The position numbers and the translations under genes were made by a program. A DNA stretch of 62,055 nucleotides, the filler included, from Globobulimina sp. (lineage: Eukaryota): assembly GCA_003354225.1 (NCBI GenBank). It is 24 parts of 24 records of this genome, joined end to end, with 100 filler letters (N's around TTAATTAATTAA, not from the genome) between each part and the next. Parts side by side here need not be neighbours in the genome. Positions count along the whole stretch, not along the records: positions 18,136 to 20,625 come from PIVH01006361.1; 23 more parts are not named here. One strand, given 5' to 3'. This document shows positions 1 to 62,055 of this stretch, in pieces. The notes below the pieces were generated by a model. The model made no database searches. It had not been told where the DNA came from and worked only from the letters and a program-made list of their open reading frames with translations. Within the stretch, counting starts at the first letter, position 1. Each line of letters starts with the position of its first letter.

Positions 1-1
1 G

Positions 2-2351
2 TATGTAGCTCCTTGGCGTTGCCAATCATCCACAAATTCTTCCTCGAAAATGATAATATGTACATGCAACAAAACTGTCACTGGACTTTTTTTGCATTAA
101 GACTTGAGGTCTCCAAAACCGACCGGTTTACCACTAATGTCGTCCATAAGCAATAATAATAATAAAACAACATCATCAAATCCAGTATTGTCAATAAATA
201 ATACCAATCCTAAAAAAAGAAAACGACCACCAATGTCATTCATGAGGTTCTTTTGTAAAAAAAAAAACACACATACACAGTACAAATATTTCAATGATAA
301 AACAATACAAAAGCAATCGTAATGTGAAACGTCGCATCGATGAGCAAAATAATGATTCGTTACGACCAAAATCTAAATCAATGAGCAAATCAAGAAAAAA
401 AATGAGCAAAATTAAAAATAAAAATACAAACTCAGACTTTGCTGTGCAAATAATTGAAAAATCTAAATCTCACCGGAAACGAATAAAAATTGTAAATAGA
501 AACCGAATGAAAACGAAAACAAATAAAAATACGCCAAATATAAATAGAAATAGGCGAAACAGTCCAAGTCCACCACCAAAGCCACCGGCACCACCTAAAC
601 CAATTGAGGATGATAATGATAATGATTTAGATTTAGAGCAAGAACCACCTCTTCCATTGATAATAGAGAGGGAGAGAGAGAGAGATAATCCAGGCAATAA
701 TATCAATATTCCCATCATCAAAGAGAGTGATAAACAAACCCTTACCGTAGAATGGGATAACTCGCAATCGCAACCAAATCAAGCCCTTAATGCAATAATA
801 GATAATGGTCAATTTCGGTATGCAATGTACGAAGAGGTTTTGTGTTGGTATGAAGACAATTTGTATGATGCAAAAGTACGGCAACGAAGGATTGCTATAA
901 TCAACAATGACAAACAGTATTTAATACATTATAATCGGTTTAATAATAAGTGGGATGAATGGGTCTGCGAAGACAAAATATTGCCCAAAACACTACAAAA
1001 CATTGCGTTAATATGCGCAGAGAATAAGAAAAGTACTATGAATAATTTGAATATTTATAATAATACAAAACATAAATTTAATAGCATTTATAATTCACAA
1101 AGCACCAAAAATGGCGAGCCCACAAGGAAAAAACTAATAAAATCCAAGGAAGTGAGCAAAAAACAGAAAAATGTCAATATTAATCCATTTGGATCGCCAG
1201 CTGCCTCTGTCTCAATGTCACCCATTTCATCATTGCCAAAGGTGAATGTATCAAATTATGCAGAGTTGCAAAATAAATATAACATTTTGCAGGAGAAATA
1301 TCGTGAAAAAAGCGAGAAATGTGTGCAATATAAGAATATTGCGCGCAAATTATACTCAGAATGTGTGTCTGGTGAGTCGCCTCGATGGCATTTGATCAAA
1401 TCCAGTGACATCGAGCAGCGCGTCTGTCGCGATGCAGAATTAGCACAGTTGCGCTCGCAAATTAGTTCATTATACCCGAAAGGGTCGATTTTTGTGAGTG
1501 CCGTGGATAAATGGAAGGGACGGCAAGAGTTAGAAGCCTCTGTCAAACAATTCGTTACTTTGAATGGCGAGTATAAAATAAATGCGGTTACAATGATAGG
1601 TCCGTACGTATTGGATTTGAGGTTGATTTTAGAGAAGTTTTTAATTACAAATCATGAGCGAATTCCAACTCTAAATGGCCAGTTTGGTGTTCGCGCAAAA
1701 AAAGATATCCCCAAAAATGTCTGTGTCGGTCAATATTTTGGCGGCGAACTGTTACAAAGTGCCTTTGGTAAAGTATTTGAAGGCACCGCCGAGGAATGTG
1801 ACCATAATATTTATGCATTTGACCAAACCATTGATCCGCAGGAATTGGTAAAATTAAAAGAAAAACGGAAACGAATGGAGATTGAGAAGAAAAATAGATT
1901 GAAATTTAAAGTGAATTCGAATAATGGGAGGAAAAGGAAAAAGAAACAAAGTTATATTGAAACAGACAGTGATTCTGATATCGATTCAGAGAGAGACAGC
2001 AAAGTATTTATTATTGATCCATTTATTGGGGACTGGAAAAAGGACGAATTGATATTGCGATTTGTGAATGATTGCCGTGCCCAAATTGCTGATGATAAGC
2101 CATCGAAGGAAGATAATAAATATTATAATGTGGAATATGTCGGCATGAAAGTGAATGGCTGGCCGCAAACCTATTTAGTGGCAAAAAGAGACATTAAAAG
2201 TGGTGAAGAATTGACGACTTATTATGGCAAAGAATTTAATAATGCAATTAGTATGAAATTGGAAGCTGACAGCAAGAAAAATTTAAGAAAACAAAGAATT
2301 GATAAGGATATACTTAAACATTTGAAAAATGATATCATTTCTTCATCCTAA
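2..2351 (+). CDS. Chromo-barrel (Tudor-knot) + SET domain protein, 5'-truncated, introns 60..101 and 247..280
   Basis: EEVLCWYEDNLYDAKV...YLIHYNRFNNKWDEWV is MRG15/Esa1-type Tudor-knot. GQFGVRAKKDIP...RFVND...AKRDIKSGEELTTYYG is SET. Removing the two GT..AG introns joins frame 2, ORF 104..322 and ORF 294..2351 in frame. Confidence 0.85.
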
Positions 2352-2491
2352 TCTTTTTTTTCATGATCATTTCGTTTTTTATTAGCTATGCATCATTGTT
2401 ATATATGAACCCTTCCATAATTTCAAATAACTAGAGAGAGAGAAATGTACATTATGTTTATAACATATGTACTTTGAGAACCTAGCCCTTT

Positions 2492-2591
2492 NNNNNNNNN
2501 NNNNNNNNNNNNNNNNNNNNNNNNNNNNNNNNNNNTTAATTAATTAANNNNNNNNNNNNNNNNNNNNNNNNNNNNNNNNNNNNNNNNNNNN
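2492..2591. other. Artificial contig linker (N44-TTAATTAATTAA-N44), first of 23
   Basis: Identical 100-nt linkers with stops in all six frames start at 2492, 5083, 7674, 10265, 12856, 15446, 18036, 20626, 23216, 25806, 28396, 30986, 33576, 36166, 38756, 41345, 43934, 46523, 49112, 51701, 54290, 56879 and 59468. The intervening contigs shrink from 2491 to 2488 bp. Confidence 0.99.
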
Positions 2592-4537
2592 CCGGATTGC
2601 AGCGCGGTGTTATGCGTAAAATTGCAGCCAGACACTTTAAACCAAGAGTAAAAGGATTGCAGTGCACCGCCATGCGATAAAGAATTGGTATTATCCACAA
2701 ATGACCAATGTGAGATGTATGCGGAAACTACGCTTAATCCAATGGCAGATTGCGAGTTACTTATAAAGTCGCATAAGGTTATGAATAAAGTCAAGCCTTC
2801 AATGTCGTCATAAAAAGAGGCAGTGTCCTCATCATAGCAATTTAAGTCATAGCCACCTTGGTTGTAATCATATCGTTGTGCTGTAATGGCGCCGCCTGCG
2901 ACGACATCATCACTGCGCACGATGTTATTATTAAACTGCGAATTTATAATCTGCACAAACATGGGGCTATAGGTAGCAAAATATTGCACCGACACACTGC
3001 CATAGAACCGGTTCCAATTATCGCTAAACACACACGTATCGATTATTAATTCGTTTATAATTATCGCTAATACGCCAGCACCGTCGTTATCTGCTCTGTT
3101 GTCCATAAACTGCGAATTTGAAACAGTTGCATAATATCCACTGTCAGAGTCCTTTAATAGTCCGTTAATATAAACTGTGCCAAAGGAGCCGTTATTGCCT
3201 CTAAACTGACACCCATCGATCGACACAGATGAACTGGCATAAATGGATAAGGCGGAGCCATATATTGCTACGTTATCAACAAAGGTTGACGCAACAACAG
3301 TAACTTGGGCGCAGGTGCTAGATAATGCGCCGCCGTATGTAAATGTTTCATCGTCGCCAGACTCAACAATGCCGTTATTAATGTATCTATCCTCTATCAT
3401 GGTGATACGATATCTGCTATCTTCGCATAACAATGTTATATCAGAGAAGGCGTCTTCTTGTTTTTCAGTGTAACCAGAATGTCGATAAGCGCCGCCATAT
3501 TGACCTGCGGTGTTGTCAGTGAATACATTCTGTTCTGAATTTAATTCAAAATCACGGAGAATAAAAATCGTGGCTGTTGCGACGTTTTCGATTACGGTCG
3601 AATTGGAACTGTTTGTACCATTAATTACGGTCTGTGTCACTTTGACAAGCGTGAAATTAGCAGCTTCAAAGGCTTTGGTTTGGATTACGTAGAACACGCC
3701 GCCCGCGTCACTCGCAGAACAATTTGAAAAAGTGCTGTTGGTTATATTCATAAATGAGTGTATCCGCCATGTTGTCTCCGTATTATTTTCAAAATCATAA
3801 TTATTATAAATTGGGCCACCTACTTCTTCGTGGGCGACATTGTCAATATCATCTTGTAAGGTATCAGGTGTTGAGGACCTGTCCCATGATATACATCCAC
3901 CATTTTTACGCCAGGCTGTGACGCTGTTATTGCTAAATTGGCAATTTTCAATATTTACGTGAAATTCGTGTCCAACTAATGATAATACACCGCCATTGCT
4001 GTCATGATTAGTGTTATCTGCAAATGTGGAGTTTATGAGATTAATTGTTATGAATGAATTGGAAATATCTAAGACATCAACTTCTATGTTTTGATTATTG
4101 CTTTTTACTGTAAATGATTTTATATTTTCAACAATATAAATAGCTCCTATTAAAGTGTTAAAATTGATGAGTTTGGAATTGAGAATGTTAATTTGCGCCG
4201 GTTGGTTTGTATTAATTTGTAAGAAATTGGATTCTTCATTTTGGAAGCCATCAATAATGACGTTATTAAAAGTTATTGTGGATGCAAAATTAGTTAAAAC
4301 TAATGCTGTATTTACTACAATTCGTGCTGGTGTGGCAGCACTTGAGTTGGTTGTGATTGTGATTGAGCTGTTGGTGATATTCGTAGTATTCTGGTTTATA
4401 ATTTGCGAGATATTGTGATCAAATGATGCATCGAGTTCTATCAGGCAATCATCAGAACAATTATCATTTATTGCTTCCCCAATGTCCAAAGAAATGCATG
4501 AAGACAGCAACAAACAAAGACAAACTAAGGACAACAT
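2592..4537 (-). CDS. Secreted/surface beta-helix protein with Pmp-like GGA(I/L) and FxxN repeats, 3'-truncated
   Basis: N-terminal signal peptide; repeated FxxN..GG(A/V)(I/L) motifs (FADN..NGGVL, FTDNTAGQYGGAY, YGGAL, AGGAI, HGGAL). Confidence 0.8.
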
Positions 4538-5182
4538 GGTTGAAGTTTAAAAACGGACCGTCACGGACGGAAGATGTTGATTTCTAATGCGGTTTTTAAA
4601 AGATTAGGCAGAAATACAATAATTATTGCATCCTAAGTCCTAACGATTCTATAGTTTTGTGCAAACTTTTTCTGTAAAGATTGTGTGCGATCAGAAACGA
4701 GGTACAGTTATTAATAATTCAGATGTAATAAAAGTGGCGATATTTTAAAATGTATACATGCATATGATATTAAATCCTAATAAGATAAGAAAAGAAATTA
4801 AACCGACAAACACAACAAAAAACACATAATAATTAACAAAGAATAATAAATGTGCGGTGTTTTGGTTTGGTTTTGGTTTTGGTTTTTAAACAACATCAAA
4901 AATACCAAGATATCAAACATACATAAAATTCAACAAAAGTGAAAAAACATACATTCGATTCAAACAAATAGCATTTTGCGCTGTATTTGAAAATATAATT
5001 AAAAAAAAAACATTTTAATGCGGAGAGGGCGAAGAAGACTGCCGATAGATTTTGGGAGTGCAACTCGGAATTTGCTGCACTTNNNNNNNNNNNNNNNNNN
5101 NNNNNNNNNNNNNNNNNNNNNNNNNNTTAATTAATTAANNNNNNNNNNNNNNNNNNNNNNNNNNNNNNNNNNNNNNNNNNNN

Positions 5183-5452
5183 CATAATATTATTAAGACA
5201 GTGGCTAATAAATATTATTTATGGGATGATATTTATTATAATCAATGATTATATGTATCAACATCAATTTGGTCCTATTTTTCTGAGGCAAAGGCACCAA
5301 AACATATTAAGAAACCCTTACTATTTAATTCAAATTATTTTGATAAAGATAAAGAAATAATTGATATTTATGCGGGATGTTATGAAACACGAATAATAAT
5401 TGGAAATAAAACAGCAAATAAAGAAGATGAGAAAGAAAGCGGATTTATATAA
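5183..5452 (+). pseudogene. Degenerate C-terminal fragment of an RCC1-like repeat protein
   Basis: Frame reads NKYYLWDDIYYNQ*L...IIDIYAGCYETRII, resembling RCC1 motifs (YxWGxNxxxQ; IxxIxxG). In-frame TGA at 5246..5248. Confidence 0.45.
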
Positions 5453-5636
5453 CAAATTAATGACAGTGACAAACTGTATATGATTCAGTTGAATGTAAAA
5501 TTTTTATAGTTTTATTCTCTATTTTGTAGACTTGTTTCTCTATCACCATTTCCCAACAAAATGGCATCAATATTGCAATGAACGCAAATTGTTTTACATA
5601 TCAGAATTTGGCTAACATTATTTATGAAAATTAAAA

Positions 5637-7620
5637 TTAAGTCAAAAACACATCATTATTTTTTCCTGTAAGTTTAAATAACAATTGTTGCTGGATATCA
5701 TTTTCTTTCTTCCCTTTTGTTTCAATTAAACAAAAATAATTAAACACACATCCAGCTAAACATATTGCAGCAAATGGCAAATAATATAGATATTCAACAA
5801 TTATATTTGCATATTGCGCAACAAATAAGTTTGCACAATAATTAATAAAAAAAGCAACAGAAACAATAATACCACGATGCTTTGAAGGCGCTAATTCCAC
5901 AGTTAATAAACCAACAATTGGCCCTAAACCCACAGCAAATGATATCACATACATAATTAATATGACAATGCATAGGAACCCACTCAATGAATCACTGATA
6001 CTTTTACTTTTTGTAAACATCAAAACGAGTGATAGCATAACTGAGGCAAACACCATCCCCAAACAAGATAAATAAATCAGCAATTTCCTGCCTAATTTTT
6101 CAATTAATTTTACCGGGATTAACACACCAAAAAAATTACTCGACGCAATTAATATATTACCAATCCATAATTTAAAGGGAGATTTTAATCCAACATTTTG
6201 CAAAATAATGGATGAATAATACCAAACACTGTTAATTCCACTGAACTGCTGCAATATTTGTAAACAAATTGTTATGAAAAATATGTAAAGTAACACGATT
6301 TTATCGCTATTACCGTTATCTGCCATGCTGGTTTTTTTAATAACGGTTCCATACTCACCACCACTTACTACATCATCTAACAATGTTGACTTACTATTTA
6401 TTATTTTATTATTATTATTATTATTTTTAGGAGACATTATTTTGGATTGTTGCCGTGTTTGTGACTGGGTTTCACAATGACTAAAATACCTATTTGTTTT
6501 GATTGATCTCATGTCAATTTCCACGTTTTCCGTTTCTCGCAACCATACGAATATTTCCCTGGCTTTGTCATTAATATTATGCACTAATAACCATTGCGGA
6601 GATTCACATAAACTGTTCATAAAAACGAGTTGTATTATAAATGGAATTATATTTATAACAAATATGTATTTCCACTTTGTTTCCGTACCAAACAAGTAAT
6701 TAAATCCGACAATCTCTGCAAATAAAAGACCAAAAGCATTCACGAACGCATTGAGTGTGCCAATTTCGCCACGAATTATCGGTGGAGATATCTCACCTAA
6801 ACAAAGAACACCACGTCACAGAGATATATAATATAAAAATGTAAGATAACACACCTAAATAAGTAGGAACAACAGCAGTTGAAATACCTGACGCCAAACC
6901 CGATATAACTCGCGATATTATAAAATATTTAAAGGTGATCACTGGCTCACTTATACTGCCAAATATTCCATAGCAATATAATAAGGACACAATGCCAGAG
7001 CACAAAAATAAACAATTTGCAAACAATAACGTGATTTTCCGACCATATTTATCGGCAATGTACCCTGCCAACAAGCAACCAAATAAGCCACCGACACAAT
7101 ACATTGATTGTAATAAACTGAATGAAGTTATGGATAAATTGCATTGTTGCGATATTAGAGTGGATGGGATATTTAAGAGCGATGTGTTATACCCACTGAG
7201 AAAAGAACCAATCAGTGCATGACATACAGCATAGATGAGGGAATATGTATATTTTTGATCTAAAATTGTCTCAAAATTTTGGATTGATGCTCGCAATGGA
7301 ACGAAAGATTTAAATTCTTCTATTTCTAATCGTAATAAGGCCTCATCGATCAATTCGCCGCCACTGTCATCTTCATCTAAGTCGTTTAAGTCATTGATTG
7401 TTAGTTGGATTAAAGGACGCAAATTAGGGCCAATACCAATGTATGCATGATGTGGTTGTGATAAAATGAGTTGTAATACCCTTCGTGGGTCGTAATAATC
7501 CGATGCATTGAGAAGCGTTGATTTCCGTCGTAGAAATTCGTGTTGGTTTGATGATGACGGATGAAGCGAGTTTGTTGGTAATGACGGTTCTGATTTAATT
7601 CGTGGTATAGATGATGACAT
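5637..7620 (-). CDS. MFS sugar porter (GLUT-like), intron 6797..6854
   Basis: GSFLSGYNT, DKYGRK, spliced YLGEISP..RG, ESPQWL, QQFSGINSVWYYS, EKLGRK, GLGPI, ETKGK. A 58-nt GT-AG intron joins the two ORFs. Confidence 0.93.
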
Positions 7621-7773
7621 TCCTTGCAAAAGTTAAAGAATTCGGTGAATAAATCCTTTCACTTTTGAGGACTNNNNNNNNNNNNNNNNNNNNNNNNNNN
7701 NNNNNNNNNNNNNNNNNTTAATTAATTAANNNNNNNNNNNNNNNNNNNNNNNNNNNNNNNNNNNNNNNNNNNN

Positions 7774-8131
7774 CTGCAGATGGATCAAATAAATCTGATA
7801 TAATGTCTTCCCAATCAATCTCTGACCAATAATCGACTGATAAACTCTGATCAGTTTTGTCACGAATGAAAATTTCTAAACTATCTGGGGTGTAATTGAA
7901 TGTATATTGATTATATTTTTTATTTTTCTCAATGCGTTGTCGTGCGGCCGCTACCAATCCACAAAATTTTGCACTGTTATCAATTGGCACTAATATTGTA
8001 CCGATAGTTGACATTTTATCTTTTGTTGTAAGCACAATATGAACTTTACATTTAATACGCTTTCCTTTGTGCATCAATTTATTTTTCGAGTCATTGCTAT
8101 TTCCTTGAACTTGAAGCAACTGATGTGACAT
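7774..8131 (-). CDS. N-terminal fragment, possible ubiquitin-like (PB1 or Par3/HAL-N type) domain
   Basis: ORF runs off the contig. ILVP...ARQR...IDWEDIISDLF is a weak resemblance only. Confidence 0.4.
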
Positions 8132-8204
8132 TACAAAAACAAAGAATTGCAAGTACGAGGAAAATTTTGCATTATTAATTGTACGTAAATCCTTCTGTAA
8201 AACA

Positions 8205-9368
8205 ATGGCAGATTCATTTTTTGCAAGTTTCTTGAGAAATGGTGGAGATAATACAAAATTTAATCATAAACAACGCTTAATCCAACAAAGGGAAGATGCC
8301 ATTAATTATGCAAAGAAATTAGAGAATGAATTTAGTATTCGGTATAAAGCATTTAAACAACAATTAACTGAGTTGGCCTCTCGAATTAAAGAATTAGAAC
8401 AACAAAATAAAGCAAAAGACCAATTATTAAAAGGCAGTTCAAAAGTCATTATGAATAAAACAACGCATATTATTAAGTTAAAAGATGACATTAAAGAATT
8501 AAAAGATAAATTATTTAATTATAAAAGCAAACCATTGAAATTACCGACGTCGCCACAATCATTAAAAAGAACAAATTCATGTCCGCCCAGTCACAGTGTC
8601 AGTGACACGCAGACAAATAAAATAAAAATAAAAACAAATTTAAAGCTTAAGAAAAAATTACCAAACAAACCATTGCCACAAATACCACCAACTGTAAATA
8701 CACTGCCCTTTATTCATCGTAAAACATCCACGCAAACTTCTTCCTTATCAGAAGCCGCTGTAAATTTATCATTTCCTGGCTCAAACTCACCACAATTTCA
8801 ACATATCCAAATGTCAATGGCACCCATAACAAGCATTAAACCACTCCAATTATCACCAATTTGTGAGACCAAATCACGCGATGATGATGCATGTAATAAA
8901 AAAAAAAGATTGGATCTTATCAAAATAAGTGATGATAATGTTAATATTGTTAATGAATGCGGCCAATCTAGTGCTGGATCCGGCTCTGATAATAATAATA
9001 ATGACAATGACAATGAAAACGACGACATATCTGTCTCGGAGACAACATCCGAAGTATTATCAGTTCGAAAACATTCGGATATTTCTTTAATGAGTGACAA
9101 CACCGTGATGTTAGATGATGTAAATCATACTCCCAACACAAATACAAATATAAATACAAATAATAATAATAATAATATTAAAAATTGTGTCAATAATATC
9201 GAGATAATGGCAATCGGACATTTTAGTCAAAAATCAAGTGGCAATTTCGAAGGTTGCGATATTATTCAATCGCCAGTTAATATATTTTCAATCAATCATT
9301 CATTTCGAATCATTTTAAACGACGAAATTCATGAAAATATATTAAATTACCAAACAAATGGTGAGTGA
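8205..9368 (+). CDS. Hypothetical protein, N-terminal coiled coil plus Ser/Asn-rich low complexity
   Basis: 387-aa ORF with a heptad pattern at about residues 25-105. Confidence 0.65.
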   Translation: MADSFFASFLRNGGDNTKFNHKQRLIQQREDAINYAKKLENEFSIRYKAFKQQLTELASRIKELEQQNKAKDQLLKGSSKVIMNKTTHIIKLKDDIKELKDKLFNYKSKPLKLPTSPQSLKRTNSCPPSHSVSDTQTNKIKIKTNLKLKKKLPNKPLPQIPPTVNTLPFIHRKTSTQTSSLSEAAVNLSFPGSNSPQFQHIQMSMAPITSIKPLQLSPICETKSRDDDACNKKKRLDLIKISDDNVNIVNECGQSSAGSGSDNNNNDNDNENDDISVSETTSEVLSVRKHSDISLMSDNTVMLDDVNHTPNTNTNINTNNNNNNIKNCVNNIEIMAIGHFSQKSSGNFEGCDIIQSPVNIFSINHSFRIILNDEIHENILNYQTNGE

Positions 9369-9850
9369 CAAAGCATTATTAATAACATCACGACGATTTT
9401 GTATTTTTTTTTCGTATTTTTTTTTATTTTTTTATTGTTTACATAATGTTAACTTGTATGTTTTTTTTAACTAGTATGTTTTTTGTGTTTTTTCTGTTTT
9501 AACGTGTAATGTGCAATTATTTTTATATGCAATTATGAATTATATATCATTTTACTATACTTAATAATTTGATTTCTTATTAAACGATATATTCTGGTCG
9601 ATAAGTTGTATACATTTAAATCCAGAAACGGTTTGTCTTGAGTTTGTTCTGTGTTATAACTTTGGCCAAAGCCTGACCATCTAGACTTAGAGTATCCGAC
9701 GCCTTAGCCAGCCAAGCAGTGCGTTGGTCAATAGGGCTTGCGAGTTGCTACTCGGCCACGAATGTCACGAACTCCAGTATCAGCCAGTTCAGCGAGTTGT
9801 GTGGCGTAATCCAATATAAGAGAATCGAACTCTGGTACTTGGTGTATATT

Positions 9851-9895
9851 CACCAACTGCGGGGATCGAACCCACGACCATTGGCTTAAGAGGCC
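9851..9895 (-). tRNA. 3' half of tRNA-Lys(CTT)-like sequence (5' half missing; pseudo-tRNA)
   Basis: Minus strand ggc-CTCTTAA-gcc anticodon loop, then TGGTC GTGGGTTCGATCCCCGC T-arm/B-box. No D-arm upstream. Confidence 0.6.
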
Positions 9896-9988
9896 TATAT
9901 CGTTCAAAGATTAGCAAGGTTTTGAAAACTTTTTGTTGGAGAGATGAAACAATTACAAACTTTTGTGTTGAAAATGAAACAATTGCAA

Positions 9989-10264
9989 TTATTGCTTGTG
10001 AACAGTGAGATGTATGTGGTTGTCCATCAGTCTGGTCTTATCTTTTAGTGCGCTGGCAATTTGCTTATGAACATGTTGTGTGGCTTTTTTAACGTCATAA
10101 CGTAAGTTTAACATATTTTTGAAATACGCAATATCAGATTGTGTCGATAATTCGGGCAAACCAGCATTGACCATCAGAGAAAATAAGACTAACAACAACC
10201 TCGATCTCGCTCGCAATACATTATAAGCCTCGGCGCACCAATTTAAAAATTCATCATATAAATG
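9989..10264 (-). CDS. Phosphoinositide 3-kinase catalytic domain, C-terminal fragment
   Basis: FLNWCAEAYNVLR...LFSLMVNAGLPEL...DIAY...MDNHIH matches the PI3K C-lobe end. The frame is open to the contig edge. Confidence 0.85.
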   Translation of the reverse strand, partial: HLYDEFLNWCAEAYNVLRARSRLLLVLFSLMVNAGLPELSTQSDIAYFKNMLNLRYDVKKATQHVHKQIASALKDKTRLMDNHIHLTVHKQ

Positions 10265-10637
10265 NNNNNNNNNNNNNNNNNNNNNNNNNNNNNNNNNNNN
10301 NNNNNNNNTTAATTAATTAANNNNNNNNNNNNNNNNNNNNNNNNNNNNNNNNNNNNNNNNNNNNTCGTATCAGTTGCATTGGTGTCGTGTTGGTTGAATA
10401 AGAGGAATTCGAATAAGATTATTTGATTTGATTTGATTTGATTTGAAAGTATATATTTTTTTTTCGTAATACTAATTTTTTTTCGTAACACTAATTTTTT
10501 TTTTAACTGCTATTATGTTTGATTTATAGTATTGTAGTATTTATATCTGTTTTTCAATAATTTTATATTTTAGTTTTTCTCAGACATTTTCAGTATGTTT
10601 CCAGCATGTCGCACTGTTTCGAACTCTGTCAAACAAA

Positions 10638-11288
10638 TCAAATCGCATTGCAACCTCTCATTTGCACACTGACTCTCCAGTTACATAACTCTGGACATTC
10701 TTGTTTTAATCCGTAGGGAATGGTGTTGTCGCAAACTCTTTCAATTCCATGATATATATTTGCTGTTTCGCAAGAATCGAATATTAAGCAATCACCAGAA
10801 TTAAATTGGAATTCTTGTTTTCCAGATGTTTCTGGTCCATTTACATAAAATATGCATGATTGACCCAATGATATTATTAGAACCCAACCACATTTCTTGT
10901 CAATATGACCAACCAATTTACCATCATTGACTGCATACTTATAACAAGTCAGATATTCTGCTTTAAATGTGGATGGAATGGATATTGATGCATTCGATGC
11001 AATGTTGCATCCATTATGTATTATGTGGTGAAATTGTTGAGGTATTTTATGTTTGTTGCTTTTCAATCCATTGTTCAATATCTTGCGGAAATTAGATTTG
11101 TTATTTTGTTTTTGTTTCTCGTTGAAATGTGATGCTAACGCACTCACATCATTCCATAATCCGATTTGATCCTCAATTGACAGGAGATTTGTCATTCGGA
11201 TACAATTATGTTGGTATTTATGTATAGCCATTGAGTGAGATGCATATTTTGAACAATGATTAATAAATCTTCGCTTTGAGACTGTCAT
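10638..11288 (-). CDS. AlkB-like 2OG-Fe(II) dioxygenase
   Basis: Y...GHID (HxD), IISLG, SGDCLIF, YHGI, RVSVQMR. Confidence 0.85.
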   Translation of the reverse strand: MTVSKRRFINHCSKYASHSMAIHKYQHNCIRMTNLLSIEDQIGLWNDVSALASHFNEKQKQNNKSNFRKILNNGLKSNKHKIPQQFHHIIHNGCNIASNASISIPSTFKAEYLTCYKYAVNDGKLVGHIDKKCGWVLIISLGQSCIFYVNGPETSGKQEFQFNSGDCLIFDSCETANIYHGIERVCDNTIPYGLKQECPELCNWRVSVQMRGCNAI

Positions 11289-11519
11289 TGTTAACAAATG
11301 TTTTCTAACAAAGTAAACAAAAGAAAATTAGTAGTAGCAAGAAGAGATAATATTTGGCTGTTCGATTCACAGATATGTTTGTGCATAATATTCAGAAACA
11401 GAAACATATAACACGTGTTTTTATAGTTTTTTTTTTCATTATTTATTTCCCATAAATTCCATTAAAATTATGTAATTTTTGCACATATATATTGTTGGCA
11501 TTTGTTGCTGTTGGAACCG

Positions 11520-12392
11520 TCATTGGCTATTTGTAATAAAGTTTATAAAGCTGTGCATATCACGTCTCTGATAAATAAAACAATCTGCTGTCATATGACA
11601 AACACCACACACTTTAAAATACAATTTCGCATAAATCATACTTAAAAATAATGGACACAAACAATTTATAGTATTTCCAATCATAATCAGTGATAATGGA
11701 AAGATATAATCATTATATGTTTGAAAAAGATATTCTTTTACAAGCACATAATATAAAATCAATGAAATAAATGTGATGATGGTAGTGGTCATTTGGACAA
11801 TGCCTAATTTATTAATCATAAATTTCATTGTATTCACTCGTTTGAATGTACCTTTGTTAGTGGTCACTTCATCAACGCCGTAATTAAAATTCTGGGCAGA
11901 GCTATCATACATAAATTTTAATGGTTTACTATATAACACAAAACATAATGTCATGATTACCAAATCTATGCATAAAAACATAGAAATTGAGATTAAAATT
12001 GAACGATTTGAATCATTATATAATGTATTTAAGAGTGTTAAGCCAATTATCTCCAAACAACAAAATAAAACCAATGGGCATATAATGATTTTGTTATTGT
12101 ATCCAAATGCCGAATCTGCAAATGCTTGATGTATTTGCAGAATTAACTGACAATAAAACAAAATTCTCCCAAAGTAATACACTGATAAAATCACATAAAA
12201 ATACGCGGTAATATACAGCATCAACGCAATGTGGCAAATGTTTGATAACATATTAAATGCGGTCATAGTTATTTGTATTTTCTGCTCAGTAGTCTTTGAT
12301 TTGTATCTAAAATAATGATCAATCAAAAGCACTAATATCGATACGATACAAACCCAACCAACCACTTGAAATACTATGAATTTAAATTCCAT
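11520..12392 (-). CDS. Seven-transmembrane (GPCR-like) protein
   Basis: About 7 hydrophobic segments in 290 aa, with a Cys-containing tail (YFKVCGVCH). Confidence 0.7.
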   Translation of the reverse strand: MEFKFIVFQVVGWVCIVSILVLLIDHYFRYKSKTTEQKIQITMTAFNMLSNICHIALMLYITAYFYVILSVYYFGRILFYCQLILQIHQAFADSAFGYNNKIIICPLVLFCCLEIIGLTLLNTLYNDSNRSILISISMFLCIDLVIMTLCFVLYSKPLKFMYDSSAQNFNYGVDEVTTNKGTFKRVNTMKFMINKLGIVQMTTTIITFISLILYYVLVKEYLFQTYNDYIFPLSLIMIGNTINCLCPLFLSMIYAKLYFKVCGVCHMTADCFIYQRRDMHSFINFITNSQ

Positions 12393-12955
12393 GTTTTATA
12401 TAATAAAAAACTTCAGCTGCACATCAACCATGATTCACCGATCCACACCACGGCAATTCGCACATATTACAATCAGCTTTTTTGTGTTCGCCGACAAAGT
12501 AAACTTAAATCTATAAACCTGCATTCGTGACAAAGTCATTATAAATCTTTCAGCAATGAATAAATCCGAATCAACCACGGAAAATCCCATTATTAATGTT
12601 TTTGGCATGTATGGGGTATTGCGATTGTGTTCGTATCATTGTATTGGTATCGTAGCAGTTATAATAGCAGTTGGTTTAAAAGTATATATATATTTTAACT
12701 GCTAATATATGCATTTTGTTTGATTTATAGTATCGTAGTATTTATATTTGTTTTTTCAATAAGAGCATCCTGTTTTCAGCGTCAGATTTTTATTGGGGTA
12801 AGGTAGATGCAAACCGTTTCTGGTGACTGACAAAGGCAAAAATTATATAGGTTTANNNNNNNNNNNNNNNNNNNNNNNNNNNNNNNNNNNNNNNNNNNNT
12901 TAATTAATTAANNNNNNNNNNNNNNNNNNNNNNNNNNNNNNNNNNNNNNNNNNNN

Positions 12956-13282
12956 TGACTGCCCCGGTAGAGGGTTGATGTTGATCTGTGGCGGCTGAAA
13001 TAGACCGTTGCCATTTTGCCCGTTTCCACCCTGACCGCCGCCTGACTGACCATTCGCCGTAGGGGCAGCGTTATGGCCGTCAGGAGCAGGACAGTTTGGG
13101 CATTTGCAGACACTGTGAGGATTGCCTTTGTATTGCATGCATCGATGGCCACATTGAATAAAGTTCCAACACTTGTTCATGCAGTATCCGCCACCGCCTC
13201 CCGCTGCAGTTTGTCCGCTCCCGTTTCCTGCAATATTATAAATATCGCCATGGACATCATGCACCGTCGACTGGTTAAACAT
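12956..13282 (-). CDS. Gly/Gln/Asn-rich protein with a Cys/His cluster, 3'-truncated
   Basis: YCMNKCWNFIQCGHRCMQYKGNPHSVCKCPNCP lies between Gly-rich tracts; the region is more GC-rich and coding-like. Confidence 0.55.
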
Positions 13283-13403
13283 TTATAAATTATAAATTAT
13301 TTAGTTAAATTATGGATTAATGTGTGGGGTGGTATTTGGTATTTGGGTATTTGTGTTTGGGGAAAATGTGGAGTTTTTGAGTTGCTTACTTCAAGAAAAA
13401 ACT

Positions 13404-15131
13404 ATGCAATTTTTCCAATTTACATCGCCAATCAAACGCTTTTACACTTTTATACTGAAACGACTAATCGGTAAATTTCTATCAAAGGATTTGGATGTAA
13501 ATCAACTCGATATTCAAATAACGCAAGGAATTGTTGAATTGCAGGACTTAACATTAGATTGCCACGTTTTGAATGATTTAATACAAGGTTTGCCGTTTGA
13601 AATTGTATCGGCAGAATTAGATGTGATACGGATTGACATTCCGATCACAGACTTATGGAATGGATCCTGTTCATTATCCATTGATGGGCTATTTGTAAAA
13701 GTAACGCCTTTGATTGATATCCATAAAAAAGAACTATCTCTGCGTGGTACGTCATGGTTATATGAATTAGCCACTTCATTATCTTTGGAAAACAATGAAA
13801 ACAATGACATTGACAATGAAAACAATATCGAACTGTATCGCGGTCTGCATAAAGTATTATCAAATAAGCAAACAACACCAACAGCGGATGCGCATCGACA
13901 AAGACCTGGTATGCCCGAGCAACAACAGACAAATGACCAGGAATTGTCAGGCATGCAATTAATATCTGACTTAGTGGAGCGAATATTGCATAATTTAAAA
14001 ATCGAGATCTGTAACACAACATTTATCATCACTCATCCCTCTCCTTTTGATAATATTTATAATTCTATCTTAGAAATACAATTAAGACAAGTGACGCTGG
14101 CAAATATACCCATTCATATTGATGATGATATTGATGATGATCAAGAAGAAGAACCACAATCGAAATTAACAAAACGTATTTCTTTTTGTGGGTTAACTGT
14201 GGAATTATTCCATACCGCTTTAACAGAATCGGTGCTCTCATTTGCCAACAACAACAACAACAATAATAATAATGACATGTACAGCGGCAAAAGTAATGTA
14301 ATTATCCATGGCGAGGCCGAAGAGAGTGGCGAATGGTCATATATTGACATCGAAACACCACTGCAAAATAGCTTTGAGGAGAATGATATGTATAAACAAA
14401 CAAAGATTGAGATATCTGCATTTATCCGCAATATACGCGCTGTATTAAATCCATTGCAATTGGCATTATTTATTGATATATTTAATGCAATCTCACAATC
14501 ATCGCAATTAATTGCAAAGACTATACAACAAAATGGCCATAATCATCATAATGAGAATCTGAATCTGAACCTGAACCATCATAATAAGCCTATATTGGAT
14601 TTTCAATTGAAAATACACAAAACTATTCTGATATTATCACAAAACAATAATGACATAATCCCATCCGATTGGTATCTCAATGCAAGCAATGACGATGATA
14701 TTATAAATGAACAGGACAAATGCACTGATAATGGAAATGAGACTTATTTATCATTGATAGCCTCCTATCCATGGATTCGGGAGCTGTTAATTGCGCAAAT
14801 CGGCATAAAATTGCGCAACATTGGCCTACATTTTCAACAAATCCCATCCCAATCAATCTGTACCATCAACATTTCATCCATTAAAATGGTGGAATTTTTG
14901 CCTATAAATTGCTATTCAACGCAATGTATGAAACAGTTTGGCAGCAAACCAAAGCCGCGACAAATGATACTTCGGCAGATATTGACCATCCACAACAAAA
15001 ATAAACATAAAAATAAAAATAACAATGATTTGGAAAATTGGAAGCCGCAAATCATTATTTCTATACGCAATGTTTCCAACAAACGGAGTGATATTAACAT
15101 CGCAAAGAGGTCATCGCCTTTACCGATATGA
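13404..15131 (+). CDS. ATG2: ATG2 (chorein-N lipid transfer protein), N-terminal part only
   Basis: IKRFYTFILKRLIGKFL..LDVNQLDIQITQGIVELQDLTLD..LND..LPFEI..IDIP matches the ATG2 chorein-N domain. The ORF is far shorter than a full ATG2. Confidence 0.8.
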   Translation: MQFFQFTSPIKRFYTFILKRLIGKFLSKDLDVNQLDIQITQGIVELQDLTLDCHVLNDLIQGLPFEIVSAELDVIRIDIPITDLWNGSCSLSIDGLFVKVTPLIDIHKKELSLRGTSWLYELATSLSLENNENNDIDNENNIELYRGLHKVLSNKQTTPTADAHRQRPGMPEQQQTNDQELSGMQLISDLVERILHNLKIEICNTTFIITHPSPFDNIYNSILEIQLRQVTLANIPIHIDDDIDDDQEEEPQSKLTKRISFCGLTVELFHTALTESVLSFANNNNNNNNNDMYSGKSNVIIHGEAEESGEWSYIDIETPLQNSFEENDMYKQTKIEISAFIRNIRAVLNPLQLALFIDIFNAISQSSQLIAKTIQQNGHNHHNENLNLNLNHHNKPILDFQLKIHKTILILSQNNNDIIPSDWYLNASNDDDIINEQDKCTDNGNETYLSLIASYPWIRELLIAQIGIKLRNIGLHFQQIPSQSICTINISSIKMVEFLPINCYSTQCMKQFGSKPKPRQMILRQILTIHNKNKHKNKNNNDLENWKPQIIISIRNVSNKRSDINIAKRSSPLPI

Positions 15132-15545
15132 TGGCGTTGGCATGCCGTGGCTTGGAACAATGTTATCATTCGTGATGTCGTCGCCTCATTTATTGATTCA
15201 AAACAATCGGATTTCGCCATATATATCTTGTATATATCAAATGTTATGTTCAATGTGTTGGCAGAATTACTGCATATAATGTTGGACATTGATATTAAAT
15301 ACAATGCATCATTGAGTGTCTTGTGATGCATCAAAGTCTATTAAAATATTGTCTCTTCAAAGTCCAATCATGGCGAATATGCAAGCAGTTGAAGCAAATT
15401 AAAACGATTATATTTTATATCTTTCTATTTCCGATAAGTATTTTTNNNNNNNNNNNNNNNNNNNNNNNNNNNNNNNNNNNNNNNNNNNNTTAATTAATTA
15501 ANNNNNNNNNNNNNNNNNNNNNNNNNNNNNNNNNNNNNNNNNNNN

Positions 15546-15821
15546 TTAATAAAATATGGCGTGAATATCGAGCAGTGCCATGATGGGACAACGCCATTAT
15601 ACCATGCGACATCGCGTGGACACATCCAGATTGTTCAAACCTTATTAACTGAGAAAGCAAAGGTCGATGCAATAAACAATAAGGGATGGACATGTCTGAT
15701 GAATGCCGCTTATTACTGGAATATAACGCAAATCCAGACATTGCGCGCAATGCATTTGATGGCAGCCCACAAAAAAAAGGTATTTTGTCAAACATTTTCA
15801 GCGTTTAACATTTATTTATAA
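15546..15821 (+). CDS. Ankyrin repeat fragment
   Basis: GTTPLYHATSRGHIQIVQTLL..AKVDAINNKGWTCLMNAA. Confidence 0.8.
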   Translation, partial: LIKYGVNIEQCHDGTTPLYHATSRGHIQIVQTLLTEKAKVDAINNKGWTCLMNAAYYWNITQIQTLRAMHLMAAHKKKVFCQTFSAFNIYL

Positions 15822-16023
15822 GGTAAACGAGAACGATACGATATGGTTTGCCGTGTCGCTTAATGTGGAAACAAGAAAAGAATACCGTACAATGGACGGA
15901 TTGGTATGTTCTATAAATAACGAGAGAGATATCAAGAAAAACGAATGAAAAACGACCCATTCCTAGCCAGCAGCGGCAAAAACAAATCAGTTAAATACGT
16001 GTGAATCTGACACATCAAATGTC

Positions 16024-18035
16024 ATGAACTTACCCTTTGTGCACACTATGCAGGCGAATATGAGTGGGGAGGAGCTGCAGAAAGCAGCCAAGAAGAAGGA
16101 GACCGAGCGGGCGGACCAGATCGAAATGTACAAGGCCTACGAGGAGATGTTCGGCGTGGAAGAGGCCGCCGGAATGATGGGCTTCGACCCCGCCGAGGTG
16201 AAACGCGTGGGCATCGAGGCCATATTTGAGCGCTTATTGGAGGAGGAGAGGCGCAAGAAATTAGACCGCGAGGCCGCAGAAGCTGCGCGCAGTGGAGGTG
16301 GCGGCGACGCGTACGATTATTCGCAAGAAATGCAATACGCGCAACAGGCACAGGCGCAGTCCTTAAGCACTGGCACCGAGTACAACGACAACTTAGTGGA
16401 CCACGACACCGCTGTGGGCACCACGCACACCGCCGGAGGTGGCACGGTGTCGCGTCCCCCGCCGAGCCACGTCAGCGAGAATGCGTGCATCTTCGTGGGC
16501 GACTTGCATCCGTCGGTGACGCGCAGTGACTTGCTCTCCGTGTTCAGCCAGATTGGCAGTGTGTGCTGGATGCAGTTATTCGACTGCCACGCCCAAATGA
16601 ACCGGCCCTTCAACTTCGCCTTCGTGTATTTCGAGGACTTGCTGTGTGCCCGCAACGCGATCCAGACCCTAAATTACACCAAGTTCTATGGCTCGCCGTG
16701 CCGTTTGATGTGGAAACAAGAGAAGAATACGGTGCAATGGACGGACTGCAACATAATTGTCAAGAACCTGCCGCCCAACACCGACAGTCGAATCCTGCAC
16801 AGCGTGTTCAGCAAATTCGGCAAGATCTTGTCGTCCAAAGTGAAGACCACCGCGACTGGACGCACTTTGCCGTACGGCTACGTACAGTACGGCGCCAAGC
16901 ACGGGGCCGACGCCGCCATCATGGCCTCGGACCGCGGCGAGCTGTCGGTCAGCGGCCACATGCTAACCGCAGAATGGTTCAAATCGCGCGAAGACCGCGC
17001 CTTCCGCCAGATTTATGTCAAGAACATCCCGTCCAACTGGAGCGACACGGACTTGCTGAACCTGTTCGAGGCGCAGACTTTGGGCAAAATCAAGTCCTTC
17101 ACAGTCAAGCATTCGCCGTACGGCCGCTGGGCCTGTATCAGTTTCCACGAACCGCACCACGCCGTGAAGGCCATCGAGAAACTAAACAACTGCCCGACGG
17201 GCGACCCCATCTCGCCCACTCTGTCCGTGTCGCGCTTTATGTACAAAACGGAGCGCGACAAGTTCAAAACCAACGAACTGGAAAACAACAACGTCGGCGG
17301 CCACGGCTCGCAGGCGGCGCATTGCCACGTTGCGCCGGAACAATGCTACTCCATCTATGTCGGCAATGTGCCGTTGCAGTTGACGGACCAGCACATGCGG
17401 CAATTATTTGAGCCGTTTGGCGCCGTGATCTCTGCCGCCGTGGTGCAGAAAACGCAGGATTACAAGTACGGATTTGTCAATTTCCAGCAACCGCAGGACG
17501 CGGCGCGAGCGTTGGTGACAATGAACGGGAAGTCGATTGGCGGCAAGACGTTGCAGGTCAAGCCGGCCAACACCGACATGTCCAAAGCCATCGCCATAAC
17601 GCAGGCGGCCACGCACAGTCACAGTCAGAGTCAGAGCCAGACGCAGCTCGTCAATGTGCAGTCGCATCAGCATCAGCATCAGAATCAGCATCGGAGTGGG
17701 AGTCGGAGTGGGAACGGGATGGAGAATGTGCTGGTTGCCGCCAATCCGGTGGCTGGCAATAAGGCGTCGCCGAATATGACGCACCAGCAAGCAAAGGACA
17801 TCTTGAACGTTGACGGGAAGAAGGAAATACTGTGGAAGGTGCAGTACGGAGAGGACTGGCATGAATATGATACGACTTTGGCCGCCATTGTGGAGCAGCT
17901 AGCCATTGGCGAACAGATTCAAATCACGTTGGCGGATTCCAATTATATTATCACTCGCATTCAGCAGCAACAGGCGATGCAGAAAAACTGTGCCAGCGGC
18001 ACCATGCGCAAAGTTGTGCGGTCTACGCGCGATTT
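16024..18035 (+). CDS. PABP-like 4xRRM protein with a C-terminal WWE-like domain, 3'-truncated
   Basis: RRM1 IFVGDLHP..PCRLMW; RRM2 NIIVKNL..FGKILSSKV..YGYV; RRM3 QIYVKNI; RRM4 IYVGNV..YGFVNF. C-terminal W..WHEYD..Y..MQKN..SGTMRKVVR. Confidence 0.85.
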
Positions 18036-18196
18036 NNNNNNNNNNNNNNNNNNNNNNNNNNNNNNNNNNNNNNNNNNNNTTAATTAATTAANNNNNNNNN
18101 NNNNNNNNNNNNNNNNNNNNNNNNNNNNNNNNNNNTTTAAAGAGCGTTGGAGAAGCATTTTGTTGGTTGGTAACCACCATAGTAAAGAAAGCAAGC

Positions 18197-18323
18197 TTTC
18201 TGAGCGACCGCAATCGCAGACGCAATCTCTATCAGATTGAGATACCGAGTCAATGTCTTGTTTTTGTTTCTGATTATAATCATATATTTAATGGTGTTTT
18301 TAAAACAGTTTCAAATTTGTGGG
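18197..18323. repeat. Left arm of ~130-bp inverted repeat
   Basis: Reverse complement of 20489..20625 apart from a few substitutions and one ~10-nt indel. Confidence 0.95.
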
Positions 18324-18458
18324 ATTTATAGTTATTTGTATTTAAATTAAAACAGGTTTAAAATTCTTTCATTTACGTTTTCTGTAATTATTTTGATTTG
18401 TTGTAATTATTTATAACCAGAATTTCTGTGATATTATGTTTTTCATCACATCTGCAAC

Positions 18459-20434
18459 ATGTCTGACTTGGACAATGAAGAGACAAAACTGCCCACTAAC
18501 AACCAAGAGCCGCACTCAGGAGGTTGGAGATTACAAATCTCGTCAGAACACCGTCTACGTTCTGAGAACCTCGCATTTGACATCGATGTTTGGTATCCAA
18601 TATTAGAAAAATTTACATTTAAAACCATATTCCTTCCGTTCAAAAGACGCGAAGCAATCGCAATTATCCATTATTACCAAACTAAATACATTCGAAATGG
18701 TCCAGCTTCCACCCCATTATTGACAGCCTATGATGTGAAAATATTGAATGAGTTACAAGCAGAAATTGCGAAGATCCTAAACGACAAAGATTACCACTTT
18801 GCAGAATGTGGCGCGTTTATGAGATTATGTGGTCGCTCCCCAAAAGATGCAGAACCTTTAAACCGCGATAAAATCCGCAATAAATACAAGACAAACTTAG
18901 AAAATCTATTAAATGGCAACAATGCTCAAAATATCAAATACCCAAAGACTGCAAACACAAAATTGATCGCCATAGCCAATACACAGTGGCTTAAGATTGA
19001 AGAAGCAGCGGATGCAATGAATCAATTGTTGTCATCGGAGAGAGTCTACACTGATCTTCATGACTGGATTAAATATGGCGAACCTGAACAGATTGTGTTT
19101 CGTGTCTGGTGCAATGAATTGTCATTAGATTATGAGTTCCGATGTTTTATACATGACAACAAAATGACTGCCATCTCACAGTATGATCACTATGCAATAT
19201 ATCCATATTTGAAAGCGCAGAAAGAGAGAATTAAAGAGGCATTGGTTGCGAAATGGAAACAAGTGCACCAATATATACTGCAGGATGAGTATTGCATTGA
19301 TTTTGGATATGCAGTACATAAAAAGCAAGTTATTGTGATCGAGATATCGCCATTTAGGAATTGTACCGGAGCCGCATGTTTCCATTGGAAGTTGGATCAT
19401 GATGTACTGTTTGGAGTGGACGGGAGTAAGCAAATTGAGTTTCGATTAAACGAGACATTGCATCCGCAAATAGATGATTTGGTAGAGGCAAACTGGGAAT
19501 TGAGGTTTATATATTTTTTTATGAGTCTATGCTATGCTGACCAATATCTTTTTTATTGTATAGATGGTGGACCAAAAATGATCCTGAACCTTATTGGAGT
19601 TTATATGATGAAATAAAAGATGATGCGGCTGACACTGATGCGGATAACAGAGTACATTATGGAATAATGGCGTTGATATTTTCTATTTCGATTGGTGTAG
19701 TTGCTGTGGTTTGGTACTTTCATACAATTTGGGGTATTGTATTGGCGGTGGTTGTGTTGATTGGTGTGTTGTTTGATGGGATGTACTTATTTTGTTATGG
19801 TGGTGATGACGTGACAGAGGATGATGATGATGTGGCTGTGGACTTAGATGACGTGGAGAGACCATTAAAATATATGGAGTTTGATCCAAATGCAGGGCAT
19901 TTGGCAGATATTAAACAAATTGATGAGAGAGTCAATAATTCGACATATGTGTTGTTTGTGTATGGAACATTGAAAAGAAATTTTCATTGGAATCATAAAT
20001 TTCTGTCTCGTGGAAGTGTATTTATTGGAAAAGCAAAAACAGTGAATAGGTTCGCATTGGTTATGGGCGATTGCAACGTACCGTATGTTTTAGATTTTGA
20101 TGCGGAAAAAGAAGGAAAAGATCTAGAAATTGGTGAGAATATATTGGGTGAACTGTGGCATATTGATTATGAAACATTGGTTGGTTTGGATGATTACGAA
20201 GGATGCAACAAAGGACATTATAAAAGGAAAAAAATTGATATTGTTTTGATTGACAGCAACAACATAATCAAAGCAAACATTTATATGAAAGCAGATGTTG
20301 CAAATATAGATTTATCAAAAGCAGAATGTTTAAATGAATATGATTATGAATATCATAAGAAATATTATTCGCCAATCAAACACATCCAAGTCAAACAACT
20401 TGCGTATTTGGGAGAGGATTTTAATAGAACATGA
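18459..20434 (+). CDS. Cdc123/R2K-like ATP-grasp - hydrophobic hairpin - GGACT/AIG2-like cyclotransferase fusion (638 aa), intron 19505..19563
   Basis: ATP-grasp motifs FMRLCGRSPKD, EFRCFI, ISQYD, IDF..VIEISPF..TGAACFHW. Cyclotransferase motifs LFVYGTLK, GELW, LDDYEG..YKR. A 59-nt GT..AG intron gives the in-frame join ELR/WWT. Confidence 0.85.
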
Positions 20435-20488
20435 ATTGTAGAAATGTTTAATATCGGATATTCATTAAAATTGTATTGTTTTCAAATA

Positions 20489-20625
20489 CCCATAAATTCG
20501 AAACTGTTCTAAAAACACCATTAAATATATGATTATAATCAGAAACAAAAACAACAACAATTAAGACATTGACTCGGTATCTCAATCTGATAGAGATTGC
20601 GTCTGCGACTACGGTCGCTCAGAAA
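20489..20625. repeat. Right arm of ~130-bp inverted repeat (runs to contig end)
   Basis: Reverse complement of 18197..18323. Confidence 0.95.
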
Positions 20626-20725
20626 NNNNNNNNNNNNNNNNNNNNNNNNNNNNNNNNNNNNNNNNNNNNTTAATTAATTAANNNNNNNNNNNNNNNNNNN
20701 NNNNNNNNNNNNNNNNNNNNNNNNN

Positions 20726-21046
20726 GCGCACCCAAGACATAACATACTATTACGTGGAGGACAACACCATTGGATGTTAATGAATAATGCGATGGCAAAT
20801 TCCGATCCAAACAAATATAGCACCAATGATCCTGAATTGTGGTTAATATATGAGTTTATTGCTGGGCTGATAGGAATTAATGAAGCAGTTAAACGATTAA
20901 ATAACGAAATTAAACGATGTGCAAATTGTTTAAAATCGGATATTTCACTGAAACGTTGTTCAAGATGTAAACATGTGTATTATTGCAGTATTTGCTGTCA
21001 ACGTGGTAATTGGAAAACGCATAAGCAAAACTGTCGGAAATCTTGA
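20726..21046 (+). CDS. MYND zinc finger protein, C-terminal fragment
   Basis: CANC..LKRCSRCKHVYYCSICCQRGNWKTHKQNC. Confidence 0.9.
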   Translation, partial: AHPRHNILLRGGQHHWMLMNNAMANSDPNKYSTNDPELWLIYEFIAGLIGINEAVKRLNNEIKRCANCLKSDISLKRCSRCKHVYYCSICCQRGNWKTHKQNCRKS

Positions 21047-21146
21047 GAAAAACAAACAAATAAACAAATATCGTGTGTTTTTTAAAAAAATATGCTAAAA
21101 TAAGCCAACAAACAGTTACCTAAAAACTTTTGCTACGACTTTGAAG

Positions 21147-22202
21147 ATGACAACAGTTTTCCTTGTTTTCTCCATATTATCGTTGTTGAAGGTATTATCT
21201 ACTATGAGTTCACATGAAATCGACATAACAAAGTACAAGAAAATCATCGTCATCGGTGATATTGACAGCAACACACTCCAATTTCTTAAGATACTGCGAC
21301 AAATACAAATATGCGATGAAAACATGAATTGGATTGCAAACAATACCATATTAATACAGACAGGAAATATGATATCAAAACATTGGAATCCCACAACATT
21401 GTATACAATCGATTTATTCATAAAACTACAACGTCAGGCACCTACATTCAACTCCTTATGTCTCGGAATTATTGGAATAAATGAACTGTATCATGTCCAT
21501 CAGCAAATAATTGCAAAATATCGCATGGACAAATCAATAGGTTTTATCTCATCTATAATGCGCAGATTAAATGGTAATAAACAGATTCCTGTCACTATCA
21601 ACACCTCAGAGTCCAAGCATTCTCATATTGGACAATATCTAAGATCTTTACCTTTAGCACGGATTTTAGGCAAATCTGTATTTATTAATGATGTTGATTT
21701 TATGCTATTAAATAACGACTTCGATGCAAAGCAAAGTACGTATTCAGTGAACTATGTTAATTCAAAAACAAAACTATTTTTACAACGTGAATTTGGTGAC
21801 GGTTCGTTTTTTAACAAATTATTTTTCCCGTCATCGCAATTTCAAACAATTCCAATATGTACAAACATTAACGAGATATTGTATGAACATGGCGCGAATA
21901 GGATTATTCATGGCGGCGAAGTAAATTTTGAGATTGAAACATCAGTTCGATGTCATGGTAAATTAATGTCGACAAATTGTGGCATAGCAAGCGGAGGATT
22001 TGGTGCATTGGAAATTGACTTAGAGTCAGATAATGTTTCTGCGCATACACCAATGAATCGAGAATATGTAAAGATGACGTTTACAAATGAATTATTACAG
22101 TCGGTGACAGAAGACACAGATTCTCGTTCATTTAATAAGTTTTCTTTTGTATCGTTGGGGTTGGAAAGCAAAGACTATTCTGATAATGGTGAAGCAGTGT
22201 AA
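21147..22202 (+). CDS. Secreted Shewanella-like (calcineurin-like) metallophosphoesterase homologue with degenerate active site
   Basis: Signal peptide. KIIVIGDI, W..NNTILIQTG, IGINE and IGQYLRSLP follow the SLP layout, but the His/Asp ligands are substituted. Confidence 0.75.
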   Translation: MTTVFLVFSILSLLKVLSTMSSHEIDITKYKKIIVIGDIDSNTLQFLKILRQIQICDENMNWIANNTILIQTGNMISKHWNPTTLYTIDLFIKLQRQAPTFNSLCLGIIGINELYHVHQQIIAKYRMDKSIGFISSIMRRLNGNKQIPVTINTSESKHSHIGQYLRSLPLARILGKSVFINDVDFMLLNNDFDAKQSTYSVNYVNSKTKLFLQREFGDGSFFNKLFFPSSQFQTIPICTNINEILYEHGANRIIHGGEVNFEIETSVRCHGKLMSTNCGIASGGFGALEIDLESDNVSAHTPMNREYVKMTFTNELLQSVTEDTDSRSFNKFSFVSLGLESKDYSDNGEAV

Positions 22203-22380
22203 CTTTGAGTTGATATATTCAACTTCACTAATTTATGTAGCTTTGAAAACATTATTACTATCATTACTACCTCGTTTGTTGCTACCATTATACGCTAGCT
22301 CCGCCATGGATATAATGAATCAGTTAATTAACTGCCTTTTCCTTGCATGATATGGCAATGTGTAAACATTCCAAAATTAA

Positions 22381-23215
22381 TTGTGTACAGTACACCTACT
22401 GTCGTTTCCAGTTTGTTTTTGCACCATAAATAACATAAACAGCCCTGCCAAGAAACATAAAAATTCTTCAAAGTTATCAACATTTATTAAATCAAAGTGG
22501 AACAATATTAAGACAAAAAGACCACGTTCACCTAAAAATGGACAAAAGTCGCCAAGACCACCTAAAAATGATGATGATTTTATCAAAAATTATAATCGAA
22601 ACAGTCCAAATAATGTGACCGACATTGAATCATTAGATCTCAGACGTAAGATATTTGTGAGTTTGCTGCATCTTTACCAGTCATGGCAAGAATGCCCAGC
22701 ACATATTTTATATTCAGCCATATTTATATTGCCGTTGAAACGAGATTGGATCTATGATCCATCGAAATATATGAAGGAGTTAAGAACAAATATGATCTCT
22801 AAAATCGGCTGGTTTTCAGGTTTGCTTTGCACATTGCCACAATATTAATGTTCAGAATTCAGATGCATACAATTAATATATTTAAATAAGATGTTGCTAA
22901 AATCGCAGAGTTTGTAGACTTGTTAGAATGGAAAGACTCGCAAGGTCTTATCTTTTGGATGTTGGATATTGAAGCTGACGCTGACGAGAATCAGATAAAT
23001 AACTTAGTACATCCGTTTTGGACCGATTTGAGTCAGAAATTAAGCAATTTATATGATCCTGTAACCGGACGTAAATATAAAGCAATTAATTTCGACGCAA
23101 AATGGTGGAAAAATAAAGAGAAATATGAGAGTAAATATGATGTAAAAACGGCATCAATTTTGGCTGAATTGTATTTTTCAACCATGAAATTCAAGAGTAT
23201 GCAAGAAATATTATA
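22381..23215 (+). CDS. Hypothetical protein fragment, intron 22820..22890
   Basis: A 71-nt GT-AG intron joins ORFs 22381 and 22920 in frame (WFS/DVAKIAEF). Confidence 0.6.
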
Positions 23216-23315
23216 NNNNNNNNNNNNNNNNNNNNNNNNNNNNNNNNNNNNNNNNNNNNTTAATTAATTAANNNNNNNNNNNNNNNNNNNNNNNNNNNNN
23301 NNNNNNNNNNNNNNN

Positions 23316-23910
23316 TTTCATTATCACCATAATCACCAAATACCTCACAATATCTAACATAAAATATAAAATTCTTTGGTTTTCTCTTTTGTTGCACTAA
23401 TTCTTTGGTTTTATTTACAACCTCAATCGCGTGGTCTCCTTGCATATAATTCACTTTTTTCAATTTATATTTTGCTTCGATTGCAATATATGCTTTGTCG
23501 TCATATGCGATTAATTTCCATGCCGGTTTTTTCCTCCTTAATGATGATTTATGTCCATTCAATACATTCTCATAAATCCATGTCCCTTTTTGCCGCGATA
23601 AACCTTCCGATTGTCGCTGCCGATAAATATATGCGATGACATGCAATTCTTTTACCAATCCGAGTATGCTAAAAATATAATTTACAGCTAAAAATAGCAT
23701 ATAAAAATAGAATAAAACATACCAATTATATCCCAACGTCATTCTCTTTTTGCTTTTGCACTCTTTTACTGTTGCTTCAGTACAGCGAAATAGATCAATT
23801 TTATCTGCATCGACAGTGTTTGTCTCAATTTTCTCGTCGTCCTCGTCCTTACTCTTAGTTTTCTCATTGCAATCACTCTCCGAATCACTCTGAAGAAGCT
23901 TATCATCATC
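23316..23910 (-). CDS. Hypothetical membrane protein fragment (no clear start, truncated)
   Basis: The frame stays open upstream of 23742 through an acidic/Lys tract, right up to the start of the opposite-strand MFS gene. One TM segment. Confidence 0.5.
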
Positions 23911-23912
23911 TG

Positions 23913-25340
23913 ATGAGTTTATTACAAGAATTGAATAGGAACACTTCGTTACTCAATAAAGAGGAACGTGAATCAGAACAGAAACAGTACCATCAAACAC
24001 TGAAAGAATCTACACAGAAAATTTCGATTCTCTCTTGCATGGTAGCTTTAGAAGCATTTTTATACTCTGCAACCCAATACATTGTCATCAAAAACATGAA
24101 AGAGTTATCTCCAACCACAAGCATGGCACAAATTACCTCGATATTATTTGGCGCCACTATATTTCATGCTTTCACAGAATCATTTTTAGCTCAATTGGGT
24201 GACAGGTTCAAGCATGATACAATTATGATTCTCGTAATGTTAATGGATTTAATTGGATTGATTATAATTGATTTACCAATGTCAAACAATTTGTTACTGT
24301 TTTCAGTTGGATGGTACATTTTGAACATGGGAGATACATCTCTGTCATTGAAAGCTTATACAGCGTGGGTATTGCCTCATAAATATACAGTCATGTACAT
24401 CTCGAGATTAATGACAGTAGTTGGGATTATTTATTTGTTTGGTCCCATAGTGGCCGGTGTATTGGTGGAATATTTCAATTACAAATCAGTATTTTATATG
24501 GGCGCAATCATTAAATTTGTAAATGTTTCAGTAATGATTATATTCTTTCGTGGATCACAAACAAAATTAGAGCGCAAACAACGAAGATATTCCTCACTTT
24601 CATTCTCTGAAGGTGACAAATCGGAAAGATTTCCTGTCTGTATACAAATGGAGAAAATATCAAACAATGCTGATGACAAAGGTTGGCATTCATTCATCGC
24701 AAATACAAAAAAGAGTACATTGGTTATATTATTATTAGCCATCATTTCAAACTGCCTTTGCTTCTGTTTTGAAGCAATTTTGGGACAATTTTTTGCTGTA
24801 TTTCTGACAAATAATTTTAAAGATATTTCAGTCTTGTATACGTCATTCATTATGACAGCGGCAGTGATTTCATTTGCTGTAGGGAATATTCTCACACCGA
24901 TATTAATACCAACAGTTTTACCTATACACATTTGGGCTGTTACCATTAGCACATTTATATCTGCAGTGATTTCTCTATTATGCACAGGGATTTTTATTCC
25001 CACAAACCATCTCATTTTCTTTTGGATAACGATGCCTTTCGTCGGATTGTTTGGTGGATTTGACTACATGTTAACAGAGTTGGTACAATTAGAGGTAATG
25101 CCAAAAGAGCATTCTGGAAAAATATTTGCAGTAAAAGGGTTTGTACAATGTTTATTGAATGCATTGAGTACTTGGGTGGTGGGTTTATTTTGGACTGCGA
25201 CAAGTTCCAATTCGATGTTTTACGTCGCTGCAGTTTGTTTTCTCATTCCATGTGTTTTATCACTGCCAATCGGAATTTTGGGAAGGAAAATTAAAACCAC
25301 TCGCATTGGGTATAGTGACGGAGTTCATTCAGTTCAATGA
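23913..25340 (+). CDS. MFS transporter (~12 TM)
   Basis: LGDRFKH motif-A-like, FGPIVAGVL, VMPKEHSGKIF; two 6-TM halves. Confidence 0.85.
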   Translation: MSLLQELNRNTSLLNKEERESEQKQYHQTLKESTQKISILSCMVALEAFLYSATQYIVIKNMKELSPTTSMAQITSILFGATIFHAFTESFLAQLGDRFKHDTIMILVMLMDLIGLIIIDLPMSNNLLLFSVGWYILNMGDTSLSLKAYTAWVLPHKYTVMYISRLMTVVGIIYLFGPIVAGVLVEYFNYKSVFYMGAIIKFVNVSVMIIFFRGSQTKLERKQRRYSSLSFSEGDKSERFPVCIQMEKISNNADDKGWHSFIANTKKSTLVILLLAIISNCLCFCFEAILGQFFAVFLTNNFKDISVLYTSFIMTAAVISFAVGNILTPILIPTVLPIHIWAVTISTFISAVISLLCTGIFIPTNHLIFFWITMPFVGLFGGFDYMLTELVQLEVMPKEHSGKIFAVKGFVQCLLNALSTWVVGLFWTATSSNSMFYVAAVCFLIPCVLSLPIGILGRKIKTTRIGYSDGVHSVQ

Positions 25341-26144
25341 TTTAAACACAGTAATTTTAAATTATTGCGAATCAAACAAAAATGTTGATACAAATTTCAA
25401 ACCAATTTTCGTCCTGATTTTTTCCTTTAAATTTTACGTCTTTTTGATTTCATTTTTTTTACCTCTTTTTGACATGTGGAGGATGAGTCATTGGCTCCAA
25501 AATTGGAGGTTTAGTGGATAAATCCATTTTGGATTTGATTCTGGTGAATCGATGTCCATCTGTTAAGAGTAGTCTGTAATTATAGTAGGTGTCAAACATT
25601 GAGTAATTTGTAAGTTTTCACTTAAGCTGAGCGCATCTAAGTCTGATATCGATGTGGCTATTGATTGTGTGCGGTGTAGGCTATAATTATCGACCATTTG
25701 TGCGTTGTGTGTTACAGATTGACCCAATTCTAATCACTGCACTGGCCCAAATGACACAAAATAAATTAGTTTTAAGGCAATCCACACATTTTATATCCAA
25801 ATCCTNNNNNNNNNNNNNNNNNNNNNNNNNNNNNNNNNNNNNNNNNNNNTTAATTAATTAANNNNNNNNNNNNNNNNNNNNNNNNNNNNNNNNNNNNNNN
25901 NNNNNACTGTTTGTTTGTTTACTTTGTTGTTGTTGTGTGTATTTAGTTTAATTTAAATTCAAAACAATTAATTCCTTGCAATTTGTCACAAGTCACTTTC
26001 TAGTCCCTCCGTCAGGGTGACTCTCCGGCATTATTGAAAATGTAGCAATTTAAAACTGCAGAAAAACTATGTTGATGCCAGTGCAAAATTAACCTCAAAA
26101 CTTTATTTTCATTGACTTTAAAACATGTCAACAGCTTTTGCATT

Positions 26145-28334
26145 ATGTCTACGATAACTTGGCAAGTATCTGGTAAGGAATTGACATCATTTCTACAGGC
26201 CAAAAACAACAAACTCTACAAATCAAATGCATTTTATTTGAATGGCCATGGTTCCAATAATTCAGCCAAATTTATGTTAGAATGTTATTCAAATGGAATG
26301 AATAAAGGAGAAGAAGGTTCAGTCGATTTATTTTTAAAAATGTTAATTTTACCGGAACACGCTTCAGATATAACCATTCGATATAGTTTGCAATGCGTAG
26401 AAACAAACACATCCTTCACAAAGATAAAGAAATTTAATCGAGAAACTACAAACAGCTGCTGGCCATACAACACTTTGAAATTAAACGAATTGAAATATTT
26501 ATCATTAAGTATCCTCACTTTCGAGTGCGATCTGCAAATAATATCCATCAGATATAAGAAAACAAAGTCAGTCATTGGATTTGTCAACAAATATATTGCC
26601 AACACGCCTGACATGAAAATGCATAAATACACCTCCTTCACATGGAACATTTGCAATATTGAATATGATAATTTTATGAATTGCAAAAACAGAAAACAAA
26701 TAAATTCAGAAACGTTTGGTGGTAAATACGCGCAGCATTATCAATTAGAATGTTATCCCAATGGAACAAACCTAAACCAGCGAGGCAATGTTGTCCTGGG
26801 CCTCTCCCTCTTATTATTACCACCGCTGATATCCTCCTGCAAATTATTCTATTCCTTTGAATGTGTGCAAGCGCATAAAGAATGGAGCGATGTTCATAAT
26901 TTTAACTACGAGAATAGTGTCAAAGGATGGCCCGTCGGACTCATTAAACAGGATTTATTATACAAACAGACGAAAAAAAGGAAACACATCACCTTCAAAT
27001 GTCATATTGAAATACTTAAATTATATTCATATACAAATCAGGAAATACACCCGAAATATTGGCAGAGATTTATTATTGACAATACAGAAGCAATTAAGCA
27101 AGCAAATATTATCAGCACTTTACAGAGAACCATCGATATTATGAAGAAAGAGATATATTTATTGCAGAGAGAGAGACATAACAATAATAATAATATGCGT
27201 CATTTCAGCCCCTTACCACCAGTCAATGCGCAGTACAATCATCCCCCGGCAGGTAATTATAACCATAACCACACTCAGAAAAAACGGAGACATCCGCGCA
27301 GTCGGTCTGATATGGAGCAATTAGCAATGCATAAACCGGCCAATTTCCATCCTTATCGGGCCAGTCAGAGCCATCATGATAATGAGCATAAAAGGAAGAA
27401 AAAGAAGAATAAACGAGGCAAAATGTATGGATCGGTGAATGGTTTGATGCGAATGTCGCCTTTGGGCGATGTTGGTGGTGACAATGACGAGGATTCAAAT
27501 TATAAGAATTGGTATAATGATCCATATAAAAACAAGAGGAACGACAACGAATTTGCAAAAAAACAGAGGACAAAAACCGATGAAGGGTTTGCAGCAAATA
27601 TTAAGTCATTTGTACAAATTAATGATTTGGTGAAAAGCGATATGGTGAAACAAATGGAAACCGCTCATGACCAATTTAATCCATTTTATAATCAGTTGCC
27701 TTCCAATTCGCAAATAAATGGGACCGATGTCACTGGGAACAGTGGGGACAGTGATTGTAAATATGATAAAAATGATGAAAATGTGATGCACAATCAAAGT
27801 ATTGGCATGCCTGGGAAAATAAAGCAAAGCCTTGTGAAAAAAAGTAAATCTGTAATATATAAACAGAATCATCAGAATAATAATAATTATCGTAAGCGAC
27901 GTAAACCAGAGAGAAATAATAAAACCAAAGGATTTCAACGGAGTCAGTCTGAAAAGAAGATATTTTCGCATAGGAATACGTATAAATATAACAATAACGT
28001 TTCGAAACCGAAACCGAGACAGAAACCACAGAAACCAATTCGTCCACAATATGTGGAGGATTATGCGGATAATGGGGACAATTATAGTGATTATGAGAGG
28101 AATGAATTGCAAAAATGGTTATGTCTCGAGATGGGATTTAATATAAAATATTTTAATTTATTTGTGCAAAATGGATTTGATAGCATTGATCTCATTGTCC
28201 AGTTAAATGAAAACGATTTAATTCAAATTGGTATAAATAATAGAAAATATAGACATAAATTATTAAAAGAATTTGCTAAAATTAATCAATTTAAACAAAC
28301 AATAGTACCAATTGGACATGGACATTATATATAA
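26145..28334 (+). CDS. Tandem MATH/TRAF-like domains + low-complexity region + C-terminal SAM
   Basis: Two repeats of W..S..F..LECY(S/P)NG..V.L.L..W..TF.C.I. The C-terminal LQKWL..YFNLFVQNGFDSID..LNENDLIQIGI..RHKLL is SAM. Confidence 0.85.
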   Translation: MSTITWQVSGKELTSFLQAKNNKLYKSNAFYLNGHGSNNSAKFMLECYSNGMNKGEEGSVDLFLKMLILPEHASDITIRYSLQCVETNTSFTKIKKFNRETTNSCWPYNTLKLNELKYLSLSILTFECDLQIISIRYKKTKSVIGFVNKYIANTPDMKMHKYTSFTWNICNIEYDNFMNCKNRKQINSETFGGKYAQHYQLECYPNGTNLNQRGNVVLGLSLLLLPPLISSCKLFYSFECVQAHKEWSDVHNFNYENSVKGWPVGLIKQDLLYKQTKKRKHITFKCHIEILKLYSYTNQEIHPKYWQRFIIDNTEAIKQANIISTLQRTIDIMKKEIYLLQRERHNNNNNMRHFSPLPPVNAQYNHPPAGNYNHNHTQKKRRHPRSRSDMEQLAMHKPANFHPYRASQSHHDNEHKRKKKKNKRGKMYGSVNGLMRMSPLGDVGGDNDEDSNYKNWYNDPYKNKRNDNEFAKKQRTKTDEGFAANIKSFVQINDLVKSDMVKQMETAHDQFNPFYNQLPSNSQINGTDVTGNSGDSDCKYDKNDENVMHNQSIGMPGKIKQSLVKKSKSVIYKQNHQNNNNYRKRRKPERNNKTKGFQRSQSEKKIFSHRNTYKYNNNVSKPKPRQKPQKPIRPQYVEDYADNGDNYSDYERNELQKWLCLEMGFNIKYFNLFVQNGFDSIDLIVQLNENDLIQIGINNRKYRHKLLKEFAKINQFKQTIVPIGHGHYI

Positions 28335-28549
28335 TATTATTATCGACAAAACAAATTGTATTAACTGTTATTAGTGTTGTTTTTTCTAAATTTTTNNNNN
28401 NNNNNNNNNNNNNNNNNNNNNNNNNNNNNNNNNNNNNNNTTAATTAATTAANNNNNNNNNNNNNNNNNNNNNNNNNNNNNNNNNNNNNNNNNNNNATCAA
28501 AAGATAGTTTCTTTATGTAAGTGTGAGGTGGGTTAATATTAATGATGTA

Positions 28550-30700
28550 ATGGAGAGTAGCAAATTAAAAGTCGCTAAACTTTTGTTTAAAAACGGACAA
28601 TATATTGAATGCAAGCAATTGATTTTAGAAATATTGAACAAAACCAAATATTGTCAGAATTCTAACTTATTTGTGAAATTAGGCGATATATCTATTAAAT
28701 TAAGTGAATATGATGAAGCTAATAAATACTATCAACGATCCATTGAGTTGGATCCGATAAATCCATCCACTTATCTTAAATTAGGCAATTTGTTACAATA
28801 TTTGAATAATAATACTAATAATAATGCTAAAATAAAGCATATGTATGAAAAATGTATTGAATTAGACCCACAAAATGAAAAATGTTTGTTTAATTTTGCT
28901 AAGGTAATGCGCAAAGAAGCTAATTACAAACAATCAGTTGAATATTATGGTAAATGTTGCATTGAAAGAGCATGTGTCAATTATCACTATGCTTTGTCAT
29001 TACTGGCACAAAATCCGTCGGACAAAAAACACCAATATCATGCAATGCGTTTACTGCAACGAGCTACCGAATTAAAACCAAACATAGCTAAATATCATCA
29101 TAAATATGCATTATGTTTACAAAAGTTAGGTTTTCATAAAAAAGCGGATATAGCGTTTAGAGCAGCTCTGCGAAACAATAAAGATATTGACATATTAACT
29201 GATCATTCATTGTTTATCTCAAATTATTTGCAGACCGAAGGTGAAATTGAAGGGATTAAATTAATTATTTATACATTTGAGAAAAGCATAACTTACTGGA
29301 ATATTAATATCAAGTATAACCATCGCGAACTAAATCGGATGTTTGGAGGGATAGACCGTATAAACAGACTTATGACTCATTTCCGGAAAATAAAATTCGA
29401 AAATAAGAATATAAAATTAGCCATAATAGCAAACAATGTACAGCTTACAACACGATTACTGAAACAGGTGAGACTTGACACATATTTCACGGACATTATA
29501 ATGACAGATAATAAAATGAGTGGTTTGTTAGTAACTATGCAGCAAATAGCACGTAAACACAATGTGAAATTGGATAAAAATGTATTATTTGTAGATTATG
29601 ATTTGAATCATATAAATATGATATCAAAATACTGTAAAACATATCATATAAATTGCGAGTATGTTATGAACGGACTCTCATTGAGGAATATGATGGAAAT
29701 AGAAGCATTATTAAACGGTAACGTATCTGAGTTAAATAATTGCAATGAAGAATCAAAGGAAGTGACAGCAGAATCACTTCAAAAAATTGATAAATACATT
29801 TATTTGAATATAGTAAAAGAGATTGGACGTATGAATTGGAAACGAGATTCAATCGATGGACTGCCGGTTATTCAATGGATTCGACACAATTGGCAGCACA
29901 AAGATTATCAACATTTATTTCTTGAGTTTGCACATAAATATAAACTAATTCGTCAATGCAAATTCCGTTATCATTGGTGGACAATTTTGAACATTGTACC
30001 AAAATTGATATCTTTAAACAATATTGATTCCGCAATAAATGATGAACGATTGTTACTAAAATATGCAAAATCTCTATCACAAATAGGGCACTTTGATGAA
30101 GCGGAGAAATATTTTCAACGATTACTGCAAGAAAGTGACCACTTTGCTGTTGTACTGGAATATGCATTTCATTTGAAACAATGTGCAAAGTTTTATGAAT
30201 CAGTGCAATGTTTTAAGAAATTGGAAATGAATGGAACTTGTATGGAAAGGAACGCATATCGAATATATTCAGGTTTAGCTGGTTGTTATAATGAAATGAA
30301 ATTATATAAAAAGGCTGAGATTTATTTTAAATTATGTACTCAATATAAAGTTGGAAATCATAGGATCAATGCACATTTTTTGTATGGTAAATTTTTGCTT
30401 GAACAGGAAAGATATAACGAGGCTGAGTTTGAATTAAGATTCGCAAATGAATTGGGACGTAATCGACACTTTACAAGTTGTTTGTATTTAAGTAAAACAT
30501 TGTTGAAATTGAAGAAATATCAGCAGTATGAATACTATTTGAATATGACACTAAGAATAAACCCGGATTGTATTGCAGCACAAAATGATTGGAGTAAATA
30601 CCACAAGACACAGTTTGATAATTTAAGAGACAATTTTGAAAATGAAGAGGCTGAACCAATCATAATATCACGACATAAATGTGTTACCGGAGGTGTTTGA
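28550..30700 (+). CDS. TPR protein with an internal degenerate HAD-like domain
   Basis: TPR motifs (YDEANKYYQRSIELDP) at both ends. Central KLIIYTFEKSIT..FGGIDRI..LAIIANN..VLFVDYD. Confidence 0.8.
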   Translation: MESSKLKVAKLLFKNGQYIECKQLILEILNKTKYCQNSNLFVKLGDISIKLSEYDEANKYYQRSIELDPINPSTYLKLGNLLQYLNNNTNNNAKIKHMYEKCIELDPQNEKCLFNFAKVMRKEANYKQSVEYYGKCCIERACVNYHYALSLLAQNPSDKKHQYHAMRLLQRATELKPNIAKYHHKYALCLQKLGFHKKADIAFRAALRNNKDIDILTDHSLFISNYLQTEGEIEGIKLIIYTFEKSITYWNINIKYNHRELNRMFGGIDRINRLMTHFRKIKFENKNIKLAIIANNVQLTTRLLKQVRLDTYFTDIIMTDNKMSGLLVTMQQIARKHNVKLDKNVLFVDYDLNHINMISKYCKTYHINCEYVMNGLSLRNMMEIEALLNGNVSELNNCNEESKEVTAESLQKIDKYIYLNIVKEIGRMNWKRDSIDGLPVIQWIRHNWQHKDYQHLFLEFAHKYKLIRQCKFRYHWWTILNIVPKLISLNNIDSAINDERLLLKYAKSLSQIGHFDEAEKYFQRLLQESDHFAVVLEYAFHLKQCAKFYESVQCFKKLEMNGTCMERNAYRIYSGLAGCYNEMKLYKKAEIYFKLCTQYKVGNHRINAHFLYGKFLLEQERYNEAEFELRFANELGRNRHFTSCLYLSKTLLKLKKYQQYEYYLNMTLRINPDCIAAQNDWSKYHKTQFDNLRDNFENEEAEPIIISRHKCVTGGV

Positions 30701-31085
30701 AATAATTATTGACGACAGACTTTTTAGTAATATAAACTAGATCTTGCCAAATTAAAACATGTCCACTTTCATCAGAAAGTAATTATTTCATCAGAAAGTG
30801 CTGGATATGATCTTTAGCCTTTAGGAGATTCCATTTTTTATGATATTTTTTGGCGATGGTCATTAAAAGTAATACCAACTGCAATTTGCGAAGGTGAAGA
30901 AAAAGAGTGTGTTATCTGACAGAAAAAAGCAACTACAAAAACAAGTGAATGTTAATTGCTCAATCATTGCAGCTGCATTTGTTTGNNNNNNNNNNNNNNN
31001 NNNNNNNNNNNNNNNNNNNNNNNNNNNNNTTAATTAATTAANNNNNNNNNNNNNNNNNNNNNNNNNNNNNNNNNNNNNNNNNNNN

Positions 31086-31520
31086 TCATCCAACACAAAA
31101 ACACCATACACAGTCAAACAAAAAGTACGCCATTCTTCCACCGACTTATTCGACTTGTTCTTATTATAATATTTTAAGGCAAAGGCTAATCGTTGTAAAT
31201 GTTGACAGTTATCGATGATATTCGTTGTTTTATGATTGCAATTCATCTCAGTTTGTTTGAATAAATTTAAATCAATTTCATCGTGTTTATAATTTATTTC
31301 TTGTATCATGAATGGCCTTTGAGGCAACGGTAAGGGTTTTACTTTGTGGATTATGTGTTGTTTCAATTGGTTTTGAGTGAACACAACCGCTATGGTCTTG
31401 TATGTCTGCTGTAATGGTTTTATCTTTCTCATAATTTGTGTGATTTGCTGTTTCATCCTTTTCGGGTAATGTCTCATTAACACAACCCATGTGTTCTTGC
31501 AGCGTTTGACTAAAGGTCAA
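31086..31520 (-). pseudogene. Frameshifted fragment of an unassigned protein family
   Basis: Two overlapping ORFs in different frames; C..IIDNCQHLQRL..ALKYY segment; truncated by the contig edge. Confidence 0.4.
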
Positions 31521-31614
31521 TCGTGATTCTCTGGGACTCCCTGCTTCTTTTGAGATGCTTACACCTATATATCTCGGGACGGTTACACCGAGCTAAAAAA
31601 GTTTAAAAAAAAAT

Positions 31615-32412
31615 TCAATTTTGTTGGAGTGAGTCAATTAGATTCTCCAAATACTTGCTAAATACGGGATATTTTAGTGATTTTGTAAATAAACTCAATA
31701 CATTATCATTTCTTCCATTCGACTCAATCTTTTCTGTCAACATTTGTAATAAAACTTGATTCAAACCTTTGCATTGTGCATATTTCCGGAGATATTCACA
31801 AAATTTAATCAAATGTGAACCATTTAAATTGTCACCTTTTATTTCAATCAAATATAAAAATAGGTACATTCCATTCCATTGTTGATTAATTTCAGGCTCC
31901 AAAGAAAATATATATTCCAATACATTATCATGCACCAAATATTCAGCACAAATTGCTAAGCTCCATCCAAATTTCTTACTTTGTATGCTAACAATCAGTG
32001 CATTAATATCCCAGCTGTTATCCACCAAAACTTTAATAATATCTACACATTCCGCGCACTGCGCATTGCCAAGTAAATCAATCAATAATCTCCATTTTTT
32101 ATTTGGTTTAAATGCATTTAATTCATACATTCTATTACAAATTAAAATGCTTTTCTCCACAATCTCCTTCTTTGTCATATCATTGACATAATAATTAAAT
32201 GTGCCTAAATCTTCATCTTCAACCGATATATCCTCAATGTTCCAATCTTCGTCGTCGTCATCGCTTGTTTCTATTTCCGTGGCCATCTCTTCCTCCTCAG
32301 ATATGCACAGATCATTATCATCACTCTCCATTTTATTCAAATGGTAAAATATATATTTTATGAATTTTGAAAATTTTAATTTTGTATAATTTAACGAGTC
32401 GCAATGTTTCAA
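31615..32412 (-). CDS. Hypothetical protein, acidic N-terminus, weak ankyrin-like segment
   Basis: DIIKVLVDNSWDINA..GWSLAICA. Probable start at MESDD. Confidence 0.55.
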   Translation of the reverse strand: MKHCDSLNYTKLKFSKFIKYIFYHLNKMESDDNDLCISEEEEMATEIETSDDDDEDWNIEDISVEDEDLGTFNYYVNDMTKKEIVEKSILICNRMYELNAFKPNKKWRLLIDLLGNAQCAECVDIIKVLVDNSWDINALIVSIQSKKFGWSLAICAEYLVHDNVLEYIFSLEPEINQQWNGMYLFLYLIEIKGDNLNGSHLIKFCEYLRKYAQCKGLNQVLLQMLTEKIESNGRNDNVLSLFTKSLKYPVFSKYLENLIDSLQQN

Positions 32413-32473
32413 TACCTCCCAATATCTGTATATTAATACATTTCTTATTTATATATCATAATCAACACAGAAA

Positions 32474-33575
32474 TTAGAAACATAACATATCAATAAAATG
32501 TGTAGAATGCACTGTCAAATCGCAACATTTGCTCAATATTTCAGTGGCAGCACTTGGATGCAGAGCAATATAGTTTGCAAAATCTGCTCTATTCAATAGA
32601 ATGGCACTCAAACTATAAATACATTTCCATATTTTCTGTCCCATCAACACATTCCATGACGCCATCAGTTCAAAGGTCTGCATCTCAGCAATAACCTCCT
32701 TATCACTCAACACAGCATTTAACCAAAACTCAAAGTCCTTTTCATATTGAAACAGCTTGCAATGCGCTATCTTTTTAATCACAGATTTCTTTAACTGCAC
32801 AAAATCATTTTGCGGGCAACAAAATTGCGTTATATCTTGATACAAAAACGAGAGAACACAGAGCCAAATGTCGCTGATGGTATTACAATTTAACTGCTTT
32901 AACATTAACAGCAACTCATTCTGCAATGATTCAAATTCAACCACCAATGCATAGATATATATTGAAACGGAAAATAATTCGAAATCTTTGCCCGATATTT
33001 GCTTCATTTCATTTAATGTAATCATGTTTTCTTTCGCTTGATATTGGTCTTTTAATCGGGTGCAGAGCGTAAATGGTTGAATGCCGCGCAATAACAGGTT
33101 TTTTATATGTTTATTTGACGGCAATTTCCTAAATACATTGCCAAAGAAACGATGATCGAATCCGCGGCGGTATTTGTCATTTTCGTCGACGTATATTCGA
33201 ATGGTATACATTGAGGGCAGTTGCTGCGAATTGTGGCAATTTCGTAGCATATAATGATATAAGTTTGATATTGATGTTTGTTTAAAGGACATGTCTTTTG
33301 TTGCAGTGTATGATAATAACAAATGGATTAAATGTAAGGGAGTATATAAGATCCAGTTTGGATGCGGTATGCTGTTGTTATCGTTGTTGCGTTCGTGGCA
33401 AACAAATGATTCATTCATATTTGACCCATTATCAATTAGATACATTGTCATTGTTACGATATTATTCCACAGTAATTTCAGTTTATTTGTAGTTGGAATG
33501 TCGCGTATTTTGTGTAAAAATAATATTGCTACAGACAACGAGGCTAAATATTGACTCTCTTTTTTATATTCGATG
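32474..33575 (-). CDS. Hypothetical protein with ankyrin-like segment, 5'-truncated
   Basis: YLIDNGSNMNE..YTPLHL in a 354-aa ORF. Confidence 0.55.
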
Positions 33576-33675
33576 NNNNNNNNNNNNNNNNNNNNNNNNN
33601 NNNNNNNNNNNNNNNNNNNTTAATTAATTAANNNNNNNNNNNNNNNNNNNNNNNNNNNNNNNNNNNNNNNNNNNN

Positions 33676-34310
33676 ATAGTGGCCCTGGAAATCTTAGTCA
33701 TATTATAAATCATAATGATCATATTTGTAGTTATGATACGAAAGCATTTCATGAAATCTCTATTGTTACAAATTTATGTATTGATTCATTGGATGAATTC
33801 GAATATAATACATCCTTTTATATTGATTGTAATTCACAAAAAGTGAGTTACGAAGAATTTAATGATGCACAGTGTCAAACAAAAATTAAAGGTAATGCTT
33901 ATTTTGAAATAAGTGAAGGCTGTGATGATCCATTGGACATCAATGCATATGTCCAAATTGCACAATGTAATGATGCAACAGCAACAACAGGCGAATCGGC
34001 TGCATATCATCACCACGACATAGCTATCATATTTTCAATCGTTGTTGCTGTCATTATAATAATCTTAGTCATAATGATTGTTGGTGTTTTTATTAGAAGA
34101 AAAGGTGAATCACAATTGAATTCTGTCAATTTTCCACAAACAGAAATTTTTCAACCATTTAATGTTGATTTTCAAAGTATTGTTGATGAAACTGAAGCAA
34201 CTGAAGCTGCTGAAGCTGCTGAACCGCAATCAACGCAACATATTACAACTCAGGGACAGGATATTCAAGAAATTCCAATCATCAGTGATCCAAGTCATTA
34301 TATGAGATGA
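33676..34310 (+). CDS. Type I membrane protein, C-terminal fragment
   Basis: Cys-containing ectodomain, then TM (IAIIFSIVVAVIIIILVIMIVGVFI) followed by RRK. Confidence 0.7.
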
Positions 34311-34404
34311 CCTTTAATTTTAATTAATTTTACGAAATCAAACTGTTTTTTTTTTCACTTTTTCCAAACCCTTCTTATATTCTACATGGCTTTGTTCTTG
34401 GTAG

Positions 34405-34602
34405 CATATCAAAACATTTTCGGGTACCCCATGTTTTGCCTATCAAAAAAAGCAATATTCAACTACACTGTGTTTACATAAAAAGCAGTGGCTAAACAGT
34501 AAATATACTGTTTGTCTATTTGTTTTTTCAGAGAAAAACAGTGGAGTGGATATTGTTTTTTTGATATGCAAAACATGGGGTACCAGAAAATGTTTTGATA
34601 TG
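34405..34602. repeat. ~200-bp foldback palindrome (MITE-like)
   Basis: The arm 34405..34470 is a near reverse complement of 34539..34602. Central hairpin aaacagta-aata-tactgttt. Confidence 0.9.
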
Positions 34603-34711
34603 ATAATTAAGCATTTTATTAATATAGACTGTGTGTAGATTATAGTGTGAATTAGTTGAATCTCTATTTGAATAATTAAGCATTTTATTTGGTATTTTTT
34701 CGACAAATGCA

Positions 34712-35230
34712 TTGTTTATTGGTGGTGATGGCACAGATTTGATTGAGACACCACATGGTTTCCGACCTAGTAAATGTATTATACGACATGAAGAATCAGT
34801 TGAAATTACAGAATTAAAAGATGGCAGTGGTGTTATGGCCTATTATGCAGAATCACAAACAACAAAATTTGTACCAAACGATCCAGATTGTGTTAAAGAT
34901 GCGGTTCAATTATTTTCGAAAAGAAATAATAATTCATACGGATTACAAGCATGGGAAGATTATGCTTCTTACACATGTCCATCAGGTTTATTTTATATTT
35001 GAACAAAAACAATTAAAACACAGAGATGGGTAACTTTACAATGTAATAAATAAGTTAAATAATGTATAAAAAAAAGGTAATAATTAGCTACCACATGAAT
35101 CCCCAGCTGGTGGTAGGCAATTATTATATTATTTTATTGGTTTCCAGAATAATGGAGATTCCGCAGTCAGTATTATTTAGCCAGTTGTTAATTATGACCT
35201 AAGTGGCCAGTTTCCCAATGGGGTCTACGG
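34712..35230 (+). pseudogene. Multi-exon fragment of a probable secreted protein (TPHG.RP..C / QLLYIFIG.QN / IIQPV-type motifs) with a nonsense codon
   Basis: Exon 34712..34985 is followed by LPHESPAGGRQLLYIFIGFQNNGDSAVSII*PVVNY, with TAG at 35178..35180. Confidence 0.45.
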
Positions 35231-35347
35231 TATGTTGCGAATATGCGTATATTTCTAAATATCATCTATATAAAAATATGACCATGACAGGCCCCATGGA
35301 ATTGTTGTCCGGTATGATTTTTGTAAAATTTTTTTTATTACACCATG

Positions 35348-35711
35348 GTACATAGAAAATTTGATCATATTTAAATATGATCATATGACTACATATATCC
35401 GTACATAGAAATTTTGATCATATTTAAATATGATCATATGACTACATATTGCGCACATATGATATGACTATGGTTTGGTCGAGCGAGTCATCTAACTTAC
35501 TTTTTTTACACTGTGAATTAGACTATGATATGATCAAAATATGTTCTATTTACACGCAAAATATGTGTTTGATCATATTATGATCATATATCATGATCAT
35601 ATTGGTCATATCATGGTCATATTGATCATAGCAAAAAACAAAAAAAAAAAAAAAAATTTTATGGAAAAGTTTTTCCAGTAATATTTGGTCATATTGGTCC
35701 TATTGGTCATA
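35348..35711. repeat. Array of short G(A/G)TCATA / TATGA(T/C)C repeats with a ~50-bp tandem duplication
   Basis: gtacatagaaa(a/t)tttgatcatatttaaatatgatcatatgactacatat occurs twice (35348, 35401). Many gatcatat/ggtcatat units in both orientations. Confidence 0.85.
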
Positions 35712-36090
35712 GCGTCTTCATCTTATCCGATACATCACTGTATTCGTGAAATAATTGTAATTCTGCGACTTTGGCTAATTTAATTAAACTATTTTTCAGT
35801 GCAATTAATGCTAAATTGTTCCATAAAAGTCGTAATTTCTTCAATTGCATAACATTCTGTTCTCTCAACGCGGCTTTTTCTTTTTTGATTAACTGCCTGC
35901 TAAATCGTCTGAGTATGGCTGCATGCGCTTTTTTTGATTTATTTGTCGTTATGACCGTTTCACGTATTTTTAGATCTAATTTGAACGGATCATAATAATG
36001 TAGTTTGCAAATGTCATAAAAATCGATATGATGTGTTTTCCACAGTATTTTGCGGCCTAAATTTCTATATAATTTATAGATTTGGCACAC
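35707..36090 (-). CDS. Hypothetical basic helical protein fragment
   Basis: 127-aa ORF near the contig edge, ending at the repeat array. No recognisable motif. Confidence 0.35.
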   Translation of the reverse strand: MCQIYKLYRNLGRKILWKTHHIDFYDICKLHYYDPFKLDLKIRETVITTNKSKKAHAAILRRFSRQLIKKEKAALREQNVMQLKKLRLLWNNLALIALKNSLIKLAKVAELQLFHEYSDVSDKMKTL

Positions 36091-36529
36091 CGCATTGTCG
36101 AATTTAATACTGACTCCAAAGATTAATCGATGATGTTTTAATGAGAAATTGCAATTTGTGGTGTTNNNNNNNNNNNNNNNNNNNNNNNNNNNNNNNNNNN
36201 NNNNNNNNNTTAATTAATTAANNNNNNNNNNNNNNNNNNNNNNNNNNNNNNNNNNNNNNNNNNNNATATATATATGTCGTTTTATACCAACTCAAACTGT
36301 TTACTATTTTTACTCAACTTAATATTCTGCAGTTTGAGAGTCGGAAGTGAAGTATTCAGTTTTGAACTTTTTAAAAATGACTCACATTTGGAATGACGCC
36401 GTGTGTGACTCTGATATAATCAATCTGCACAACAAGAAATTATGTTATACACCAGCCAGACACGCTGTTAGATACACATTGTAGAAAATTAAGTTTTTAA
36501 ATATAGGAACTATCAACAATAAACATTTT

Positions 36530-37342
36530 TTAAACTTTCTTGATTTTATTTCTTGAATTTAATACGGGTCCAATTAAAGTATCAACACATTCATATTCTA
36601 ATGTACTAAATTCTTGCAGTGCTTTTAATAATTTCCAATCATCATTTAACCACAAACCACAACAAAATATAATTGTTATTACGGAATAAATATCCATTTT
36701 ACCTTTGTTTATGCCATTGTAAACTAAATATATTTGTCCACCCAAATTAATTAAACATGTCAACATATACAATAGATACACAATCTTAAACATTCTTCGA
36801 GTAACGTTTGGATGCTTATTACTCAATGTGGATCGAAATGCTAATGTAAAATCAACAAAAGGGGAACATGCAACACCAAAATAAGCAAACCATACCGCAA
36901 ATGGCATGTAATATTCACAAATGATGAGTAAACCTGCAAATATTGTCAGAACATGATGCGCTAATGTTGACCAATTTAATTTACCATACGTATCAGTCGT
37001 TATTTCCCATAAATAAAATCCAACAAATGTGGCATTAATAGATTTCATGAATGGATCATGCACAGACTTTTCATCCATTTCGACAAAATGATCATAAAAC
37101 AATTGAAAATCATTTCTTACCAGTGCATACGTAGTCATCATCCAAATCAATACATTCCATATTGTTTTAACAAATTGCACTGACCCTCTACTTGTAATCC
37201 TGTAATTTTGGTACAAATCGAATTGTTTTGTCATTCGTTTGGTCATTTCGTATTTATCAGTGCCTTTCAAATCATTCAATTTTGAGGTTGTAAGGTAAGC
37301 CGTTATATTCAATCGAAGGTAAGCCGTTATATTCTGGTCGGT
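36530..37342 (-). CDS. TLC (TRAM/LAG1/CLN8) domain membrane protein, 5' end unclear
   Basis: GFYLWEI...LAHHVL and about 5-6 TM segments. An in-frame 24-nt tandem duplication (NITAYL twice) sits at the 5' end. Confidence 0.7.
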   Translation of the reverse strand, partial: TDQNITAYLRLNITAYLTTSKLNDLKGTDKYEMTKRMTKQFDLYQNYRITSRGSVQFVKTIWNVLIWMMTTYALVRNDFQLFYDHFVEMDEKSVHDPFMKSINATFVGFYLWEITTDTYGKLNWSTLAHHVLTIFAGLLIICEYYMPFAVWFAYFGVACSPFVDFTLAFRSTLSNKHPNVTRRMFKIVYLLYMLTCLINLGGQIYLVYNGINKGKMDIYSVITIIFCCGLWLNDDWKLLKALQEFSTLEYECVDTLIGPVLNSRNKIKKV

Positions 37343-37359
37343 CTGTTAAATTTATTCGA

Positions 37360-38484
37360 ATTAATGTCTCTGTTTTGCTGTATTCGTTTTCCTGTTTGCA
37401 GTTTAGAAACGGTTTTAAAATATATTGTATATGCAGTGGATACGTAACTTGTTGTTGTTGATAACATGAAATATCATCGTCAGTGTCCCAATAATCACTG
37501 TTATCCATTCTATGCACGTGTTGGTATCCGCTGTGTCTCTCCTTTATCATCGATGTTATATCGGTTAATTTGACGCGTTTGGGACAGTCGATAGAGAATA
37601 AAAAAATGGCAGAGTCACATAATACGTTCATTAAATGATGTTTTTGCACCAAATTATGACATAACTCCTTTCGCGTTAATATATGCACAGTGATTTTGTC
37701 CAACGATTTAAGCACGGTCGGATTGGTCATAATTCTATGGGTAAAAATGAAATAATATTTGATAAAGTTGGCAGCAAATACATTTTTGAAGGTTTTATCG
37801 AACATAAGTTCTAAAAACAAGGTAGTTAAGGTTTTGGTGAGCTAATTATCGCAATGCTCATCTGCACGGATTAGATCTTCGAGAAAGTTTTCTTGAATGT
37901 GAACATGGAAGAATTCTAAATCATAACTTGGCAGCCACCGAGGCAATAAATCACTGTATTTTAATGAATAATTACCTATTTTCGTGATGAATATATCGCT
38001 GTCATTGGTATCGTTGGATGTGTTTTGTTTTAATAAATAATATTGTTGGCATCTGATTCGGTCATCTCATCGTCGTTGCTGTCCATAAATATTATTTCTG
38101 GCTCTTCGATTTCTTCGTCCATGTCATTGTGGTTGTTGATAGGTATATTTTTGTCACATTCACTGCTATGTTCTTCTGAATCATATAATGATATATTTGT
38201 CTGTGCGTCTTCTTCGTAACTTTCATTCTCGTCGTCGCGTAATTTGTTCTGTGTACTATGGAATCTACCTCTTTCTCAATGTTTCATCTCCATTCATTGA
38301 TTTGTGTCTTTATTAATTTTAACAGTTTATGCTCTTGCAAGTGATTGATATCATTGTCATTTACAAGCGGATTACGATTAAATCGCTCATTCTCTAATTT
38401 ATATAATATCTCTTGCATCGCTTTGGGAATCGTATATTGCTGCGGTGAAATGAACAAATTTAAGAAATCCGCTTTAAACATCAT
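37360..38484 (-). pseudogene. Disrupted UBR1/2/3-like N-recognin E3 ligase fragment
   Basis: LMFDKTFKNVFAANFIKYY...ITVHILTRKELCHNLV resembles UBR N-recognins. In-frame TAG at 37842..37844, with more stops and frameshifts upstream. Confidence 0.6.
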
Positions 38485-38645
38485 ATAATTACCATTCTCG
38501 TTATAATGTTGCTCGTTATAATTACCATTCTCATTTTCAACATAATCAAAAAATCATTTTGTGTTGTGATTGTGGCTGTGGATTGCCACTCAATTCCTTT
38601 ATCAATTCCTTTTAATCAATTCATTTATTTGAATAAGTTTATTTG

Positions 38646-38716
38646 GGGCCGCCTCAGGCTTTGAACCTGAATCTTCTGGATATATCTATCCAGTGCTCTA
38701 CTTGAGCTAGGCAGGA
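38646..38716 (-). tRNA. Degenerate tRNA-like sequence (pseudo-tRNA or SINE head)
   Basis: TAGCTCAAGTAGAGC D-arm; CTGGA/TCCAG stem with an 8-nt loop; TCAGG-TTCAAAG-CCTGA T-arm; acceptor stem with two mismatches. Confidence 0.65.
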
Positions 38717-38934
38717 GTTTGATGACTGTCCATTGGATTGAGATTGCATTTGCAANNNNNNNNNNNNNNNNNNNNNNNNNNNNNNNNNNNNNNNNNNNNT
38801 TAATTAATTAANNNNNNNNNNNNNNNNNNNNNNNNNNNNNNNNNNNNNNNNNNNNGCCGCCCTCAGGGCCGAATGACCTCCTATATGGCAGCATCTATTA
38901 TTTTGAATAAGTATAAATCTCAGGACAAAAACAC

Positions 38935-39636
38935 CTAGCTATTTCCCTGTTGGATAATAGTTTGTAATATTGCACGTTCATTATTAAAACCGTGTATATG
39001 CAAAGAATTATTTATATGCTTGGGATTCCACCATCTATTCACACATAAAAACATTTTATTTTTATAGGTCACACAGCTACAGATCGAAGGGAATATATTT
39101 TGCAAACTCAACAATTCGTGATTCACATATTCAAATGAGATGTTCTCCGCAGATTTATATTTTAATTCCAATGCAGATTTCCTTAATTTCCCCGTTGATT
39201 GAGCACTTTTGAAATGTGGCCGTAAATCAGGCAAAACCATAATTTTTATGTTTGGACTATATTTAAAAATTCCTAATGCAGTGTCAATTGCGCGCGTAAA
39301 GGGAGAGGCAAAGCAAACATCGATATTATAATTGGAGACAAATTCAGCGTTATCCAGTTTTTTTTGTAATTTAACAATTTGTTTTTCTCCATTTTCTGAA
39401 ATCTGAGGGTCTTTTATATTTGGATCACATTTATTGCCCCAAAAATCAGTTGAAAAATAGGTTGATATGCTTCTTCTTTTTGCGTTTGACTCTGATTGAG
39501 CGTGGCGAATACAATAAAGTATTTTCTCTGATCCTGCGTCTCTGCGTTTGCTAGTTAAATAGTTTGGAGACTCCATGTTTGTATTTGGTTTCTCTTTTTG
39601 TGGGGAACAAGATGTGCCTACAATTGCGTTGCCCAT
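38935..39636 (-). CDS. Histidine phosphatase (phosphoglycerate mutase superfamily); 3' exon structure uncertain
   Basis: YCIRHAQSESN, D..ISENGEKQ, ASPFTRAIDTA. MG start suggests possible myristoylation. Confidence 0.85.
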   Translation of the reverse strand: MGNAIVGTSCSPQKEKPNTNMESPNYLTSKRRDAGSEKILYCIRHAQSESNAKRRSISTYFSTDFWGNKCDPNIKDPQISENGEKQIVKLQKKLDNAEFVSNYNIDVCFASPFTRAIDTALGIFKYSPNIKIMVLPDLRPHFKSAQSTGKLRKSALELKYKSAENISFEYVNHELLSLQNIFPSICSCVTYKNKMFLCVNRWWNPKHINNSLHIHGFNNERAILQTIIQQGNS

Positions 39637-39878
39637 TGTTTCAATACTCACCACTAACAAACTCAAGTTGATAGATAACCCCCCTTCCCATTTATAATAC
39701 GAGTATATACATGCTGTGGAGGTGAGGATTGTCTCTCGGAACTCATCGTTAATGCATGGTATCGAAACTTACCTTACAAAGCGAACACAAACCGGATTAA
39801 AGCGACTACAGTACAACGCACAACAAAAAATCTATGAAATTATCCTAGCACACAATGATTGGTATATACACTGTATTT

Positions 39879-40607
39879 TTATGGGCAATTGGTAGTGATG
39901 GAGGAGATAACCACCGAGAGGTACAATGTGAGTGCAAACCACACAACGGCCATAATGCCCCATATAACACCCCAACACCTTGCATTTGTATTTGTTAATT
40001 CTGCAAATCGAGAGGCATCCGATGAATACACAGTGCGTGAGATTAAATCATCATAAATATCCAAGATAGCAAATAATGAATTCATAGTACCAAAAAATAA
40101 CATAAATATTGCCAACTCCCAATTAAAATCTGTCCATAATTCATCCAAAATAAATATCCCTAAAAAGATCACAATAAACAAAACCAATAACCACCGTATG
40201 GTATTATTTGCAGATTTAAATATCAATACGAAAACCATCACAATTATCATCCAACCGGCTCCAATCCGCACAGTCCATCGACATGAGGCATCGCAGGCGG
40301 CTGCCATTAATATAAAGAAAGCGCCCCAGAATGAAGAACCTAAATAGCCGGCGGGCAATATACAACACATCCAACCGCCTTGCGTTTCTGTCAAACCCCC
40401 TTCGTTATCATCCACCCGGATGCTTCGCACCTTGCCACATGTTATTAGTGCTGCGGTCGCATGACCCAATTCATGCAAAAACACGGTTATCAATTTGAAT
40501 GGTTTCAGTATGATTCTTCTCCATAACACCGTGATTAATATGGCAGACACGATGATTGTGACTATGACACAGATCTGGAAATCATTGCAACATGGCGTGG
40601 TGCCCAT
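39879..40607 (-). CDS. Peptidase M50B-like membrane metalloprotease
   Basis: FLHELGH, GGLT, LPAGYLGS, DIYDD..SDA; multiple TM segments. Confidence 0.9.
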   Translation of the reverse strand: MGTTPCCNDFQICVIVTIIVSAILITVLWRRIILKPFKLITVFLHELGHATAALITCGKVRSIRVDDNEGGLTETQGGWMCCILPAGYLGSSFWGAFFILMAAACDASCRWTVRIGAGWMIIVMVFVLIFKSANNTIRWLLVLFIVIFLGIFILDELWTDFNWELAIFMLFFGTMNSLFAILDIYDDLISRTVYSSDASRFAELTNTNARCWGVIWGIMAVVWFALTLYLSVVISSITTNCP

Positions 40608-40663
40608 GGTTAAATTTAATTTGTTTTGATGATGTTTTTTTTTGATTGTGACTCACTGTGACC

Positions 40664-41291
40664 ATGGAACCTAAGTCAACTGCATTCAAACGTCCCTTGC
40701 CGAAAAGGATGGACACTAAACTAAAATCTGTATTGCAAGAAATATCGACATCATCTGACAAAATAAAGGCGAAAATGAGTCACGTCATACCTGTAATTCA
40801 GACGCAAATGCCGACCAAATTAGAACATGAATTATGTCGAACGTTTAAACAATTTCCAGTCACCTACGATTATGTATGTCCGCGGTTCGATGTTAACGAT
40901 CCCAATGGATATAAACATTTAGAGCAATATGGATATGTCGTGTTTAAAAATATAATTCCAACCAAATTAGAAGTGGATTCTATAAAAAATGAGATGTGGG
41001 ATTGGTTGGAACAATTACCGTTTCCCAATGAGCTTCGCATCGACCGCAACAATCCAGAATCATGGCATGATGGCAATTGGCCTACAGATCCAGATACGGG
41101 CATTGTTTTTTCTTTTGGTGTGGGACAAACTTCATTTATGTGGAAATGTCGATCATTCCCTGGCGTCAAAACTGCATTTGCCAATGTATGGGGCACAAAA
41201 GATTTAATTTCTTCATTCGACGGATGTAATCTATATCGACCATGGAAGTATTATTTGGGATGGAGAACCAAAGGAAAATGGTGGCATTTAG
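40664..41291 (+). CDS. PhyH-like 2OG-Fe(II) dioxygenase, first exon (3'-truncated)
   Basis: LEQYGYVV, GVGQTSFMWKCR, FANVWGTKDLISSFDG, WWHL followed by a gtaaat donor. Confidence 0.8.
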
Positions 41292-41919
41292 GTAAATATA
41301 TTTCCTTTCAGCGTTTTGCTTTTTTTTTTGCAAAAAATGTGAGTNNNNNNNNNNNNNNNNNNNNNNNNNNNNNNNNNNNNNNNNNNNNTTAATTAATTAA
41401 NNNNNNNNNNNNNNNNNNNNNNNNNNNNNNNNNNNNNNNNNNNNGTGTTTGATTGTGTTATGAATGCAATTTGTAATCATTTAATGTTTTCATTTTGTAA
41501 TCCATTTTGGGATTTTGTTCAAAACAGATTGTGTTCCAAGTAAAAAGAAATAAGGAAAATAAGGAAAATAAGAGTGTGTGTGTGTCTTATCTGTGTTTGT
41601 GTGCAATGCGGGTGTGATAACTGCAATGTACTATTATTAGTTTGTGATTTTTGTGATTTGCGATTTTTGTTTTTTTAATCATTACGTACTGTTATTTGTG
41701 TGTATATAATCATTACGTGTCTAGAGGATAATTACTTCGATGTCGTATTGGACATCAAACTCTACTCTCTCTTTTTTGTGTTTTCATATGCATTCTAATT
41801 ACCCTCTAATTTAATTTAATTTGAAAGCCAAAAGTTTCGTGGCTTTTGATTTGATTCGTCAGCAAAAATATTTATAATATCTATCGGAACTCAGCAATAT
41901 TTATCTTGCAAAAACTCTA

Positions 41920-42900
41920 ATGGCACTCAACTCGTATTCTGAGTTACTTTTACAAATAATTTTTTTAGTTTCAGGAGTTGGAAATACAATTGTTATCAGT
42001 TTTTTATCTTACCAGGGAGCATGCAATGCAGTGACATTATTTCCAATATTTGTATCTTATTTGGCCGCCTGTTTTGTTTATTTGCTTCCGGATGACAATA
42101 AAAACAATGATAATATGAATATTAGTTTTAAAAAAGAAATTAAAATATTATTTATTTCATTATATGACATTGTATGTGCTTATACAACCTATCTAGCATT
42201 GATATGGAGCGGCTCATTAATATATCAATTGGTTTATTCATCCATTTTAATTATAACTGCAACATTTCGTCATTTTTTAATTCCGCAAAAACAAATGACA
42301 AAACAACAATGGATTGCTTGTTTAATTGTTTCTTTTGGTTTAGGCATAGTTGGCTTTGGTGGACACAATAACGAACTCACCACAAATGCAATGGCGATAT
42401 TGTGGCCTTTGTTTGCTACCATATTACACGCGTTGCAGTATGTAATCGTCGAAATATTATTGGAGTCAAACAAAAATGAGATAAATTCAAATGAAATCTG
42501 TTATAAAATGGGTTTTTACGGTGTATTATGTATTTCTGTATATATTATAATTTATGTATTGCCAAATTTTAATGAATTATTTATTGATGAGATCATTGAA
42601 AATGAGGGTTCGTTATCTATTGTAATATTTGGATATTGTTGTTATTTATTTACAACATTTAGTCATAGTTGGTCATATTTTAAATTAATACAAATTTCTG
42701 GTGCAGTTTCAACGGGAATTAACCAATCCTTACGTGCAGTATTTGTATTTATTATCTCTGCGATATTTTTTTGTGGTTCACAAAAATCGCAATGTTTTAC
42801 ATTTTTTAAATTATTATCCCTAATTATTGTGGTTCTGGGAGTAGTTCGATATGTTCACATCACAGCAAAAGTTACCTCAAAACCTACCAAAGAATATTGA
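41920..42900 (+). CDS. DMT superfamily (SLC35-like) transporter
   Basis: About 10 TM segments; YQLVYSSILIITA, QQWIACLIV..G.G, QYVIVEILL, SLRAVFVF. Confidence 0.85.
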   Translation: MALNSYSELLLQIIFLVSGVGNTIVISFLSYQGACNAVTLFPIFVSYLAACFVYLLPDDNKNNDNMNISFKKEIKILFISLYDIVCAYTTYLALIWSGSLIYQLVYSSILIITATFRHFLIPQKQMTKQQWIACLIVSFGLGIVGFGGHNNELTTNAMAILWPLFATILHALQYVIVEILLESNKNEINSNEICYKMGFYGVLCISVYIIIYVLPNFNELFIDEIIENEGSLSIVIFGYCCYLFTTFSHSWSYFKLIQISGAVSTGINQSLRAVFVFIISAIFFCGSQKSQCFTFFKLLSLIIVVLGVVRYVHITAKVTSKPTKEY

Positions 42901-42995
42901 CATAATTATAAACAAACAAAATGACTCTGTTTTTTTTTAAAAACATAAATTATAATAATACGTATACAATTAAATATTTATAAATATCATTTTTC

Positions 42996-43650
42996 TTAAT
43001 TTAAACTTGAGAAAGATTCACTCAAATATAAAAGTGCAGTTTTTTGCTTATCATAGGTTTTGTACAACACAATAGCAATAAATACAAGTAGCGTTCCAAT
43101 AATAGCAGCAATAAGCAATGGATACGGCAATATTTGCGCACCAAAACTGGCAAACAATTCTCCAATGATGAAGACAATGATGGAATCACCACCAGAAAAT
43201 CCAGCAGTAAACAAACATGATAATACACCAGAAACAGGTGTCATTTGCTCACACCATTTGAATAGATCTGGAAAAATGCCACTTCCAAATATGCCGCAAA
43301 AAGTATACACTACAAATATTAATGCGATATTTGTATCAAATAAAAGAAATAAAATTAGAAATATATGCATTATCACAAATCCTGTTAGAATTGTTTTTTT
43401 TTGGGTTCAATATTTTTTTTATAGTTTTATCGCCGGACGCAACGGACAGTACAACAGCAACCACAATTCTATAAAATAATTGTCCTCCATAATACGCAGA
43501 AATCATATATCGCGCAATCGAATCATGAATAAATAGATATTGGTTACAATAAGGAACTACAAAATTAACCAAACCACTTTGTGTGGCTGAAAATGATGTC
43601 ATTAGAAATGACTGTAAAAATATCATAATCCACTGGATGTAAAGAAGCTT
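42996..43650 (-). CDS. MFS transporter C-terminal half (FucP/MFSD4-like), frameshift in a homopolymer near 43400
   Basis: GSGIFP..W..PVSG..GG..IIG.L. The two ORFs are offset across A/T runs, and the 5' part is replaced by unrelated sequence. Confidence 0.65.
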
Positions 43651-43651
43651 T

Positions 43652-43933
43652 TTGAGGTGGATTCCAATGATACATGGCCTGCAAGATTGTGAGGTGGATT
43701 CCAATGATACATGGCCTGCGATCCCATGCACAGAATATCCCGCTGATATACTACCACAACAAGATTCATTTTCAAGTTGGTATTATTTTGATAATGTTAA
43801 AGTATACTATGCAGAAAATACTACTCCGCCAGATGAAGATGCTGTGTTATGTGTACCATTAGTGCAGTTTTGTTTAATTGAGCCGTTGATAATGCCAACT
43901 GCTGCACCTACAGCATACCCCACACCACAACCA
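43652..43933 (+). CDS. Extracellular-type protein fragment ending in PTxxPT repeats
   Basis: PTAAPTAYPTPQP; begins with a 30-nt direct repeat. Confidence 0.45.
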
Positions 43934-44033
43934 NNNNNNNNNNNNNNNNNNNNNNNNNNNNNNNNNNNNNNNNNNNNTTAATTAATTAANNNNNNNNNNN
44001 NNNNNNNNNNNNNNNNNNNNNNNNNNNNNNNNN

Positions 44034-44329
44034 TATTTGGCGTAGACAGTGATACTTACAGTATGTTAGCGATCATATTGCTCGTTCTATTTTTTATAAT
44101 GCAAATTGTATTTATTATACGGGCTATTTATGCGCGGAAATATGAAAATAAAAAATTGGATTTTGATAGATGGGATTATACCAATTTTGGATATGACGAT
44201 GATGACTATCCAACTATGTCGCAAGCGAAAGGAGGGTGCGATCAATACACAGCTGATAGGATCAAGGAATATGAATGGGGTAAAAATATGAATGATCGAA
44301 ACGTTTTTGTCAAAACCTTTAATAAATAA
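44034..44329 (+). CDS. Membrane protein C-terminal fragment
   Basis: One TM segment followed by a polar tail. Confidence 0.5.
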
Positions 44330-44560
44330 CTTTTTCTGTTTGTTTATGATGTAGCTTTTTTTATTTGTATTTGTTTTGGAATTTGGATATATTAATTATA
44401 TTTTTTGGTTGAAAAAAATGAAATCGTCTAGTTACAAATTTAAATTCAAAAACTTTTTTTTTAAGCTAGTAAAGTAATCGACGAGTGCAAGGATAGCAAA
44501 ATGAAGTAGCAAGATTAGAGACGTAAATCAATACAATTTTACAGGATAATAATCATAATA

Positions 44561-45043
44561 TTACCAACTAAAACCATGCCTTTTGTCTGCTTGAAATCCA
44601 GTATGTGTCTGGCCATATTGATGTCTATATGGACCATATGGTTGCAGAGAGAATAATTCTTTACGTTCTTTGCGTTGATAATACATGGCACCAATGAATA
44701 TGGAAGCAATTGCCGTTCCTTGTGTCCATATTCTATATTCTAAATATTTAATGGCCATGTAAGCGTGTCCAGTTTGTAACGCATTCAATCCGGCAAATAT
44801 ACAATATCCAATACATGGCGCTAATAGATAGGGCACTGGATTTTGTTTAAATTTACTCCACGCTCTATCCACTGTTGAACGTCTTTCTCTGATAGTTTCA
44901 AATCTGCGTATTTCATCCTCTTCCATTCTGTCCCATTCGCGCAATTCCTTCCATGTGGTTGGTCGTGATTGCGGTGATTCCATGCCTTCATCTTCAATTT
45001 CCTCAAAATCTCCAAGATTTAAATCATTGTCTATAGACGACAT
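44561..45043 (-). CDS. HIG1 (hypoxia-induced/Rcf1-like) domain protein
   Basis: KFKQNPVPY..AGL..G....YLEYRIWTQG with 2 TM segments. Confidence 0.8.
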   Translation of the reverse strand: MSSIDNDLNLGDFEEIEDEGMESPQSRPTTWKELREWDRMEEDEIRRFETIRERRSTVDRAWSKFKQNPVPYLLAPCIGYCIFAGLNALQTGHAYMAIKYLEYRIWTQGTAIASIFIGAMYYQRKERKELFSLQPYGPYRHQYGQTHTGFQADKRHGFSW

Positions 45044-45446
45044 GCTCTCGGCTCTCCAGAAACGCCTAAAATCAACTGGTGACCTACTCAAATTAGACTA
45101 GTCAAATCAGAATCTGTTTGCGCTACCAATTGATATGCAGCACGCTTCTCTGCTCCTGAAATCCGACAAATGTTTTGTATCTTACATATTAAATTAATTC
45201 ATCTGATCTGACCACGTGGATCTGACCGATATTGTATAATCATAAGAAACACAATAATAGGATTATACAACTGAACCGATGCCGTTTCTATAAATCAACG
45301 TACACCAAATTCAAGATCATTTGAACATATCCAGAACGGCATTGACAAGTTTCAAATTGAAAAAAAAGTGAATATCGAGAAACATAAAATCAAAATACAA
45401 ACGTATATATAAACGTTAACACACAATGTCATACAAACTATGTAAA

Positions 45447-46286
45447 TTATACTGGAGAGAAATCTCGCTTTGGTGTAAGCACTAAGTTCGTGCTCAAGTC
45501 ATGTTGGAGCAGACTGACCTGACTCCGCATACTCATCTTTTTCGGTGGCGGCCTCTGTTGATGTTCAAAGAAATTGCAATGTTCATGACTCCAAAATGGA
45601 TAAACCAAATCCCGTCTGAATATTTTTGTAATTACCCATGTCTCGCAACATAAAATAGTCACTGCAGACATCAATATTCCAATGTCGCGCAACGAGCACA
45701 TAATGCCCAAGGCCACGATGAGTGTGGTGGCGCCGGCCGGGGGATGGCTGCAATTGAATAATATCATCGTGCCGCAGGTCATGGCAATGGCAAAGGAGAC
45801 GCAGCCGACGCGGGGCCACGTAATGCCTTCATCCGCATCAAAAACATGAGTATTAGTGGATAAACCAGTCATTGCTAAACCTATATAGCCCCATAAACAG
45901 CCCAAGAAATGGCCACAGATCGAGTTTCGGGGCGATGCCGGTAACTTATCCGGCACTGCAAAATGCAAAAATGCCTCTGGACCTAAGGAGGGGAAAATAA
46001 ATGGTAAGCCGGTGTAATAACCGATGACGGAGACAGTGAATATCTCAAAGCCAGGCATGACGGTATTGTATAAGACCAGTAACATAAATGGGAAGAAATT
46101 AGTTTGCCAATATGAAGGCGTCTGCAATTTGGTGGTATGGGATGGGAATCCACGTTCTAACGGACCGCCGGCTAATTGAATATGACTGCCATAGGATTGC
46201 GGGGTGCATTGTGAAGGGGTGTGGGTTGATGGAGAGTCGTCCCCAGACGGTATCAATTCAGTGTCAGGCTTGAGTTTGGTGGCCAT
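45447..46286 (-). CDS. HPP-family integral membrane protein
   Basis: PSLGPEAFLHFAVP..PASPRN..GH and SHPPAGATTL; intronless. Confidence 0.9.
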   Translation of the reverse strand: MATKLKPDTELIPSGDDSPSTHTPSQCTPQSYGSHIQLAGGPLERGFPSHTTKLQTPSYWQTNFFPFMLLVLYNTVMPGFEIFTVSVIGYYTGLPFIFPSLGPEAFLHFAVPDKLPASPRNSICGHFLGCLWGYIGLAMTGLSTNTHVFDADEGITWPRVGCVSFAIAMTCGTMILFNCSHPPAGATTLIVALGIMCSLRDIGILMSAVTILCCETWVITKIFRRDLVYPFWSHEHCNFFEHQQRPPPKKMSMRSQVSLLQHDLSTNLVLTPKRDFSPV

Positions 46287-46844
46287 GGCGGCTGTGATCG
46301 TGCATAAGCTGTTTTTTTTAGGAGTTTAAAAATTGCTAAATTATTAAGGGAAGTATATTCAACTTATTTTATACTTTGAAACCAAACTCTAAAAGCGAAT
46401 AGACCGTTGACTGCAGTGTTCAACAAAGTAAACTAAGACTAATCTAACACGTAACAAGCGCGCGACAAGCAAAAGAACGGAGGTGTCGCGACTCGCGATA
46501 CTCAAATCGCACTCTACACAAANNNNNNNNNNNNNNNNNNNNNNNNNNNNNNNNNNNNNNNNNNNNTTAATTAATTAANNNNNNNNNNNNNNNNNNNNNN
46601 NNNNNNNNNNNNNNNNNNNNNNGCTCTACTTGGCTTTGACCATGCAAACATGATTATTGGCTGCTTCGTTCACTGCCTTTAATTTAATTACATTGGCAAT
46701 GCATGCAATGTAATCGCGCAACAGTGTTTGCATACAGTATCACTTGCATTCCAGTGTGTCCCGTGTACCAGTCGGACTTCTTTTTTTGACAAAAAGAAGG
46801 TTAAACTGTTCCATCTACTGTCTATAGTCTAAAGTCAGTGCTGC

Positions 46845-46952
46845 CACTGCAGTCACAACTATTGAGCTAATTTATTGTGCTGAGAGATTAACTCCAAAAG
46901 TTGATGTCCGACCAGCACAATGAAAATTAGCTCAATAGTTGTGTCTGCAGTG
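46845..46952. repeat. Hairpin with ~38-bp arms and ~30-nt loop
   Basis: cactgcagtcacaactattgagctaatttattgtgctg pairs with cagcacaatgaaaattagctcaatagttgtgtctgcagtg. Confidence 0.9.
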
Positions 46953-47183
46953 TGTATTTCGCATACAAAGGTGCTTCAACACAAATTCTTAATATACTAT
47001 TGAAAGAATAATATTAAATTGGTACATATTCCATATTGATAAGATTTGCACATTCTGGGATAGACTTAGGTCACATTTTGTTTTGGGTAAAATTATGCTA
47101 CAACGGTTGCATGAATCAGCACGAAACCGCTCGTTACAGCTTTGAGAGAAAACTAACAAGTTCAAGTTTTTTTTTCAAATAAA

Positions 47184-48650
47184 ATGCAAAGTTGCAGTGA
47201 TGACGACGTTGATCTGGAGGAAGAAAAGTTCAATCAATACGCTGGCGCTTTATGTTGGAAGTGCACCAATTGCAAAACGATAAACAACTTTCAAATGACA
47301 GTACGCAAATACGACAACAGATGTTGTTCATGCAATAACAAATGTACGTTCAATGAAAAAGAATTATTTCCATCCAAAATTTGGAATATATGTCCGCATA
47401 ACAAACACATTGAACACACAAACTGCGATGATTGCAATGAAACAAAATTATGGAAGTGTACACATTGTCACACCATAAATGATTACACATGGTATGATTG
47501 TCAACAATGTAAATCTGACAGATTTGAAGATATAAATGTGTCAAACTTCAAACCAAATAAAACTAAGAAGAAAGTATCCTTTCCCATCACTGATACTCAG
47601 TGGATACAATTAAAACAATGTCCGTTGGGAAATATGGGCAAACCAAGCCGATTAAATGACAATTCATTAATAATTGTTGGTAAGACCCAATCAGGAGACT
47701 CAGGGCTATCATATGGTTATTATGGTATATCATATCGTTTAAACTGGATATTAAAATATAATCTATCACAGAATAAATGGAGCAGATGGTCGCATAATCC
47801 ATATTCAAATCAATTTACGATGACTGATGCGGATTATTTATCCTGTATGATACATGAAAATCGGTTATATATCAGCAATGGAATGCGTATTCCATATAAA
47901 GTTAATACAGACAATAAACAATGGAGTCAGGATATTCGCAGACCAACATGTTTCTTTTCATGCTCTTTTGACAATTCGCTTTTTTTTAATAACCAGCTGC
48001 ATATTGTTGACGGTGGCTGTCATACAGTATGGAAATGGAATGATGTGATGAATAGTTTTGTGGCTAATAAGAAACCTATGTTTAATATACATGTAAATGC
48101 AGCTCGTGCCTATGCATTGATTTATGTTAAAAGATTGAATGTGATGCTGTTATTTGCCGGCATGAGTTGGGTTGGTGGGCATGATTATTGTGATGGGATT
48201 TTAATGTATGATGTAGAGAGAGATAATTATAAATGGCAAGAGATAAAGGTTGAAATTCCGGAACGTTTACAGTTATCAGGTTATACTTTAACAGATCAAG
48301 AACAATATTTAGTGATATTAACAGGTCCAAGAATATATTTATTTGATTTGTATGAAATGGAGTTTAAACAAAGTAAAGTTTGTGTGCCAGAGCTAGCGCT
48401 TGGATTTGGGCATTGTTATTTGGTGAGTAATAGGAATGTTGAATGTGAAGAAAAGACAACTTTTGGATATTTAAGAAATGTATGGAAAGAAGCAAATCTT
48501 GTGAATGTTAATTATGTGATGGAAATGCCTTATTATTTGATAAAAATAATTGATGCGTATTATAGTTGTGAATACATTCATTTATTTGAACAAAAAACGG
48601 GAATGCAATGGAAAATACAATTGAAAGATTTATGTGTTTTTGATAATTGA
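47184..48650 (+). CDS. RanBP2-type zinc fingers + Kelch-like beta-propeller
   Basis: WKCTNCKTIN and WKCTHCHTIN..CQQC; LHIVDGG, MLLFAG, I..Y....W repeats. Confidence 0.8.
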   Translation: MQSCSDDDVDLEEEKFNQYAGALCWKCTNCKTINNFQMTVRKYDNRCCSCNNKCTFNEKELFPSKIWNICPHNKHIEHTNCDDCNETKLWKCTHCHTINDYTWYDCQQCKSDRFEDINVSNFKPNKTKKKVSFPITDTQWIQLKQCPLGNMGKPSRLNDNSLIIVGKTQSGDSGLSYGYYGISYRLNWILKYNLSQNKWSRWSHNPYSNQFTMTDADYLSCMIHENRLYISNGMRIPYKVNTDNKQWSQDIRRPTCFFSCSFDNSLFFNNQLHIVDGGCHTVWKWNDVMNSFVANKKPMFNIHVNAARAYALIYVKRLNVMLLFAGMSWVGGHDYCDGILMYDVERDNYKWQEIKVEIPERLQLSGYTLTDQEQYLVILTGPRIYLFDLYEMEFKQSKVCVPELALGFGHCYLVSNRNVECEEKTTFGYLRNVWKEANLVNVNYVMEMPYYLIKIIDAYYSCEYIHLFEQKTGMQWKIQLKDLCVFDN

Positions 48651-49211
48651 TATGTCGATCATGTTCCATTTAATTTGTCTCATCTTTATATCTGACACGT
48701 GATTTATATGTACATGCTGCATGTTTAGTGTTTACACGCTATTATGAGCATTGTAAAACAGAAAGACCTTTTTTATAACGATATATTCCAAAAGATTTGC
48801 AAGCAAAATACAAAGTTATAACAAACCCAACACAAAGCTATAGCAAACAGTTTCTGTATAAAAAGTATAACTGAATTCGAACTAATTGTAAACAACTTAT
48901 CAAACAGGTGACTTTTTAGGCTTAAACTTCTAAACACTTCTTTTGTGATTGGCAAGGTTTTTGGGTTAGCTAAAGTGGTTTTCAACCTAGTATTCGAAGT
49001 TGACCTAGGTTTCGAATTAGTTTTGTTTTATTTTAACTTATTTTATTTTGTTCATTTTGATTCGTTATATTATAATCGAGGTGTTTCGATATTTCGATTT
49101 TGATTTTGATTNNNNNNNNNNNNNNNNNNNNNNNNNNNNNNNNNNNNNNNNNNNNTTAATTAATTAANNNNNNNNNNNNNNNNNNNNNNNNNNNNNNNNN
49201 NNNNNNNNNNN

Positions 49212-50002
49212 TGATAATTGCAGATGTAATGCCAATCAACATTCCTGCGACAACATCAACAGCAAAATGTTTGTAATCCACGATTCTTGTCAATGCGATG
49301 TATACTGCGGCCATGGTTGGTATACATATAATAAATATTGATAACAATGGAATTTCTCTCAGTAAATGCCATAAACCTGCTAAGTAATAACTGTGTGGGT
49401 TGTTGCATCGCATCATGTCCTTTACTCCAATTGATTGCGCTTGATTGTAATACATATTTTGGGAGTATTTAAAAGCAGAATACATCATAATGGTTAATAA
49501 AAAAAATAAAGCCATGGGCAACGAGGAGTGTCCAGAGGCAAATGACTGTCTCGCATTATTCATCTCAAAAATATCAATTTCATCATTCTCATATTCTTTC
49601 AATGCTGCAGCAAAATATGGGCGTGGACTGCCAACAAAATGTTTGATCGCTAATGTCGAGATATCTGCAATGCCAAAACAAAAGAAAAACATTCTGTTGG
49701 TTAAAAATAAATGTTTTAACCAGGTTTTGAATGAAAAATTAGGATCAACGAATTGGAATATTACTAAATTAAATAGAAACAATAATTCGATGATACCGAA
49801 GCCACATAAAATGAAACCACCTGAACTGTGTGTTTCTGCAACATCTGGATATTGGAACATTGGGCCAGGTTCACCATCTAACATAGGAATGTATTGCTTG
49901 TTTGGTTCCGTAAGTATTGCAATGACTGCAACACCAACATAAATCATAAAAATAATAAAGCAATCTCCAATTTTGCCACATTTAGATCTTTCAAATGGAT
50001 GA
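49212..50002 (-). CDS. PAP2 lipid phosphate phosphatase (partial)
   Basis: KHFVGSPRP, SFASGHSS and TRIVDYKHFAVDVVAG are the three PAP2 motifs. Confidence 0.92.
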
Positions 50003-50511
50003 ACCTGAGTTTAGAAATAATGTTTAGAAATACAAATAATGCATCAAAATATACACTTAACTGTTTCAGGTTGAATTACGTTTGATTGCATCCCTAGGAA
50101 ACTTGGATTAAATTTAGATTTCTGTATAAGAAATAACGAAAAGGAGGCGATACCAATGTTGTGGTGGACTAGTATTTGGGTATAATGATAGGACTATCGG
50201 AGTTTAGGAGTTACGATAATGTATTTATATTTAATTATTGGTATTAATATTATCATACAATTATGATAGAAACAGCTGTAATTTTGCTAGAAAATGGAGA
50301 TATCTCATTCTGATTTCTCATAATCAATATCTTCTTTTTTCTTCTCCTGTACGTTTTACCAAAATTACAGTTTGAATTGAAAACAATTCAAAACATTTCG
50401 TTTCTTAAAGTTTTGAAGTACAAAACCCCGCATTTACCAGACGGTTGAATATTTTATTACAGTTGACAACGTTTAAAATCTTACAGCAAATTACTACTAC
50501 ACAACAAACAG

Positions 50512-51700
50512 TTAATTGTTAAATCTTTCAGTCCATGTTTTTTGAATATCTTTGTGAATAAAACAATAACAATGAATTACAGAATATGCAGTGGAAATCC
50601 ACATAAAGCCATATACAATGTAGACTGTAAATGGATTATGCATTGTTACAGACCAACTCCATAATGCGCCACCAATCAATGGTCCTACTCCACGCAATCC
50701 TGAACCAAAAGCTTGTGTTAATCCATTTGCACGACCCATTGCTTGTGGCGGCACAGAATTATTCACAAACACTAAACTCACAACAAATAAACTTGTAGAA
50801 AATGCAAATTTAAATGCACCAATAAATGAGGTCAATGCTACTATGGACATCACATTCCATTCAATAATATTTGGTATCAAGGCAATGGATGGGAAACCAA
50901 TTAAAATCACCAACATTGCAGTGCCAAATCCGATATATAATGTTTTGAGTTTAAAAGTTTTCAACAACATTGGCTGAATATACCATGTAAATATAAATAA
51001 TATAACCCCATTGTATGCACTGTAAACACCAATGGATAATGCATCCAAATGCAACGACTGTGTCAATAATAATGGTACCATTTCGTTCCAGGTCACCAAC
51101 ATAAACATCAATGCAACATTGGTGATCAATGCATGAATAATCGGTGTTTTATCAAATAAAGATTTTAATGAATCAATATCTTCAGAAGATAATAATTTCC
51201 CTTTTTCAGCTTTGTATGATTTAATTGATTCAATACCAGCATGCAATGCATTTGTGCTCATGGCATGACAGTCAATAATTGACGTTGCTGCAGTACCCCA
51301 TGCCATATTTTCCAAATCAATCAACGAATTCGTTTCATTCTCCCTATAATGTGAATAATGACTGTGTGTGCCGGTCGGTGTGGTTGCGGTTGCCGCCAAT
51401 CCATCGATTGAATACAATGGCAATGATTTGGAACATTGGTCAGGTTCATCCTTCTCCAGTTCGTCCAACGGCACATCATACACTTCAACGCCAACATCTT
51501 TAATATATATAAAAGTTAATATAAACGATGTGATGGAGATAATGCATCCAATAACACAGGGTGGTAAATATGCAAACTGTGTACGAAATATTCCGAATTG
51601 CAATATACTTTCAGCTTTCTTATAATGTGTACCATTATCATCTGAGTCCCAGGTCTGCATTAATGCGCCACCACAGAGTGAAGCTAATATCATGAAGGCA
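50512..51700 (-). CDS. MFS transporter (ZIFL-like), 5'-truncated
   Basis: YLPPC; NNSVP..MGRANGL.Q..GS..RGVGP..GGALWSWS. Confidence 0.85.
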
Positions 51701-51800
51701 NNNNNNNNNNNNNNNNNNNNNNNNNNNNNNNNNNNNNNNNNNNNTTAATTAATTAANNNNNNNNNNNNNNNNNNNNNNNNNNNNNNNNNNNNNNNNNNNN

Positions 51801-54155
51801 CACCAAAAATAAACATTTTTTCCCTGAATTTGAGGAAGCTTCGGCATTGAGTACGACTGCCAAATCGAAGATATTTCTGTATAAACAAAAATCGAAACAA
51901 AAATCCAAACGGAAAAAAAAAGGCAAAAAATCCAAATTCAAAAAATTATTCAAAAACAAAGGCAAAAAATTAACTGAAGACGTTGAAGATGACGCTTTTT
52001 ACGAAAAGGGCTCATTAAAAGATGTGGCCAACACACAAAACCAAAGCACAAATAACAAGGACGCAGAGAACCAGAATGAAGATGAGGCATCGGATGGATC
52101 TGACTCTTATGAGCTATCTGAAAATGAACCATCTATGCTGAGCATACCGGAGAACGACGACCACATTGAAACGCTAATTGGACGCGGCGACTATGAACCC
52201 TCCGTATCCTCTCATTTAGCACCGCATTGGACACCACATGCCACCGCCACCACCTCCGGCCATCACAACAGAGAATTTTCACACAATCAAGGTGAATCTG
52301 GCTATGCTGACAATGATAGCGATTCGGATGAAATCCAAGACACAAACAATCAGCAACTACTATCCCCCAAAAACAGCAAGTTATTAGACGGCGACCTAAC
52401 ACCTCCAGTTTCCGACTCTGATGTCCCTGTGTCGCCATATTACGATGATACGCCGTTAATGGATGGGAAAGGGTCCTCGGAAACCTTCGACTATTCACCT
52501 CCATCCAGTCCCACCGGTATACAATATACAGCAAACACACTTTTTTTTTGCAAAAACACATATAAAAATTAACATAATGCTAAGCTGGCAAATTAAAATT
52601 GCGGCCTACCAACAGTCTGAATATGGGCAACGTTTTGGATGAATTGGAACGAGAGCAGCAAGAACGGAGAGAGGAAGAGGACTTTGGCGACGATGATGAA
52701 GAGCTAATTGAAAACAAAAAGCCTGCGCCGCCCAGCCGGCAGTCGAGTTTATTGCGAGCCATACCGGAATACGAAGACACCGACGAAGATACGAGCGCCA
52801 ATGACGTGGACGCGGCCACTGCCTATGCCCATATGCGGAACCTATCCACGCATATCGAAGACCAGGAATACCGGCCACTGACTCCGCCCATCACGCCGCC
52901 CGATACTGACGATTACATTGACCTCACCTCCATCATTCACGGCAATCTAACCATAAACATCCAGCGCAATGGGTCGCAGTATGACCAACCTGGCAATAAT
53001 CGCGTGCCTACGCCACCGCCCATATCGCCGAGGTATAAGAAGATGGCGCCGCATAAACGACGGCTAAGTGACAAATTGGATAAGTTTTTAACTGAACGCA
53101 CCGGCGCTCAGCAATTAGTACAGAAACAAATATTGTACACCACGCCTGAACAGGATATAGAAGCGTTGAAAGAGAAGATTCAGATCAAGCGGGACGAGAG
53201 GGATAAGATAAAAAAACGGTTAAAACGGAAATTATCGCATGATTTCAGGCCGAGCGAGAAGGATATTGAAGATCGAGGGATTAAGATTGTACCGGAGGTG
53301 ATACTGAGCGATGAGGAAGACTTCGAAGAAGAAATTATTGTATACGATAACGTAAATGATAGGAATTCGTTTTCGTTACAAAAAAAGAAATCGGTTTTGG
53401 CATTGAAGAAAAAGATGGATCTCGATTCCGGTGATTATGCCATGGCGCTACAAAATGAACGACAAAGGAATAGCGAAAAGATAAAAGAAGCGTTGGTTGA
53501 ACGGCCCACTCCGTCCGATATGATTGAAAAAGGCTACATTTCGGCGGCGAATATAAATAATGATATTCCTCCGATGAATAACCGCGACTTAATCGATAGA
53601 TTGAGGGCAGAGTTGAAATTAGAGATTATTGATAATAATAATTATAAAATAGAAAAAGAGAAAGTTATTTTTCGGCGAAAACGGAGACATAAAATATTAA
53701 GCTTTTATGACAATTATTTGTTTAATTATATATTTGATGATGATACGTATCCGGTGACTGAGCAGTATGTTGATATTGATATGGATTATCAGCAAATATT
53801 GGATTTTGTGCAAAATGATTTGCCGATCAATTCGCAAGAGATCAGTTTGGAGAAAGAGTGGATGAGAAATTTAAGGAAAAGGAAATTTCGAACTTATATA
53901 AATAAAAATAAATGTAAAATGAAGCAAATGAAAAGAAATATGATTAAACATGAACTAAATGAAGTAAATCAACAATTAATGCTTGTTGAAAATACGCAGA
54001 AAATTGATCAAATGGCTGATGAAGTGAATAGATTAGAAATGAAGAGAGTGGTTTTAATCGAAAATACTAGCAAACAAATTGATGCCTTACGGGGTGTTAT
54101 TAAAAATTTAAATAAATTGCATACAAAAAAGAACGGTTTTATATCGGTGTCGTAA
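51801..54155 (+). CDS. RPEL-repeat protein with C-terminal coiled coil, 5'-truncated, intron 52517..52584
   Basis: LDKFLTERTGAQQLVQKQIL, LKRKLSHDFRPSEKDIEDRGI and IKEALVERPTPSDMIEKGYI. A 68-nt GT-AG intron joins the ORFs in frame. Confidence 0.75.
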
Positions 54156-54390
54156 TTGTTTTGTGTATATCAATAACTAGTGTAGAGATGGTGGAAACTG
54201 GTGTGGAAACAGCATGGCAAGTGTACCCCAATTGTTCTTTTTTGGGAATCACAAGGGCAATATAGCGCTCCTATTGTTCCCGTTTTGGGNNNNNNNNNNN
54301 NNNNNNNNNNNNNNNNNNNNNNNNNNNNNNNNNTTAATTAATTAANNNNNNNNNNNNNNNNNNNNNNNNNNNNNNNNNNNNNNNNNNNNT

Positions 54391-54666
54391 TTATCTGCCC
54401 AATCAAAAGATTTAATTTCTAAATTTTTAAAACCAAAAGCTACGAAAAGATTAGGTGTCATTAAAGGCGGCGCTAAGTTAATTAGAGAACATCCTTGGTT
54501 TAAAGATTTCGATTGGGTGTCATTGGAGAATCAATCATTAAAACCGCCAATCAAAAATAAAGTAAAAGGACATAATGATTTATCAAATTTTGATCATTTT
54601 CAAGAAAAAATTGAAGATGTAACATATAAAGGCAATCCTGATCATGGATGGGATGAGGATTTCTAA
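54391..54666 (+). CDS. AGC kinase (PKG/PKA-like) C-terminal fragment
   Basis: Translation by eye: KDLISKFL..TKRLGVIKGGAKLIREHPWFKDFDW..KPP..DLSNFD..GWDEDF*. Confidence 0.9.
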   Translation, partial: LSAQSKDLISKFLKPKATKRLGVIKGGAKLIREHPWFKDFDWVSLENQSLKPPIKNKVKGHNDLSNFDHFQEKIEDVTYKGNPDHGWDEDF

Positions 54667-54785
54667 ACTAAACCCGAACTCACGCAAATCAACAAAACTA
54701 TTTTCCTTTTTTTATTTAATAATTATTTTAATTTGCAAAATTCATATGATATGTATCCTGATTTTCCTCTTGTTAAATCATATTA

Positions 54786-54928
54786 AGATACAATGATGAA
54801 ACCAATGAGCTCAATGTCAATGATATTGACGATACAGTCATAAATATTTGCAACAGTTTGATAATGAATAACATAGCTTTGCAAAATATGACTACAATAA
54901 ATGTTTTGTTGCGATATTGGGAATCGGA
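54786..54928 (+). pseudogene. Internally deleted duplicate of parts of the 55703..56878 gene
   Basis: Matches 56207..56297, then ~56774..56798, then ~56820..56847, with substitutions. Confidence 0.85.
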
Positions 54929-54963
54929 TAAATGTTTTTTTTGTGAAAGGTTGTTAGTAACGA

Positions 54964-55539
54964 ATGTCTCTTCGTAGCAAAACAATGGCCATGGTGTTGG
55001 GTGCAGGGGCTGCTATCACGTCCTATTTATTTTATTGCTATTTGTATAACAGCTGCAGAGAAGAAGCATTGGTTGGTGAAGATCGTGGAGACCGTGAATA
55101 TCCTCTCGACGAAGACCATCCAATTGTGAAACTTTTCACAGAAAATAAGTCTATCAGAGATGTTGTTGCTGACATTCAAGAAACATATACCATGAATTCA
55201 ATGAAAGGGGTTTTATATTACAACAAATTAATTGATGATGATGATTACGAAGCATATAGATATTTGCATAAAGTTATCCGCGATTATTTTGGATTTGAGA
55301 TGTTCCCTAAAAAATACATCTATCACCAACATGAATTTGATATTTTCCAATTATGTAAACATCAGTCATGTGAAATTTTATTCAGTTTCGGGTCACCATC
55401 TGATTATCAATTGGTTGAGCAATATTTATTGGAAAATGATAAAGAAATACATATCGCATCGACCATCAAAATCAAAATTACTCAATTTCACCCTTTTTTT
55501 ATTCAACGTATAGAATCAGAAAAGAATGGTTTTTTTTAG
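54964..55539 (+). CDS. Hypothetical protein with N-terminal membrane anchor
   Basis: 191-aa ORF with a hydrophobic N-terminus. Confidence 0.6.
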   Translation: MSLRSKTMAMVLGAGAAITSYLFYCYLYNSCREEALVGEDRGDREYPLDEDHPIVKLFTENKSIRDVVADIQETYTMNSMKGVLYYNKLIDDDDYEAYRYLHKVIRDYFGFEMFPKKYIYHQHEFDIFQLCKHQSCEILFSFGSPSDYQLVEQYLLENDKEIHIASTIKIKITQFHPFFIQRIESEKNGFF

Positions 55540-55726
55540 TGGGTATTGCTACACAGAAACGGTTTGCTTCTGACGCTAAAAAAATAATAGTATTTTCTCC
55601 GTAATTTGTGGTGAATTTTCCGATTTTAACTAAATTCGTTAATCGTTTCTCAGAAACAATAATAATTTTGTTGTAGAAATACTGCTGTCACCATGCCATG
55701 AAGTGACCAACTCAATTAACTTTGTG

Positions 55727-56878
55727 ATGATGCGAGTACTAATCCGGTCAAATCAATGCTTTACCACCAGACTTAACACACGTTTATCATATTATACATG
55801 TTTATATTGTGCCCTGTCAACACAAAACGAGAGATACAATTTATTGAACGCATCATCCGGCATAATTGAATTGCATACAAATTGGAAATCATTGCATGAA
55901 CCATACAAATATCCATTATTCCGTGAATATTGCAAAATGATTCAAATGTTATCCAAATTCCAGAAATTTTCTGAAATTTCAGTGGTTTATGAACAACTGT
56001 TAAATCATATTAGTTTCCCACCGCAAAACATTAAAAAATGGAGAGATTTTGATATTTCCATTCATCCCATGAATGTTACGCACATTATGCGTTGTGCGAA
56101 AATTGCAAATGACTGGAATACAATGTATCAATTCATGCAGATTTATATCAAAAATGGTTGGAAATTCAATAAAGTCTCAGCACGGTTTGCATTGGAATGT
56201 TGCTGGAGATACAAGGATGAGACCAATGAGCTCAATGTCAATGATATTGAAGATACAGTGACAAATATTTGGAACAGTTTGATAATGAATAACATGGCCG
56301 ATGAGTACTGTTTTATTCATTTATTATTGAACGTAAAGAAACAGTTTATAAATATAAACAAAATAAACTCACTGCTTTTGCAAATATTAAATGATATAAA
56401 AAAGTCATTTCCCACACAAACAATTACAAATAAATCGTTATATATGGTAATATTTGATGAAATGCTACAAATTTCAGATAAACATAACTTGAATGATATC
56501 ACTATTAAAATTGCTCAACAAATATTACAACCGATTGGATCAAATTTGTTTTTATCGTTTTCCACTTCCAATGTTATACAGTTATTAATTTGTGTACAAA
56601 AACATTTGTTTTTATAGTTTATTGATAAATTTTCTTTTTATTTTAGATATGTTCGTTATGGTAAGATTCCATTGAGATTAATTGTGAAATTATTACATTT
56701 TTATGATAGTAGCACAAATATTGAAGGCACATTGCAATTATTTGAAGTTATGAAGAGATTTCGAAGTTTGTCATTGCAAAATATGAATACAATAAATGAG
56801 AAGAAAGAGAATAATAACAATGTTTTGTTGCGATATTGGGAATCGGAGATATTTAATGACGACATATTGCCTATATTT
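55727..56878 (+). CDS. Helical-repeat (possibly PPR-like) protein with putative mitochondrial presequence, 3'-truncated
   Basis: Arg/Ser/Thr-rich N-terminus without acidic residues; probable intron ending at 56646. The PPR resemblance is weak. Confidence 0.45.
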
Positions 56879-56978
56879 NNNNNNNNNNNNNNNNNNNNNN
56901 NNNNNNNNNNNNNNNNNNNNNNTTAATTAATTAANNNNNNNNNNNNNNNNNNNNNNNNNNNNNNNNNNNNNNNNNNNN

Positions 56979-57233
56979 ATGATATACGTTGGATATTTGA
57001 CGTATTTTATTGACGGCATTCATAATATTCGGGATCAGACTCATCAAACCTTTGCCAAATAACTGTGGATCACTCATCAAACCTTGCAATTCCTTTGAGG
57101 ACATTGATAAAGACTGCGGTTTGACTGCGTCGTGTTTGATAAACAAATCTTTAACATCTCCCAATCCATTTTCATTGATCCACGCATCGAAATTGAATGC
57201 GGTGCCTTCACCTTCATTACTTGTGTTCAGCAT
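56979..57233 (-). CDS. SAM-like N-terminal fragment
   Basis: FDAWINENGLGDVKDLFIKH. Confidence 0.45.
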
Positions 57234-57346
57234 GTTTAACAACTCAAAGTTTTGGGTTTCTGCGGATTGGACAGTGTTGTTTTTATATCATAGGAACCAA
57301 AACAACAAAAGAACAGCCAGCTAAGCTTATAATTATTGTATTAAAA

Positions 57347-58504
57347 CTAAACAACTCTGCGATATTCTTTTTGTTCAGTATCGCGAGGGAAATAGGTGTC
57401 ATGTGCAAATAATATATTCTCGACATAACATGATTGTAAATATTGAATGTCACAACTTGTATCCCTTAAATCAATTAAATATTCTTGAAACTGTGTGGCG
57501 CTTTGATTTGTTGCATGACTGACAAATGTCATATATTCCAATAATATTCTCGCATTTTTGTTTAATTGATATTGATGTGCCATTGTTTGCATTTTGAAGG
57601 ATGGATATTCTATTTCGTGGCTATAACAATTTGATGTAATCCCATCAATATAATCTACAAAATAGCAATGATTGCCTCCTTCCATTTCAATATATGTTTT
57701 ACAGACATTTGCACTCCGAACTTGTGTATAAATTGGTCTTTGATTTGATACTGGTCTCCAAACGTCAGTGGTTCCGGCAATGAATAATATATTATTAATC
57801 TTAAGATTCCTTGCAGTTATTAATAAATCTTTATCTCTCCATAAAGCAGGCGATAACGAAATAATTCCTTTAATTGATGAGTGTACAAAATGATTGTCAT
57901 CAGAAATATAAATAATTCGATCCGCAATTTCTCCATAACCTGCAATCACTGTCGAACCTGATAACTTGCCATAAAAATGTGAATTCGACATTTCATGTTC
58001 ATAATAAATATTAAATGCCACTCGCAATAAATCTTGAATATAATCAAATGGCTGTTGCTCATTTTCCAAATGTACCGAGATTACGACATTTCTATTATTT
58101 GTACATATTTGTTCGGAAATAATTTGTATGTAATTGCATGCATACCCAGCTGAAGAAATGTTAGTTAATATTTGATGAAATTCGTCTTCTTGTTTTAAAG
58201 CACCAAATATCAAAACATTCATTCCTGTCACATTAAATATATGGGTCGCATTTCCAGGGAAATAAATAGTTGCTGCAATTGGCTTAAAATATTTAGATTA
58301 ACACATTCGAGTTCCTTTCAGCAATATTCATACAGTATATATTTACGAAACTCTTCCAAATTTCAGATCCCATTCTGGTGATAAGCCACAAAAATCAGGA
58401 TGTCGACAGCGTGATGGATCTACAAATGGATAGTTTCTCCGGGTAACGTCATATACTCGGAATGCTCCAAAAACAACTGGCAACAAAACAACTAACAACC
58501 ACAT
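57347..58504 (-). CDS. Secreted alpha/beta-hydrolase-fold protein (chlorophyllase-like), intron 58283..58351
   Basis: Signal peptide; spliced GR/PIAATIYFP, SSAGY, VIAGYG, IISLSPA, LFIAGTTD, EGGNHCYF. Confidence 0.7.
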
Positions 58505-59567
58505 TTTTTTTCCACACAAGAAACATGTGCAAAACTGCAAGTCGCACAAGCTAATGAAGCAGCTCGTGATTCAATTTGAAACCATTGAATATGATATAAA
58601 TATTTGAAACGATTGGTTGTCGTGATTTTCGTAGTGAGACCATCAGAAGACATAAATTAGTCCTTTCGGTGTAATGAAGAAGACCGTCGACGGATTGGTA
58701 TTTATACATTTATATATTATATATATACAAGAATAATCTACAGATCAGATGTCAATCAAAAGGTATAATATGCTCACATTCCATATAATTTATGAATATG
58801 TAAGGAACAAATATGACAGAATTTATAAATCCAAGCATTTGCCAGTCACAAGATTCAAATTCAACACTAAACGAAGCCAATCAGATCAGCGCCTTGTATG
58901 AAGGAGATGTGGGTTCAAATCCCATGATCAGGTGCGTATATGTTTGCGTTTTCCATTTTTTTAATTGAATGTGTTTGTGTATGGTATGGATATATATATG
59001 TTATTGATATTTTGTTAATATTTTGGGTTTGTAACGATGTTGCACGGAGTTTTATTTCTGAGTCGTTTCTGATTTGTTTACAAATTGAAAACAGGCCTAT
59101 CCGGACAGTGTTTATTTTTATTATTTATATTTTCTTTACTTATAACTTCTGTATTGTGCAAGCTAGGATAAATTAATTGTGTTTTTCTGTATAATGATAC
59201 TATATTTACAATATATGTTAAATTATTGTTTCTTTTTCTTTCTTGAATGTTTAGTTTTGATTTGTTGCAAGCCCATAAATCTCAAATCCATGACAATGTA
59301 TGGAATAATAACCGCCACCATATAAACCACCTGAATTCTTTCCTGTGCTATATATTCTGAACATTGTATATGATTTATTACAATTTGAAATGTTCCATGA
59401 ATGACATTGTTTTGCTGCATTAATTGTTGTATCATTTGTATGTTTTTTGAGAAGCTCCCAATTTGAGNNNNNNNNNNNNNNNNNNNNNNNNNNNNNNNNN
59501 NNNNNNNNNNNTTAATTAATTAANNNNNNNNNNNNNNNNNNNNNNNNNNNNNNNNNNNNNNNNNNNN

Positions 59568-60914
59568 CATGGAATAATCAGTCATCGATCCAGAGCCAGA
59601 GCCCGAAGTGGTGAGTATAGGCGGCGTCGGTGATAACGATGAGTTTGAGGGCGAGTCTTCTATGTTAGAACAGGAAGAGGAATGCGGCGATATTGAGCGT
59701 CGAAAAGATGAAGGCAAACACAATTGATTTGCCCCTAATACATCGGTGTATGAGTAGGATAAGCATTTCTTGAATTGAATGAATTCTATGATTGATAGCA
59801 GACATTCATGGCTGAATTCACTCATTAAATGATTCATAAAACAGTTAAAACCCTGATTACATTGCAAACATTCGTATAATTTCAACTGTCTGCCACGTGG
59901 TGAGATGGTGGATAACTTGCGATGGTTGTTTTTGTTATGGATTATTGCCGAATTTGATCCGACCGCAGATAATGAACGTAATGAGCGAATGGCTGCAGAA
60001 GCGGTCGGCGTTGTGCTGGTCGATGTGTTGCTGTTCACGTTGCAAATGTTGCATTTATACAATGTCCATTTTGTACATATTATCACAATGCAAAATGCAA
60101 AGATTATGCCGCTCCATGACTGGATAAATAGGAATGTCATGTTATCGATGGCCATGACTGAATCTGAATGGATCACCATATTTAAGAATGAGCCGCCAAA
60201 ATAAAAGCACCATTCGATTACACATAGTATGATGATATAAATGTATTCCATTCCAATATTAATTCCATTGTCGATGATCGGTGTTTTATACCATAATATA
60301 AATAAAATTGGCAAGGAGAGGAACGAGATTATCCCATCTAAAATGGAGGCAATTAATTGATTGTAAAATTGGGTGAATATTAAGAGTATCATTAATAGCG
60401 TAAATATTATACAAATGCGAGATGTTAACCATTTGAGTGATCCATATTTATTTTTGTAAACTAAAAACCAATTTGCATCTTTATTTTGTTTGTTTTTTAT
60501 ACTCATATTATAATTTATAATTATTTTCTATTTCATGTTTATGTTTTCTTCATAAAATTTTATATTGTAATAAATCATGTAATATCTCCAAACAATGCAC
60601 CATATAAAACCATGAACGGTGATTGGAAACAATATGTAATGAGTGTGGCGCAATATTGTTAGTGTGTTTTTATTTAAATTTAATCCTTGTATTTTCCAAA
60701 CTAATTCTAATGGCCTTTCAATGCTCCAGAAAAATATGCAAAACATGCCGGTTAATAAAACAATTTGCCAATGGCGATGTTTTATAGATACATTGTTACG
60801 ATGTCGATAATAATATAAAAGATAATAAATCGCTATGGGTGATAACAACAACCACCACAATAATGTTGAAATACCAAATAGCACTAAAGGTGAATATAAT
60901 ACGTCGAACGACAT
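59568..60914 (-). CDS. 7TM-RGS protein with one in-frame TAG (60528..60530), 3'-truncated
   Basis: ORFs 60528..60914 and 59520..60506 are in the same frame. About 7 TM segments, then GFNCFMNHLMSEFSHECLLSIIEF (RGS start). Confidence 0.8.
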
Positions 60915-61076
60915 TTCAATGTTTAATTAGACGACGCTATGTATTAAAAGTCAGCACAGAAAGTTCAAATTTTGAAAAACTTTGAAGGTATTGCACTAAG
61001 GAATATCATGATCATTAAAAAATATATATATAAAAATATGTCCTAAGACAAACAACTGACGAGTCAGTGAGTCACA

Positions 61077-62015
61077 TTATTTTAATGGTTTTGACATTAC
61101 TTCTTTAATAAATGGAGTTGATTGCTGTTTTGAATCATCATTACTTTCTCTGCTTTGTGATATGGCATGACATATTGGTTTATGTTTTTTCCATGATTTA
61201 AGCTGACATTCTCTAGAACAATACCATTCTGATTTGCATTTCGAACATCTTTTTTCCGCATTTTGTCCACATTTCGCACAAATTGGCGTTCCTAACAACA
61301 TATCTTCTAAACCATCAAAATTATTATAAATTCGACATAGAATCTCCATATCTTGTTTTCTATCACATGCATCGTATTTGTTTGCATTGAAGGTTGTCAA
61401 AAGTTGTGTGTTTGCAATTTGTTTAAAGTTTTTATTTTTCAAATTTTCTCTGAATTCCGGCACAATCTCAACAAACATTAATTTCTTATTTGTAACATCA
61501 GCACTGAACAAAGAGGATGCTGCTTGCTCCATATTCATAATACTTAATTCTTCCAATGTACGTCTTAAATCTTTTAAAATTGGTAATTGATCAATAATTT
61601 GTGGTAATAAATGTTTTTTTAATTTTAATATTTCATTTCTTCGAAATGCGCTTAATTCATATTTATTGGCACACGTTTTATCCAATAATAAATTATAAAC
61701 ACTTAACCATAATTCACCCTCAATCTTCGTTAAACGGAACATATTCTTTCTATCAACTGGAATAAACCTATTATTGCCATTAAATTTTTCAATTCCCTTT
61801 TCCGATTTTTTGGTCCATGGTTTATTCTCAATCAATGCTATTAATGTCATGAGCATTTCATTTGTATTAATTACTCTCTCCAGTACAGATATTGACGCTT
61901 TTGATAAATGTTCTGTTACAAATCGAATTATCGACACACAACAACTACAAATTATAAATTCTAAATGCTGACGTTGCTTAATTAATTTCTGTGTACATGT
62001 ATTTAAAATATACAT
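61077..62015 (-). CDS. ZMYND10: ZMYND10 (dynein-arm assembly factor), 5'-truncated
   Basis: LIENKPW..LTKIEGELWLSVYNLLL..Y..FRRNEILKLK..IDQLPIL..L plus a C-terminal MYND finger. Confidence 0.88.
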   Translation of the reverse strand: MYILNTCTQKLIKQRQHLEFIICSCCVSIIRFVTEHLSKASISVLERVINTNEMLMTLIALIENKPWTKKSEKGIEKFNGNNRFIPVDRKNMFRLTKIEGELWLSVYNLLLDKTCANKYELSAFRRNEILKLKKHLLPQIIDQLPILKDLRRTLEELSIMNMEQAASSLFSADVTNKKLMFVEIVPEFRENLKNKNFKQIANTQLLTTFNANKYDACDRKQDMEILCRIYNNFDGLEDMLLGTPICAKCGQNAEKRCSKCKSEWYCSRECQLKSWKKHKPICHAISQSRESNDDSKQQSTPFIKEVMSKPLK

Positions 62016-62055
62016 TTCATATTAAATAAGAACAAATACAGAAAAAAACAAATGC

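Follow-up and report, generated by a model that had tools for sequence, protein, structure and literature searches.

A foraminiferal gene from a eukaryote-wide family that joins a divergent Cdc123-type ATP-grasp domain to a GGACT-type domain

A single gene of the foraminiferan Globobulimina sp. encodes a 638-aa protein in which a divergent, non-canonical Cdc123/D123 (R2K.1-like) ATP-grasp domain is joined to a GGACT-type domain. It is a member of a eukaryote-wide, uncharacterised family of the same design. As judged from alignments, both predicted sets of catalytic residues are near-invariant across the fused family. The window that we analysed, a stretch of 62,055 nucleotides, strings together 24 contigs that are unrelated to one another and each about 2.49 kb long, with N-TTAATTAATTAA-N spacers between them; the genomic context of the gene is positions 18136-20625 only.

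ORF and splice analysis of this contig gives a single two-exon gene on the + strand (Table 1). An ORF scan of the same strand returns two frames, 18459-19616 (385 aa) and 19556-20434 (292 aa), which the earlier note had read as one gene interrupted by a short intron. This reading is borne out. The intron carries a CTGAC branch-like site and a T-rich tract; once it is removed, the spliced CDS has 1917 nt and zero internal stops, and if it is kept, the frame ends at 19616 with a 385-aa product devoid of GGACT. The peptide at the splice junction, ...EANWEL-R-WWTKNDPEPYW, agrees without any indel with the transcriptome-derived foraminiferal proteins P0003 and P0004. We examined the junction 19504/19564 in assembled contigs of four runs. 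In the best DNA-like run, X1, a 1190-nt contig (19263-20452) is unbroken across the intron; in X3, X6 and X8, from three other studies, one contig each lacks exactly the 59 intron nucleotides. The X3 contig, of 2020 nt, begins at 18454, near the start of exon 1, and joins 18454-19502 to 19562-20511, hence contains the entire CDS. We call the intron-less contigs transcript-like, the kinds of these runs being guessed at best. The two frames of prokaryote-style ORF calling and the D123-only and GGACT-only fragments in databases might suggest an artefact, with either two genes taken for one or a chimera made in assembly. This can be practically dismissed and we reject it: the X1 contig is continuous, one spliced X3 contig holds the whole CDS, no chimeric join is seen in the contigs of the four runs, transcriptomes of other species contain fused proteins of full length, and the fragments pair up by contig or by Trinity gene. 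The gene structure and the identities of its domains are virtually certain.

Table 1 Features of the fused gene and its flanks, in positions of the window.
Feature	Position	Strand	Residues	Remarks
Inverted repeat, left arm	18197..18323	.		Copy of a dispersed repeat
Exon 1	18459..19504	+		ATG at 18459; 348 codons + 2 nt; Cdc123/D123-type ATP-grasp domain
D123-type ATP-grasp domain	18525..19499	+	23-347	Family HMM envelope
Pfam D123 core	18966-19391	+	170-311	
Intron	19505..19563	+		59 nt, GT..AG
Exon 2	19564..20434	+		End of D123 domain, hydrophobic hairpin, acidic linker, GGACT domain; stop TGA 20432-20434
Hydrophobic stretch	19649..19804	+	378-429	Kyte-Doolittle; about two helices of 21-23 residues each, short HTIWG turn; predicted membrane hairpin
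Acidic linker DDVTEDDDDVAVDLDDVE	19805..19858	+	430-447	Read from sequence
GGACT/AIG2-like cyclotransferase domain	19952..20296	+	479-593	Pfam
Conserved C-terminal motif YSPIKHIQVKQLAYLGEDF	20366..20422	+	617-635	Family-specific HIQVKQ..Y
Inverted repeat, right arm	20489..20625	.		Reaches contig end, may be cut off

The arms of an inverted repeat flank the gene on both sides. The left arm is sequenced 3.6-4.7 times as deeply as the gene, and at position 18326 other contigs part from this one. Elsewhere in the window we found no paralogues of the gene and no copies of the repeat. Rfam and tRNA scans of the contig gave no tRNA and two sub-threshold Rfam matches at chance level.

Pfam searches recover the domains proposed in the earlier note, all of them above cut-off: D123 (E 3.6e-18, 66.2 bits against 24, gathering score passed), R2K_2 on exon 1 (E 5.4e-7, 30.0 bits against 26.2) and GGACT (E 7.8e-15, 55.9 bits against 22.8); AIG2_2 scores 27.1 against a cut-off of 27. 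NCBIfam has no family for either half. The motifs named in that note are likewise all in place in the spliced protein: RSPKD at aa 126-130, EFRCFI at 226-231, ISQYD at 239-243, IEISPF at 294-299, FVYGTLK at 480-486 and LDDYEG at 557-562.

The key residues predicted for the ATP-grasp half are R122, K129, E226-x-R228, D281 and E295-x-S297. Across 46 fused proteins, R122 and K129, both within FMRLCGRSPKD, are kept in 43; E-x-R, the Asp and the Glu are kept in all 46, and the Ser in 44. The name R2K refers to human K104, called an 'absolutely conserved' Lys in the accessible text of PMC4431377, together with a downstream K/R of the RAGNYA domain. R122 is equated with K104 by motif only, and it is an Arg, not a Lys. 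E226-F-R228 aligns with the EFR of human CDC123. HMMER places D281 one column off human D233, the acidic residue of strand 4, so that their equivalence is probable. In the last strand, where (D/E)-x-N would be expected (human D246-x-N248), the protein has E295-I-S297. According to the same text by Burroughs et al. (PMC4431377), this Asn is occasionally swapped for other polar residues. On the fused side of the D123 tree, 135 of 138 rows have E-x-S and 137 of 138 share a GEPEQ loop, whereas E-x-N is kept in 41 of 41 rows of a standalone sister clade. The change of the putative Mg-binding Asn to Ser in the whole fused clade could mean an altered chemistry rather than standard ligation.

Human CDC123 is retrieved by a PDB sequence search with E 1.1e-13 and 54.5 bits, aligned over aa 211-311 only; S. 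pombe CDC123 reaches 19.9 bits. The Pfam D123 match is partial as well, covering profile positions 105-253 of 300. On these grounds we reject canonical Cdc123 orthology. A second, rapidly evolving set of CDC123 proteins in amoeboid eukaryotes is mentioned in the available text of Burroughs et al. 2015 (PMC4431377); the standalone sister clade is a candidate for it. The fold of the ATP-grasp half nonetheless appears to be of Cdc123 type in predicted models, made for relatives and not for the window protein. The model of P0003, 80% identical over exon 1, matches 4zgp (Foldseek 1.8e-13, TMt 0.72), and that of P0203 superposes on the Cdc123 structures 8phv and 8phd with a VIA Z of 22.1 and an rmsd of 3.4 Å over 245-246 residues. 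Against D-Ala-D-Ala ligases a homologue model gives Z of about 9, compared with 22 for Cdc123.

GGACT removes gamma-glutamyl groups bearing a free alpha-amine, with release of 5-oxoproline. In the C-terminal half, the substrate-binding motif YG(T/S)L is present as YGTL at aa 482-485, and the predicted catalytic residue, Glu561 (codon 20198-20200), aligns with E82 of human GGACT (3jub), the residue mutated in 3jud (E82Q); the claim of an intact catalytic Glu is thereby upheld. Sequence matches in the PDB are mouse GGACT (6.3e-7) and human GGACT (2.9e-5), and a homologue model matches 3juc (Foldseek 8.1e-9, TMt 0.77). The H, K, Q and Y of the C-terminal motif are kept in 41-43 of the 46 fused proteins. 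In the model, whose range 366-498 aligns with the entire human GGACT chain, this motif would sit in the C-terminal part of the GGACT fold. According to the accessible part of a preprint (10.1101/2025.01.15.633182), Glu82 is the residue by which enzymes of the GGACT family cleave gamma-glutamyl derivatives; PMC4000134, as far as its available text goes, concerns glutaminyl cyclotransferase and is not relevant here.

The fusion is widespread. Both Pfam domains are present in 104 of 120 relatives among the matches listed in a profile search. Fused relatives come from foraminifera, amoebozoans, a heterolobosean, stramenopiles, a malawimonad and holozoans, and thus span at least six major eukaryotic lineages; the nearest homologues of the gene are foraminiferal. 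All 8 matches to exon 2 longer than 506 aa carry both domains, and in the set of long matches D123 is found in 52 of 52 and GGACT in 46 of 52. In the D123 tree, a branch with SH-like support of 99 has on its other side 37 of 41 'D123-only with tail' rows and 0 fused rows. Three pairs of fragments (P0267/P0018, P0271/P0253 and P0273/P0250) each share a contig, as judged by its length, or a Trinity gene; we therefore read D123-only and GGACT-only fragments as gene-calling artefacts and reject natural split forms. Among prokaryote genomes, 105 pattern matches contained 0 relatives, which, for a single D123 pattern, is weak evidence of absence. In IMG/VR, 80 of 113 relatives were retained, all matching the GGACT part only (residues ~441-626), with no fused form among them.

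The architecture is therefore common and not rare, which is half of what would have refuted the earlier note; its public annotation is by domain name only: the names of relatives are automatic, such as 'gamma-glutamylcyclotransferase' or 'AIG2-like family', and the family as such is uncharacterised. The note's other expectation, that the architecture is undescribed, agrees with our literature searches, which found no paper on a D123-GGACT fusion. The text and one supplementary file of Burroughs et al. 2015, figures excepted, do not contain AIG2, GGCT, GGACT or cyclotransferase.

Between the two domains, a Kyte-Doolittle scan (window 19, threshold 1.6) delimits a hydrophobic stretch, and the acidic linker noted earlier does follow it. 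AF2 predicts two helices at the corresponding place in P0003 (357-410 and 412-438, pLDDT 62-87), a protein 76-80% identical to ours. The flanks of the stretch are basic in the relatives P0005, P0006, P0008, P0009 and P0010; those of the window protein itself are acidic. Such a helical hairpin of some 50 aa, predicted in foraminifera and in roughly one third of the relatives, would anchor the enzyme in a membrane and leave the two domains on the same, presumably cytosolic, side. Of 96 fused relatives, 33 have a hydrophobic linker and 63 do not, so we take the hairpin for a putative lineage-specific anchor. Of the transmembrane hairpin suggested at the outset, the predicted two-helix hydrophobic stretch and the predicted placement of the domains on one side stand, but not its place in the core design. 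With or without it, the two domains are predicted to pack as one compact unit, in single-chain AF2 models of P0003 (with hairpin, pTM 0.83) and P0203 (43-aa linker, pTM 0.92, pLDDT 94.3) and on the evidence of pTM.

We tentatively favour, at somewhat less than an even chance, a bifunctional enzyme whose two halves both work on a single gamma-glutamyl amide. The 2015 paper PMC4431377, in its accessible text, predicts that R2K ATP-grasps are ligases for peptides or amides. In such an enzyme, the ATP-grasp half would spend ATP on activating a carboxylate, for which the gamma-carboxyl of free L-glutamate is the simplest candidate, and join it to the amine of a small molecule or of a protein lysine. 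The GGACT half would strip the gamma-glutamyl group, provided its alpha-amine is free, yielding 5-oxoproline and the amine. Together the pair would set the level of a gamma-glutamyl conjugate, by a logic that may resemble that of trypanothione synthetase-amidase, or the gamma-glutamyl protection and deprotection in butirosin synthesis. That both halves act on the same bond we infer from domain chemistry. Against it, making and then cleaving one bond would be futile cycling unless the two reactions are regulated or other steps come between them. The 'writer-eraser' pairing of the earlier note is accordingly kept conditional here: canonical CDC123 is described as an ATPase chaperone, and E-x-S replaces E-x-N.

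It is possible, though we would not expect it, that the halves instead catalyse consecutive steps of a pathway on different bonds. In one version, GGACT acts first on a gamma-glutamyl compound, and the amine or the 5-oxoproline that it releases is taken up by the ATP-grasp. In the other, the ATP-grasp adds a gamma-glutamyl group for protection, and GGACT takes it off once further enzymes have done their part, as in butirosin synthesis, where BtrG removes a protective gamma-glutamyl group (available part of preprint 10.1101/2025.01.15.633182). Fusions usually join steps of one pathway; the compactness of both models and the clade-specific change of the active site, E-x-S with the GEPEQ loop, are also in line with such a sequence. 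However, a eukaryotic contig of 2.5 kb has no operon context, so that no partner enzymes or substrates can be inferred from it, and nothing separates consecutive steps from writing and erasing.

Unlikely, in our judgement, is a D123 domain that is no ligase but an ATP-dependent binding or chaperone module, recruiting or regulating GGACT as the sole catalyst at a protein target or a membrane. Canonical CDC123 is an ATPase chaperone that assembles eIF2, and in the accessible text of PMC12860950 no ligation is reported and the word 'ligase' occurs 0 times; eIF2 assembly is also the subject of the PDB titles 8phd and 4zgn. Within the literature text available to us, no ligase product or substrate was found for D123-family proteins, ATPase being the sole activity reported for CDC123. 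The loss of E-x-N in favour of E-x-S fits this idea, and so does the modelled fold, closer to Cdc123 than to any known ligase. The domain, however, belongs to a non-canonical Cdc123, by its partial profile match and its low score with the human protein; the catalytic positions of Burroughs et al., bar the Asn, are unchanged in 43-46 of the 46 fused proteins, and the Ser that stands in for the Asn is fixed as well. This fixation argues for a working active site, yet action as an ATPase only would conserve the same residues too.

It is very improbable that the GGACT fold is non-catalytic, serving in binding or targeting like part 2 of the Paulinella crTP and leaving the protein a membrane-anchored ATP-grasp only. 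GGCT-fold domains devoid of catalytic residues do exist in another rhizarian, as described in the accessible part of preprint 10.1101/2025.01.15.633182, and PDB 9i09 is among the structure matches, with Z 9.4. But the Glu is replaced in crTP part 2 (same preprint, available part), whereas in the 46 fused proteins YGTL is kept in 45 and the Glu82 equivalent in 44, the other 2 being gaps. Moreover, the structures closest to the homologue model are active GGACT enzymes, 3jud superposing with Z 19.4 and an rmsd of 1.7 Å over 129 residues at 31-32% identity.

The reading of one enzyme acting on one gamma-glutamyl amide has a bolder form, which we put forward as doubtful. Cdc123-like (R2K.1) ATP-grasps may make gamma-glutamyl isopeptide bonds, such as N-epsilon-(gamma-glutamyl)-lysine on proteins. 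The family would then be a self-contained writer and eraser of a reversible 'gamma-glutamylation' mark across protists, membrane-tethered in foraminifera, with E-x-S and GEPEQ co-adapted to the docked GGACT domain, or partly completed by it. More broadly, the family joins a D123 domain permanently to an enzyme of well-defined chemistry, and is conserved across eukaryotes with strictly constrained active sites. The fusion is a Rosetta-stone clue to glutamate and gamma-glutamyl amides as the substrate class, and may hint at the targets of Cdc123-like proteins. Members with a short linker that is not hydrophobic, for example from Acrasis and Planoprotostelium, are likely soluble, have models of very high confidence and should express easily. 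In the foraminiferal version, the hairpin would localise this chemistry to a membrane surface, that of an organelle or the plasma membrane.

Compared with canonical CDC123 (8phd, 4zgp), the ATP-grasp half shares the modelled fold and the E-F-R-C-F and (D/E)-x-(N/S)-P-F strands, and K129 of SPKD lines up by motif with the ATP-pocket residue R111 of the human protein (PMC12860950, accessible text). Unlike it, the fused protein aligns in sequence in the C-terminal half only, has R in place of K104, E-x-S in place of D-x-N and the clade-specific GEPEQ loop, and carries GGACT and, here, a membrane hairpin; it shows no link to eIF2. Closer is the standalone non-canonical D123 sister family of about 365-410 aa (e.g. 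P0092, P0087 and P0102), which is 33-38% identical over the whole domain, gives the same partial Pfam D123 match and has the same catalytic positions bar one. It differs by the absence of GGACT and by its conserved Asn. With human and mouse GGACT (3jub/3juc/3jud and 1vkb) the other half has in common the whole-domain fold, YGTL and the Glu82 position; in contrast to them, it forms the C-terminal domain of a longer chain, of about 500-700 aa, and bears the family-specific motif.

The concept of making and breaking one bond within a single chain has a precedent. In trypanothione synthetase-amidase and glutathionylspermidine synthetase-amidase, a single chain holds an ATP-grasp C:N ligase and a domain that cleaves the same amide, and in the former the conflicting activities are balanced within one chain (PMC2427367, available part). 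The cleaving domain of trypanothione synthetase-amidase, however, is a CHAP cysteine amidase and not a cyclotransferase, its ATP-grasp is not of D123/R2K type, the domain order is opposite and it has no membrane anchor. This parallel is functional only and implies no homology. In butirosin synthesis, going by the sources available in part, a gamma-glutamyl group is added with ATP and later taken off by BtrG, a cyclotransferase of the GGCT family; its partner ligase, BtrJ, is presumably an ATP-grasp. There, unlike in the fused family, the two are separate bacterial proteins of an antibiotic pathway, with steps of other enzymes in between.

Excision of the intron from the D123-GGACT gene yields a coding sequence of 1,917 nt for 638 residues, free of internal stops, with the protein junction ...EANWEL-R-WWTKNDPEPYW.... 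The same junction occurs, indel-free, in two full-length foraminiferal transcriptome proteins: P0003 of Bolivina argentea (649 aa; identity 80% with exon 1, 76% with exon 2) and P0004 of Nonionella stella (635 aa).

Features of the fusion gene and its flanking repeat
Feature	Position	Strand	Remarks
Inverted repeat, left arm	18197-18323		about 130 nt, brackets the gene
ORF 1	18459-19616	+	385 aa
Intron	19505-19563	+	59 nt, GT start, AG end, CTGAC branch-like site, T-rich tract
ORF 2	19556-20434	+	292 aa
Inverted repeat, right arm	20489-20625		reaches the contig end

Ten sequencing runs were found, none recorded as RNA, and four (X1, X3, X6 and X8) were compared with the gene. X1 matches best among the runs, at 0.87 of sampled words; its 1,190-nt contig continues unbroken through 19263-20452, across the intron and into both exons, so the D123-GGACT join is not chimeric and that explanation is rejected. 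In X3, whose study and organism code differ, a 2,020-nt contig aligns in two blocks, 18454-19502 and 19562-20511, and leaves out 59 nt bounded by GT and AG. Beginning just 5 nt upstream of the ATG and running into sequencing-adaptor sequence beyond its 20511 end, it thus covers the complete coding sequence. Contigs of X6 and X8 (about 90-99% alike; guessed to be RNA) skip the same interval, so that the intron-less form is found in three of the four runs compared and the intron-bearing form in one. As the kinds of run are not recorded, we call the intron-less contigs transcript-like rather than proven RNA. Together with the open 638-residue frame they uphold the earlier note, which had read the two frames as one spliced gene and whose listed motifs all lie where it placed them.

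Upstream, the X6 contig that matches from 18455 on carries 112 unrelated bases, and an X1 variant departs before 18423; the divergence near 18455 could stem from an intron in the 5′ UTR, from an added leader, or from a divergent flank or allele. The arms of the inverted repeat are 95-97% complementary (88.7% over 142 columns when gaps are included). Depth at 18136-18254 is 3.6 (X1) to 4.7 (X3) times that of the gene and other contigs diverge exactly at the inner edge of the left arm, 18326. These observations identify the arms as copies of a dispersed repeat, perhaps of MITE or TIR type, which does not occur on the window's other contigs. Inside the gene, 18805-18847 (43 nt, encoding GRSPKDAEP) is matched by a separate X1/X3 contig (2,242 nt in X3) that diverges on both sides, probably a D123-domain paralogue of the same organism. 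Bolivina likewise has two paralogues of the fused protein, P0003 and P0007.

The 62,055-base window does not represent a single locus: its 24 contigs, each of 2,488-2,491 bases, are chained by length with N44-TTAATTAATTAA-N44 spacers, so their adjacency has no biological meaning. Since the gene lies entirely inside contig 18136-20625, neighbouring ORFs are not its genomic context, and ORFs that reach a spacer, such as 16024-18087, end there by the spacer's cut. Contig 15546-18035, with a 687-aa ORF extending into the spacer, has 53.4% G+C against 30-40% in the 23 others; possible sources are a second organism in the sample and an unusually GC-rich gene. On the contig that follows the gene's, a 90-aa ORF (20774-21046) contains a Cys/His-rich stretch, CANCLK...CSRCKHVYYCSICCQRGNWKTHKQNC, which by its pattern we take to resemble a MYND-type zinc finger.

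Both domains were recognized by Pfam, as the earlier note had anticipated. The exon 1 product, P0001, matches D123 (3.6e-18, 66.2 bits, cut-off 24; residues 170-311 aligned to positions 105-253 of the 300-position profile) and R2K_2 (30.0 bits, cut-off 26.2); the exon 2 product, P0002, matches GGACT (7.8e-15, 55.9 bits, cut-off 22.8) and AIG2_2 (27.1 bits, cut-off 27). In the PDB, exon 1 finds human CDC123 (8phd, 1.1e-13, residues 211-311 only) and, weakly, S. pombe Cdc123 (3.3e-3), and exon 2 finds mouse GGACT (1vkb, 6.3e-7) and human GGACT (3jub, 2.9e-5). The glutamate of LDDYEG, expected to be catalytic, indeed aligns with human Glu82 (counted in the alignment), the residue replaced in the E82Q mutant 3jud; a preprint describes the YG(S/T)L motif and proposes Glu82 as catalytic centre (10.1101/2025.01.15.633182).

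Given the partial profile match and the alignment with human CDC123 over the C-terminal half only, the fused D123 domain is, judged by sequence, no canonical Cdc123 orthologue. The D123-only sister family is non-canonical too: its member P0092 matches human CDC123 at only 2.7e-7, with the same partial Pfam match. In an unrooted FastTree phylogeny of 179 non-canonical D123 domains, 37 of the 41 D123-only proteins (28-65-aa tail) and no fused ones lie on one side of a branch with SH-like support of 99. A quick IQ-TREE run on 76 non-canonical rows, likewise unrooted, is concordant: its five label changes are one main split and four unfused rows within the fused group.

The catalytic features described for human CDC123 are K104, a second K/R, D233, D246-x-N248 and the arginine of E-x-R (Burroughs et al. 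2015, PMC4431377). At the probable counterparts of these positions, 43 of 46 fused proteins have R, 43 have K, all have E-x-R, D and E, and 44 have serine instead of the asparagine. Over the tree rows, E-x-S occurs in 135/138 on the fused side, against E-x-N in 41/41 of the sister clade; a GEPEQ loop is fixed on the fused side only (its G in 137/138). The combined change counts as a single evolutionary event rather than as independent correlation, and it shows an ATP-grasp pocket altered, then frozen, in the GGACT-bearing lineage. In the GGACT half of the same 46 proteins, YGTL is kept in 45, the catalytic glutamate in 44 (two gaps) and the C-terminal H..VKQ..Y motif in 41-43.

Two relatives were modelled in place of the spliced window protein. 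The P0003 model (48-row alignment; mean pLDDT 86.9, pTM 0.83) has two long helices, 357-410 and 412-438; that of P0203 from Acrasis kona (511 aa, 96 rows; pLDDT 94.3, pTM 0.92) has a 43-aa linker without a hydrophobic segment. The pTM values of these two-domain chains indicate a confidently predicted, fixed mutual arrangement. Homologue models match the folds of Cdc123 (Z 22.1, rmsd 3.4 Å, 245-246 residues) and GGACT (Z 19.4, 1.7 Å, 129 residues, 31% identity), with Z about 9 for D-Ala-D-Ala ligases, LysX and CPS.

The window protein is hydrophobic at residues 378-429, followed by an acidic run, 430-447. The linker from the NW..RW motif to FVYGTL spans 33-178 aa in 96 fused relatives; its hydrophobic span is absent in 63, 19-30 aa long in 12, 31-35 in 3 and at least 36 in 18. 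Thus the stretch taken earlier for a two-helix membrane hairpin of about 45 residues joining the domains is present, but most relatives do without it: the putative hairpin is a lineage-specific linker insertion in an otherwise soluble didomain enzyme. Such a predicted hairpin fits the earlier point that both domains share one membrane side: probably the cytosolic face, because exon 1 has no visible N-terminal hydrophobic signal and the hairpin flanks, read from sequences, are basic in several relatives.

The exon 2 search among longer proteins gave eight matches (518-700 aa), all with PF07065 and PF06094. Exon 1, used as query in an exhaustive phmmer search, had 1,943 matches at E ≤1e-3 and 120 at E ≤1e-30. 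All 52 matches of at least 480 aa from both searches contain D123 and 46 contain GGACT (E ≤1e-3), the remaining six being P0040, P0055, P0056, P0090, P0108 and P0145. A profile search (E ≤1e-20) returned 170 matches; among the 120 listed, 104 have both domains, 14 D123 only and 2 GGACT only. Single-domain entries mostly pair on the same contig or Trinity gene, and look like ORFs split by introns, as in the window gene. Sources are Foraminifera (Bolivina argentea, with its two paralogues, and Nonionella stella), the malawimonad Gefionella okellyi, Holozoa (Syssomonas multiformis, an acanthoecid choanoflagellate as cluster mate and, partially, the rotifer Didymodactylos carnosus), Amoebozoa (Planoprotostelium fungivorum, Physarum, Pelomyxa schiedti), the heterolobosean Acrasis kona and the stramenopiles Heterosigma akashiwo and Seminavis robusta. 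A eukaryotic ESM Atlas cluster of 216 members, labelled 'hypothetical protein' and commonest in rotifers, has D123 in 99% and GGACT in 13%.

The fused form is absent from the IMG/VR matches: 113 viral contigs carry standalone GGACT/AIG2-like proteins (26-42% identity to the C-terminal domain), and the 80 loci kept (L001-L080) have no D123 part. One D123 pattern found no relative in prokaryote genomes. Full-text searches, some matches being judged from titles or abstract starts, found no paper describing the fusion, and fusion-relevant words are absent from the text and one supplement, figures aside, of the clade's founding study, Burroughs et al. (PMC4431377). The architecture, supposed undescribed, is nonetheless plainly visible in public databases with many relatives, under automatic names ('gamma-glutamylcyclotransferase', 'AIG2-like family', 'hypothetical protein').

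What is shown for the window protein is that a single gene encodes two conserved catalytic domains, and that these are predicted to form a compact unit. GGACT-type enzymes remove only γ-glutamyl groups with a free α-amine. An amide-ligase role is predicted for R2K ATP-grasps (PMC4431377). The simplest joint reading, which we hold tentatively at somewhat short of even chances, is coupled writing and erasing: the ATP-grasp half would join glutamate to an amine through a γ-glutamyl-amine bond, and the GGACT half would take the γ-glutamyl group off again as 5-oxoproline. Against it count canonical CDC123, known solely as an ATPase chaperone (PMC12860950), and the Asn-to-Ser change, which may mean different chemistry. 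The two activities could instead be successive steps of a pathway rather than opposed, an arrangement we consider distinctly less probable. Somewhat less probable still is a D123 module that is no ligase, in line with canonical CDC123. A non-catalytic GGACT domain is very improbable, and an artefact, in the face of the unbroken X1 contig, hardly credible.

The window gene is an uncharacterised variant assembled from two known families, and no new kind of system. BtrJ is an ATP-grasp protein. For BtrG, γ-glutamyl protection and deprotection is established (preprint 10.1101/2025.01.15.633182). Like the proposed fusion enzyme, trypanothione synthetase-amidase unites opposing activities in a single chain, their balance being set by the domain arrangement and the C-terminus (PMC2427367).
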